DNA from: Pavona decussata
Lineage: Eukaryota
Assembly (NCBI GenBank): GCA_977016875.1
Contig: CDRNST010000112.1
Coordinates: 1,240,001-1,304,000, forward strand
Length of the DNA stretch: 64,000 bases
Reading direction: 5' to 3'
Numbering within the stretch: position 1 is the stretch's first letter; the number at the start of each line of letters is the position of its first letter. The notes under the pieces were generated by a model. That model ran no database searches. It saw only the letters and a program-made list of their open reading frames with translations, and was not told where the DNA came from. Shown here piece by piece: positions 1-64,000 of this stretch. A program made the position numbers and the translations under genes.

Positions 1-370
1 TGAAACCGGGATATGCCACTTTGTGAGCACTGCATAGGTGGTACATTGCAAGGATACAATCATGAATGACATTAATATTTTTGGTTTTTATTGGTTCATT
101 TCTATTTAGAAGCAATGGAACAGTTTGAAAGAGTAGTATAGTGTGCACACAAATTATGTGACATTAAAAACTTTGGGTCACTTTGTCCTGTCCATGATGC
201 ACAAACCAGGTGAATTTCATGCAGCATCTTGCAGGGACAAAACTGTGTCTCTACATGCACAACATCAAAAACTTTTTCATAAAAACAAGGAAGTCACACA
301 AGGGAATCTGTTCCTGCAACATGTCCCCTTGTGTATCCTTGGAACCTTAACAGTGTAAAATTAGTCGCAC

Positions 371-3300
371 CTTAAAAACGATATCAGAACCAAGTGCCTC
401 CTTCACTGTCTTCACTTCTGCTCCAGCGGCAATATAATCAGCATCAAGAAACTTGGCACCTGCACCAGCGCCTGTCTCCACTACAACATTAAAGCCTTGT
501 TTGATCAACTGCTTGGCTGCTTCAGGAGACAACGCCACCCTTCTCTCCCCCTCATGAATTTCCTTTGGAACACCAATCGTCAGCTGGCCATAAGGGACAC
601 CTGTGACTGCCTCTGGTGCAGATTTGTCTGCCAAAAGGAATTAAATTTAACTAAATACAGTAAGAGCTCATTAATTTGACCACTGAAAACTGGGCTGCCA
701 AATATGCATGGTGGCATATTAACAGAGTGGTTGTGTTAAGGGGTTCTTAACATTCTTACCATTCTCTCTAATGATTGTAATCTCTAGTCTGTGCTATATT
801 AAAGAGCTATAAATTATATTTATTACTATCATGAGCATTTTCTGTATATTCTGAAAAAAGGAACACACTAAAAAATCTATGTTGTATTTGTCGCCTGGTA
901 ACAAAAAATATCCAAATGGCCAATTGAAAGTAAAAGAAACTAATTTTTTATGTGTTAGAAGAAGAATATGACAGTTTAGTTTTTCAAGCTATTCTGCTTT
1001 TGGAATATCCAGAATATAGTCAGATTTTGTGTACTAGTGCAAGATTCTCAAAACTATGCTTTGCTGGTGTGCATCCAGTCTCAGCTTCCCCCCTCCCCTT
1101 CCTAAGTTATTTTCCAGTGAACCAACAGTATGATGGGTGCTTTGTTCCCTTGGCTTGGATGCTCATGGCCGGGTTACAGGGATTTGCCAGCAATGGCAAG
1201 ATACTATAATTAAATATATAAATGCTTATAAGTACAGTCCTTATTTGGAATGTGATAATAATATTCAAGAATTGTAAAGTTTGCAGTTCCAGTGAAGTTT
1301 TAGTGGCAAACAAACAATGAGTTTGTTTGGTTCCAAAGTAACTGCAGTTACTGGGAGGGAACTGTCAGATGAATTATTTCTTTACATTCATGTAGTGAAA
1401 TAAAACAACCCATCCAGGAATACCTACTTTTGCTAAATTGATTAAATCAAGACGTTCTGTTGGTTTTAACTTTTTCTGGATTATCACTTACACTGTATGT
1501 ACAACAATATTTATTTACAGAGAAGTCTGGGTACCAAAATTTTGTGTACTGTCTTTTAATTTGACCCTGTTAACTTCTGAACTTCATGACTAATAAATGC
1601 TGAGATTTGTATTCCAGTTTAAATTATGGTCATTTATTAAGTGAGAGTTATTAAAGATAAATTGTGAAGACTGTTTGGATAGGAGACTCACCTTTAGCTT
1701 CATTGGCACAAAATCTGACAGTTCCAGCTAGAAGCTTGGGGTAAAAGTGAGGATCCTAAAGAGGCAATTCAAGAAGAAATAATAAAAGCAACAATAAAGT
1801 TCTCACAAGAACTGAATACTGTCACCTTATGTAGTGACTGTTTATGAAAAGTTGGTTAAGAATCTGGTATTGCACAGTCACTGTGCAGGTAGCTGGTCAT
1901 AGACAACAAACTTAATTCAAAGTTTATTATGAGTAACACAAATTCATGTAAAAAAAATTAATACTCTTTCATGTAATATATCAAGCACGAGGAAGAGTGT
2001 TTCATCAGATATCCAAACACTGAGAAGTAGGTTGAAAAAACTAGGGGCAGCCAAGTTTTTTTAAACGACTTTGAGGTGTTTGGATATCTGATGAAACACT
2101 CTTTCGAGGGTTTGATATGGCTTCTCAAATGATAAATAATTCTTGGAGAAATTCAAGGCTAAAGTTGGCAAAATTTTATGGTAATTAGGATCACATATTC
2201 AAACCACGGTCACAGTAATGAGTTTCTTTGTTTTCCCTTGATGAATTATTAATGAGTTTGAGAATGCATATATCAGTAACTTGAGAGTGGTTTCATAAAA
2301 TCCATTTTTTTCTGATCTTGCCATACATTCACGATGACAATAATATTGTGGATTGCATCCTCCAAAAACATAACATCAGACAAGACATTACACTTACATG
2401 CACTGTACATTTACAAGCATAATTCTTATCCTTAACAATTGATTACCACATCCTGCACACCAGTACAAGTTTTCAGTCAACATTGTTATCTTGACTGAGT
2501 GTATAATCAATTATTGGAAATAGCAGTTTACCTAGCTACAGAACCTCACACTGAAGCATACATGTATTTTCAAACAACAAGTTATTCTGAGCATTCTCAT
2601 AATTAAAATGATATTGTTTTTAGAATAAAGGTAGCCATAACAAAACAAGGGTATTAGGATCTACGAGACTCAAATATTTTTCAGTCTTAATTTCACAAAT
2701 AATCATTTTGATTGCCAAGATGTTGTGTCACCATGCATGTACCTTAAAAGTGGAACACTTTGGTGAGCAAGTTTTTCTTCCATAGCTACCTAACACACTC
2801 TTGGTGCCTGAAAACAAAAGGAATTGTAAAATTAATTAATATGTCATAGTGACGAGAAGAAAACAATCAACAGTTGGTATAATTGTTTCTGGGATAATAA
2901 CCACACCATAACCAAAACAATGCACAAATTCAACCAACAGGAAAACATTAGTATGTTACAAACTTATTAAAATTACACTAAAGCTAAACACTAAGATATG
3001 ACTTCTTCATCTTTCACCGTTTGGCAATTTGACCTGTTTTTTTTTTTTTTAAACAAACACACAAACAAACACTTAGATCCACAAAGGCTCTTTTCATAGT
3101 TATTCAATGATTCTTCTTATAGATTCCAGCAATGAATTTGAAAAGTAAAAGATAATGAGGCGTTCAAAACTCATTTGTGTTTGGCTATTTTAGCAAAATG
3201 AGTCTCCAGATTTAAAAATCTCACAAAAACTCAGATGTGTTTCAAAAGCTTTGCCTTTAACTTTAAAATTTATTGCTGGTAGAGGAAGAATCATTACTGA

Positions 3301-3643
3301 GACAAGCACGTCTTGCCTGGGTATTCTTGAGGTCATGATTTTATCTCAACAAGTAATGGCACATAAATTTTGTGCTTCTAGCAATTTATTATTAATAATA
3401 ATTCTTTTTTCTGCCATACATAAAGAGAATGACTGCTAGGCCAAGATCCCTTGCTATTAAGAAGATAGGCCACCATGCATGTTTATTTACTAACTAAAGG
3501 TTAAAGCATCTACAGAAATCCACATTGCTTTGAATGTATACAAGGTGATGCAGTAAGCTTGCATAATGAAATAGACAACAAAAACCTTGAAATGACTGTC
3601 TATGGAATCGCCTAGCAACACTAAGGCCAGCTCTCAGGAACAT
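371..3643 (-). CDS. NNT: Mitochondrial NAD(P) transhydrogenase, 5' part (gene continues off the left edge)
   Basis: Coding exons 3643-3586, 2807-2743, 1755-1692 and 627-371 join in frame with GT-AG sites (phases 1,0,1). They give [20 protein letters not shown] (presequence-like) ... [26 protein letters not shown] ... [17 protein letters not shown], the NNT domain I N-terminus. Confidence 0.93.
1995..2101. repeat. Inverted-repeat element in an NNT intron
   Basis: 26-bp perfect inverted repeat GAGTGTTTCATCAGATATCCAAACAC (1995-2020) and its complement (2076-2101). Confidence 0.7.
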
Positions 3644-3872
3644 AGTGAAACAGGGCCTGAAAATAAAGACAAAGCAGCAAGATTAAGTGTAGTTAGTATA
3701 CCCGATAAAAAGACCTCTTTGCTTCAAAAGACAATGCTTTGAGGTAACATAAACTTAAATTTAGATAAGTACCATTGAATGATATTTACTAGTTAGCTAT
3801 ATATAACTACGTGTACAGATAGAATTTTGTTTTTGCCTTCACGCACAATGCAGTTGCACTCTGCGAGACAGA

Positions 3873-4702
3873 CAGGGCTTCTGATATTTCGCGCGGTCGC
3901 GGAGCCGCAAAATTCAGTTATATCTGCGGAATCCCGCGAAATTCACAAAAAACCGCGTAATACTGCGAAATTCGTTTAAAATCCTACCAAATACATGTCA
4001 GTACAAAATATTTGAAACTTATTTTGGCTACTGGGGCTGTTTACTTTCCATTAATGCAAATTTATCTTGAAATTTCATCAATGTCAAGAGTAAACATAAC
4101 GTACCATAACTATCAGGCGTTCTTAGATTATTGTTGTGAAAACCTGGGCACCAGAAATGAGAAGACTTTTCGGTCACACTATACTGAGTGGGAAAGGAAA
4201 CTGCTGTCTGTAGTAATGCAGGCACATATTTAATCGTACGTGCAGGACACGATCGAAGACACAACAATGTTTTGACTTCGCAAATGGATTTGAACCTTTG
4301 ATCACGAACAATCTTGCCTTATAAACTGCAAAGCAACACAAGAGACCAAGGACAGAAAAGAAATTTATTGCGTTACTGTGTTCAGCTCTAAATTGCAGCT
4401 GAAAAAGGAGGTTAACTGGCCGGGCATTTCAGTAAAGCTTATGTTTTTCTTGTAGCTTGAAACAAGTACAATTGCCTTGAGAACTGTGTTGGATGAGCTT
4501 TTGTGTTTTCTTTCTTGCCCTGAATTTGACATCCTTCCAATATATCTTTTTTTTCTGGAATCTTTCTTCTTAGCTTTTTTCTTTGTTTTTCAGCGAAATT
4601 TGCCTCGAAAATTCCCGCGAAATCGTCCGTTTTCTCTGCGAATTTGTCTCCAAAAATTCCGCGAAATTTGACTTTTTCTCCCGCGAATTATCAGAAGCCC
4701 TG
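3873..4702. mobile_element. Non-autonomous DNA transposon (CAGGG termini, hAT-like)
   Basis: 14-bp TIRs CAGGGCTTCTGATA / TATCAGAAGCCCTG, subterminal CCGCGAAAT repeats, GACAGA on both flanks. Confidence 0.7.
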
Positions 4703-6300
4703 GACAGAGGAATAATCTTAAGGCCTCTGCAAGTTGAAATTCAATTGTTGGACCAAGTTCTAAATTAATAGACACTACATGTACTGTATGCACATAATGT
4801 TCAGCAAATACAGTAGTTCTCGTTCTTTCAACTCAAGTGACATCATTGCCACCATGTTAAGATACAATGTACCATCAACAAAAGGTTTCTCATTAGTATT
4901 TTTTGTTATGGTACACCAACATGCGCACCACGCCACTGTCATTAATTCTTTTGAGGCTCCATCCCCACTAATGCGATTTCAAAAGTGTCCATTTTCATCT
5001 CGGCAAAAACCAAGCAAAATATTTTCATCCACACTAGCGTTTTCGTATCGTTTTCACCTATGCACACTAAAACGCTCGAAAACAATGAAACAACTGGGAC
5101 CTGGGATTGTGCATGGGTTAAAATCACAAGACCATCCACCATCTTGGACAGATGCTGCGATTTGGACTGGAACCAATGGCATGTGATGCTTTTTACGTCA
5201 CCGTTTTCAAAAGTCTCTGTTTTCACCTGTCTACACTAGAAACAAAGCCATTCTTTTGACATCTTGAATCAAAAGTACTTACAATGTGGCTACTAGAAAT
5301 TGTCCCTGCAGTTCAAATTAAACATGGGGGTGTGTCAGGGGGAGGGGGAATTCCAGAACAATTCAAACAACAACCAAAATAATCAAACATGAAATTAAAA
5401 GCAGAAAGAGAAAGGCAATAAAATAATGATAACAATATTGCAACATTTATGATGAAGAAAACTGTGGAAAGCTTTATGTTCATGTTTTGAAGAACCTTTT
5501 TAAGATGGTGCAGTTTAAATTAACCCAATTTCTCACCCTTAGCTAAATCATAATTAAATTTAAGTTAGCATTAAGCTGCAGGGTACAATCATTAACATAA
5601 CACAAAGCGTGTTACTAACATTGTTCAATATATTATATGGGTTATTGTATATTGAAAAGCAATGCGTTTTGGAAGCTTAAACTTGTATTGCTTTCAAATT
5701 CATCTAAAGGAAAACCACATGCCGTTTGCCGAAAACTAAACAAAGTTTCGTTCCAAACAAGAATCAATTTGCGTGATGAAGAGTGGATTTTTGGATTCCT
5801 TCTGCGATGAATTCCAGTCCACGTGTTTACAAAAACTATAACTAGATTCACACCTCTTCCCTGATCGCTCAATCATCGATTGTATGCAGACACGCAATCT
5901 ATCGCTAACTGTACTACCAAAGGAAGTTTGTTTCAAAAATCCACAGTTAAATAAATAAAGCTAAATAAATTCAGAACTTGGAATAAAATGGAGCTTTGTT
6001 TTATTGTGTATTAAGCTTAAAAACACATTGTTGGCCCGTAAACCACTGCAAGACCGCCAAACTTTTGGAAGCGATAGTGTTCTTCCGGCCATGCGATTAG
6101 CAGACTGTCCGGTTGAGAACGTGTGCAGCTCCTAACAGTTTAGTTTTATCAAAACGCTGGTAAGCTATGATCTATTTAATAACAATATTACTTAACTTGT
6201 ACTCGTTAAATTTGCCTATCTCGATTGTTATTGTTTCGCATTGATTTGAAACGATTTGTGGCCATTGTTTACCGGTACATGTCTCATATCACCGAGCGGT

Positions 6301-6520
6301 CGCCATTTTGGTCTGGGTCCCTTCACCGCGCAAAGCTTCCAGTGAGGACTTATTGGAGTACAACACGATTGAAAATTAACTCTTACCTTCCTCGCTGTCT
6401 TTATAGATCGCTTGACTGCTCGTTGTACTTCTTTCCCCAAGTAAAAATTTCTCAAGGAGCCGATAATAACAGCCGTCGGCCAAGTGATCACGAACCCGCT
6501 CCCTCACGGCCCGGATACCA
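6301..6520 (-). promoter_or_regulatory. Probable NNT promoter and non-coding first exon
   Basis: Strong donor GAAG|GTAAGA at 6387/6386 on the - strand, YY1-like CAAAATGGCG at 6301-6310, CpG-rich surroundings. Coding exon 1 is preceded by an acceptor at 3657, so an upstream leader exon is required. Confidence 0.5.
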
Positions 6521-7959
6521 AGCCACGGTCAACAACAAACATGACAATAAATATTGCAGCCAATCAGAGAGCTACAAATACGTCCCTTGGGTGCAAACCC
6601 GCCAAACTTGAATGACTTGAAAACAAGGAAGAAAGCTTTGGCTGGTTACACACGTTTAACGTTTGTCGACAAATAAGTGGAAAAGTTTAGCAAGTTTTAC
6701 GTGATCAGTTACCCTTGACATGACAAGTTAAATTCGCCGACCGGTGTAAATGACTGATCATTACAAACCGAGGTCTTCGTCAGTTTCCTTGCTGAAGCCA
6801 CAACACAGTTCAGCTTTTCAACTCAAGGGCAACATATTTAGGCAAACTGTTTCTTCGGGTGCAAACGATAAACGAGATATTCGTGATGAGTTATCCTTGA
6901 CAAATTATATCTGTACACGAGCAAGACTTTTTTCCACGAAAATGATGTGAAAATGTCAAGTCTCCCTGTTCCCTCCCCTGTTCAGAAACCGCTGGTACGC
7001 CAGTTTTTTATCAGGAGCAAAATGCAAAGACCGTAACGTCAGCTCAGTAGCACATTCGCAAAATCGGGGCCGGACTAATAAGGTTCCCGAGTTTCCAAAA
7101 AATTTCTGTAACTTTAATTTTCAGCTAAAGCATTCGAGCAGATCAAACCGTAATAAATTCCTGGCTCAGATAAGACATGGAAATATTCAAGTCCCACTGT
7201 TTTACATGTAACAGCTTCCCTTTTTTAGCATGGAGGCTTTTTAAGGAAAAACTTGAAGTGTTGTTGTAGACACGATAATACAAATTTTGCTCGTGTGCAT
7301 TTAAAACTGAAAAATTACGGAGTTAGAATTAAGGAGGTTCGTTTTTCCGAGCGGCAGAGTTTATATGAAAATTTGTCTCATTGGACAACGTACAGTGTGC
7401 ACCGGAGAGACAAGCCAAAGCGTTTCCATCACAGGGCCAGCAAACCCTGGGGCCGGAGAACTACAAGGACAGTAGTCGTCACTTTAGAACTCCAAGAAAA
7501 ATAATTATTTCCGGCTGAGGTAGAAACAGTAGCCATGATCGGGTATGGAGACCGTAAGCTTAGGGGCCACGCGAATTCGACGTTATTGAAATTATATAAT
7601 TATTAAATGCGGCCACCGAGGAAATATACCCTGGGTGAATTTAAAGATTTGGATTTGGGTGAAAAAATGTTCAATTTCTCCGGGCGACGAGCTATCCTGA
7701 CCATTAACACACGTGCGCGTCACGCACGTATGTCGCAATTTCAGCTAAGTAGATTTTTTTACTACAACACATATATGGGGATCGAGGACTAAGTCAAAAT
7801 GGGATCCCGTTACGGTTTCCATCCCTGATTGTGGCTCCTGGGTAGAAATGAAATGAAAAAGAAGTTCCTTTCCTTTACCTCTCCTCCGCGTGCGCTCCCC
7901 TCGCTTCGCGCGCGTGCGGGATTCCTTTTCTTCTCGATCTAATAAAGACGCCAAGACAC

Positions 7960-8414
7960 CCCATGGTGTTTTTTTGGGTACTCCCGAAAATTTTCGATAG
8001 GGGTGTGTCGCAAAGGTTTTCGAACCCTGATCCTATTTAAGGGTAAAGGAAGGGAAAACGGATACCCTTTTTAAAGACCGAACCCGAAAAATGACACCCT
8101 ATTCAAGGGACCCAAACAACGGCTAGTGTGCACGGATAAACACAAATCTCTATGAAAATCGCTTTTCTAATACTTCAGCGGACACTTCAGTTTTTAAAAA
8201 GCCATTTCTTTTTCGTAAAACGTGGCGCTTACAAGCTTCAATTTAACTGATACAATTTAGGTACCCTATCTAAGGACTAATGCGGGAACGTGTTGATAAA
8301 TGAGGAAAAAAAATAATACCCTATTTATTAAGGACTGAGAACCTTAAAAGCCATACCCTATCTCGCGCACATACCTATATAGCCCATATATAGTAGTACC
8401 CCCTCCCCCCCGGG
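7960..8414. mobile_element. MITE of the CCCGGG(G)nTACT...AGTAC(C)nGGG family
   Basis: Degenerate termini GGGTACTCCC / AGTACCCCCTCCCCCCCGGG with internal ACCCTATTTAAG repeats; same architecture as 10673-11060. Confidence 0.55.
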
Positions 8415-8469
8415 CCAGACACCAATCCGCATAAATGAAACACGCAAAGAGTATCACTCAAGATTTTTT

Positions 8470-8583
8470 ACAGTTGAATCGAAACTCCTTCCAGAACAAC
8501 GATCGCATCTGTAACAAGATTAGCAGCCAGTCAAACTTATTACAAATCGTCGGCTCTTCAGAAGTCGCTGAGGCAAAGTAAAG
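8470..8583 (+). promoter_or_regulatory. Putative non-coding leader exon / promoter-proximal block of dioxygenase copy 1
   Basis: Motif AATCGTnnGCTCTTCA followed by donor AAAG|GTATGTTT (8583/8584) recurs upstream of copies 2 and 3. The first coding exon begins with an acceptor 7 nt before the ATG, so a leader exon is needed. The 5' boundary is approximate. Confidence 0.6.
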
Positions 8584-9052
8584 GTATGTTTGAATGAGTA
8601 TTTGGTTTAATCAACAGAGCTGCCACCGTAAAGAGATTTGACTCCTGAGCAGGAGATTTTACTTCTGAATCCTGCTTCTGACGTTTCGAGCGTACTGGAA
8701 GTGCAAATGGAAACCGTCATCTCCTCGGGTGGTTTCCCAAGGCCAACGGTTACTAAGGGCCTGAACGTAACGGTCAGTTGAGAAATTCACGGGTTCACCT
8801 TAAGACTTTAATTTACTGCAGAGTTAATTCTACGGAGATCGCAATTTACCGAAATGACGACATGGAGTCGTCGAAAGAGAGATGCAAGTGTAATCGAGCC
8901 CAAGGTACCAGGAGGAGTTCTCAGGTTAAGGAAGAGTCTGTATGACTTTTTTTTTTTTCGTTCGCTAGCTCGACACGAGAACAAGGGTCACGAGGGCATA
9001 GAACGAAATTAAACAACTACATACATATTGGCGACCCTTTTTGGCGGGTCGC

Positions 9053-9252
9053 CAGTGTCAGACAATTCGTTGTGTGGATCTATACAGATCTCATCAGGGT
9101 TATCATTAGAGGTGTACGTGCCTGCATTCTTGTCAACTTTATTACGGTAGTTTGGACCACCTCTAAACTCCAAAGTCTTCCACGGGATTTCCTGAGTAAT
9201 GATCGAAAAATCCTGCGTAGTTTGAGCTAGGAGATTGCGGAATAATATGGCA
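9053..9252 (-). pseudogene. Inverted 200-bp duplicate of dioxygenase copy 1 exon segment 16672-16871
   Basis: The reverse complement matches 16672-16871 with 11 mismatches and no indels by my count; it encodes AILFRNL...WKTLEFRGGPNYR...IDPHNELS. Confidence 0.93.
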
Positions 9253-9401
9253 CGCAGACCCTTTTTAAATGTCACGGTTCATGTCCGGTTCATGATTCCG
9301 CATTTAAATTAGCTAACAGGAGCGATTTGGAAAAACTGACATTTTATCGAAAAGTTAAACGCTAAAAGATTCTTTAAAAACATTTTAAAAACTAAAAAGC
9401 G

Positions 9402-9439
9402 GACGACGTTTCGGCGTTACTCTACGCCATTATCAAGTC
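9402..9439 (-). ncRNA. Minimal hammerhead ribozyme motif in the Penelope pLTR
   Basis: On -: GAC TTGATAA T GGCGT-AGAGTA-ACGCC GAAAC GTC GTC. This is a hammerhead core with U3-A8 covariation, 5-bp helix II and a palindromic minimal helix III, typical of Penelope-like elements. Confidence 0.8.
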
Positions 9440-10672
9440 AAAAAGGTGAAAGCTAAAACAAGAATATATAAAGACGTAAAACAATAAAATATTTGTGTGT
9501 CCTATGGGTCTATTACCCAAAGTAAAACAAAGCGAGCCAATAGCAAAGAAAAGAAAGTGTCAAGTGAAATGTTTGGCGCGAATTGAGTCACTTTGGGTGT
9601 TGAGAGAAGGCTTGATGTCCTTTATAACTGAACAGCATCTCGTATATTAGGCAATCGAACTTGCTTCTGCATTTCTTTAGGACTTTAAAGAGGTGATCGA
9701 TCTTTGCTCTTTTGTTGCCATGTTGTGTTTCAAAGTGTTTCCCGATAGCAGAATAGCGGTGTTCACTAATGCGTTGGTGTAAGTGTCGGGCAGTAAAGCC
9801 GACATAATTTGCATCGCACAAATCACATTGGAATGAATATACAACGCATTGCGTGTTGACGATCGGAGGCTTGTTTTCCTCTACACTCAAAGTTTGCGAT
9901 AATTTCCTGCTGGTGAAGACGGGTTTCATGTTGACCTTAATCATAGATCCCAGAGAATTGATTTCATTGCGGACGCGATCGGCTGATCGCTGATCTTTGA
10001 AAGGTAATAAAACTCGGGCCGTAAGGCGGACCGAGTTAAGCTTTTGGTAGCATTATCAAATTCTTTTTTCTTTTTGGGGTCGCGATTGGCCGAGAGATAA
10101 GACTTCGGGCCACGAGTTATTGTTCTCGGTCTCGTTTTTTTTACTCGGCTGGTACGAGTTACGTTTTCTGTCGTGAGATCAAATTCTTTAAATTATCGGT
10201 CGCGCTCTTTGTTTTCGGGCCGTGAGGAGTATTTACAATATGCGAGCCAGACGTGCGAGGCATGAACAAAACATGCGAGGCATGAACAACCCCAACATAA
10301 ACTGCTATTAAACCGTTAAGCTAACCGGGGAGCTATTTAAGCTAATCTAAGTGATATTTAGGCTAACTGGAGTGCTCTTTAGGCTAACCGGAGTGTTTTT
10401 TAGGCCAGGCTAACCTGAGTGCCTCAAGGCTATAGTTTTGTTTAACCGAAAATTTGGCAACTAAATCAGTCTATGACCTCGCGGGCCAAGATAGATAAAG
10501 ATGTCTCACGTTTACTATAGAAAAACAATCAATGTAGAAACAGTTTCTGTCTTCAAATGAAAGGTGGATAACAAATGCTTTCCCCTGAATTTCATTTAAA
10601 AATATAAACAGCGAAACATTGAAAAACGTACAAGGATATAAACGTACGCGTGATGCGTAACGTTACTCTAGA

Positions 10673-11060
10673 CCCGGGGGGGGGGGGGGGGGTACTCAAC
10701 AGATGCTGGGGTAGGGAGGTGCGGCCCAGGCGTTCAAACTCTGACCCTGTTTAAGACAATTCTCCGATTTCCCTATCCCGTTTAAGACAGAATTCAAAAT
10801 TTTCAGGCCCTTCCTAAGACATTTAACCCAAAATCACACCCTGTTTAAGACTAGAATGAAATAAAAATACACTAGTTTCTTACTGTATTTTAATGCATTG
10901 GCAATCACAATCTGTTTAAGCCATTAGGTCATGTAGGGATACCCTGTTTAAGACAGAAAGTGATGAAATAGATACCCCGTTCAAGACAAAACACCCTGAA
11001 AACCATACCCTATCAGGCTGCACGTCCCCGTTAAGGTCACATAAGGGAGTACCCCCCGGG
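10673..11060. mobile_element. MITE nested in the insertion that interrupts the Penelope - arm
   Basis: Termini CCCGG(G)nTACTC / GAGTACCCCCCGGG flanked by TCTAGA on both sides; internal CCCTGTTTAAGAC repeats. Confidence 0.75.
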
Positions 11061-11302
11061 TCTAGATCATACCGAAAATTACGATCCGTCATTGACCAGG
11101 CGTTACATACATATTAGGACCGTACAAATGGTTTCTGTCTCTAAACGAAAGGTGAAAACGTAAGGATTAAAGCCCTAGGATTATAAAAAGCATTCGTATG
11201 ACAAATGTCGTTTTCCCTTGTATTTCATTTTGACTGCAAGAAATGCAATGCTATCTGGTGGTTACTTATTGCCTCACTATGTCTCTGTATCTATCAATTT
11301 GG

Positions 11303-11385
11303 TAGCCTGCGAGCAAGCTCTCTTGGGGTTGGGAGGCGGGAGGGGGAAAGAGGATCCACCCCCAAGAGAGCTTGCTCGCAGGCTA
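11303..11385. mobile_element. Short palindromic MITE (TAG...CTA termini, 9-bp TSD)
   Basis: TAGCCTGCGAGCAAGCTCTC / GAGAGCTTGCTCGCAGGCTA; flanks TCAATTTGG / TCTATTTGG. Confidence 0.7.
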
Positions 11386-13710
11386 TCTATTTGGGGGAAT
11401 TGGCGTTGCTGGAGGTTATCACTGTTAAAAGATTGCAGGCTTAAAATTTACGCACCACACAGTCAAACAGATGGCTCTGAAGAAGTCACGGCGTGCGGCG
11501 CTCTATCAGTTTCTTGCATGAACCTATGTATTGTGGAATTGACCAATGTATTCGGATAGCGCAGTTTTGAAAACATGGTGCGTAACTTGTCGCATTCTTT
11601 GGTAAAGGCTTCTTCAGTGGAAGATAGACGATACGCACGATCAACCATCGTGTTAACTAGGCCTTTCTTGTATCTATTGTCAACGTGGCTTTGAAAATGA
11701 AGCAGAAGTCCCGTGTCAGTTGGTTTTCTGTACACTTCTGTTTTTAGTGTGTTTCCACATCTTGTGATTACTGTCCCGAGGAAAGGAATAGAGCCTTCAT
11801 TTTCAAGTTCCATAGTAAAAACATAGGCTAGGATGGACGCTGTTAAGAACTTGGAGGAAGTCTGTCGCTGATTCTTTGTTGGGCATTTTGACGAGAGTGT
11901 CATCCACATATCTTCGATAAAAAGACGGGATCATGTTCTTTTGTTCCAGTTGGTTCTCTATATGGCACATGAAAACATTGGCCAGTAGTGGGCCAAGTGG
12001 CGAGCCCATGGCTACACCATCTATTTGCTCGAAAAGTCCACCGTTGAATTGAAACAGCTGGTTTGAAGTAACGATTTCTAGTAACTCTGTTAGTTGATCC
12101 TTTTGGAGTTGCATACTATGCGTTTCATTAAACCAGTCATCCTCGAAGGCTTTGTCTACGAGAATGTCAATGGTTTCCATCAGAGGAACATTGGTAAATA
12201 ATGCAGACACGTCGTAGGAGACAAGGATGTGGTCCGATTCGATGCCAGTGTTTCTTATTTCGTTGGTGAACCCGAAAATATCGTTAATACAACATTTGTT
12301 GGTAGATAGTGGCTTCAATTTATCTCACTCAGTCTAACCATTTCGCCAACGAATATGTTGTATGTACCAGAAGCTGATAAAATTGGTCTCATACATAGCC
12401 TTTCTTTGTGTGTTTTGGGGAGGCCATACAGGTGCGCAAGTCTGGAGCCTTTAGGGCAAAGCTGTTCGGCTGTGGCCTTGGGTAGAATCCGATGTACCCT
12501 CTCGTGGAGCTGTTTTTCTTTCTCCAGAAGTGGGTGGAAATGTTTAGGAGGTCTCCCTCTGGATTTTGGACGGTGTTGGTCGACGTGGGCGAACTTCATG
12601 AGTCGTTGATCGAGGCCTCACGTAGAAGACGAAGGTACTCGTCTTTGTCCATTATTACAACACCTGAGCCTTTGTCCGGTTTGGAAATGATAATGTCATC
12701 CCTTCGTTTGAGGTTGTTAACGGATCTCAGCAGCGCTTTAGGAGGAGAGGGGCCTTTCTTCGCAATATAGTTGAGTGCGATCGAGCGTAAGGTGGCGGAT
12801 GTCAGATCTTTTAGCTTGGGATCTGTGATGAGAGGCTCTAATTTCCAAAACGCTTTTTCGAAGCTAGCTTGGACATCTTTGCTAGAGCAGTGCTGAGGAA
12901 GTGAGAATTTAAGACCTCGACATAAGATAAGCTTCTCGAAAAAAGATAAGCGACATGAGGAAATGTTGTTGATGTGTTCGACAGTGTCGATGTCCTTGGA
13001 TGTTAATCGAGAAAGCTTCTTGGTGTGACACTTCATCATCTCTTGAAACTGAGTTCTTTGCAGCGACCGAAGTATTTTAATAATGACGACACATTTGAAA
13101 GCCGAGCAAGTTTCGCGTAAGTCACGCAGGCTGTAAGTGAGATCTTCTTTCAGTTGTTTGATCTGTGACAAACTTCAACGAGCTCTCTCTCAAAATTGGA
13201 AGAAGATTTCTTACACTTATTGGATCTTGTAGCAACAGCTTTCGCAAAGGTTGGAATTACGTCGAAGTTCTGACAAAGTCGTAAGAAATTGATGGCGCCT
13301 TCACATTTGGTGAGTCGAATACTGTACTTTTCCAAGCGTTTGAAGAGGTGCAGTTGATTGTCGCGTTTTAACGTATACGTAACAGGAGCGATTTGGAAAA
13401 AATTTTTATCGAAAAGTTAAACGCTGAAAGATTCTTTAAAAACATTTTAAAACTCTAAAAAGCGGACTTTTCGAGCAAACAGATGGTGTAGCCATGGGCT
13501 TGCCACTTGCCCTTATTGGCCAATGTTTTCATGTGCCATATAGAGAACCAACTGGAACAAAAGAACGTGATCCCGTCTTTTTATCGAAGATATGTGGATG
13601 ACACTCTCGTCAAAATGCCCAACAATGAGCCAGCGACAGACTTCCTCCAAGTTCTTAACAGCGTCCATCCTAGCCTATCTTTACTATGGAACTTGAAAAT
13701 GAAGGCCTCT

Positions 13711-14393
13711 CTCAAGCAGTTTAAGGCCTGGGTTTGAAGGGTGTTCAGAAATTATGAATGATCCACTATATCTTCGGTTTGTGTGCCTAGAACAGGATGA
13801 AATTTTCCCTGAATATAAAGCTCGATGCTTTCTTTTGCCTTAACGTATAATTTTGATCACGTGACACATCACGTGACCAAAAAATGAAAATTTCGTAAAT
13901 CGGCGATACGGTGGCGAATTTTCTTTATATAGATAACTGAATTAGTGTTTCCAAAGCAGATTTAAAATGTTGAACATTCTAAGTTTGGAATGACTGTCCT
14001 CAAGTTTTTAAATTGGAGAAATTAACTATCAAAGGTTGAATTGTGGACTAAGAAATGACCTTTGTACTGACAATTTTTTTCTGGAGAACAATGGACGATC
14101 ATTCCAAACGTGAAGCGATGGAGATATTTAATCTTTATTAGAAACGCGTTTTTGTTTGATGTTTTCTCTTAAAACCGTCGCCTACCTGTCAAATCTTTGC
14201 CTTTTTTACAAAAGCGATCACGTGACATGTCACGTGATCTATAGCACTACTTATTAAGCTTAGAAATTTTAAGAATGATAAGATCTTTTTATCTGCCAAA
14301 TTTCAGTTCATTGCCATTGAATTTGTTAAAGTTATCTCGAATAAACCATTTTTCCTCATAAAAGCCCTTAACCCAGGCCTTAAACTGCTTGAG
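13711..14393. mobile_element. Non-autonomous DNA transposon inserted in the Penelope + arm RT
   Basis: Perfect 24-bp TIRs CTCAAGCAGTTTAAGGCCTGGGTT / complement (13711-13734, 14370-14393). It splits the RT sequence ENEGS/IPFLG that is contiguous in the - arm. Subterminal TCACGTGA palindromes. Confidence 0.85.
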
Positions 14394-14899
14394 TATTCCT
14401 TTCCTCGGGACAGTAATCACAAGATGTGGAAACACACTAAATACAGAAGTGTACAGAAAACCAACTGACACGGGACTTCTGCTTCATTTTCAAAGCCACG
14501 TTGACAATAGATACAAGAAAGGCCTAGTTAACACGATGGTTGATCGTGCGTATCGTCTATCTTCTACTGAAGAAGCCTTTACCAAAGAATGCGACAAGTT
14601 ACGCACCATGTTTTCAAAACTGCGCTATCCGAATACATTGGTCAATTCCACAATACATAGGTTCATGCAAGAAACTGATAGAGCGCCGCACGCCGTGACT
14701 TCTTCAGAGCCATCTGTTTACATTAAATTACCTTTCAGAGATCAGCGATCAGCTGATCGCGTCCGCAATGAAATCAATTCTCTGGGATCTATGATTAATG
14801 TCAACATAAAACCCGTCTTTACCAGCAGGAAATTATTGCAAACTTTGAGTGTAAAGGAAAACAAGCCTCCGATCGTCTACACGCAGTGCGTTGTACATT

Positions 14900-15346
14900 T
14901 TTTTCAATTTCAATTCAGTTCAATTCGTTTATTTTGCCATTAACCAAAAAATACAACATAAATACATTATAGACGACACACAATATTTTAACTATTACAA
15001 TGTTCATACTTAACTATTTACAATATTAAATGTGTTAAAGGCTAGGATGCCTATATAGAAGCCGGGGGCTTATTAACTATAGGCTTCCTAGAACTATAGG
15101 ATAAACCATAGAAGTTAAGGCACTGATTGAAAATTCCAATTAATTTTTTTTAAAAGAAGAAAAAAAAAAAAAAAAAGAAAGAAAGAAAAGAAAGGGTAAA
15201 GAAAAGGTGTGTAGCTCAACAAAGAGTCAATTTAACTTAGAAAGAAGGAATTTTTTTAAGTCTTTTGCCAAACAAACTGATACTTTCACTGTTTTGAATT
15301 TCACGACTTAGCGAGTTGAAAAACGTAGGACCTTGAAACCGAATTG
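14900..15346 (-). mobile_element. L2/CR1-clade LINE 3' fragment inserted in the Penelope + arm
   Basis: The - strand encodes IRFQGPTFFNSLSREIQNSESISLFGKRLKKFL* followed by an A/T-rich 3' UTR; it interrupts the GIY-YIG VV(Y/H)/SFQCD. Confidence 0.7.
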
Positions 15347-15729
15347 ATTCATTCCAATGTGATTTGTGCGATGCAATTACTGCCCGACACTTACACCAGC
15401 GCATTAGTGAACACCGCTATTCTGCTATCGGGAAACACTTTGAAACACAACATGGCAACACCAGAGCAAAGATCGATCACCTCTTTAAAGTCCTAAAGAA
15501 ATGCAGAAGCAAGTTCGATTGCCTAATATACGAGATGCTGTTTATAAAGGACATCAAGCCTTCTCTCAACACCCAAAGTGACTCAATTTGCGCCAAACTT
15601 TTCACTTGACACTTTCTTTTCTTTGCTACTGGCTCGCTTTGTTTTGCTTTGGGTAATATACCCATAGGACACACAAATATTTTATTGTTTTACGTCTTTA
15701 TATATTCTTGTTTTAGCTTTTACCTTTTT

Positions 15730-15767
15730 GACTTGATAATGGCGTAGAGTAACGCCGAAACGTCGTC
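15730..15767 (+). ncRNA. Minimal hammerhead ribozyme motif in the Penelope pLTR (sense to the dioxygenase pre-mRNA)
   Basis: GACTTGATAATGGCGTAGAGTAACGCCGAAACGTCGTC, identical to the reverse complement of 9402-9439; predicted cleavage after C15764. Confidence 0.8.
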
Positions 15768-16312
15768 CGCTTTTTAGTTTTTAAAATGTTTTTAAAGAAT
15801 CTTTTAGCGTTTAACTTTTCGATAAAATAAATTAGCTTAATTCACATAATTATTTAGAGAATCTAGCACAACCACATAACCCCGAAGCGTGACGTTACAT
15901 TTTACGTGACTACTACAGAAACAACGGGCAACGACCCGTCGTGGCTATTCTAAAAACCCATTTTACCGCTTTGTATAAAAGCCCTGCATTTTATTGATTT
16001 TCTTTTTGTTTTTTTCTTATTTTCTTCACTAAAACCCCTTCCATCTTTGTTAATGTTACAAACCTTGCGCATTCAAAACCTTGTAACACAACTCTGATGT
16101 ACTGGACAGCCAAGTGTCATGTCTATTATTGTGACCAGATTGTGACTTTGGTTTACCTGTGGCACGGACATACTTGCATCTATGTTCTGCTTATGCCGTA
16201 TGTGTTAACGTAGTCTCCTGCGCGTTGCGTAAGGCGTTGTGTGACTCCAGCCCGAGCGGCTGCGAAAAAGACTAGTGTTAACCAGACTTTTATTTAGTTC
16301 GACAGATTGAAT

Positions 16313-19300
16313 ATGGCAGTTTGCCTTCTGGGACGTCGCGCATCAACCTCCAGACTTCCTACATTCTGCTTCCTTGTGAGCCGAAAACAACCTTTGGCGG
16401 GTAACATTTGCTTATTTTCAACACAAGCAAGCACCAAACCAGCCATCTTTCAGAGGATACCCAGGGAGGAACTAGTGCCTAAAATCAAGTCAAGACTTAA
16501 AGACAGACCATATATGGTAGGCTCAACTGGCCAAGGTTTCCCAGAGTTCCTTGGAGAGCCCACAGAGTCATTCCCACATGGGGTGTTTGTTAACAATCCT
16601 CACCAGGCCTCTCTCGCTGAGCTGACTGCGAAATGTATGGAATACGTAGAAAAAAACCTCACAGACAATCCTGCCATATTATTCCGCAATCTCCCAGCTC
16701 AAACTGCGCAGGATTTTTCCATCATTGCTCAGGAAATCCCGTGGAAGACTTTGGAGTTTAGAGGTGGTCCAAACTACCGCAATAAAGTTGACAAGAATGT
16801 AGGCACGTACACCTCTAATGACGACCCTGGTGAGATCTGTATAGACCCACACAACGAATTGTCTTACACTGACAGTTACCCATCGAAGGTGAGATGTATG
16901 CAGTATTCTGACACGTGAACTCAATCCCTCCTGTGAGAAAACATGCCCGCCGAGCACTCCCACTGGCACAAAATTCTGTCTTAGTTTACAAACGCGAAAT
17001 TAAAATCATAACAAAGCTAGTGGATCATCGATTGTACAAAGTGTCAAGGGACTAGCGAAATTGGTTTGTCATACCGAGGATTCGTTATATCGAGGTTTTG
17101 TTCCATACATTTTAAATGGGCGGGGAGAGGACATGTTGAGGAGTAACGTAAACGCTATATAGAGGTTCCACTGCAGTGAAATTTAGCGTAACCTTGATTT
17201 ATATAGAGTAAAATGAGACACGAGCCGAAAAATTTCGAAAACTGAATAAGGGCTTAACAGCCAAGAGACTGGCAGCTTATCCAGTGATCTAGTGAATAAA
17301 TGAATGAGTAATCAAGCGTCAGAGTGGTCACATGCCATTCAAACCCACTTAAAAAAAACATGAATTAATTAATTGTAGTAAATTCATCAGAGACGTTTAA
17401 TAGCCGGTTACACGGGACGTAAAAAAAGTAGAACGAAGTAAACCAACTTTTCACAGCAAGATCAAGGCAGCAGTTTAACTTGGAGAAAAATGCCATACAT
17501 TGAACATATTTGACAGCTTTTTGGAATACTTTTTTTACCCCCAATTTTCTCTTTGGATACCAGCAGCCCTTCCTAGCTTAGATCTACTTTTCCCACGTAG
17601 TCATAACAGCGCAACAAAATGCTGTATATTTTAGTGTGTAAGATACCATCCTTTCAAGCTGTTGATAATAAGATCACTATCCAACCAATTTTAAAAAATA
17701 AAATTCTCTCGAATAATACACCCAGTCCAAACATGACCCACTTACTCCTTTCAATGAATATATAAGCCAGGAGTTTTAAATTTCGATTTTCATAGTATAA
17801 CATTCAAGCCATTTCTAGGTGCTAATTAGTACTCGTCACCCTCCCTACCCCACAGATTTTCTTTTTCTGCGTCCAAGAGCCTGCTGACGGCTGCGGAGGT
17901 GAAACACCTATTGTTAAAAACAGCGAACTTCTCTCCGCACTGGATCCCGACATTGTGCAGAAATTTGAGGAAAAGCAAGTGCGATACGTGAGATACTACC
18001 CTGACAAGTGCAATACAGAGTATCTGAACTGGCAACATGTGTATCAAACGGAGGACAGAGAGGTGAGAACAAGCTGCAAAACATTCGCTCTTTTCTCTTT
18101 TCCTCTCTAGCAACTACCTGCTAATTAAACAACAACAACAACAACAAGAAAACAGAATACTCTAGCTAGAAAGTTCCTTTATTATTATTATATGCGCGAT
18201 TGAGAGACCATTTCTAAAATTCTTGTTTTGGGGTACATCCGGGTCTCCGAAGATGCAAGAACAATTAAAGCAGTCGGCTACGCCGATAAAACACTTGCAG
18301 TCGTTTTAATCCCGTATTTCTTATGGAAACACGAAATTTTCAGTTCAAGTACTTGGCACAGAGCTGCTGATTATTCCTGTGGTTGTTTCTATTAGATTTT
18401 GTGCCATTTCGCTGATTCTCGGCAAACTCTTCGTTATTTGCAAGAAAGAAGTGTTTCTATAACTTTGGGTTATGTCATGTAAGTAATATTTTTAGGTCAT
18501 GCAATACGACTTTGATCACTAAACAACTTAACAACGTGATTAGTTTTTGTAAGAGTCGACAGTGTCACTAGCTTTGCTGTCTGTTTGTTCGTTCAATCAT
18601 TCCTTTTTTCTATTGCAAACACTTTGTTGGTGTACAAATGAGTAACAATATATACACATTATATTAACACTAACAACAACAATGGCAACCAAGAAAAGGA
18701 GAATAATACAATTGTTCGGTTATTACAATAAAACGATTTTCAGCACTGTACTGAAAAGAAACAGAATATTACATTGAACTGATGCAAAGACCACACTACA
18801 CTGAGGACATAATTAATCACTTTACGACGTACAGACTGATATTGATAATGCTGGGAAAGGAACATGCCACTTTTGCTGTTCCTTCCGTTACCCAGACTTT
18901 AAACTTCACAACTGTCTGCAGTTTTTCCTTTTGTCCTTTGAGCGAAAGTCTTGAGCGAAGAGGGAAAGTGAGACTCGAGCTACCATCCACTCTTTTGGCG
19001 CTTCACGCTTCACAAGATGGCGTTGTTGTTGTTGTTTCGTTTTTACGTTGTTGTTGCTTTTTTCCATTGTTTTTATATTTCTTCTGTTTTGTGTGTGTTT
19101 TTGTTGTTGTTGTTATTGAATTGGTTTTATTTCTGGTTTATAGGTTGTAGAAAAACAGGCCAAATTACAAGGCAGTAACCTCGCATGGGACCCCAATGGA
19201 GATTTGTACGTTTGGCAAAACAGACCGGCCTGTATACATCACCCGATAACAGGCAGGAAGACATGGTTTAGCCAAGTGACAACACATCATGGATCGTATT

Positions 19301-19545
19301 ACCGGCTATTATCAGAGAATGCTGAGATCCCGGATAATAAATTGCCCGCTAACACTTATTACGGCGATGGAAGCACAGTCGAGCCCGAGGTACTACAACA
19401 CCTACTGGCCAGCGGCTGGTCATGCGCGATAGGATTCAAGTGGAGGAAGGGTGATTTGTTGGTGTTGGATAACCTGGCTGCTCAGCATGGCAGAGTTGGA
19501 TTTAAAGGCGACAGAGAGATATTAGTTTGTATGACTGCCTCATAG
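16313..19545 (+). CDS. TauD/TfdA-family Fe(II)/2-oxoglutarate dioxygenase (SyrP/DdaC-like), copy 1, 394 aa
   Basis: Exons 16313-16888, 17856-18062 and 19144-19545, all phase 0, GT-AG. Motifs [17 protein letters not shown] (HxE), IFFFC...[30 protein letters not shown]. Arg/Ser-rich, acid-free N-terminus. Confidence 0.92.
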
Positions 19546-20372
19546 ATTCTTAAGCTTAAGTTATACGTGAAGAACCAAACACGTATTTACTCAGTTAGAC
19601 TTCAGTGTATTTGTTGCCGCGTGCTGAAATGATGCCTTGGAGTCTTGATTTGCTTAGTTTAAGGGATAACTGGTAGGATTGATATTGTAACAAATATCGA
19701 AAAGTGTCAGTAATGTTTAAAAAAACACACAGACGTTTCGGGTTTAAGGTGGCCGACGACGATTTTTCATTGCACACACCTTCCTAAGTTTGAACAGCTG
19801 GCATTTCACTATCGCAGATAAAGAGGTCAAAATGTTCTTCCCACTACAGTCTGGTTGAACTTGCCAAAAAAGTATATACATCATACATTAGTGTTACCAT
19901 AACAACGCAGCGATGGCGTCATGTATTTTATATGGCGCCAGTTTTCTCAACATCTAGCTGAAATTCATCTCTTTCATTTGAAAAAAGAAAAAATCCCAGT
20001 GTGGTTTTTTTCGTTTCCTGCACTACTGCGCTGGTGAACACGCATGATGTGAGACAAAATCGTCAACGCGCGTATCTGTCCTGCAAGTTTCAGACGCAGT
20101 AATATTATGCATCCTTCCATAATCCTTAATATTAGTTTATCCTTAACTTGAGACTTTTTTAGCTAGTGTTGTAATTTAGTTACAATTTTTTTATTTGTAA
20201 TTTCCTTTTTCTTCTTCCCCCGCCTCGATTAGCCAGCTACATGTGGGTGGAAGAATTTTGTATAAATTTATCGATTGTGTTGCAGTAAAGGTATGTTGTT
20301 GTTATTGTTGTTGTTGACGAGTAAACCGCCAATAGTTTCGAAAAAAAAAACATACAGGAAAACGAAAAGAAG

Positions 20373-23300
20373 AACACACACTTTAGTGGCAAAATAAACC
20401 TGTTACAAAAAGCATTGAAAAAACAGACCTTTGTTCTTAACATGAATAATATTAGCGAGCGGTACAAAACATTGGTTTTTCTCAAAAGCAGTTATAAAAT
20501 CAAGGTATAAAGGTGACAAATGGCTGTTTGTTAATTTGGAAACGTAGTGCTGATAGTGTAATACAGTTTAAGTTGTAAAAATATTCTAACATAGTTCATT
20601 TAGCGAATTGATGTGTTCTTTGTTTTATTCGTTCGAAATCTGTTGGTGACACTCGGTGAAAAAAGTTAGGTGTATAAATCATAAATCATAAAGAGACATA
20701 GTATAGAGACTTTTCTCCAAATAGCCTTCTGTGGTATTCTTTTTTTTTTTTTTTTTTTTTTTTTATTCATAGCAACGACACGTACAAACAATACTACGTT
20801 ACATGACTATTTGAGTTACACTACTATTACTACATTACATTACATTGCTTGACCTACTTACAGAAATTGTACTTACATTGCTTGTATTCTTTTTAACTAA
20901 TTACGAAATAAATACACGTGCTACGTCATCCTGCATACGATGCTAACACAACACACACACACATACACACACACGCACCCCACCCACACATACAAGAGAT
21001 AATAAAAGATTCCCCTTACTCAACTTTCATACTTAAAGTGCTTCACGCATCGTAGTTGCTGAGAGTGGTCCACTTAGCTCTATATTTTTCGTAATTGGAA
21101 TTTCTAATGGCTATTTGTCTTTCACATTTGATCTTGCTGTCTAGTAAGGCAAGAAAGACCTTTAAATTTGGAGTCTCATGCAGACTGGTTTCTTGCAAGA
21201 AAAACATGATATTTAGCAATAAGAAGATAATGGTTTAACGCGTAGAAGGTGGTCGTTTCAGGTTTGTAACCGTACAGGATTTCAGTATTCCTAGGACTAA
21301 TGTTGTCAGAGCGCTTAGCATTCCACCACATCATTATGTCTTTCCAAAAGATTTTAACGTCGGGGCATTCGCAAAGCATGTGAATAAGCGTTTCGTTCGG
21401 AAAGAGGCAGCGTTCACATTCTGGAGAAGCCTTTATATTCATTTTGTAAAGAGAGTGATTAGTGGGTATGATGTTATGAATTAGTTTGAATTGGAAGCTC
21501 CTCAGTTTGTTTTCGACTGTGACTTTAAAAGGAAGCTCGTATACTGCCTTTACATTCAACCCTTGTTTTCTAAGATTGATTTCAACGATGGGGGGAGAAA
21601 AGGATCTTTCTGCAAGCATCACACGGGCTTTTTTTGTAGAGGAGATGTCAAGGAATGGAACTGGTTCGTTATCGCCGTTAGTGAGATTACCTACGATTTC
21701 GCTTTTCCAAATTTTAGGGATTGCCGCAAGAACACCAGCATAATCGAGAAAAGTAGAGCGAACGCTATATTTGCATTTGAAGTTTTCGAACGAAAGGAAC
21801 TGGCCATGGATGTTTAGGAGGTCGCTTATTTTCAAAATGCCTTTATTAGCCCATGATCTATAATAAAACGATTTTCCGTTTATCTTTATGAACCAAGTTT
21901 GGCGAGAGCTAAGTTTTTGACGATGGCAATTCTGCCTAAGATCGTTAAATGTCTACTTGACCAAGTATTTAGAACTTTTTTGAGTTTGGCAAGCCTCTCG
22001 TCGAAATTGATTTTATTCCCAACCTGAACATGATAAGGAAAAGCGATTCCAAGCGCAATGACGTATTGCTTCGGCCATGAAATGCCAAAAGGTTCTTCTT
22101 TGCCTAATCGGCTTTTCAAAGGACCAAGCCAAAGACCCTCGGTTTTTGACTTATTGATTTTCAAGCCGGAAAGGTCACCGAACTGATCGAGAAGAGTTAG
22201 TAGGGACACCGCGGATGAATCGTTGCGAATGAAAGCGGTGGTGTCGTCAGCGTACATACTGAGTTTAGTGATCTTATTTCCGTTTTCAAGTCCTTTGATT
22301 GATTCATCGATTCTTATTTGGTGGGCGAGTGGCTCCACAGCTAGAACAAAGAGTAAACCTGAAAGAGGACAACCCTGTCTAACACCCCTTTGGAGAGAAA
22401 AAAATTCCGACGAGTAGCCATTATTTACAACACAGCTAGAAATGTTGGTGTAAAACGTTTTGATCCAGTTGAGGAAACTTGGACCGAAATTCATAGTGTT
22501 AAGCACTTTAAAGAGAAAGTCCCATTCTAAAGAATCAAAGGCCTTTTCAAAGTCAAGGAAAAGTATCATTCCGTCCTTGTTTTCATATTGTTCAATTATA
22601 TCCGAAATTAAGCGAATATTTTCACCAATAAATCTACCTTTGATGTACCCAGTTTGATCACCGTTTATCAAGTACGGAAGTACTTTCTCTAAACGTTTCG
22701 CAATACATTTGGTTGCTAATTTGTAGTCTGTGTTTAGAAGGGAAATAGGGCGCCAATTTTTTAACAGAAGAGGATCTTTATTCTTTTTTGGGATCAGGGA
22801 GATGATTCCTTGACTCTGAGAGATAGAAAGTTCTCCTAGTGAGGCACTGTGATTGAAGCAGTCTATCAAAGGACCAGAAACATCGGGCCAGAAACGAAGG
22901 TAAAATTCTGCTGTTAACCCATCTGTGCCAGGAGTCTTGTTAGGTTGAAACGTTTTCAACGCGGCAAGGCATTCCTCTGCGGTTATCAGACCTTCGCAAA
23001 GGTCTTGCTTTGTACTGTCGAGTTTTGGTAAGGATTCACAATCGAAAAAGGTAGAAAAGCGTTCAGCTGAAAGCTGGTTTTGAGAGGTGTAAAGCTGATT
23101 GTAAAAATTTTTCATGGCGGTTAATATAGTTTTTGGATCCTCTACAGTACTACCGTCAGGTGTCTTCAGCTTTGTTATATGTTTCTTTACATAACTTCTT
23201 TTTTCTAAGTTAAAAAAGTATTTGTTGCATTTTTCTCCTAATTCATACCATCTAGCCCTACTCCGGATAATAGACCCTTTAGTTTTTTGCACGGCAATTT

Positions 23301-24495
23301 CATCTAATTCGATCTTGAGTTTTCTAGCCTTGTTTACAAGGGAGCTATTTTCTGGGGTTTCGTCGATACGTGAGTTGATTTTCTCTAGCTTTTGGAGGAG
23401 GTTCAATTCCGTACTTCTTTCAGCGTTGGCTTTCTTTTTCGCAAAACGAATTGCAAATATCCGGATCTCCATTTTCAACATTTCCCAAAATAACCTTTTA
23501 TCAGCAACATCCTTGTGTTTTTGGGTGGCGTGTTTGATGATGAAGCTCATTTTTGTGACGAAATCTTCATTTTCTAAGAGTGAATTATTAAATTTCCAGT
23601 AGCCTGGGCCTCTTTCTTCTTGTTTGTCTTCAGGCTTGATCGAGATGGTGACAGGGGAGTGATCTGAATCATGATAGGCGGAAATGTCGGTTTTCGAAAC
23701 GCGGCATAATAAATGCTTCGAGATGAGCCAGAAATCCAGTCTACATTTGATTTTCCCGGAGCTATTTCTCCACGTAAACTGTGTATCATGTGGATGTTGT
23801 TCTCGCCAGGGATCGACTAGGTCATAGTTGCAACGGAGTTCGTCGATCGAATGTATTACACTTTTTTTGAATTGAATGTCTTTACCTCCAAATTTATCGG
23901 AAGCGGACAGTGGGCAGTTAAAATCTCCACCAATAAGAATTTTGTCAGTTTGCTGGCCACGAATAGAATCGGTTATCTTCTGAAAAAAAGAAATTTGCTG
24001 GTTTTGGTCGTTTGGGGCATAAATATTAACGAGGCACAATTCGTCTTCGTTGACGGTGGTGTTTACAATAATAAATCTGCCGTTTTTATCCGCAGTAACA
24101 TTCGTCACCTCTTTACTGAGTGAGGAACTGAAAAGAATCATAACACCTCTACTGTGTTTTGAGCCGTGCGCAAAGAAAATGTCGCCTCCCCATTCTGCTC
24201 GCCAAAAATTTTCCAAGCTAGCATCGCTGTACGTCTCTTGCAGAAAAATTACATCAAATTTTCTAATATGAAGCCACCGGAAAAGTTTTCTTCTTTTGAT
24301 AGATTTGTTGAGGCCTCTTGCATTAAGAGAAACAGCATTTAAGGTCATATACACACTAGATTTGTGAATTTCTTTCTAACGCAATTCATGAACCACAGCT
24401 TGCAACGTTCGATAGCGTTTAGCCTTGCGATGTAAATGTTTTGTGTAAATGTTTTGTGCAGATGTGGTATTCTGCCAACTGTAGAAGGTTACCTG
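20373..24495 (-). pseudogene. Orphan duplicate of the MANBA last exon and 3' flank, split by a LINE
   Basis: 20373-20740 plus 24463-24495 align to 31658-32506 (VTFYSWQ..TEG.LEKSLY.MSLYDL). A 7-bp duplication ATAAATC creates an early stop, and I saw no upstream MANBA exons associated with it. Confidence 0.85.
20741..24462 (-). mobile_element. Tx1/L1-clade non-LTR retrotransposon, 5'-truncated (ORF2 only), defective
   Basis: ORF 24354-21886 has APE motifs (SLNARGLN, FLQET, NIYAPN, GGDFN, SDHSPV) and RT motifs (WRPISLLN, GVRQGCPLS, YADD). C-terminal Cys/His region CERC...ETLIHMLCEC in 21835-21176. Poly(A) tail at 20741-20764; 11-bp TSD TGTGGTATTCT at 20730-20740 and 24463-24473. Confidence 0.95.
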
Positions 24496-24671
24496 AATGA
24501 ATGAACGAACGAACGAACGAACGAACGAACGAACGAACGAACGAACGGATGGACGGACGGACGCACGGACGAACGGACGGATGGATGGATGGATGGATGG
24601 ATGGATGGATGGATGGATGGATGGATGGATGAAAAAACGAATGAATGAACGAACGAACGAACGAACGAACG
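24496..24671. repeat. Compound tetranucleotide microsatellite (GAAT/GAAC/GGAC/GGAT)n
   Basis: Directly visible tandem arrays. Confidence 0.95.
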
Positions 24672-25353
24672 ATAAATGAATACGCGCATTTTCTACAAAA
24701 CTGGTTGTTCATGAGGTGATTACAATAAAATTTAAAGAGATTAGTCTTTGCTCGGCAGTTTCTTTGCAGACTGCAATATCTACTCAAGAAAATTAAGGCA
24801 TGAGTCTCTAATTACTTAGCCAAAAAAGCAAGGGGGTGGTCAATCTTCTGAACATTTAGCCGTAACGTCGTAAGGCTTTGGCAACATAATATGCTTACAA
24901 ATGTCAACATATTGACGTACACAACTTATGCACCTGTTGCGGCCGAGACATTTATGAAAACATTTGAGCAAAAATGGCACCACTTTTTATTGCCTCCTGA
25001 AGGCTGCCGGTAGCTTAAAAACTTTGTCACTGTTAGGCACTACATTTCTGTGCTCGGGCTTTTTTAATATTTTTTTTTTCATTTTGAAAATAAACGGCAT
25101 TTTTTACTAGTTCCCAGTCCCTCCAAAGTAAAATGAGCCGTTTATTTTCAAAATTGAGGAAATTTTTAAAAAGGCCCGGGCACAGAAATGAAGTGCCTAA
25201 CAGTGGTAAAGTTTTAAAACTACAGGTAGCCCCTAGGAGGCAATAAAAAGTGGTGCCATTTTTGCTGAAACGTTTTCTTGAATTTTGTATCCGTAAGAAG
25301 GCACGTGACCTAATTTGCATAAGTTGTGTACGCTTACGCTTATTTAATTTTTC

Positions 25354-25845
25354 GTGTCTCCTGTGCGGCGCATATTCGAAGGCGGCGCTTATTTGAGGGC
25401 GGCGCTTATTAAAAGGCTCATACCACAAAGCCAAAACATTTTGATTGTACAAGCAAACGCTGACAATCTCCTTACTGCAACAGTTACAGGGAAGAGAAAG
25501 AGGGAGGTTGGGCTTCTCTTACCGGCAAAGTTTACATCCTTCACGCAAGAACTGAAGAACGCGAACATTTTGAAGAGAGAACTAAATGAAAGAGCATCAA
25601 GATATACTCACTTCGAACTGAAAACATCACTATTGATGAAAATAAATTCCCATTGTTGGCTTAGAACCGCATTGCAGCGATTACAGTGTATTTTTATCAT
25701 CTTATGGAAATACTCAAATAATCGCCGCACCGGTGCTGCGGCGCTTATTCGAGGGCGGCGCTTATTAACCATTCCGCTCCATGTGCGGCGCTTAATCGAG
25801 GGCGGCGCTTGTTCGGGGGCGGCGCTTATTCGAGTAAATACGGTA
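25354..25845. mobile_element. Tc1/mariner-pogo-like MITE remnant
   Basis: Right terminus CGAGTAAATACGG followed by TA; subterminal GCGGCGCTTATT repeats; left end truncated. Confidence 0.5.
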
Positions 25846-26514
25846 ATGTAAGGCTCAATTGGGAAATGCATGGGTTCGCCTCGGGACTTTAACTTTTACT
25901 GCAGTGTTAATACTATTACTAATAGTTAGTTAATACTAATACTACAGTGTTAATACTAGGGACATCGCAATTTACCGAAATGACGACCTAGAGTCTTCCG
26001 AAAATGAAAAAGCGTAACCAAGCCCACGGTACTCTGAAACATACTAGCCAGCGAATAGTCATGCGCAGCGGGGAATAAAAAAAGGGTGATTTCTTGACCT
26101 GGTTCAATCTCGTTACGAGGGCTCTGGGAACGAGATTGGACCTGCTTCAGAAGGGATAAATTCTTGGTTTTCACATGACGTCATAAAAAACTGAAATTCA
26201 TAACTAAACACAATTTTGGGTTTTTATCTTCATCACATATAAGAAAATCTAAATTTCCATCGGCTGCTTGTTTTCAGCGGGATAGCATTCTTTGTTTTGA
26301 AAATAGAGCAGTTTGAATTTTAGATTTTTGCGCAGTGCGTGACAGAAGGATTGCTGCTCTAAACATGTCACATACATGAAAACATCGATCCGTCTCGTGT
26401 TTTTTTTAGGTCTGATAAGCTAACATGTAATAGAAGCGTTAATGTCAATGTGTGAAAGTTCAGCAGAGAGAAGAAAGGCTTTGAAATAGCCAAGGTAAAC
26501 TCCAGATGTTTTTG

Positions 26515-26545
<31 letters not shown>

Positions 26546-27059
26546 AGACGGGGCACCAACATGGCGTCCCATACTAAACTCTGTAATTTTCCGTGGTACA
26601 TTTTCTCGAATAACTTGATTAGGAGATATCGCACAGCCCTGTGGCTTTCGCACGTTGTTTATGTATCACTCTTCTACAACATATCAATTTCTTGACTTAA
26701 TCTATTGAATGGTTGAATCCCTTGCGTGACGATGTGTGAGGTGAAAACCACCTATTCGGAATTTGAATCGAAGAATTGTTAGTTTTACATGATTACATAA
26801 ATAAAAAAATATAGAATAGTTCCAGACAAGAGGCTCCTTCCCAAAGGAAAAACTTTTAAGTTCAACGATAATACACGTTGAAAAAATGTCCCTTTTTACT
26901 TATGTTATGGGAGTGTACAAGCTATTGGGAAAAAATTCAAGGAACAGTCCCCAATAAAGAGCGGTCGAGCCGTATGAGGCTATTGTAACGGGCTGGGATA
27001 CTGGGAACGAAAGTTTTTGCATAAACTGAGTCACGCAAGCTTTTCAAAGATGTGGGATC

Positions 27060-27168
27060 AGCGGCGGATCGAAACTCTTCGATAACAACGGTGGTGCGCT
27101 TCCGAAAATTAACAGCCCGTTCGATAAGGAATCGTTTGCTCTTCAGATATCGCGAGAGCAAATCAAAG
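27060..27168 (+). promoter_or_regulatory. Putative non-coding leader exon of dioxygenase copy 2
   Basis: Homologous to 8470-8583; donor AAAG|GTATGTTT at 27168/27169. Confidence 0.6.
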
Positions 27169-27425
27169 GTATGTTTACTCGTGTTTTTGTGGAAGAAGTA
27201 TGAGCGGTTAAGATGTAAACTGTGGAAACAACTCTGATTGCCTCTTCTAAGAATAGCTGAACAAAGCGCTCTAGATCTCTTGGAGTAAATGGTATTGTGC
27301 GAGACGGACAATCTTGTGTGAGATCGAGGCTTGCAGTACAGTTATTTACCCCTGCAAAATAAATAAAGGCTTGGGGAAGACCCCGGCTTCGCGCAAAACG
27401 TCGAGACTACGAGGCTCGCCGTGAA

Positions 27426-27591
27426 ATAGCCCTTTTCACGGTTGATTTTTCTCATTTGCATTACAATGTTATCCCACGTGGATGCGAGGCAATTTCGGGC
27501 TAAAACTACAAAATAGCCCGAAATTGCCTCACATACATGCTATATTTCATTGTAATTCAAATGAGCAGAGTTGACCGTGAAAAGGGCTATT
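27426..27591. mobile_element. Small MITE
   Basis: TIRs AATAGCCCTTTTCACGGT / ACCGTGAAAAGGGCTATT with internal palindromes. Confidence 0.65.
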
Positions 27592-28203
27592 GAGTAATAT
27601 TTTTGGCAGACAGTTTTTAGCACCCCTTGATCTGTGTCTGCGCCCGTATTACAGAGGAGTCCCCAATTAGAGAAAGATCTTTACGTTTGTATTATTTTTT
27701 GCGCTCACTAGCTCGATCAGAAACCAAGGGAAGAATAGAACGAAATATAACTACATATATTAATGTATATATTGAGCTTTTAAAATAAAATACATGAAAT
27801 GCGGTCATGGTTCATGATTCTGCATTTAAATTCACATACAACCAAATAACTGTGAAGCGTGACGTTACTAGCTCAGTCAGTGCAGCCTACAAAAACAAAC
27901 TGATGGCCGATCAAGAGACATCTAAGAGTAGACTAGATTGCAACGGCCCGTCGTGGCCATTCTCCGCTTAGTATAAAAGCACTGAATTTTATTTCAGATT
28001 TTCTTTTCGTTTTTTTTTTTTTATTTTCATCACTGATACCCTTTTATCTTTGTTATGCGTATTCCAAACCTTGTAACACAATCGTGACGTACTGAATACC
28101 AAGAGTCATGTCTCTAATTGTGACCTTGGTTTACCTGTGGCACAAACGAACGACAAAATCATACCTGCATAACCAGACTTTTATTTAGTTCGACAGATTG
28201 AAT

Positions 28204-28945
28204 ATGGCAGTTTGCCTTCTGAGACGCCGCACATCAATCTCGGGACCTCCTACGTTCTGCTTCCATGTGAGCCGAAAACAACCCTTCGTAGGTACCATTT
28301 GCTTATTTTCAACAAAAGCAAGCACCAAACCAGCCATCTTTCAGAGGATACCCAGGGAGGAACTAGTGCCTAAAATCAAGTCAAGACTTAAAGACAGACC
28401 ATATATGGTAGGCTCAACTGGCCAAGGTTTCCCAGAGTTCCTTGGAGAGCCCACAGAGTCATTCCCACATGGGGTGTTTGTTAACAATCCTCACCAGGCC
28501 TCTCTCGCTGAGCTGACTGCAAAATGTATGGAATACGTAGAAAAAAATCTCACAGACAATCCTGCCATATTATTCCGCAATCTCCCAGCCCAAACTCCGC
28601 AGGATTTTTCCATCATTGCTCAAGCAATCCCCTGGAAAAGTTTGACATATGAAGGTGGCACATCGTTGCGCACAGAAATTGACGGGAATGCAGGAACGTA
28701 CACCGCGAACAATGACCCTGATGAGATCACTATAGACCCACACAACGAAATGTCTTACTCACAAATTTACCCATCCAAGGTAAGGAACGCAGGGGAGAAT
28801 CCCCCCCCCCCCCCCCTGACGGGAGGGGAAAGAAGTGAGGTACAAAATTACAATTTCATCTGATTATAACTTCGCCTGTCCAATCCTTAAAGGTCACTTT
28901 CTCATCTTAAGCCATTTTTTAAATATTAACAATTATTCCACGAGC

Positions 28946-28978
<33 letters not shown>

Positions 28979-30427
28979 GAGCGCGTAGCGCCGAGTTGGC
29001 TATAATTATCTCATATCCAACAAGCGCAAGTGGAATAATTGTTTTATTAAAAACAATCAAGAAATATTGTTAGGTCTTACTGATTTCGCTGTGAGAGAAG
29101 AACCAGCAGACAATTTAATGGCCGCCATTTCTTGGCCATGGCTCATATACCATGCCCGCTCAGCCAATCAAATCCCTCGAATTGCATTATACACTGATCC
29201 AGTTTTTAATAATGTTTATTATTCCCACCCTCCTGCCCCATCAGATTTTCTTTTTCTGCGTCAAAGAGCCTGCTGACGGCTGCGGCGGTGAAACACCTCT
29301 GGTTAAAAATAGCGAACTTCTCTCCGCACTGGATCCCGACATTGTGCAGAGATTTGAAGAAAAACAAGTGCGATACGCGAGATATTTACCTGATAAGTCC
29401 AATGGAGAGTACATGAACTGGCAACACGTGTATCAAACGGATTATGGAGAGGTAAGTGACATAAATAAACTCGAAGCTCTTTTCATAGCTTTTGTACTTC
29501 CTTCATGTGGTATGCTTCCCACTCTTGAGTCCCAGACGCCAATGTGTCATCATAATCAGATGAAACTCACCACGAAAATCCAAATTTAAGTGTCACCCCT
29601 CCCCCAAATTCAATCCTTCCTCCGAATTAAGTTCCCTTAATATTAGCCTCCCACCCCCCCCCCCCCCCAAAAAAAAATAAAATTGGCAGACGCTAAAATC
29701 CCTCAGATAGTAAGACCAACGGATCATAGCTTAGTGTTTTATAGTATTCACCAAGAATGAATAAGATGGCTGGATTATCTGACTCTGTAGAAGAAATTTC
29801 CGTGCTACTATTAAAAAAAAAAAAAACGTTTTGGGGCCATACTTTGCATTCAAGCTATGATGCTATACAACTTGGGTCAAAATTTTGGATCTCTGTTTGA
29901 AATTCTTAGGCCTCAACAGCAATTAAGGAGCTATTCATTGTGATGTACAAGATGGTTCGAACTTTGTAACAAAGGAAAAAGAAATTAGATTACACCGGAC
30001 TGACATTATAAGTGCATTTCTCTTATAGGTTGTAAATAAGAAAGCCAAGGAACAAGGCTATACCCTCACGTGGGACGATAATGGAGATTTGCACGTTTGG
30101 CAAAATAGAGCGGCCTGCATACATCACCCAGTTACAGGAAAGAAGACATGGTTTAACCAGATAGCAACACTTCATGGTTCCTGGAACAGATTACTGCCAG
30201 GGAACGCTGATGTCCCGGATCACAAATTACCTTCTTGCACATATTACGGAGATGGAAGCCCAATTGAGCCCGCAGTTTTACAACACCTTCTGGCAAGCGG
30301 CTGGTCATGCGCAGTGGGGTTCAAGTGGAGGAAGGGTGATTTGTTGGTCTTAGATAACCTGGCTGCTCAGCATGGGAGAATTGGATTTAAAGGCGAGAGA
30401 CAGTTGTTAGTTTACATGACTGCATAA
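28204..30427 (+). CDS. TauD/TfdA-family Fe(II)/2-oxoglutarate dioxygenase (SyrP/DdaC-like), copy 2, 393 aa
   Basis: Exons 28204-28779, 29245-29451 and 30029-30427 (576/207/399 nt, same phases as copy 1). Motifs IDPHNEMSY, DNLAAQHGR, GERQLLV. Confidence 0.92.
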
Positions 30428-30924
30428 TGTGAATGAACAATTGTTCAAGGCGGGAGGCTCCTATTCTAATGAAGAACTAGTTTGTCAACATTGTATGTGT
30501 GTAATGCATGAGAGGCTCAGATTTAAGTGTAAGCGAGGAACACAGTGGATAAGCGTTCATATTGTGTGGCGTGTACGTGTTATAAAGGGAGAATTAGTCT
30601 CACTGAGACAGTGAAGCGATAATGATAAGCTGTCCGGCCGTGCTATTGTTGTGTCAGTAAGGGGAGGGTATAAGGGAAGGCACCATTGTACCCATCGGGG
30701 AAGGGGGAGGAGATCGACGTTCTCCACTGAAGCTTGCTTTGGGAGGTAGCGCCGTCCCAGTTCAAGTAGCTATCACCTTAATGCAAGGACCATGGAGACA
30801 AAGTTGTTGCATGGCCCCCATTCCAAACGAAATTCTAGTCACGCAAGATTTTAACAGATGGCGGACGAATATTCATTTTTCCAGCCTCATCAAAAATTTG
30901 GTTATGTCAACCGTACAGATATAT

Positions 30925-31210
30925 ATGACAAAGTTGAAATTCCATTGCCTCGCACCAACTTTCTGAAAAACAGCTTTAGCTATAGTGGTACCGTACTTCG
31001 AAACAGCCTAGCTTCAGATATGCGGGCATAGCAGCAAGCAGAATCAGAAAATGATTTCTGCCATCAGCTATAATCTTGCACCCTCTTTCAGTGACTAATT
31101 TATTGTATTCTTACAAACAGCATTCATGTAATACAGTTCCTTCAATGTAGTTTTTATTCTTAGAGTAACTTCTTACATAAAGGACATTTAGGATAGATTT
31201 TGTTGATTTT
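30925..31210 (+). mobile_element. Degenerate L2/CR1 LINE 3' fragment
   Basis: Encodes PLPRTNFLKNSFSYSGTVLRNSL, the typical L2/CR1 ORF2 C-terminal motif. Confidence 0.55.
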
Positions 31211-31906
31211 ATTCTGTACTGATTACAGTCAACTCCCTTTATGGACCACATGTTTGTGTCCTTAATAGCGAGAGTCCGTAGTAGCGGGAATTTATTTCAG
31301 TCAAACGTCTGTAATCTATTTTTGCCGGGGACTTAGCTCCTGTCCGTATTATCGGGGTGTCCGTTATAGCGAGGTGTTCGCATGACAGGAGTTCACCGTA
31401 AATTTACCGTGTTGAAATAAAGTTATTCAACCTAATTCAATGCAGCCCCCTCCCCCCCCCCCCCCCCCTCGCTCTACTTCCTGAAACGTCTGACAGCGTT
31501 TTGCAGTTGTTAGCATTCGACGAAGACAAATTCTATGACGCTGTATTTTATTTGAGTGCTAAGTTTTTTGTTGTTGTCCCGCCCAGAAGAGCGATCTGCT
31601 AACAACCTGGTTGCCAGGGTCCCTCCTCTTGCCGTCCGCTGGAGCGGGACGCAAACGACACACACATTAGTAGCAAAATAAACCTGTTTCTGAAAGCATT
31701 GAAAAACGATTAATATTAGTAAGCCGGGTACAAACCATTGTATTTTTTGAAAAAAGCTGTTATAAAATCGGGGTACATAGACGACAAATGGCTGTTTGTA
31801 AAGTTAGAAAAGCAGTGCTTATAGTGTCATACACTTTAAATTGAGAAAATATTCATAGTTCATAATTCATAGAACACAGTTCATTTAGTGAATTCATGTG
31901 TTCTTT

Positions 31907-32359
31907 CCGGGGGGGAGGGGGGGGGGGCTACTTGGGTTCAGTTTTGCTGGGTATGTGCCGCTGGCCTCTCGGAGCCCCTGGCCCATTATAGTCTATTTTG
32001 TGGCCAGTTATAGACCCCATGTTAGTCACTTTTTGGGAAAATGTAATTTTCGCGATCCCAACTAAGTCACTTTCTATTTATGCATCTACTTTCAAGAACG
32101 AAATGTAATGCGAGGTGATTGTTACATTTAATAAACAACAACTTTCTGAACTTTTTAACCGAGACCATTTTGAATCCCTACTTAATAGAATTTTCTTACC
32201 TCAAAAATCCGAAAATGTGCGACCCCATTCTAGTAACTCTATTGAAAACGAAACCCCATTCTAGTAAATCCAGTCATGAAAATGCGACCCCATCCAGCGG
32301 CACATCCCCATTAGCCTCTTATAAGGAAGTACCCCCAACCCCCCCCCCCCCCACCCCCC
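31907..32359. mobile_element. G/C-tract-terminated MITE just downstream of the MANBA stop codon
   Basis: CCGGGG...CTACTT / AAGTACCCC...CCC termini; absent from the paralogous sequence at about 20620. Confidence 0.65.
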
Positions 32360-32416
32360 ATTCACGTTCGTCGAGATCGGTTCCTCATTTGGTGGCACTC
32401 GGTTAAAGAGGCCAGT

Positions 32417-35400
32417 TTACATGTATAAATCATAAAGAGACATAATATAGAGACTTTTCTCCAAATCGCCTTCTGTCGTGTCCTGCCAACTGTAGAAGGT
32501 AACCTGAAATACAGAATAACACGACACAATTCAGAGAAAGATAAAAGTCCTGATAATGCATTGCCCGATCAGTATATATATTTTTTAATCCGTTTGTTGT
32601 CCATTTGTGAGCCCTATTAGTGCAAGCTCCCCAATGTATTCCATGTATTTCAGCAAAGAAACGTACTCAAGTATTTTCTGCAGTTTTGGCAAAATACAGC
32701 AAAATTGCCACAATACCACCTCATTAAGGGGGTTATCTCTCTCAGAGAGACGTTTAATCGAGAACGTTGCGAGTTGTTCATTGTTTGAAACTTTAATCGA
32801 CGAATCGACGTCAAACTTGACACGAAGTATATAAACATAATTACATACCACCTTGGTCGGTTCGGTTAGTAGAAACCCATTCTCCGAGAAACGGCCGCGG
32901 ACATCTTTGGCGACTAACCACACAAAGCAAGCAGGAGACTGGGCCTGAATAGACACGCTGAACTCTGTTTTGGACAACTGGGAAACTTTTAAAACCTGAA
33001 AAATGGACCACATCGTCATATTCATTGGTGCTCAAACAAAATCGACGTACGGACACAAGAGGGGCCTGTTCTGACGATCTCACCGTCAGCTGTATAAATC
33101 ACAATGTAGTAAATAACAAACCAACATTATTATTCAACACTGCCCAAATATTGTCATGGTGCACTCAATATTCGTCGTCCGCTGTCAATAGATATCCTGC
33201 GATATACGTAATTTCGTGTGTCGGGGAAAAAAATTGCAAAATATAGATCGTCTCCAGCTTTTCTGCAATAAAAGTGTGCTTCGTTATCAATGTGTTGAAT
33301 AATAAAACAATTATCCTGCTCAATCTTGCGGAATATCCTCTGATTTTAGTCAATTCGGCCTACGGCCTCGTCGGCTAAGTATCAGGCGATATATACATCT
33401 GAAGAAATCCTATTTTTTTAAATTCCAGTCATGCTCAAAGGATTGGAAACTTGTATGTTATTGATATTTTCTATGGTGATGAAAATCTGAAGTAGATTTA
33501 TTTCGTAGGACGCAAGTCTTGTAAATTAAAATTAAAAAATTAAAGAGAAATGTTTCCGAGAGCTTTGACCTGTAACTGAGGCTCTTTTAAGCCGACGGCT
33601 TCTGAAAGGTTGGCTGGGAAGAATACATTCGTCGGTCCCAGGTCCTTCCCGGTGCTCTGGTCCACAGGAGTCATGGTGAAGACACAGTGTCGAGTACTTT
33701 CACATCCCGTTGTTTTTACAAGAGCCTGTAAGTCTTCTGCGTAAATGAGTTTCTATGATAAAACGGGGATATGAAAGTCGGGTTGATTGTTATTGAAAAG
33801 AAATTATTCACACAACGTAACTGCATGATTGAAAAAGATTCCCATCACAAATGGAAAACAAGAAACAAACAAAAAACACAAAACAAAAGAAAAATAAAGA
33901 AAAGAAAAAAGGAAGAAGAAAGACAATGTATAAATCCGTAAAAGAACTTGCTAAACTTTACTACGCCTTTCAATAACATACAGACCCTGAACTTCAACCT
34001 CAACCAACGTTTTTGTTTTCTTAGAGGTAATTGACAGCAGTGAAAAGCGTAACAGTTGCTTGAATCTTGAACTTCGGAGTCCGCATGTTATTGAAAGATA
34101 GCCTCCCACGCAGACGTTCTTAGGGGTTCGTCACGCGCTCCTGTGGGGCAGGAACGCGTGACGAACCCCTAAAAACGTCTGCGTGGGAGGCTAATTGAAA
34201 GACGGAGTAAGCTTGATCTTCTCACCCAGGCGACTTTCGCGTTCGCTCACTGAAGTGTTTCGCCGGCTCAAGCTATCGTGGTTGCATTCCGGGATTTTAC
34301 GGTTTGTAAGTTGCTTTTGGTCACATTTTAATGACAAATGTCAATCAAAGAAATGTACCCCAAAATGTTAATTCAGCATACGTGCCACTTGTTACTTACT
34401 GATGATTGACGATCAATGTTGAATGTGACGCTCTTGCTGTACAGCGGATTGAAAGAAGACCAACCCCAGCCCTTTAGAGAGACTGCACCTTCTGTAATGG
34501 GCTGAAAACGAACAAACAGAAAAATAGGTCAAGTAGAGCGGCTTTCATTTAACTTTTGACCAGTTCTCGTCCTGCGTGCGTCTGTTATGACTGGCGAAAG
34601 TGAACCTTTCGATGAGTTTATATGTGAAAGCGGACTAGGCCTGTTACAGATCTCGGGTTTTGCTGGAAATTATCACACACGAACAATTTATCCCGGTTAC
34701 CGGGCGGAAGAGCTCTTACAAATGCAGGTAGTAGAGGATTCTATGGTTTGTTTCTGTGATCGCTGAGATCAGAATAACTGCTATTAATTGTCGATCGAAG
34801 AAAAGTTACAAAATGTTTCAAGCTTACAGCACCGAGGTACACTAGAAGACGTTCCTGGTTGGCCAAATACTTGTTCCCTAAATTTCAATACATTCTTTCT
34901 GCTGGAACCATTTTGCGCTCGATAACTTCAAATAAAAAGAACCGGGATGAAACTCATTTCAGTGAACCGAGCTAGCCAGCCGGACTCATGTGACCACCCC
35001 TCTTAGGGGCCGATTGCACGAACCGGGCTGGGCCGGTTCTTATGCATAAATCGCAACCTTGATTTTTGTTTTGTTTAACAGACATGCCGAGATCTCGGCA
35101 AACCGGGCCAGCCTGTAATCACGCCTCTTAGGGTTCCGTATTTAAAATGCAGTGGTCAATTCAGCAAAACGTTTACACTTGTAGGTAACTGTCAGGGCCC
35201 TTTACACGCGCTTGCAGAAAACGAGTTAAATTTAATATTATTAGCTTTCTTAAACGATGATTGTTAAATTAGTTTTTGAACTTTTGTTAAGTTCTTACTT
35301 GTATTTGCTTGTAAAAGAAAAGGACCTAACTTGTAAATTACAAGTGTAAAAGTTTTATTAAATTAGCTTGAGGTTAACGCTTGGTCAGAAAAGACAAAGC

Positions 35401-38400
35401 AAATCACATGCAGGTACCTTCACTAGATCAGACACCACAAAGAGCTTGAACTTGCCCCCATCCACGTAGGCTGAAGCGATAACAGGTGCGTAGAAATCCT
35501 TCACAAAATAATGAAGCATCTAAAGAAATAATACAAAAACTCTCCGTATTGGTAAACGTAAAGAATACCATGGATGCTTGACGGCGTCAATGGACATCAA
35601 CTGCCAATGGCTGATTATGATTGTTGCTTGAAGACACGGGCTTTTTCAAAAAGGATATACCAGATATGACCTTTTGGCGGTCATCATTCGACTGATAATA
35701 TGAGTTATTCAGGAGTACATGTATATAGCACTTTTTGTTATACGAATACACTCTTTTTTTGATAAGAACGTCTAATTTTGCGGCTAAGGCTGAACGTTCT
35801 TATTATTTTTGGCAAATTTTGAGCCTGAAAAGTTCTTAAGATGTTCTTAAGCTATCTGTTATAGTATAGTATATAGTAAATCTATGCGGACGTGACCAAG
35901 ACACCTATTATTTGGGGTAATTGGACAATATAGACTGAATTTTTACCTGTATTATGTTATCCGTATTTATACCGTTCATTTGAAAAACATTTGAGAAAGT
36001 GACGCGAGTTTTACCATCCAATCACAGAGTGTTGTGAAGCAAAGCCAAAATGAACAGGAAAACATTTTCTACACTCAATTAAAGCTACATGGCATCCAAA
36101 ATGAAAAACAGGAAAACATTCTCTACACTCAATTAAAACTACATGGCATCCAAAATGGACTTACACTTTGTTAATTTATTATGATGTTATTGCCGTTATC
36201 AGCACTGGTAATAATAATTAATAATAATTAATATTTGTATGGCGCAAATTAGCATGTGTATATGATCAAATGCGCCTAACAAATTGTATATGTAAAAAAT
36301 AGAAAATAATTAATTAAAAATAGTTATTTACAATTCTTACAGTCCTTACATCGTATTGTAAGCAACTCTAAATAAAAATGTCTTCAATTTGGACTTAAAA
36401 CGTGTAAGATTATCCTCGTCCCTTATTGCGCTCGGCAGTTTATTCCACAGTGATGGTGCAGCAGCAGTAAAAGCCCTGTCACCGAGTATCTTCTTCGTTT
36501 TCGTGGATGGTGGTACTAACAAAAGTTCAGAATTTGAGCAAAGACCATACGTGGAAAAATTCCTAACATTAACGAGATTACAAATGTAATCAGGTGCTTG
36601 GCCATGTATGGCTTTGGTAATGATTGTAAGAAATGGCACCCTGATTCAGTTATACGTATAATTTCACGAGATATACCTTCCATCGGCCTCCATATTCCAG
36701 TGAGGACCACGTGGGCGCCTGCCAAATGCTATTCAACCTAAACGCAGTTCAACAAGACGAAAGACACAATCAGCTCTGACACGGAACGGCCGAGATGTAC
36801 GACTAATTTAGTATTCATTAGTTAGGTTTTTAAGCTGGGCTGGCCTTGATTTTAAGAGGTAGCCTGAGCATCAGGGTTTTCAGAGGGGGGAGGACTAGGG
36901 CTGCCCCCTCCCCCCTCTCCTTACGAAGGCCTGATACTCAAGTTATTTAAAAGATGGCGGATCAACATTGATTTGCCCAGTTCATCAAACACTCAGTGGT
37001 CCCCTCCATTTTGGATAAACGGTATCTACTTTAAATTTCTTGATGAAATCTTAGTAGTTTTTATTCCGTTTCATCCTTTTTTGTATATAGTTTGTTCTGG
37101 CCAATACCAATCTGGTACCAAATATGGCCGGGTTTGTCAGGAGATCTCAAGAATCCAACGTTTAAAGAGTCCTGTTAGGGTATTCGGGATAACAGAATTC
37201 TCGCAACAAAATTTTAGGGATAAGGGTTAGATAAAGACACCCTGTTAGAGCTCTCACAGATGAAGGATAAACATCACAAAATTATTGGTAAAGATCAGAA
37301 GAGTGAGTAATTGTAGGGATGAGATAATTCATAGATATACAGTAACTAGTTTTAGGGCTAACTCTGACTTTTATAGTTTAAGGGATAACAGCTTTGGCAA
37401 TTTAAGGGGTGAGGAATAACGCCGGCGTTTCAAAGAATTGTATGGACTCCTGTGCCTGCGCCTATCGCGAAAATCAGACCTAAAGCCGCAATGAAACCGT
37501 TCGGTGGCTCATAGGGAGAGAACACTTGCCAGAGTCCAAACCACTTGCCAGAATCAAAAACACTTCCCAGAATCCTAAACGCTTCCCAGAGTCCAAAACA
37601 CTTCCCAGAATCCTAAACGCTTCCCAGAGTCCTACCCAGAATCCTAAACGCTTCCCAGATTCCAAAACACTTCCCAGAATCCTAAACGCTTCCCAGAGTC
37701 CTAAACGCTTCCCAGAGTCCAAAACACTTCCCAGAATCCTAAACGCTTCCAAGAGTTCTTCCCAGAATCCTGAACACTTCCCAAAGGCCAAAACACTTCC
37801 CAGAATCCTAAACGCTTCCCAGAGACCTTCCCAGAGTCCTGAACGCTTCCCAGAGTCCAAAACACTTCCCAGAATCCTAAACGCTTCCCAGAGTCCTTCC
37901 CAGAACCCTAAACGCTTCAAAGAGTCCAAAACGCTTCCCAGAGTCCTTCCCAGAATCCCAAACGCTTCCCGGAGTCCAAAACGCTTCCCAGAATCCAGAA
38001 ACAATAGCCGAGTCAGAAAGAATCTTACCAATGCAATAGTACTGTGTATGTTATATTAAACAAGTTGTTCCAGTTTGCGAAAGGTATCCAACGTACTCTA
38101 TTTTGTTACTGCCTGTGGCACTTAAATCGACTGCACTGTACTTGTGGGCGGATTCAACAGACAATATCGCATGCAGAGTTATGTTAAGATCTGTTAATCA
38201 AGCCCGTGGTTGTTTATACATTATCTAGCTGCTTGAAATAATGACTGCAATGTAAGCAACGGATTCCAAGCCAGAATTAAAAAAAATGTTATTTTTTGTT
38301 CCTTGTTAAAAACATTTTCAAGACAAAAACAACTACGACGTTTCGACGTTGAACTAACGTCATTTTCAAGTCAAATAGCGCTGATTATAATGTATAAATA

Positions 38401-41400
38401 CTAAAATAGACAATACTTAATTAAAAACGAATAAAAGTGTTAAGAATGTTCCTTTTTCTGTTGGTTAATTATTTTGTTACAACAAACCCCAACCCGACCT
38501 CTATTCAGGGGACACTTACCCTGGTCCCGAGGGTCTCCTCTGAATGGACGCTACTGTGTATCATATTTCGCATAATTATGCATTTAGGGCATTTACCCTC
38601 CGGTACCTGTGAATTGCACTATCTAACATCGCTCGCTCAATCAATTTCCAAATCGTCTGCTCTTCAAATATCGCCAAGGAGAGGCAAAGGTATGTTTACT
38701 CGTCTTATTAAACATGGAAGAGGTATCCGTGCTTGCATTTTACGCCGAAGATTGCGTGCTTACGTGCTTGCATGATTACGTGCTTGCAGGTTACGCCGAA
38801 GATCTTCGGCGTGGGTTCCAAATCGCCCGGCTTGTTTTTAGTTGCGTAATCCCAGAGGTAGTCTGGCGTAGACGCTGACGTGAAGAAAAATTACCTTGGC
38901 TTTTGAAAACTTATGCCTTTCAAATGAACTGTTGTTATCCAAAATATTCAGGATTTCTCTCTCCCAGAGTAGAGTTTAGGGTCAGTGCAGAGTACAGCTC
39001 AGGAAGGGGCGCCAGCCTCGACCCGTTTACCCCCAGACTCTGTATAGCACCCTGGGTCTTAAATAGTTTTAATTTTTTCTTGCTCGCTGGCACAACCCAG
39101 TAACCTGTACCTAGTAACGAGTTGTCTGTATAGAGAGGGTGTCCTTCGGTAGAGGTTCGACCACATACCCGTGACAAACAATCTGTAAACAAGATGCGAA
39201 GCTGTGAAGGATGTTTATTCAAGGTGCAGTTAATCCTGACGAAATAATTACGAATGTTGACAAAAGCTAATTTATGTGGGTAATTCAAGAACTCTTTGAC
39301 CTGATTCCTTGAAAAAGATCACTGCCCTTCGAAACCGACGAATACTAAATGCAATGCAACCAAATAACGTTTAGCCTGTGAACTGGCTCCCTAGTGGGGT
39401 ATATTAATGCGAAAAGAAAAATCGGCGAGCCTACGATATGTTGTAGCATATTTGCATAAATTTTACGAGTTTGCGTGTTTCTCAGCGAAAAACAAAGGAA
39501 GCCGCACACATACAATCACGCGATTGAGGACTGATTATTGAAAAATCCATCAAATTCTTTTCTTGGACTAACACAAAAAAAAATCATAAAATTAATGAAT
39601 TATTACTCTCGACAAATTACTCTCGACTCTCGACAAATCACTCTCGACTCTCGACAAATCACTCTCGACTCTCGACATATACGTCTCGACTCTCGACATG
39701 TTACTCTCGACTCTCGACAATTACCTATATTCAAATTTGAGTAATTTTTTCACATGGAAGGCGTTTTAAAATCGATAATGACGGTGACAGAATATCAAGT
39801 TAACCATTTCAAATGTCATGTTATACTACTGCCTGTTATAAATCACTCACCTGCGATCTGACGCGCGAAGAATTAGTTTTTGGAAAACGTCGAATGGGGA
39901 ACGGGAACGGGAATGGGGAATCTTTAAAACGAAAAATCGTTAAAAGCGGGAATCTCAGTTTAAAATCTTTAAACTAGGGAATCTTAAACACGGGAAATCT
40001 TTGAAAGAGGAAATCTTTAAAATAGGAAATCTTAAACGGAGAATCTCAGGAGTTCAGAAAAGGCGGGAATCCTAAAATGAGAATCTTTTAAAGCTGGAAT
40101 CTTGTAAATGGTGATTCTTTAAAAGCGGGTTACTGGTCTATCTGTTTTCGTTGATATATTTGTCGCCCCAGTGTAACCTGAGTATCAGGCCTTCCTAAGG
40201 GGAGGGGGGTGTGATACTCACGCTACCCCAGCGAGAATCTGCAGTGACCGGAAACCAGTCATTCCGAAATGTAACACCAGAAAACTTTCGAAAATTTAAG
40301 GTGGCTCTGGACCCCTCCGGTAGAATTTTTTTGAACTTTGCAAAAAATTGTATCTAAACATGCGGACTGCAGTTCCATAATGAAAATGGTTGGTCATCGA
40401 GCTCGTTTTTTTGTTATAACCACTTCAAGGTAAACTAAATGCTTTTTTTAACAGGTCACACTGTTGCAATGGTAACCTATGATGTCAAGAAGATGATCAT
40501 AACTTGTTCACAAATGTTTATACTTGTTTTTGATACCATTAATTGTTGTATCAAGTGATAAAGAATGGTTCTATTAATCTGTCAAAGTATATGTGCTGCA
40601 AAGTGATGGAAACCAGTGCCAGCCGCCTTAACATAAAAATATGATTAACTTGATATTCTATCACATTCGGACCAACTAAATAATATTCCTCTTTTGTCCG
40701 TTTAAGAGTACAAATTTAAGGTATCGTTTTGCAGTTGTGATGACCACAGATCTCCCGAACATTCAATTTTGTCTTCATCTTCAATATACTCCGTCGTTTT
40801 AGTTCTTTCAAGCCACAGAGACCATAGGTCATTTCCAGTTCGTTAATTTAATTTTTTTTGTTTCAATCATTTCTGTCTAGTTGTTACGATAGATTATAAA
40901 TGTTATCATTCGATGCATGTTTTTCTTCCTTTTCATTGGCCGAGAGCAAACCACGTGACCTGCAAATAACTGCCTACAATAATGATCTGCTTATGCGCAA
41001 TACTGTCCAACTGTGTTTTGCTGCGAATAATATTCTGTTCATGCGTAATTGCAACCACGCTCTTGTGTAAAAATGGCAGATCGCTTCCCTGAACTATCAG
41101 AGAGAAAATAATTATGAAAGACAAACTCGGTGATTGAATGATAAAACAATTATTGAACTCGGTTATCGCCAAACATAGTGATTTGCCAGTGTCACGCAGA
41201 TCAATTATTTGCCTCAGCCTTCGGCTTCGGCAAATAATTGATCTGCTCGCCACTGACAAATCACGATATTTTGCTCAACCTCGTCCAATATTTGTTAATT
41301 ATTTGCGAAGCTTAATTTCAGCAAAAATTAGTACAATGTGCAGCAATCAGCTTTTATTACAGAATCCTTGGACAGCAAGGATTATAGGAACCTCTGCTGG

Positions 41401-44400
41401 CTTGATGCGTTTGTCGCCTTAGCTTTTGGTACCACATATTGCTTTTTTTTTTTTTTTTTTTTTTTTTTTGCTAAGCAAGAAATTCAACCACTCTTAGTCC
41501 TGACAGCCAAGAGTCAAGCTAGAGAAGAGTATTTTCGTATTGTGAGCTTGGTTTGCCTGTGGCGCGTATACAAGAGAAATACATACTTGCGTCTGTGTTC
41601 CGATAATCAGTTCTGTATGTGTTAAACACAGAATTTTTTTGGTTCAACAGATTGAATATGGCAGTTTACCTTCTGAGGCTTCACACATCAATCTCCAGAC
41701 TTCCTAAATTGTGTTTCCATGTGAGCCGAAAACAGCCTTTGGCAGGAAACATTTGCTTATTTTCAACACAAGCAAGCACCAAACCAGCCATCTTTCAGAG
41801 GATACCCAAGGAGGAACTAGTGCCTAAAATCAAGTCAAGACTTAAAGACAGACCATATATGGTAGGCTCAACTGGCCAAGGTTTCCCAGAGTTCCTTGGA
41901 GAGCCCACAGAGTCATTCCCACATGGGGTGTTTGTTAACAATCCTCACCAGGCCTCTCTCGCTGAGCTGACTGCAAAATGTATGGAATATGTGGAGGAAA
42001 ACCTTACAGATAATCCTGCCATATTATTCCGCAATCTCCCAGCTCAAACTGCGCAGGATTTTTCCATCATTGCTCAGGGAATGCCGTGGAAAACTATGGA
42101 TTCTAAAGGCGCCATAAACTACCGCTCAAATGTTGACAAGAATGCAGGCACATACACGGCGAGTGACGAACCTCCTCACATCACTATAGACCCACATAAC
42201 GAATTCGCTTACAATGACGTCTTCCCATCCAAGGTAAGAAGTGTATTCCGTGTCTATAGTGTTCCACATGTTGGCTTCAATGTCGAACTGTTTCCCCTAA
42301 GTTTGTTTCTGTCTTACATTAATCATAAATCAGGGCTCAGTTGTTCAAACCCCAATTTGACTAATCCTGGGTTAACGTGAACTTTGATTCTCGTTTAATT
42401 ACTATTCAATAACGATTTTTTCAAATGATTTTTTATCCCTCACTTTTGTTATTATGCTGTCACTTTTTCACTTTTGTTAGCTTCATTTAGCTTGCGACAC
42501 ATTTTTAATGAGCGAGTTGAAAACCTCGGTTTACCTTTAATCGTGGACTATTGGGCCCCAGAAGGAACAATTTTCAATCAGAGACATTTTTTTCCGGAAG
42601 GGAGGAGGAACTCCTTATAGTGAAAGAGATTAAGGTATGACTTACAACAAATACGCCCATGCAATTAAAGCGATGCTCAGTAGAATACCTGGTTGTAACG
42701 TAATCATTAACCGCGTGGTACCTTGTGAATTAGCGGAGAAATTCCGTCGGAGACGTTGAAGGGTTTAATGACTATGGCAGATCATAAAGGAGTGAAAACA
42801 AAAACTACAACTTTATAAAACAAATTAGAACTTTTAGCTTTTCAAAGTGTCACTTAAACAGCCGACACACTCCTTTGAAATTTCACATTCAAACCCTCTC
42901 ATCGCTAACAGAATCCATTTCTAGGTGCTAATTAGTACTCGTCACCCTCCCCACCCCACAGATTTTCTTTTTCTGCGTCCAAGAGCCTGCTGACGGCTGC
43001 GGCGGTGAAACAGCTATTGTTAAAAACAGTGACGTTCTCTCCGCACTGGATCCCGACATTGTCCAGAAATTTGAAGAAAAACAAGTGCGATACGTGAGAT
43101 ACTACCCTCACAAGTCCAATGGAGAGTATCTGAACTGGCAGTTTGTATATCAAACGGACGACAGAGAGGTGAGTACAAGCTGCAAGACACTCGCTTTTTT
43201 GTGTTCTTAAAACTCGCGGAAGGACGAACTAATCAGCAAACAACGGCGCTCTCAATGAGGTAGAGGCATTTACGGTTAATCTCTCCCCTACGGTTAACAG
43301 ACATCTGAAAAAAAAAGTCAATTGCTGTATTGAAAGTTCAAAATAAGTTTCCATTGTTGAAAAACACATTTTTAAAGTCTACAGGTCTCTAACGACCTTT
43401 CCCGGATGGAAAAAAAAAATGGTTGAAATATGGTACATCAGCCACTAGACAAGACACAAAACGTCCTAACAAGCGATCTTGACAATCTCTAAAACGCAAA
43501 TTGTGGATAGGGATTTTTTTTCACGACCAACAGTTAAAATTGTCCATTTTTTGCGCCCAACGACTAAAATTTTTGGTCATTTTACGACTAACGATTAACC
43601 TCATTGAGTCCCTCAATAACGTGAATAATCAAGAAGTGCCAAAAGCGTGGACTCTCGCTCGCAAGCCTTGCACACTCTCAACATTCGTACTGGTTGCATA
43701 CCATTTGCTTTAAAACCGCGCGTTCACACGCTAACCCCACTTACTTATACCTACAAATAAACTAGGTAGGCACTTGAAGCTCTTGCCTTACGTAAATGCT
43801 GGTTTCCTTAATTTTAAGTTTTTTTTTCCTCCACTATCAGTATATCATCATAAAGGACTTACCCACAAAGGTTTCTACTCAGATTGAAAACGCGAGCGTT
43901 CTTACAATGACCTATAACAGGTCACAATGCGCTTAAATTTACCTACACCGGCCTACAATTGAGTTACAGTGAGCTACAACGAGCTACAGTTGTCATCAGC
44001 TACCTCCAGTGTGCCCCGGGCAATGAGCATTATTCCAATACTTCGCATATGTAAGTTGTCACCCAATTACCTTCAGCCTCCCTCCCCTCCCCTCCCATCC
44101 CCAAAATTTAATCTATACGTTATTACTTGTGTCTGGAGAGATAACATGCATGAAGCAGTATCATCAAAACTATAACCTCAAAGTTACTGGAAACTTTTTG
44201 TGAGTGTTTTATTGCATTCCATAATCAGGCGAATCCATTCGAGAAAAAAACCAGATTGTGTTCGATTGAATGAGATCGACCATATCGTAAATTAAATGTA
44301 TGTTTATTTTATTATCGGATTGACATGTACATTTTTGTTTTGTAGGTTGTGGAAAAACAAGCCAGGGAACAAGGCACTAACCTCACATGGGACCCAAGTG

Positions 44401-45503
44401 GAGATTTGTACACCTGGCAAAACAAGCACCCCTGCATATATCACCCGATAACAGGAAAGAAGACATGGTTTAACCAGATAGCAACACATCATGGCTCGTA
44501 TTACCGGTTACTGCCAGGAAAAGCAGAGATTCCAGAAACTAAACTGGCCGGTAACACTCGCTACGGCGATGGCAGCGTAATCGAGCCCGAGGTAATCCAA
44601 CACATACTGACCAGCGGGTGGTCATGCGCAGTGGGGTTCAAGTGGAGGAAGGGCGATTTGTTAGTGTTGGATAAGCTAGCTGTTCAGCATGCGAGAATTA
44701 GCTATAAAGGCGACAGAGAGATCGTAGTTTGTTTGACTTCTTAACACCAATAAAGTTTCAGTTCAGGACTTCTCAAGCAATGCGTAGAAGTCCATGCAAA
44801 GACGTATTCAGTAGACATATTTGGATTTTAATTATAATAAAACCTTTATCGCACGGCGGCCATGTTGAGTCTCAGGAGAATAAAAAGCTTTGTTCTGCAC
44901 GGCAATCCTCGCACTGAATTCGCGTCTGGCCGAGGCTTGCTGTGCGAAAACAAACTCTTTATTCCCCCAAGACTCAACATGGCCGCTGAGTGATAAGGGT
45001 CTATCGTTGCCTTTGCAGTGATGCCTAGGAGCCTTATGGTCGGCACACATGAGGGGAAATGTCCCCAGTACTATTCCCTCAGACAAATCCCTTGCGTGTT
45101 TACACGGGGGAACTGGTTCCAGGGATTAGACGTTTTGACAAAAATGGGACAAGTGAAGTGTTCACGTGAGGGGACTGGTTACACTCTTTTCTTTTTATAA
45201 GAATATTGTTTTTCCGGCCCAGGATGAATTTTCTTATTTTTCTGCCGATGTTAGGCTGCAAAATATTCTTGTGAATATTCTTAGATTACATTTATATCCA
45301 TGTCCTTTGTGCTGTGTACCATCATATGTATTACATGTACCGTTCATCGAACTGTCAGTAGCATCGAACATTTGGCTAGTGCAGGTTGTTTTATCCTTTT
45401 CTTGGCTAGTTTCAGTAGTTTTGCCGTTAAGAGAAAGGAAGAATTTTATACGTTCTAGTTAAAAACATATAATTGTATTGTATTTACAATTATTCAACAC
45501 AAA

Positions 45504-45537
<34 letters not shown>

Positions 45538-48500
45538 CTTATTCTTAAAATATTCTTAAATTTCGCAAATTTCAAGTTCAGAACGAGAAAGAAGAATTAA
45601 TCATCATGCGTTCACGTTGTTCATAAAACCTTGAATGTGGTCAATCCACGTTGTTGTTTTGCAGAGGACGACAAAGAAAGTTTAAAACGCACGTGCAAGG
45701 ACAGTGTTGTTTCCTGACGTTCTCGCTGCCGTCGCTGTCGTTGCTTTTAAGTTCCATAATGTTAGGGCGCCACGCNNNNNNNNNNNNNNNNNNNNNNNNN
45801 NNNNNNNNNNNNNNNNNNNNNNNNNNNNNNNNNNNNNNNNNNNNNNNNNNNNNNNNNNNNNNNNNNNNNNNNNNNNNNNNNNNNNNNNNNNNNNNNNNNN
45901 NNNNNNNNNNNNNNNNNNNNNNNNNNNNNNNNNNNNNNNNNNNNNNNNNNNNNNNNNNNNNNNNNNNNNNNNNNNNNNNNNNNNNNNNNNNNNNNNNNNN
46001 NNNNNNNNNNNNNNNNNNNNNNNNNNNNNNNNNNNNNNNNNNNNNNNNNNNNNNNNNNNNNNNNNNNNNNNNNNNNNNNNNNNNNNNNNNNNNNNNNNNN
46101 NNNACGGAATCCTTATCACTAAAAAGTGGTCTTCTGAAGAGCCGTGCGCATTAAACCTAGTGCTAAAAAGCTAAGGCATTAAAATTAATGAACACAATTG
46201 AAAAATCCTATAATAGGTGCTAAAACTAAGTTAGAGAAATTCTAAAATGCAATAGCGGAATAGAAACTATTTAAAGTAGTGGCCTGCTTAGCCTCCGCTG
46301 ACAGACTGTTCCATGTTACTGCGCCCCTATAACGAAAACTTTTCTTGAGGGCCTCAGTGTTCGGTCACGGAATAAACAAGTTATGTTGTGCACCTCGCAG
46401 ATTATGTCTATGGATGGTATTAACGCTAGCGAATTTATCAGACAGGTATTCGGGTACGAGGTTATTTACAGTTTTGAACATTAAAGATTTCAGTTGTTTT
46501 GCACGTCTGTCAGCGAGGCTATTCCATTTTTAAATGCTCTTAAAAGAGCATGTCCGATAACAAACAAAATTCTGTTTTTTCATCAAGTTCAGGCTGATTG
46601 TTCTTGTGAAGGCTACTTCGGTTTCTCGACATTCCCCCCTTGACCAACTCACTGTTGGTGAATCAGTTTCCTAATCATGTCATCAGTGGCTGATGCTGCT
46701 CGTCTCGGGGATCTTGAATTTTCCAGAGGAAGGTCGGGCTGCTGGACAACTCCAACTTCCTTCTCAGGTGAGTCTCGGTTTCCTGCGCTTACTTCTAGTG
46801 GGAACAGCTTTAAGATACATTAGGTCTCCGCAAGATTAGGAGCTTTCCTTTCTTGCTTGCCACTCGCAGCACAGCACCTCGTTTGAACCATCTCTGCCCT
46901 CGATCAACTCAGTGATCTCCCCTAATCTCCGACTGCTGCTCGCTAGGCTGTCATCGTGAATCAGAACTACGTCTCCAGTCTCTACCACCTTGTTCTGACC
47001 TCCTTTACCACCGCAAGTAGTCCTACGAGGTACTCTTTGGACCAACGTTTCCAGAATTGTGTGAGGAGTTTGTCGAGGTGCTGTTTAAGGTTTTCGTCTT
47101 CAAGGATCCTCAGGATACTCGATTCACTGATTTCTTCGGCTGTCGCAGCCATCTCTTTACTATGTGGTTCTTTTCTCTCATTCTTCGCCGACTGCAGATT
47201 TCTAATGAACTCTAGGATAAGTGCCGTTATTCTGAATAGTTTCGTGGCATTGCTGAACCGTTCACAGTAGAGGACTTTAGCCAGCTTTACAGGCTTGATA
47301 GGCGTAGGCTCTTAAATCATGTTCACTGTGGTAGTTTCATGTGCGATATTCTCTGGACTCCGTTCCATTACTTTGAATTCTCTTGTACACTCTTCAGTCT
47401 GATCCTCTTCATTAGAATAAGTTTCAAGTTTCGAGTAGTTCTTAGGCGGGCCTTTTAACCTGACAGAACTTTCCCACCACAGGCTGCTATGCACGAGTTC
47501 TGACGCTAGCCACCCTCTCGAGCCAACTTCAACAGGATTCTCAATTCCATCGGTCAACTTGTGAATCTCGTCCATCCTGTTCTGAACGAACTGTTTGTAT
47601 TCTTTGTTGGCCCGGATCCAGTAAAACACTGTGATGCTGTCGGTCCAACAGAAAACTTCTTCGATGGTTATCACCTGGGAAAAGGCTTCTCGTACGGCTG
47701 AGTTCAAACGTGCCAGGATCAGGGCGGCAAGCAGTTCAAGTCATGAGCGATGACGGCGTGACTCTAGTCTTGGACGCTACGAGGCTGGTCCTGTATCCGT
47801 CTTCGATACGACATTGGAGTTTCGCAATGCAATATTAGAGTTTCACAAAGCGACACGATAATGAAGTTTTACGATGCGTCATCGGAGTTTTAGGACGCGA
47901 TATCGGAGTTTCACAATGCGACATCGGACTTCACAATGCGACATTGGAGTTTCACGATACGACATCGGAGCTTCACGAAGCGACATTGGAGAAAAACTTC
48001 TCCGATGCGTGATCGGAGTTTTACGATGCGATATCGGAGTTTCACAATTCGACATTGGACTTTACAATGCGACATTGGAGTTTTACGATGCGACATTGGC
48101 GGTTAACAATGCGACATTGTTTTATCCAAGCATCATTTCTGTAACACGTTTTCAATTCAAAGGTTGCTCAGCAAGTTTGACTGAGTTTCCGACCGGTGTG
48201 GAGAAGGTCATGGGTTTTGAATGTAGTTAAGTGATAAATAATAAAGCTCCACGTTTTTCAACTTTCTCGTAACACTTGTGATTGCGCTCCTGTTTTACGG
48301 ACCTAATTATAAATTTGCATTATAATGCACGACTTACTGCCAGTAGATTGTCCCCATAGTCCTTCCTTGGCCCTATCAAGAGCAGCAGGTGTATGTTAAT
48401 ACTTTAACTTGCGGATTTCACAATTACACCTCGCTCAATGTGTGGTGGCACATTTTTAAGCCGCCGTTACACGTTGAAACTTTTAGCTGAAACTTGTGTG

Positions 48501-51500
48501 CAACGGCGAACGAGACCAGTTTCACGAAGTGGTGTTACACGGTGAAACTCTTGTTTTTTCACCACTGCGACCGTTGCGAGCCGTTGCAGAAGTAGAAAGC
48601 GGTTCTACTTTTCGAGAAACTTGTCTCGCAACGGAAGTTCGAAAAAGTTTCACGAAACCGATCATGTTACACGGTGCAACGCCTGCTGAAACTTTTCAGC
48701 TAAAAGTTTCAACGTGAAACGGCGGCTTTAGCCTGTTCTTCTGTGTATCGTGAAATTCTGAAAGTGTGACCTTTCAAGTGAAAGCTAGGAAGTGAAAGCT
48801 ATTAAGTTTTCTGCGGCGCCATACGTTGCACATAGGCTGTATATAATGCGGCTCTCACTATTGAGTCTATGATCAAAATCTTTTAGCGTAGCTGTTCAAA
48901 TGAATGTTATTGAGCAGTCCTTTCCTGTAATGCTGTTCACTGTGTTTTCAGGGTGTTAAAACTTTAGAGTCTTTGGTATAAACTGTAATCTATGAGCTAC
49001 CAAGCAGAACCTTCCTTAATCGCCGTGGCAAAAGTTCGAGTCTCGTTTAAGCTCAACGTTTTTAAGACTCCCCAACCCGTAACTTGAAGAACCCGTCCCA
49101 ACATTGCAATCAACGGTTGGGAGGCTAAACAAAGATATCAGGTCGGCCTAAGAATAGGAAACAGAATTTGGGCTAAAAACCGTACAAATTAACCAGACAG
49201 CAGTTTACTGATTGTTCCACTTAAGTAAAGTCGCGGAAATTGAGGTTCCAAGAAAATAATGGAAATTTTAAGTGCGATTTGCTCACAATATAAACTACCA
49301 ACTAGCCTGTGAACAGGCTCCCGTAGCCGGATAGGGCGAAGGAAATGGCGAAGGAAAAGGCCGCGAGCGAAGCGAGCCGAGTGAAGCTGGCCGAGGGGGT
49401 CCCTCCTCCCCCCTAGTCCTCCCTCGGCCAGCTCCCCTCTCGGCACAGTTTTCCCCCGGCTCGCTTCGCTCGCGGTGTTTTCTTTCGTCCTATCCCCTAC
49501 CGTAGCCTGTTCACAGGCTAACTACCAACGATTTTCGTTGATTTCGTTTTTTTCCTCAATTCGTTTTGATTGTGAGTTTCAGATGCTGTACAGCGGTGAG
49601 AGAAACTCGCACGCAACATCACCACAAAACACATCAAATTTCAAATATCCCTTGGGTGATCCCCAAGGTAACTTTCATGAATGCTGGCATCGCATGCGCT
49701 CTGCACCCACCGCCGTACAACAATTCAAACCCAGCAATCAAACCGCCATGAAAATTACCGAAAATCACCGGTAGTTTACGCGATCAAGCGATCCGAAATT
49801 GCACTTAAAAGCAGCGCAAGAAAGCGCCCAAACATTACAGCAGAAATCATGTGTCGACTGCCCATATCAGCCGTTAGAAGGAATAAGCGAGCTTTTACCT
49901 GCACTGATTCATTCTGAAAACGTCTGTAGTGTTCAGTCTCCATCTTCATGCACTGAGCTTGTGTCACCTATCAACAAAAGTGTTTAATACCTTACTACAC
50001 TAATACTTTAATACGTTTAATGTCACCATGATCTGAAGTCAGTTATATTTTATTATGAGTCTTATAGTGCTGAGTATGACGTACATTTTGTACCTCATGG
50101 TGTTTAAAGGAAACCTCCACTCCGACAACAAATTGACGGTAAGAGAAAGAAAGAGTATCTAAATTCTAAATTTTAGTTTCAAAGTAGAAATAACATTCAA
50201 GTGCGCAAAAAATTAGATATGATTATCGCCTATTTTCGATTTTAAATTTCCCCGGCGCCGCCATTTTGGATTTCATGACGTCATACGGTTGCCGCCATTG
50301 TCAGCAAGCAGAACTTCAAAAGAACAACCGTATTACGTCATGAAATCCCAGATGGCGGCGCCCAAGAAATTTGATATGAAAAATAGGCGATAATCAATTT
50401 CTGTTTATGTTCGACACAGAAATATTATTTCCATGTTTTCCATCGAAATTTGAAATTAGATTGTATCTTCAACAATTTTACGTTAATTTATTTCAAGAGT
50501 GGAGGTTTCCTTTGACAAAGTATCCCTTTTAATAACTTCTCCCCAGTACTTTTATAAGAGAAGTATGGAAACAAGATAGGAGAATTTGTTCTTTGATATT
50601 AGGGATTAAAGGGTTAACTAGTAATCACCAACGAGAGGTTCAAGTTTGTGTTTTACGTTTGTTCGATACAATCTCCCTCCGCATCCATCACGTCGGCTTG
50701 GTCGAAATTCTTCGTTCGCGATCTCGAAGAACTTCTAAAAAAAGAAACGCGGTGAAGAGATTGAATGGTCCACTGTGTTCATACCTGAGTAAGAAATAGA
50801 GTATCCTTGTATTTCTTCAGGGAATCTAACGAATTGGGCAATTTAAAGTGCTTACTCGCTTGATCCAACATCTGTTCATTACCTGCGGTACAAAAGAGGG
50901 AAGCCTTGATGATAGCTCAAACCGTAACCTCAACAACAACTCAGCCAATTCGTAATAATATCATTTTTTTTTTAATTTATTTTTGTTTTTCGTTCATTTA
51001 ATTCTTAATCCTCACTAGTTGTGAAATCGTACCACGTCCTTTACATGACCCATACGCGGTTTACATTTCAAATTCCAAGGTAGACAGCCCAGTAACTATC
51101 ATGGGTCTCTTGGTCTCTTTGATCTTTTTGAACAACCGCGGTCACATTTCTTCAACCAAGAGCGCGGGACCAGTCACACACAATTTTATTCTGTGATTGA
51201 GTGTATCGTCGTCATTACACTAACCATTTCCGTGGTGCTGCCGATGATCCATAAATTCACTGTTATATGTCCAGTCCTCCGGTACAGACACCTCAGCTAT
51301 CGTTTCAAAAGACGGGTAGGACTGGAAACCATACTCAGATGCAAAGCGCGGCTTAGGGTAGCCACTCACATTCCAGCAATCCATTTTGTAGTCGTAAAAG
51401 TGCACTGAGAAGAGATGGAATAGAATTTCTCATCAATGGCAATTCTATGAGACGTGCATTGTAAAGGAACAGAGAAACTTTACTACTTTTGTGGGATCAC

Positions 51501-54500
51501 GAAAGGTTTTAGGGAAGTGCTCAAAACTACTATACTCGAACAGGATCCACCAAACCACAAAATAGATGGTGGTCTCTGCCTGCACCCCCCTTCCTCAACC
51601 TCAAAAGATGGTGTCTTTCTTGCATAGCCACCACTCTATCCAGCAGTAAAAATGACAGTGAGATTCAAATCTCACTTTTCTTATTTAGCCAGCAATTCTG
51701 ACTCTTGCTAGCTGAACATTTCTGTGTCAACGTAGTTTTAAAGCCCATAAAATTTTGTCGGTAATGTTCGCGAGATAGGTGGTGTCTTCGATAGCCCCCT
51801 AATCCAGACAAGGTAGGTCCTCTTTGAACAACAAACGTAAACTTTAAAGGGCATTGAGTGCGACATTTGCTACTTCACTTCTATACCATCGAAATTCTAT
51901 TTTTTTTTTCCACAGAAAAGTGAAATCTTGCTACATCCGCACAATTTGGATCTTCAGTTGTCATCGTTAGCATTGTATCATTTGTGAAAGAAGGTCAGGA
52001 CTTCATTCAGCCCATTTCACTGATGCTGTTCAACGCGCACTATTTTTACGAGGAGGGCTTATATTCAGAATCTTATGGTGTTCGGGAAAAAGATTTTATT
52101 GGTTGATCAACCCCATTTACCAATATTTTACCTTCATTTTAAAAACGTGCAAGACATCCACGAGAATACGAAATATTGCTGAGCCATCCATCGTCCCCTT
52201 TTTATTCCATCACTTAGCAACTCTCCAAAGAGGCTGCTGGTTGTTTGGCCACCTCCCACAAGATTCACCCGACGACCGCCCTCGCCACATCGGTTTACCA
52301 GCCAACTCCCCAATAGGGTCCACCACTTTTTATCACACCCACTCCTACTTCTTTACCATCCCGCCCGGTACTCTTTGACCCACCCCTCCCTTGTGTCAGG
52401 AGCCCATTACTAATGTAATGGGTAATGGGTAATGGGTAACGGGCTCCTGCTTGTGTATTATATGGCTTACCATCTCCCCAGTAGGGACTGCCTGGGTTTT
52501 TCGCCACCCACCCTTCTTTCTCTGTATCCACTCCATTTGAAGGAGACGAGGAGAGGAAAGGCCGACTTTCATCCTCTTCCTCCAACGTCTCTCGTATCGT
52601 ATCTATAAACAGCTGAAAAATAAAATAGCACGCGAAAGCTAAGCTGCAACTCGTCAGTGAAAATGATGAAGGAATTGATCGTTTAGGAAAGAGAAGAGTG
52701 TTGGAGCGCCCAGCAACTGATCAACCTCTGACTGACCGGTACATCTTAATACAAAGATACTTGCCCGGTTTATAACTATATGCGGGAAAAGCAGACCTTA
52801 GCAGGGGCTATATGAATCCAAAAGAAAATTGGGGGTAACCACGCGTATTTCAGAGATAACTGGCAACAAAAGGTCTAAAATCTCTACATAACAATACAAT
52901 ACAAAAATACCTTGTTTGCGTTATTGACCAAGCGTGAGGTCAAGATGGCTGGATATTGGCCAAGTTTTCTTGCGTTTTTCGTCTCGGTCATAAAAACGCA
53001 AAAACGCAATTATCCAGCCATCTTGACCTCACACTTGGTCAATAACGCATATGCATTACTACTCACCGTCCTTAAGAAACTCAGGTTTCTCCGGACACTC
53101 CCAAGATGCACAAAGCGTGTCAGCAATAGCAAAACGACCCCCATTCCTTTAAGAAATGGTGCAAAGGTATATCGAACTGGAGGGTGGGGAAGAAGTTGGG
53201 GGAAAAACTTTTGTGATGTGGTCTTGCCCCAGGGCTTTGTTCGCGCTCTGTCTATTTTGCATTCTCCAAAAATTGTGTGGATTACCTTAAAAATGGAACC
53301 CCAATAAAGACTCCATGGGAACATTCAACAGAACTTACCTTGACATAATCACTGGTGTATCTCGAATACATGGAAGTCGTGTTGTACCTGCGGGTATTAA
53401 AATAACAAGATAACTGGTAAATTGCAAAAATGGTGAGTGCTGTGGTTAGAACAGGAAAGATAACACAATCTTCTTTGGTTGTTCCAACCAGAACTAACTG
53501 TTGGTCTGGTCCGCATTTCATTTTCCCGCCAACCTCTCAGCCGAGTAATCATAACCAAGAAGCGTCTTGCCTTATGCAAGGGTCGCTATATTGGCGAAGG
53601 GGATCAAACACCGCCTGAGGAAACAGCCGGGCACGGACGCAGCGACAAAGGTAACGTAAAATTATTCTCAACGTAAATATAAGCCTCCCTCAACTATAAG
53701 ACGTTCAAATCTAAACACGAAAATCCTTCAATTCCGATAATGGACCCAGCCTCATGGACTGCAAGTTGACCACGCTTGCATATTTAAACCTATGAAAGTT
53801 TTGAAAAGCAAAATTTCAGCCAACAATAAAATACCAGACAGTTAAGCCTTAATAGCCCCTTAAACGAATATAATTCCTGGAAAAATGTTAAGAATTTGAC
53901 AGGTGCACACAGGAATAAAAAATATATCTCCAATGTATAAAGGGTATATTCAACATTTGCCAAAACTCCTTACTTAGCTGGAGCTCAAAATCAAGTAGCT
54001 GCCATTAATAATTTCCCTGTAATGATAGATGTCGAAACAAAATACTAAGCAAAGGCGTATATTACATCAAGAAACAAAAGAGGAAAGCTAAAACTAAGGG
54101 AGGGCTGCAATAAACATTGGCACATCCAATGAGATAAAATAATCGGGGTTGCGCTCTCGTTCTTCACGCCTCGCGGCTTCGCTGCTCACTTCCCGCGCGT
54201 TGGCCAAGCAGTCTTCGAATCGCGCTCACTTTACCATCTTCAATTAAAGATAATCAAGACTTTTCGTCATCTAATAATGCGAGGAAATGGACCACTCTTC
54301 ACTCAAACTCACCAGTTTTCTGCCAGCGCTGCTTCAATTTCATTGTTGCCACTCCACACCATGAGGGATGGGTGATGGTGCAAACGCCGCACCTGCGAAT
54401 GACAAATGCATTCCGGTTCATGATCTCTTCACGTTCTTGTTTGATTCTGCAGATGTATGGCGGTGAAGACACAGGAAAAGAAAGAGTTTCCAAAGCTTGT

Positions 54501-54827
54501 GTGGCAGGCACAGAGAGGGGACCGGAAGGGGATTATGGATTGAGCGGGAAATATGGGGGGCTTACCATGTACATGTACACAAACCACCCCTTTGGAATCG
54601 AGGTGTAAATATTGAATGATTCAGCTTGCCCTAATGGGAGATGGATAGCGTACCAAATGTAACAGTATCAACAGAAAAGCTCAGAAAGAGGAGCAGTGGT
54701 ACATCATTTTATAACCAGAAACCCGCAATTTCCCGTAATTCCTGTACTCTGTCCTTTTCAAGCCTTGGTGAAGGGAATCGCTCCTTGTAAGCATGCTTTG
54801 AAATGATGAAAGGAATTATGAACTCCT

Positions 54828-54863
<36 letters not shown>

Positions 54864-54868
54864 GTTGT

Positions 54869-54907
<39 letters not shown>

Positions 54908-57900
54908 CGTGACCATTGACAGAAAACGTCATCTGTTCTGCACGCATTGCGTGCCTATGCCAGCTGTCCCTCGCGCACGTGAGTTCTGACCTTTCCCACC
55001 CTCTTCCCTTTATGAAAAATAGCGGGGATTTTTAATTGCGTTACACAGATGCCCCTCCCACATTTTCTTGAAGAAGGGGAGGATAGCTGTGCCTAGGCGG
55101 AGGAGTTTTCTGGAAAGATGTTAAGATCATCAAATGTTGAGTACAAAAACCTACCTGATATCGTACTTCCTCCTTCACTGAATCTAAGAATCCCGTGTCG
55201 GCTGGATACAAGGCGCAGGCAAACATGAATTCTTCCCACACAAGTAACCTGAAAAAACAATTGCTCATTGATAATAAATTTCAGATTATTCCATCACACA
55301 GTACACGCTTACAAATTCTGAATCTGGTGCACATTATACGGAAATGTATCACCACATTAGTATATTCTACATTTATTAAAAACTGGATCATTGGTATAAT
55401 GCATTTCCAGGGATTTGATTGGCTTAGCAACCATGGTATATGAGCCATTACACCATGCTCGATACTCTGGTAGTTCTTACAAAGCGGAATCAGCAAGATC
55501 TAGCGAAATTTCTTAAGCGTTTTTAATAAAACAATTATTCCAATCCCGTTTGTTGCATATGAGATGATTATAGCCAACTCGGTGCGTATCTCATCTCCAA
55601 CGCCGGCTCGTGGAATAATTGTTAAATACATCGCTGATTTGCCAGCCGGGAGGTCCGCATAGGAAAAAACTGTGCCCGCGGTCTAGCAGAGGGCCTTATT
55701 CCAGACCGAAGGCCAGTAAATAACCTGGGTTTTTTTTTTCTTAACCGTGTTTGCTGGTCGCTGGCCCACTTCAGTCATGGTGAAGCTTGCCAAGATTTCT
55801 TCATTCACGCATTCTTTGTCTGCTTCATCTGGCTAATAAAATTCACTTTCACTACGGAAACTTTCGTCAGAATCGACTATTTTTAGCGAGAAATTTCAAT
55901 AATACTACTGCAAACAACGCTTAAACGTTTAAGACAAGGTTAAGGTACTTGAACAGCGTTTAAAGACTTATGATATCAAGGAGGGCAATTGAGCCACATT
56001 CACGGCTCACAGATAAGTTGTCTGAGCGGAATTGAGAGAGACACACAAAATTTAGCGAACTGCCGTCTCGCAGCTGACATTGCAAATCCCTGAGGATGGA
56101 TTTACAAGGCTGCTAGAGAGATGCCCAGTCGCTATTACCAGAGTTTTATGCCTGCCTCACCTGCCTCCCTTAACAGCATTAGAAGTAAAAATAGACTGCA
56201 AAAAAGTATTAATTTGAAAGTTTTGAAGGGAGATGCAAATCGCCAATAGCGCTAGTCTGTTTCAGGCGTTAAGAAAGTGAGGAGCGGTACGAAGAATATT
56301 GCGATGCGAACGAATAGTCTCTTCTCGTTTTTTCGCGCTCGCCTAAAACGAGCTACATGTACAGTAACGTGAACTACTCAAATAAAACAACGTCAGAACA
56401 AAATACTGTTTGTCTAGCCTTGATTCTCTGACTCTTTACGGAATAACGAAATTCAAAAGTATCATGTCTTCGAGTTAAATTATGCATTGCCAAATGCTCT
56501 ACCCCAATTCATCTGCTATTTTGTAGAAATCATCATGTTGATAGATCCCTCCTCCCCAGTTCCTCACGACATTCATGTGTACGTCAGCAGCGGACTGGAG
56601 AAGGTTCCTGAGAACAGAGCTTGTTACACGGTCCTCAAAGGCATCTGGGAAGGAGAGAAAAACATTTCAATGCTAACTGCCGGCAAGTCCTAGTATTTTC
56701 ATTGGATTTCACGCTCCAGATTGCATGGTACTCTGTCAAGCCTTGCATTTCAAATTGGTCCAATACTAACATTATCACCTTAGAGAATCAAAACAGATAA
56801 ATGTATCACGTGGCAAATAATTTTCAGCTAATCATATACGATGTAATTACCTGCTGGAATCCAATTGGCTCCTTTGAGAAATATTGGCAAATCATTGATT
56901 TCAAAGTGAAATCCTAGTCCTGAAAAAAAAAATGCCAACCTCTTAATGGTTGTAAACAATTATCCACTTTCTTAAATTGTCGCTACTAAAGTATCCAAGA
57001 AACTGGCCAATGTAGAATTTTTACCTGCTCCCATGGGTATACAGCTCATTATCCCATAACCCCAAGAAATCTAATTTATCCATTTAAGCGAATTATTCTA
57101 GTTTTTCTGCCTCTTCAAATTACGTGATGCACTGATGCACTGCCTCGTGATAGGAAGAATATTTTCGTTTTGACCAATTAAATGTTTTTTTTTTTTTAAA
57201 TTAACAGTATAAATACTATACAGATAAAATAACACATGCAAAACTTCAACACTAGAGTGCATATAAGCCACACAACAGAGCATGTCACAAGCAACTTGAC
57301 ACCACATTATTCTTTGATAGGTGTCCTGGTCACCTCCGCATAGATTTATTGTAATATAACAGGTAGCTTAAGAACATCTTATTAATAAGAACTTTTCAAA
57401 TTGCCAAAAATATAAGAATGCTCAGCCTCATTAGATGTTCTTATGAAAAAAGGGTATTTCTATCAAATCCTCTTAATCCCTGTTAGATCTGAAAACATTG
57501 GACTAGCCTGGGTCTCCCTCTATTGGCTCCTGTACAAGTTTAACTTTTCTGAAACCAATGTTACGAGTTATGCTTGACTGCTCCTCACCAGAGCTGCTCA
57601 AAAACACTACCTGCAATGATTAAATGAATACATCAGTGTGAATTCCCCAACAATCAAGTTTCCTTTGGGCACATGCCATCCATGACTTTCTATCAAACCA
57701 ACATATGTGACTAGTATGAAAAAAAACCAGCAAGGAATATTTGTAGGAATGAGCCATATTTTCGCATAGGATCACTGTAATAATCTGTTATATGAATGTG
57801 AACAGGCAATTCCACTCTTCCCATCATTTTCTCCCATCTTCCTCCTCTCCCTCTTCCTTTGTAGGATAGTTCTCAGCAAGCCAGCTAAATGTCGGATGTC

Positions 57901-60900
57901 ACCAGTGACAAGTAGCAGAAGGATTTAACTGACAGGAGGGTGCAAATTAGGATTTTTTTTGAGGGGGGGGGGAGGGAAGGTAGATTCATATTTTTTTTCA
58001 TAATTTTTGGGTGGGCAAAAGTTTGCCCTTTTTGGGGGGGAGGGGCTGGTGATATTCTGTAAGTTATTTTTCTCTTAGAGATACCGGGTGCTTATCATTT
58101 GGCCACAAAATCAAAGTCAAATGGTAAGGTAATTTCCTGGAAATTCCATTCGGAAATTGTGGAGTACCTTCAGAGGTACTCAGACTCTTTTTCCATTAAT
58201 TTTGGAACGGAACGGCGGAAAATTCCTCCGCCGAATGAATCCTCAGCCTTTTCCGGCTAATCTAAAGCAGGACGGAATGCCTGATAGATAAATGGTATGC
58301 GCAATCTCATCCGGTTGGTTAGTTGAATTCGGGAAATCCCTTAACATTATGTAACGGTTACACCAACCGGATTTTTCCTACAAATTGTAAGCACCCACCA
58401 TATTTCCTTGAATAAGCACCCACGCTCTCATAAACACCCTCAGCCCCAAACAAGTGCCGATATATTTCGCATAAACAATAACGATAGCAATATAATAGTG
58501 ATTCACCTTGATTGCATAAAGATTCTGTTCTCCATAGCCCTGGGGCCACCAGGGTTTCACATCATCTTTCTCCGAGAAAGTCATAACTGGTAAATTAACT
58601 CTTTGTAAGCCCTGTGACAGTTTTAAGACAACTTTCTCAGAGCGTGCCAACTGGGGAAGGCTGAGATGTAGGGTACCAGAAACTCCTTCATCAGCTGCAT
58701 CTATGAAAACTGTCACTGACAACTGCCAGGTAACATTAACTGACCCAACTGAAAAACAAAATTAGATATTAAGTCAATCAGAGCATTGCAATATTTATTA
58801 ATCATTTTTGTTAAGGTGATTGGAAGAAAATCCTTAGATTGTTTGAACTTTCTCTTATAAATCTGTCCTTGTTTTTGTCGGTTTGTTTCTTTTTTTTTTC
58901 ACCAAAAGTGTATATTTGTCAGACATTTGATAGATTCTTATCAAGTCACGCCAGTCCACCACTGTCCATCCACATATGGTATGATTATTAAGCCCCTCCG
59001 TCTCAAGACTGCTCGCTCTCTTATAATAACCCCCCTCCCTCTACCTTGAAGTACCCCCTCTGCTCTATTTTAAGCCCCCCTCTACCCTCAGTTAGTGGAA
59101 AGAGTCAGAAGAGTCTTGCCCATGAGTCAAGTTAGGAATTTCTGTCTCCAGGCACAAAAAAGAAATTAACAAACATTAATTTCTCTGCATCCACAAAACC
59201 AGAAGAGAGAAGCAAAGGAATTTTTTTAGTATTAAAGAACAAATGTTTGAACATCATGAACTAGCAAAAGAATGGATTCTTGCACACAAGCCTCACATAA
59301 TAATTAACACATCTCTCTCCAGTCTCAATATTTTCATGTCCTCGCTCTCTCTGGAATTTTTTGGGAGTTTGTTTTGTAGTGTATTAAAATATGATATATA
59401 AAGAGAAAAATTATGACAAAAGCAAAAAAACAAGTCCAAAATAATGAAGGTGTTCAGAGAATTAACAATAAAGTTACCTTTTGTAGGTGTTACAGTGATA
59501 TCCCTAATAACAGCTGAGTTGTATGCTTGTAAAGACACATTGCGCCTGTAGGTTAAGGAAACAAAAATTTAAAAATGTGTTACGAGGTTTCCTGAGGACA
59601 AGAATGAGTGCAGTCATGGTCCAGCAAGTGGAATGACAAGCAACTGAGTTTTAACTGGTATGTGGAAAAAATGATCAATTAAGCTTGGTTCTCAGGGTCC
59701 AAATGTACAGTCAAAAATCCCATAAGAGAACTCTTCTGGCACTACATTTATGCAGATACTACAAATTATCAAAGACAAAAGGGTTGGGACAAATTTGCAT
59801 TTAGGGTGTTTCCCTACTACGTGACAGAACACAGTACACTCAAATGAAAAATCTTCCATTCTCCGAGCCACACCCCCTTACAATTGTCGAGTCCATGTAA
59901 GAAAAATGCCTTACAAATGGACGTCAACATTATCTTGGGGGAAGGGTTGGGGTGAGTAAGATGTCTTTTAAACAGATAACATGGCTTAGCATACTTTGGA
60001 ACATTTTCTGTCCTAAGCCCTTTTGTCCAGCACTGTAGCTTTCCCATTTATCATGAAGAAGGTTCTGATCAAGAACTTACCAGATTCCCTGTGGGACAAA
60101 TGCAGGTCCCCAATCCTGAAAGAGATATGAAAAATGTATTTGATATTTTTATTACAAACTGCTAATGTTAGGACATTCCCTCTAACCATCTGCTGTGAGG
60201 TGAAGTGATTATAATTTTTGGTGCATTAAGTCTACCACTCTTGATGTTAAAAAATAAATTCTCTCTTGACTACTGTGATCTGCTTTCTGATGAGAGTTTT
60301 CATAAATATACCTGTAATATAGGTATTAATAATAGTTATTTGTGCACAGAGGATGATGTCTTAAGGAGCATGAGGGAGGAGGGGCATGTATGCATTTGAA
60401 GATGCCATTCAGGAGAGGTTGGTCATTCCACATTTTAGGGGTGAATGAGTAGATTGATTCTGGGGTGTCGAAATAAAATGAGCATTATTCAGATACACAT
60501 GAAACACCCTTCCTGGCCATAAGACTACACACAAAAAAGATCTCACACTTACTCAGCAACTGTTTTGGCAATGTTTATAAATAAATGAGGAAAAATGTGA
60601 ATGTGTGATATGACATTATTTTTGACCACAGAATGACATGATGTTTGCTTTAGAAAGTGACGGCAGAACTTTTGCTTTCTTGTTTTGAATATGGCTGTCC
60701 TTTAGTACATTCTGACATCAGCAGGTTAGTTAACATACATACATCTCGAGATAAAAGTTTTTTTTTATTTCCATGCAGGAAAGCATGACTAGTCACCAAC
60801 CATAGAAACATCAACATTTTTGCTGCTAAAGATGCCCAGTGTAGACCTCAGACTAAAATACAGTATATATACTAAGAAATATTAAATTTACAACTTTGGA

Positions 60901-63552
60901 CTTCTCACAAAATTGGGGAGGCTATGAACCCTGGGTATCCTGTGCCCCTTCCACAGATCTACCACTTCTACAAACTTACCCAGCTGAATGAACATTGCTC
61001 TTTTCTAATAAAATTTCCATAGCATTCTCCACGCTGTACTGGGACTGGACACTCCGGTGGTACAAGATATGGAGACTTTTTAGCTTGTTGTTTGGCATAG
61101 AAGACGGCAGAAAGGAAGCGTACTTCAACCATGTTCAAACCAGCCTTAAGAGCCTTCTTAATGTCGAAGATGTACCTGTGGAACATGTTTGTTGAGCGAC
61201 CCACAGTGATGCCATTTACAAGAACAGTAGCTACCGTGTCCAGTCCTTCAAAAACCAGGAGAATCTGTCTTTTGGATAATAGGTCCTCAGAAACTGCAAA
61301 AATAAAAATTTACAAAATTAGTGATTAATCATCATATAAGAAACCAATAGGTTGGTAAGTAGCTCAGGTGTATTTGCATGACGCAGCTAAAACCATTGTT
61401 AATTAGGTTAATTTGCCATTATTGGTTGAAAAAAAGGAGATACTCAAATTTTAAGTTAGTAACAGCAGAATGTGAGAACACCTGTTCTGAGTTCATTAGG
61501 TAAAATTTGCAGCATAAGGTATTTTTTTAACTCACTGTAGATTAATAATTTTTCATTTTGGTCAATCGAGGTGGATTCTTTTTTGGAAGTGGAGTATAAC
61601 TAAAGTTAAAACTCAATAAATTAGTGTTCAATAGATGGAAAAAGGCATATAAAAATTTAGACACTTTCTTGGCCTAATTGTCTTTGACAATGACAATATA
61701 TTTTTTGGCTATTTTTCAGCTTATGACTTCTTTTGCACTTCTTTATCACTAATAAAATAATGCAAGTCCCCCCTTCCCCTGTAAAATCTAGATACAAGAC
61801 TTGGTTCTCAAAAACTGAACTCCTTGATAAATTTCTTTGCTTGAAGCAATTCTATTTTTAAGTCCAAAATATTAGTCATGAACTGAACGTCATTTTCTAG
61901 ATGAAATACACTGTACCCATTGAAAGGACACTTATCATACCTTTATCTACCTGTCCAGTACACATGTTAGTTTCCAATATTAGTCTACTAAGGCTAATCA
62001 CATACATAAGACACTTAAAGGGACTATGTCAGCAGGGGGACATGCACAGTAGAGTCCATGCGTTGATAGAACCACTTTGAAATCGTTGGCCCAACTTTGT
62101 CAAATTACCGTCAGAGAGTTCAGGAAGCTGAAGCCCTTTTTATCTGCCTGAATCGCGTTCATCTTCGGAAAGTTAGTTAAATTTTTTATTTACAAACATT
62201 CCTCAATAATTACAGAAGCTGTTTGTCGCAATATTTCTGAAATCGTTTGCTCTGAGCGCTATTAATGTCACTGGTTTTGGACGTAATTTTTCGAGCACAA
62301 GTAGTTTTGCAATTGCAAGGATCGGCATATAAACAAAAGAAACTCACATGTAAGTCATTAGTTATCACCGTATCGGCAAAGGTAAGCTGACCGATAATTT
62401 ACATCAGAAAGCATGATGCCATTTTGATGAAAAGGATTTTTAGAAAAAAAAAATAGGAGAGATGCAGCTGTGCCAGAAAGTGTCCAGTTGTGTTTTGAAC
62501 TTTCCATACTCTCCCTGTATTTTTTCTCGCAAACTATTTTTAGTAGCAGTTCATGGCTGGTTCGCTATACAGACAAAATATGTATGGAAATGTCAAAATA
62601 CAACTAGATGCTTTCTAGCACAGCTACATTCCTCAGTTATTTTCTGTACATTCCTTTGCATAGTGCCTAAAGTTTCCAATTCATGAATTTTCCAGAAGTG
62701 GTGTTTTATGAAAATTATTTGACATCGGATTTCCATACAAACACTGTTATTTCAGACGTGTTTGCCTACTCGTCAAAATGGCTTCGAAAACCGTGATATT
62801 AGACCTGTGGTAAAGATTCTGGGACATGCAGCAAACCTCAGTGATTCATGTACAGTATTTTGTCACATGACAAAGACTTGATCAAATATGGCTGCCAGAT
62901 GGATACCATATTTAATCCAAGAAGCAATATTGTAGCAAGGACGAAAATCAAGTGTTTGTCATATGACAAATACTCCAGAGTCCATAGAACATTTTGCAGC
63001 ATGTCTCATAGTCTTTGCTGCTGTCTGCCATTTTAAATGTCGCTTAGACCTTTGGGATGAGGTTGGAGAAAGCCACTGATACAGTTAAGGTGGTGCAGTA
63101 GTCTAGTGGTTTTAACAGCATGTTGTACGTCAGATCCGAAGGGAACTGGTTCGAGGCCTAACTTCTGTTATGATCCATCAAAAAAAAAAAAAAACTGGAG
63201 ATCTCAAATCTTTATGGCACCAGATTGGTAAGAGTTCTCCTTCATCAAAGGACCTTAAAATAAAATAACATAAACTATTCAAACCTTCAAAAGACCTCGT
63301 GTAGGTCCAGTTGTCGTAAGCTATCCAGCGATATTTGACATCATTGAACCGGAAGTAAGGATCCATGATAGTGCCATTCCGATAAAGTGCCGTGTGTACA
63401 TTTCCGGGGACTTCTCCATAAATACCTAAGCTCTTATTTGCATTGTGAACAATCCAGGTACCTCCTAGGTTAACCTCTATAGCGCTACAAACAATGAAAT
63501 TAAGATGACTAAACGAAAGAGCTACTACAAACATGAAGTGTTTGACGGCCAT
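32417..63552 (-). CDS. MANBA: Lysosomal beta-mannosidase (GH2), 22 coding exons, 889 aa
   Basis: Exons 63552-63285, 61293-60980, 60115-60081, 59545-59478, 58748-58507, 57610-57508, 56919-56851, 56644-56503, 55248-55155, 54392-54313, 53387-53339, 52612-52471, 51404-51225, 50882-50785, 49967-49899, 48372-48338, 36737-36677, 35519-35418, 34501-34400, 33752-33570, 32995-32849 and 32503-32417 join into a 2670-nt open frame. Signal peptide, [22 protein letters not shown] (acid/base), ASEYGFQS (nucleophile), YWQLNSIW. Confidence 0.96.
34099..34193. mobile_element. Hairpin MITE (TAG...CTA) with 9-bp TSD
   Basis: About 39-bp near-perfect inverted arms; TSD ATTGAAAGA at 34090-34098 and 34194-34202. 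Confidence 0.8.
36210..36640 (-). mobile_element. L2/CR1 LINE 3' fragment
   Basis: [11 protein letters not shown]...[22 protein letters not shown]...[10 protein letters not shown] followed by an (ATT)n tail. Confidence 0.8.
37522..37997. repeat. Minisatellite of about 20-bp and 13-bp subunits (TTCCCAGAATCCTAAACGC / TTCCCAGAGTCC)
   Basis: Directly visible imperfect tandem array. Confidence 0.9.
38335..38372 (-). ncRNA. Solo minimal hammerhead-like motif (pLTR remnant of a different Penelope family)
   Basis: On -: GAC TTGAAAA T GACGTT-AGTTC-AACGTC GAAAC GTC GT. Core and 6-bp helix II are intact; helix I is weak. Confidence 0.6.
38600..38689 (+). promoter_or_regulatory. Putative non-coding leader exon of dioxygenase copy 3
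   Basis: AATCGTCTGCTCTTCA motif and donor AAAG|GTATGTTTACTCGT at 38689/38690, as in copies 1 and 2. Confidence 0.6.
39604..39721. repeat. 21-bp tandem repeat (ACTCTCGACTCTCGACAAATC)
   Basis: About 5.5 imperfect units visible. Confidence 0.85.
39895..40130. repeat. GGGAATCTTTAAAA-type imperfect tandem array (probable transposon subterminal repeats)
   Basis: About 12 degenerate 16-17-bp units following GGGAACGGGAAC. Confidence 0.6.
40300..40627. mobile_element. MITE with TTAA TSD (Kolobok-like)
   Basis: TTAA|GGTGGCT ... AGCCGCC|TTAA. Confidence 0.55.
41658..44744 (+). CDS. TauD/TfdA-family Fe(II)/2-oxoglutarate dioxygenase (SyrP/DdaC-like), copy 3, 393 aa, nested in MANBA intron 16
   Basis: Exons 41658-42233, 42962-43168 and 44346-44744 (576/207/399 nt). 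Motifs [31 protein letters not shown] 5 nt after the stop codon. Confidence 0.9.
45776..46103. other. Assembly gap (328 N)
   Basis: Run of n characters. Confidence 1.
46104..46550 (-). mobile_element. L2/CR1 LINE 3' fragment
   Basis: The - strand encodes ...[28 protein letters not shown]..., an ORF2 C-terminal motif. Confidence 0.65.
46680..47800 (-). mobile_element. Degenerate BEL/Pao LTR retrotransposon pol fragments
   Basis: RNase H-like region ([30 protein letters not shown]...SRG, LWW), then the integrase C-terminal part ([25 protein letters not shown]). The integrase core is missing and there are several frameshifts. Confidence 0.8.
47807..48118. repeat. 21-bp minisatellite (GCGACATTGGAGTTTCACAAT)
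   Basis: About 14 imperfect units. Confidence 0.88.
48459..48727. mobile_element. PIF/Harbinger-like MITE
   Basis: About 34-bp TIRs AGCCGCCGTTACACGTTGAAACTTTTAGCTGAAA with TTA TSD. Confidence 0.75.
49303..49520. mobile_element. TAG...CTA MITE with 9-bp TSD
   Basis: TAGCCTGTGAACAGGCT / AGCCTGTTCACAGGCTA; TSD ACTACCAAC on both sides. Confidence 0.8.
50108..50511. mobile_element. Kolobok-like MITE
   Basis: TIRs AGGAAACCTCCACTC / GAGTGGAGGTTTCCT, flanks TTAA / TTGA, and long internal inverted repeats. Confidence 0.65.
52918..53049. repeat. Hairpin-type interspersed repeat
   Basis: GCGTTATTGACCAAGCGTGAGGTCAAGATGGCTGGATA and its near-perfect reverse complement. Confidence 0.7.
54828..54906. repeat. 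(ATTT)n microsatellite
   Basis: Directly visible. Confidence 0.95.
63090..63165 (+). mobile_element. Degenerate tRNA-derived SINE head
   Basis: A-box-like TAGTCTAGTGG (63099-63109) and B-box-like GGTTCGAGGCC (63148-63158); no complete cloverleaf. Confidence 0.4.
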
Positions 63553-63672
63553 CTTGAAAGATCTTGAAATGATCTAATTCCGTGCGCCTGTAAGCATTGT
63601 GGTCAGCGTTTCATAACAGCAAAATGGCGGCAAAATTTTGCTGCGCTTTCAGCTCGTGAAAATGGCTGTAAA
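63553..63672. promoter_or_regulatory. 120-bp interval between divergent MANBA and TERT start codons (probable bidirectional promoter)
   Basis: Divergent ATGs at 63552 (-) and 63673 (+). YY1-type motifs CAAAATGGCGGC (63620-63631) and CAAGATGGCCG at the MANBA start. Confidence 0.7.
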
Positions 63673-64000
63673 ATGGTGGCTAAAAAAGGGAAGGAGAAGA
63701 AAAATCATCTTTGTAATGCTCGCAGAATAATATATTCCTTCTACTTTAAGTCATTTACATTGCTAAGCTACATTCGCAAGGTGAAAAATGACAGATCTGG
63801 AGAAATCATTCAAGATGGCGACCCTGCAGAATACAGACAACTTCTCAAATCAACTATCATAGCAGTTCCTAGAGATCAGTCGGTCACGCCGCCATTCAAG
63901 CCCAGTCACACTCAGTGGTGTACTCTAAAGGAGATCATCAACAGAGTAATCGGGCACTTCTGCCGCTTAAACAAGTCGAACGTTCTTGCTTTTGGCTTTG
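63673..64000 (+). CDS. TERT: Telomerase reverse transcriptase, N-terminal TEN domain (runs off the right edge)
   Basis: Open frame MVAKKGKEKKNHLCNARRIIYSFYFKSFTLLSYIRK...IIQDGDPAEYRQLLKSTIIAVP...QWCTLKEIINRVIGHFCRLNKSNVLAFGF. It matches the recalled vertebrate TERT pattern [22 protein letters not shown]...[29 protein letters not shown]. An in-frame stop lies upstream at 63565-63567. Confidence 0.9.
   Translation, partial: MVAKKGKEKKNHLCNARRIIYSFYFKSFTLLSYIRKVKNDRSGEIIQDGDPAEYRQLLKSTIIAVPRDQSVTPPFKPSHTQWCTLKEIINRVIGHFCRLNKSNVLAFGF

What the first reader, a model, noticed from the sequence alone, without database searches (positions are those of the whole stretch)
63553..64000. TERT, absent from the ORF track, sits head-to-head with MANBA only 120 bp apart
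Seen: an open frame from ATG 63673 to the window edge with TEN-domain hallmarks GDP..YR.L and NVLAFGF; the MANBA ATG is at 63552 on the other strand. Unless there are distant leader exons, both 5' UTRs and core promoters must fit in or overlap 120 bp. Inference: telomerase transcription may be tied to a housekeeping lysosomal gene promoter, a possible mechanism for constitutive somatic telomerase in a long-lived or clonal animal. Human TERT is not next to MANBA, and the intron that human TERT has within this segment is absent here.
Basis: partly seen in the sequence, partly recalled or inferred. Interest (0 to 1): 0.75.

Follow-up and report, generated by a model that had tools for sequence, protein, structure and literature searches.

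The report
Coral TERT and beta-mannosidase share promoter
In this coral the telomerase gene (TERT) really does start 120 bases from a lysosomal beta-mannosidase gene that points the other way. Transcripts of both genes begin inside that short spacer. The layout is kept in many corals and lost in one lineage, so it is a normal two-way promoter with an unusual gene pair, not shown to control telomerase.

Summary
ATG 63673 opens a genuine, single-copy TERT gene. Its TEN domain matches human TERT at E 5e-30, and TRBD, RT and C-terminal exons follow downstream. ATG 63552 on the other strand opens a beta-mannosidase gene of about 30.7 kb; exon 1 matches mouse lysosomal MANBA at E 1e-18.

RNA-derived contigs from three studies show MANBA exon 1 spliced to exon 2 and ending 4-7 nt inside its ATG. 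In two of those studies TERT contigs begin 30-43 nt upstream of the TERT ATG. No leader exon appears, and no contig bridges the 83 bp between the two sets.

Seven coral assemblies from unnamed species keep the head-to-head pair, with spacers of 99 to about 152 bp (TEN identity down to 50%). The spacer holds conserved blocks: an Inr-like TTAGATCA and a TISU/YY1-like start context for MANBA, and GTCAGCG plus AAAATGGCGGC for TERT. One clade has lost the adjacency, and each gene there keeps its own proximal motif.

Best reading: a compact TATA-less bidirectional promoter made of two back-to-back core promoters, ancestral in these corals. The idea that it causes constitutive somatic telomerase is untested, and the lineage that lost the pairing weakens it. 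This is a new member of a known kind, of moderate interest.

The parts
63673..64000 (+). Start of TERT exon 1 (TEN domain). The exon continues beyond the window to about window-equivalent 65958, 762 codons, with no intron.
   Evidence: ORF. Human TERT E 4.8e-30. Pfam TEN_TERT 4e-12. RNA contigs colinear, and the exon 1/exon 2 joint lies at L005 5458/5669. It is the only TEN_TERT match in the genome.
63553..63672 (.). 120-bp spacer between the two start codons: a TATA-less divergent (bidirectional) promoter region that also holds both 5' UTRs.
   Evidence: No RNA contig covers 63547-63629 in any of four runs, while both flanks are covered. Blocks are conserved across 6 loci (alignment A1). The 7-mer GTCAGCG is shared by 5 independent spacers, with 0 of 2000 shuffles matching this, and intron controls share no 6-mer.
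63285..63552 (-). MANBA (beta-mannosidase, GH2) exon 1: signal peptide plus the start of the GH2 N-terminal domain.
   Evidence: PF22666 1.9e-13. Mouse beta-mannosidase 6ddt 1.2e-18. A GT..AG intron joint (L005 793/2785) is seen in 3 runs from 3 studies.
63544..63556 (-). TISU/YY1-like start context of MANBA (CAAGATGGCCGTC on the minus strand). The ATG inside the motif is the start codon.
   Evidence: Read. GCCATnTT is invariant in all six aligned loci. MANBA contigs run out at 63525-63546, which fits a very short 5' UTR. TISU properties are from PMC2518114.
63570..63577 (-). Conserved TGATCTAA (TTAGATCA on the MANBA strand). It is Inr-like (TCATTTC) and is the inferred MANBA transcription start, 10-18 nt before the ATG.
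   Evidence: Present in window, L006, L007, L010, L011 and L013. It is kept as TTAGGTCA just upstream of the MANBA ATG in L014, where TERT is no longer the neighbour. The TSS assignment is inference.
63584..63591 (.). Central conserved block GAGCCTGT (GCGCCTGT here) between the two inferred start sites.
   Evidence: Function unknown. It is not clearly kept by either gene in the lineage where the pair is broken.
63601..63612 (+). Conserved GTCAGCG(G)WTTC block (GTCAGCGTTTCA here). This is the inferred TERT initiator region, 56-93 nt before the TERT ATG in the adjacent loci.
   Evidence: Invariant TCAGCG in all six aligned loci, including the most distant one, L009. Statistics. It stays with TERT, as TTCAGCGGTTAC, in L012 where MANBA is gone. 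TERT contigs begin 27-40 nt downstream of it. The TSS assignment is inference.
63620..63631 (+). YY1/TISU-like CAAAATGGCGGC on the TERT side. Its ATG (63624) opens an 11-codon upstream ORF that ends at 63659.
   Evidence: Exact match. The motif occurs 9 times in the window (up to 1 mismatch) against 1.67 expected. It is conserved in window, L006 and L007 and degenerate in L010 and L011. uORFs are listed.
63662..63730 (+). Second upstream ORF (22 codons), out of frame and overlapping the TERT start codon.
   Evidence: It lies inside both TERT RNA contigs. It is not conserved in all species.
60979..61293 (-). MANBA exon 2 (at least this much of it), joined to exon 1 in RNA contigs.
   Evidence: Joint and contig pieces at L005 479-793.
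32849..32980 (-). MANBA C-terminal Ig_mannosidase exon, which places the 3' part of the gene about 30.7 kb from its ATG.
   Evidence: It is the only PF17753 match in the whole genome, 40.7 bits, on the same strand.

Best explanation
A genuine, expressed, single-copy TERT gene lies head-to-head with a lysosomal-type beta-mannosidase (MANBA) gene. The start codons are 120 bp apart.

Both mRNAs begin inside or at the edge of this spacer. The spacer therefore works as one compact, TATA-less bidirectional promoter built from two back-to-back core promoters:
- MANBA side: an Inr-like TTAGATCA 10-18 nt before a start codon set in a TISU/YY1-type context, which implies a very short 5' UTR.
- TERT side: a conserved GTCAGCG block followed about 20 nt later by a YY1/TISU-like AAAATGGCGGC, then a leader of roughly 45-70 nt that carries short upstream ORFs in several species.

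The two inferred start sites are only about 30-35 bp apart, so they must share one nucleosome-free region. Some co-regulation is therefore likely. Each gene nonetheless has its own core elements and can function without the other. The arrangement is ancestral for a broad set of corals and was lost once in one clade.

Shown: gene identities, spacing, splice joints, contig ends, conservation and the loss. Inferred: the exact start sites, the factor that binds the motifs (YY1-like), and any coupling of expression.
For: - TERT identity.
- MANBA identity and extent.
- RNA: the MANBA exon 1-2 joint appears in runs X1, X2 and X13, from three studies. Introns are uncovered apart from an interspersed repeat in MANBA intron 1, so these are RNA. 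MANBA contigs end at window 63525-63546 and TERT contigs begin at 63630 (X2) and 63643 (X1). No part of any contig is left unaligned upstream, and no contig crosses 63547-63629.
- Conservation: MANBA exon 1 sits immediately upstream and divergent in L006 (108 bp), L007/L008 (116), L010 (114), L011 (121), L013 (99) and L009 (about 152).
- Spacer blocks: conserved. GTCAGCG is shared by five independent spacers, with 0 of 2000 shuffles matching this, and intron controls share no 6-mer.
- Motif-to-gene assignment: in the lineage where the genes are apart, TERT keeps TTCAGCGGTTAC (L012) and MANBA keeps TTAGGTCA plus the AATATGGC start context (L014).
- Motif usage: the YY1-like motif is enriched in the window, 9 against 1.67 expected. 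TISU lies downstream of the TSS, binds YY1 and goes with a median 12-nt 5' UTR (PMC2518114).
Against: - The RNA evidence consists of assembled contigs of low depth (about 5-15). Contigs show neither true 5' ends nor strand, and they drop rare isoforms, so a minor TERT isoform with a distant leader exon is not excluded.
- No CAGE, 5'-RACE or raw reads were available.
- Motif functions are inferred only from conservation and from resemblance to mammalian elements.
- The AAAATGGCGGC block is degenerate in L010, L011 and L013 and absent in L009.
- The root of the TERT tree rests on one long branch.
Confidence: 0.75

Rival explanations
1. TERT transcription is driven by, and obligatorily coupled to, the housekeeping MANBA promoter. 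This coupling would be the mechanism that keeps telomerase on in somatic tissue of long-lived, clonal corals.
For: - The two genes share a spacer of about 120 bp, with inferred start sites about 30 bp apart.
- Both transcripts are assembled in the same three RNA data sets, at contig depths of the same order (depth is a poor measure).
- The arrangement is conserved over large TERT divergence.
- Telomerase activity in coral somatic tissue is reported in the literature cited by PMC10235076.
Against: - One coral clade (P0035-P0037) keeps an intact TERT without MANBA within 10 kb. Its MANBA is preceded by sulfotransferase genes instead, so the coupling is dispensable.
- Each gene has its own conserved core motifs and keeps them after separation.
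- TERT mRNA in Pocillopora varies with the thermal regime (PMC10235076).
- Somatic telomerase is common in invertebrates without this pairing being known.
- Upstream ORFs in the TERT leader point to separate control at translation.
Confidence: 0.15
2. Incidental neighbours. Two fully independent promoters merely abut. The pairing persists only because so short a spacer offers few viable breakpoints and coral gene order changes slowly, so there is no meaningful shared regulation.
For: - Separate gene-specific motifs are retained after the split.
- The pairing was lost once without loss of either gene.
- The central block GAGCCTGT is not clearly retained by either gene in the split lineage.
Against: - Start sites about 30-35 bp apart cannot lie in separate nucleosome-free regions, so some coupling of chromatin opening is expected from general knowledge of divergent promoters.
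- A conserved central block lies between the two starts.
- The spacer length is held at 99 to about 152 bp across all seven loci.
Confidence: 0.25
3. The main TERT promoter lies elsewhere. The contigs that start at 63630/63643 are incomplete, and a non-coding leader exon lies further upstream, within or beyond MANBA.
For: Contigs cannot prove a 5' end. Depth is low (about 5). 79 loose ends were not listed.
Against: - Two independent studies give contigs that end within 13 nt of each other, with nothing left unaligned (records 2 and 18 start at their first letter).
- No joint into the spacer is listed.
- TERT-side promoter-like blocks are conserved right there, and they move with TERT in the split lineage.
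Confidence: 0.07

Closest known systems
Metazoan bidirectional (head-to-head) promoters of protein-coding gene pairs
   Same: Divergent orientation, starts less than 1 kb apart, TATA-less, housekeeping-type motifs, and microsynteny kept over long times. PMC10887517 (abstract listed) describes divergent transcription of housekeeping genes from a common central promoter region, allowing coordinated regulation.
   Different: The partner pair TERT-MANBA was not found in the searched literature. The spacer is at the very short end: 120 bp between ATGs and about 30 bp between inferred start sites. The GC-rich CpG-island character typical of mammalian examples is lacking (spacer GC 0.42).
Human TERT promoter with its antisense transcript
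   Same: The human TERT core promoter also fires in both directions. PMC8698883 reports sense and antisense transcription from the TERT promoter. It is also TATA-less.
   Different: In human the antisense product is a non-coding RNA and the neighbours are other genes. From my own knowledge, CLPTM1L and SLC6A18 flank TERT on 5p15.33, and MANBA is on 4q24. Human TERT has an intron after codon 73, whereas the coral has a single 762-codon first exon. Human somatic TERT is repressed.
[quoted passage not shown]
   Same: The sequence AA(G/A)ATGGCG(G) occurs in one orientation just downstream of each inferred start. On the MANBA side its ATG is the start codon and the leader appears to be under 20 nt, as in the 64% of TISU genes that have a median 12-nt leader. 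[quoted passage not shown]
   Different: On the TERT side the motif's ATG opens a short upstream ORF, not the main ORF. YY1 binding and the distance from the true start site are untested. TISU was defined in mammals, and its use in cnidarians is my inference.
Metazoan TERT genes surveyed by Lai et al. 2017 (PMC5405514)
   Same: Full set of domains (TEN, TRBD, RT, CTE), an intron-containing gene, and a long lineage-specific linker between TEN and TRBD.
   Different: That survey reports no synteny data and includes no scleractinian coral. Here the linker is unusually long, with exon 1 at 762 codons against about 325 residues for TEN plus linker in human (the human figure is from my knowledge).

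Membership tests
TERT (telomerase reverse transcriptase) | N-terminal TEN domain | tested here: met
   PF11474 4e-12. Human TERT structures score E 4.8e-30 over aa 14-196.
TERT (telomerase reverse transcriptase) | Telomerase RNA-binding domain with T motif | tested here: met
   PF12009 5.3e-43 on the next exon. FFYITE...FYYRKPVW can be read.
TERT (telomerase reverse transcriptase) | Reverse-transcriptase motifs A and C with catalytic aspartates | tested here: met
   The ORFs at L002 5552-6097 (..YFVHVDVSHCYESI..) and 8048-8386 (..LLRWVDDFLLIT..) carry them. Pfam RVT_1 matches are only weak, 0.025 and 0.0024, below the cut-off. The motifs were judged by direct reading.
TERT (telomerase reverse transcriptase) | C-terminal extension (thumb) | tested here: met
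   PF21399 1.2e-12 at L002 9098-9475. The remaining C-terminal exons were not mapped.
Beta-mannosidase (MANBA, GH2) | GH2 N-terminal sugar-binding domain, with beta-mannosidase as closest relative | tested here: met
   PF22666 1.9e-13. All 12 PDB hits are beta-mannosidases, and the best is the mouse lysosomal enzyme 6ddt at 1.2e-18.
Beta-mannosidase (MANBA, GH2) | C-terminal mannosidase Ig-like domain in the same gene | tested here: met
   Single genomic PF17753 match, same strand, window 32849-32980. Exon continuity between it and exon 2 was not traced.
Beta-mannosidase (MANBA, GH2) | Catalytic TIM barrel with acid/base and nucleophile glutamates | not tested
Bidirectional promoter gene pair | Divergent genes with start sites less than 1 kb apart and no intervening gene | tested here: met
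   120 bp between the ATGs. RNA contigs of the two genes approach to within 83 bp of each other.
Bidirectional promoter gene pair | Transcription start sites mapped at nucleotide resolution on both strands | not testable with these tools
   Only assembled contigs were available. CAGE or 5'-RACE is needed.
Bidirectional promoter gene pair | Correlated expression of the two genes | tested here: inconclusive
   Both genes are assembled in the same three runs, but contig depth cannot rank expression.
Bidirectional promoter gene pair | Evolutionary conservation of the pairing | tested here: met
   Seven loci keep it and one clade lost it.
TISU / YY1 core-promoter element | Sequence AAGATGGCGGC-like, one orientation, with the ATG used as start codon and a very short leader | tested here: met
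   MANBA side: CAAGATGGCCGTC with the ATG as start codon in all loci, and contigs end at the ATG. TERT side: the sequence matches, but its ATG is not the main start.
TISU / YY1 core-promoter element | Binding by YY1 and position within +30 of the start site | not testable with these tools
   Needs EMSA or ChIP and start-site mapping. The properties are taken from PMC2518114.

The most novel reading that the evidence does not exclude
The TERT-MANBA divergent promoter is kept by selection because it gives TERT a housekeeping-type, always-open promoter in coral somatic and stem-like cells. Short upstream ORFs would then trim the output. The coral clade that broke the pairing would have a measurably different (more restricted or inducible) TERT expression pattern and different telomere dynamics. 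That would make this a natural experiment on how long-lived clonal animals keep telomerase on.
Probability: 0.15. Interest if true: 0.65.

Novelty: new member of a known kind. Interest (0 to 1): 0.4.

Why it matters
How telomerase is kept active in the somatic tissue of long-lived, clonal animals is an open question, and nothing is known about TERT promoters in cnidarians. This locus offers a very small (120 bp), conserved and experimentally tractable TERT promoter. It has candidate elements assigned to each direction, and a natural contrast in a coral clade where the pairing is broken.

Even on the ordinary reading, it supplies exact coordinates for reporter constructs and for CAGE-based checks. 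It also shows that TISU/YY1-type start contexts may operate in corals. It does not show that the pairing explains coral longevity.

Tried and rejected
- **Literature.** A search for TERT plus MANBA plus bidirectional found nothing relevant. The metazoan TERT survey PMC5405514 has no synteny or mannosidase mention.
- **Earlier scan notes.** Nothing on this place and nothing on TERT or beta-mannosidase elsewhere in the genome.
- **Word searches.** Searches with TERT exon 1 (TEN), MANBA exon 1 and the TRBD exon reached only coral-like, unnamed ENA and Logan assemblies plus one plant TERT. No named cnidarian was reached, because full-length annotated proteins fall outside the length window of single-exon queries. 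The taxonomic breadth could therefore not be named.
- **One distant MANBA hit.** P0075 on L015, 43% identity, has a split exon 1 and no detectable TEN upstream. This is inconclusive, because TEN may be too diverged to detect and the contig is short.
- **Big protein search.** All context look-ups were also spent by then.
- **Upstream ORFs.** Tested as a conserved feature and rejected: absent in L013 and L009.
- **High RNA depth in MANBA intron 1.** It looked like a possible hidden RNA gene. It is an interspersed foldback repeat with more than 2000 candidate copies. It gives only a sub-threshold Rfam hit and no tRNA.
- **Bacterial promoter and terminator scan.** Not used; it does not apply to a eukaryote.

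Full report
**What is at the coordinates.** The window is G000:C112:1240001-1304000 of a 602-Mb coral genome. The coral label comes from run labels and from earlier scan notes; the species is not disclosed. From ATG 63673 an open frame runs to the window edge. In the adjoining sequence it continues as one ORF of 769 codons (L002 673-2982). On the other strand, ATG 63552 opens an 89-codon exon. The stretch between them, 63553-63672, is exactly 120 bp.

**TERT is real.**
- Residues 14-196 align with residues 7-189 of human TERT structures at E 4.8e-30. This includes GDPAEYRQLL against [10 protein letters not shown] and an identical NVLAFGF.
- Pfam TEN_TERT scores 4e-12.
- Downstream ORFs carry the RNA-binding domain (PF12009, 5.3e-43), RT motif A (YFVHVDVSHCYESI), RT motif C (LLRWVDDFLLIT) and the C-terminal extension (PF21399, 1.2e-12).
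- The TEN match is the only one in the genome.

**MANBA is real.**
- Exon 1 has a hydrophobic signal peptide and a GH2 N-terminal domain (PF22666, 1.9e-13).
- All twelve solved relatives are beta-mannosidases. The best is the mouse lysosomal enzyme (6ddt, 1.2e-18).
- The only Ig_mannosidase exon in the genome lies on the same strand at window 32849-32980, so the gene spans about 30.7 kb.
- I did not build a joined spliced model of either gene. Exons were searched one at a time by reference.

**RNA evidence (L005 position + 60500 = window position).** Contigs of four public runs were laid on window 60501-66500.
- Runs X1, X2 and X13 come from three studies. In all three, MANBA exon 1 is joined to exon 2 by a GT..AG intron on the minus strand (intron window 61294-63284). 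The unique parts of the introns are uncovered, so these runs are RNA.
- MANBA contigs end at window 63543 (X1), 63525 (X2) and 63546 (X13). The furthest two stop 4-7 nt inside the start codon.
- TERT contigs begin at 63630 (X2) and 63643 (X1), with nothing left unaligned at their ends. They are colinear with the genome through the TEN domain.
- A GT..AG joint (window 65959-66168) links exon 1 to the TRBD exon.
- No contig crosses 63547-63629, and no joint enters the spacer.
- Both mRNAs therefore start in or at the edge of the 120-bp spacer, divergently and apparently without overlap.
- Limits: contigs of depth 5-15 cannot give exact ends, strand or expression levels, and they drop rare isoforms.
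- The metatranscriptome X9 matched only a repeat inside MANBA intron 1.

**The intron claim.** Human TERT intron 1 follows codon 73 (my own knowledge), which corresponds to about coral codon 80, near window 63910. The ORF and the RNA contigs are uninterrupted there. The whole TEN domain and linker, 762 codons, form one exon.

**Conservation.**
- A word search with exon 1 found 38 exon-1-like ORFs of 578-782 aa in unnamed ENA and Logan assemblies, with TEN identity from 98% down to 50%.
- Genomic context shows a divergent MANBA exon 1 immediately upstream of TERT at seven loci. ATG-to-ATG spacers are 120 bp (window), 108 (L006), 116 (L007, with the same protein on L008), 114 (L010), 121 (L011), 99 (L013) and about 152 (L009, TERT ATG inferred).
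- In the clade P0035-P0037 the pairing is gone. L012/L016 has no MANBA exon 1 within 10 kb upstream of TERT.
- On one 1.75-Mb contig of that clade, TERT (P0037) and MANBA (P0066) are both present but more than 10 kb apart, and MANBA is preceded by Sulfotransfer_2 genes. L014 shows the same sulfotransferase neighbours.
- On a TERT exon-1 tree this clade is sister to the 36 rows that contain all the other adjacent loci. The most distant adjacent locus, L009, lies outside both. One loss is the simplest history, although the root rests on a long branch.

**The spacer.** The six spacers were aligned.
- Conserved blocks, left to right on the plus strand, are GCCATnTT (the MANBA start codon), TGATCTAA, GAGCCTGT, GTCAGCG(G)WTTC and AAAATGGCGGCAAAA.
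- GTCAGCG is shared by five independent spacers: 0 of 2000 shuffles reach the observed number of shared 6-mers. Intron controls of 210-300 nt from the same loci share no 6-mer.
- Read on the MANBA strand, TGATCTAA is TTAGATCA, and its TCATTTC fits an initiator consensus. It lies 10-18 nt before the ATG.
- That ATG sits in CAAGATGGCCGTC, a TISU/YY1-type context. TISU lies downstream of the start site, binds YY1, and in 64% of its genes supplies the start codon, with a median leader of 12 nt (PMC2518114). This fits MANBA contigs running out at the ATG.
- On the TERT side, GTCAGCG lies 56-71 nt before the ATG (93 in L009). It is followed about 20 nt later by CAAAATGGCGGC.
- This YY1-like motif is over-represented in the window: 9 matches at up to one mismatch against 1.67 expected.
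- In the lineage where the genes have separated, TERT keeps TTCAGCGGTTAC (L012). MANBA keeps TTAGGTCA and an AATATGGC start (L014). This assigns these blocks to their respective genes.
- No TATA-like sequence is present. Spacer GC is 0.42.

**Upstream ORFs.** If TERT starts upstream of 63624, its leader carries an 11-codon uORF (MAAKFCCAFSS). A 22-codon uORF from 63662 overlaps the TERT ATG out of frame, and this second one lies inside both RNA contigs. Similar uORFs occur in L006, L007, L010, L011 and L012, but none in L013 or L009. This is a frequent feature, not a universal one.

**Interpretation.** The best-supported reading is a compact, TATA-less bidirectional promoter. It consists of two back-to-back core promoters whose inferred starts are about 30-35 bp apart. 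It is ancestral in a broad set of corals.
- Shown: gene identities, spacing, transcript 5' regions, conservation, and one loss.
- Inferred: the exact start sites, the binding factor, and any co-regulation.
- Three points count against a strong form of that idea. One clade has dispensed with the pairing. Each gene has its own core motifs. Pocillopora TERT mRNA varies with the thermal regime (PMC10235076).
- A purely incidental adjacency is also possible. It sits less well with the tight spacer length (99 to about 152 bp in all seven loci) and with the conserved central block.

**Comparison with what is known.** Head-to-head gene pairs with shared promoters are common in animals (PMC10887517; PMC3898825, both listed). 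The human TERT promoter itself fires in both directions, but its antisense product is non-coding (PMC8698883). Human TERT and MANBA are on different chromosomes (my own knowledge). No paper found here reports a TERT-MANBA pair or any cnidarian TERT promoter. I file this as a new member of a known kind.

**Not done.**
- Synteny in named species was not surveyed.
- Start-site mapping and expression correlation were not done.

Noticed in passing
window 61900-62900 (MANBA intron 1), especially 62500-62800: High-copy interspersed repeat with adjacent inverted partial copies (foldback or MITE-like). There are at least 2185 candidate copies in the genome at about 90-92% identity. It draws very large summed RNA contig depth (up to about 33,000 in a coral metatranscriptome) and gives a sub-threshold Rfam hit to a plant miRNA hairpin family (MIR4208, 39 bits against 140).
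   Followed up: partly
window 50257-50370, minus strand (inside the MANBA gene span): Palindromic element carrying inverted copies of the YY1-like motif (AAAATGGCGGC / CAATGGCGGC and GCCGCCATC) and TGACGTCA/TGACGTAA sites. It looks like the 'mirror-symmetric bidirectional promoter' noted elsewhere in this genome (s1-480816) and is probably part of a repeat.
   Followed up: partly
window 63090-63170: A tRNA-like stretch (GGTGGTGCAGTAGTCTAGTGG ... GGTTCGAGGCC) followed by an A-run at 63180-63195. It suggests a tRNA-derived SINE in MANBA intron 1. ARAGORN calls no tRNA.
   Followed up: partly
L012 3870-4000 (TERT upstream in the lineage that lost MANBA): A near-perfect inverted repeat of about 130 bp (GGAGTACGAGGAG...GCACGCGC / GCGCGTGC...CTCGTACTCC) sits exactly where the MANBA side of the spacer would begin, just upstream of the retained TCAGCGG block. 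It may be a footprint of the rearrangement or a small foldback insertion.
   Followed up: no
L014 4800-5000 (MANBA upstream in the lineage that lost TERT): A tandem array of units of about 30 bp (TTTAATTTGCAGCAAC...) replaces the TERT side of the spacer. Sulfotransfer_2 genes lie further upstream, here and on the 1.75-Mb contig of ERZ26168041.
   Followed up: no
L005 4101-5268 (window 64601-65768, TERT linker region), run X2: One 1404-nt contig of depth 220 covers part of TERT exon 1 with 22 differences, then runs on into 236 unrelated letters. It is probably a chimeric contig or another allele joined to an abundant transcript. It is not evidence of high TERT expression.
   Followed up: no
L008 and L010 (both from sample ERZ25067546): One metagenome assembly holds TERT loci of two different corals: one at 38x, and one at 3x that encodes the same TERT exon-1 protein as L007 from another sample. 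The sample is mixed or cross-contaminated.
   Followed up: no
L002 3890-5480 (TERT intron between the TRBD and RT exons), minus-strand ORFs: Long low-complexity repeats read as SQSVSQPASQ... in ORFs. This is a tandem-repeat tract inside a TERT intron.
   Followed up: no
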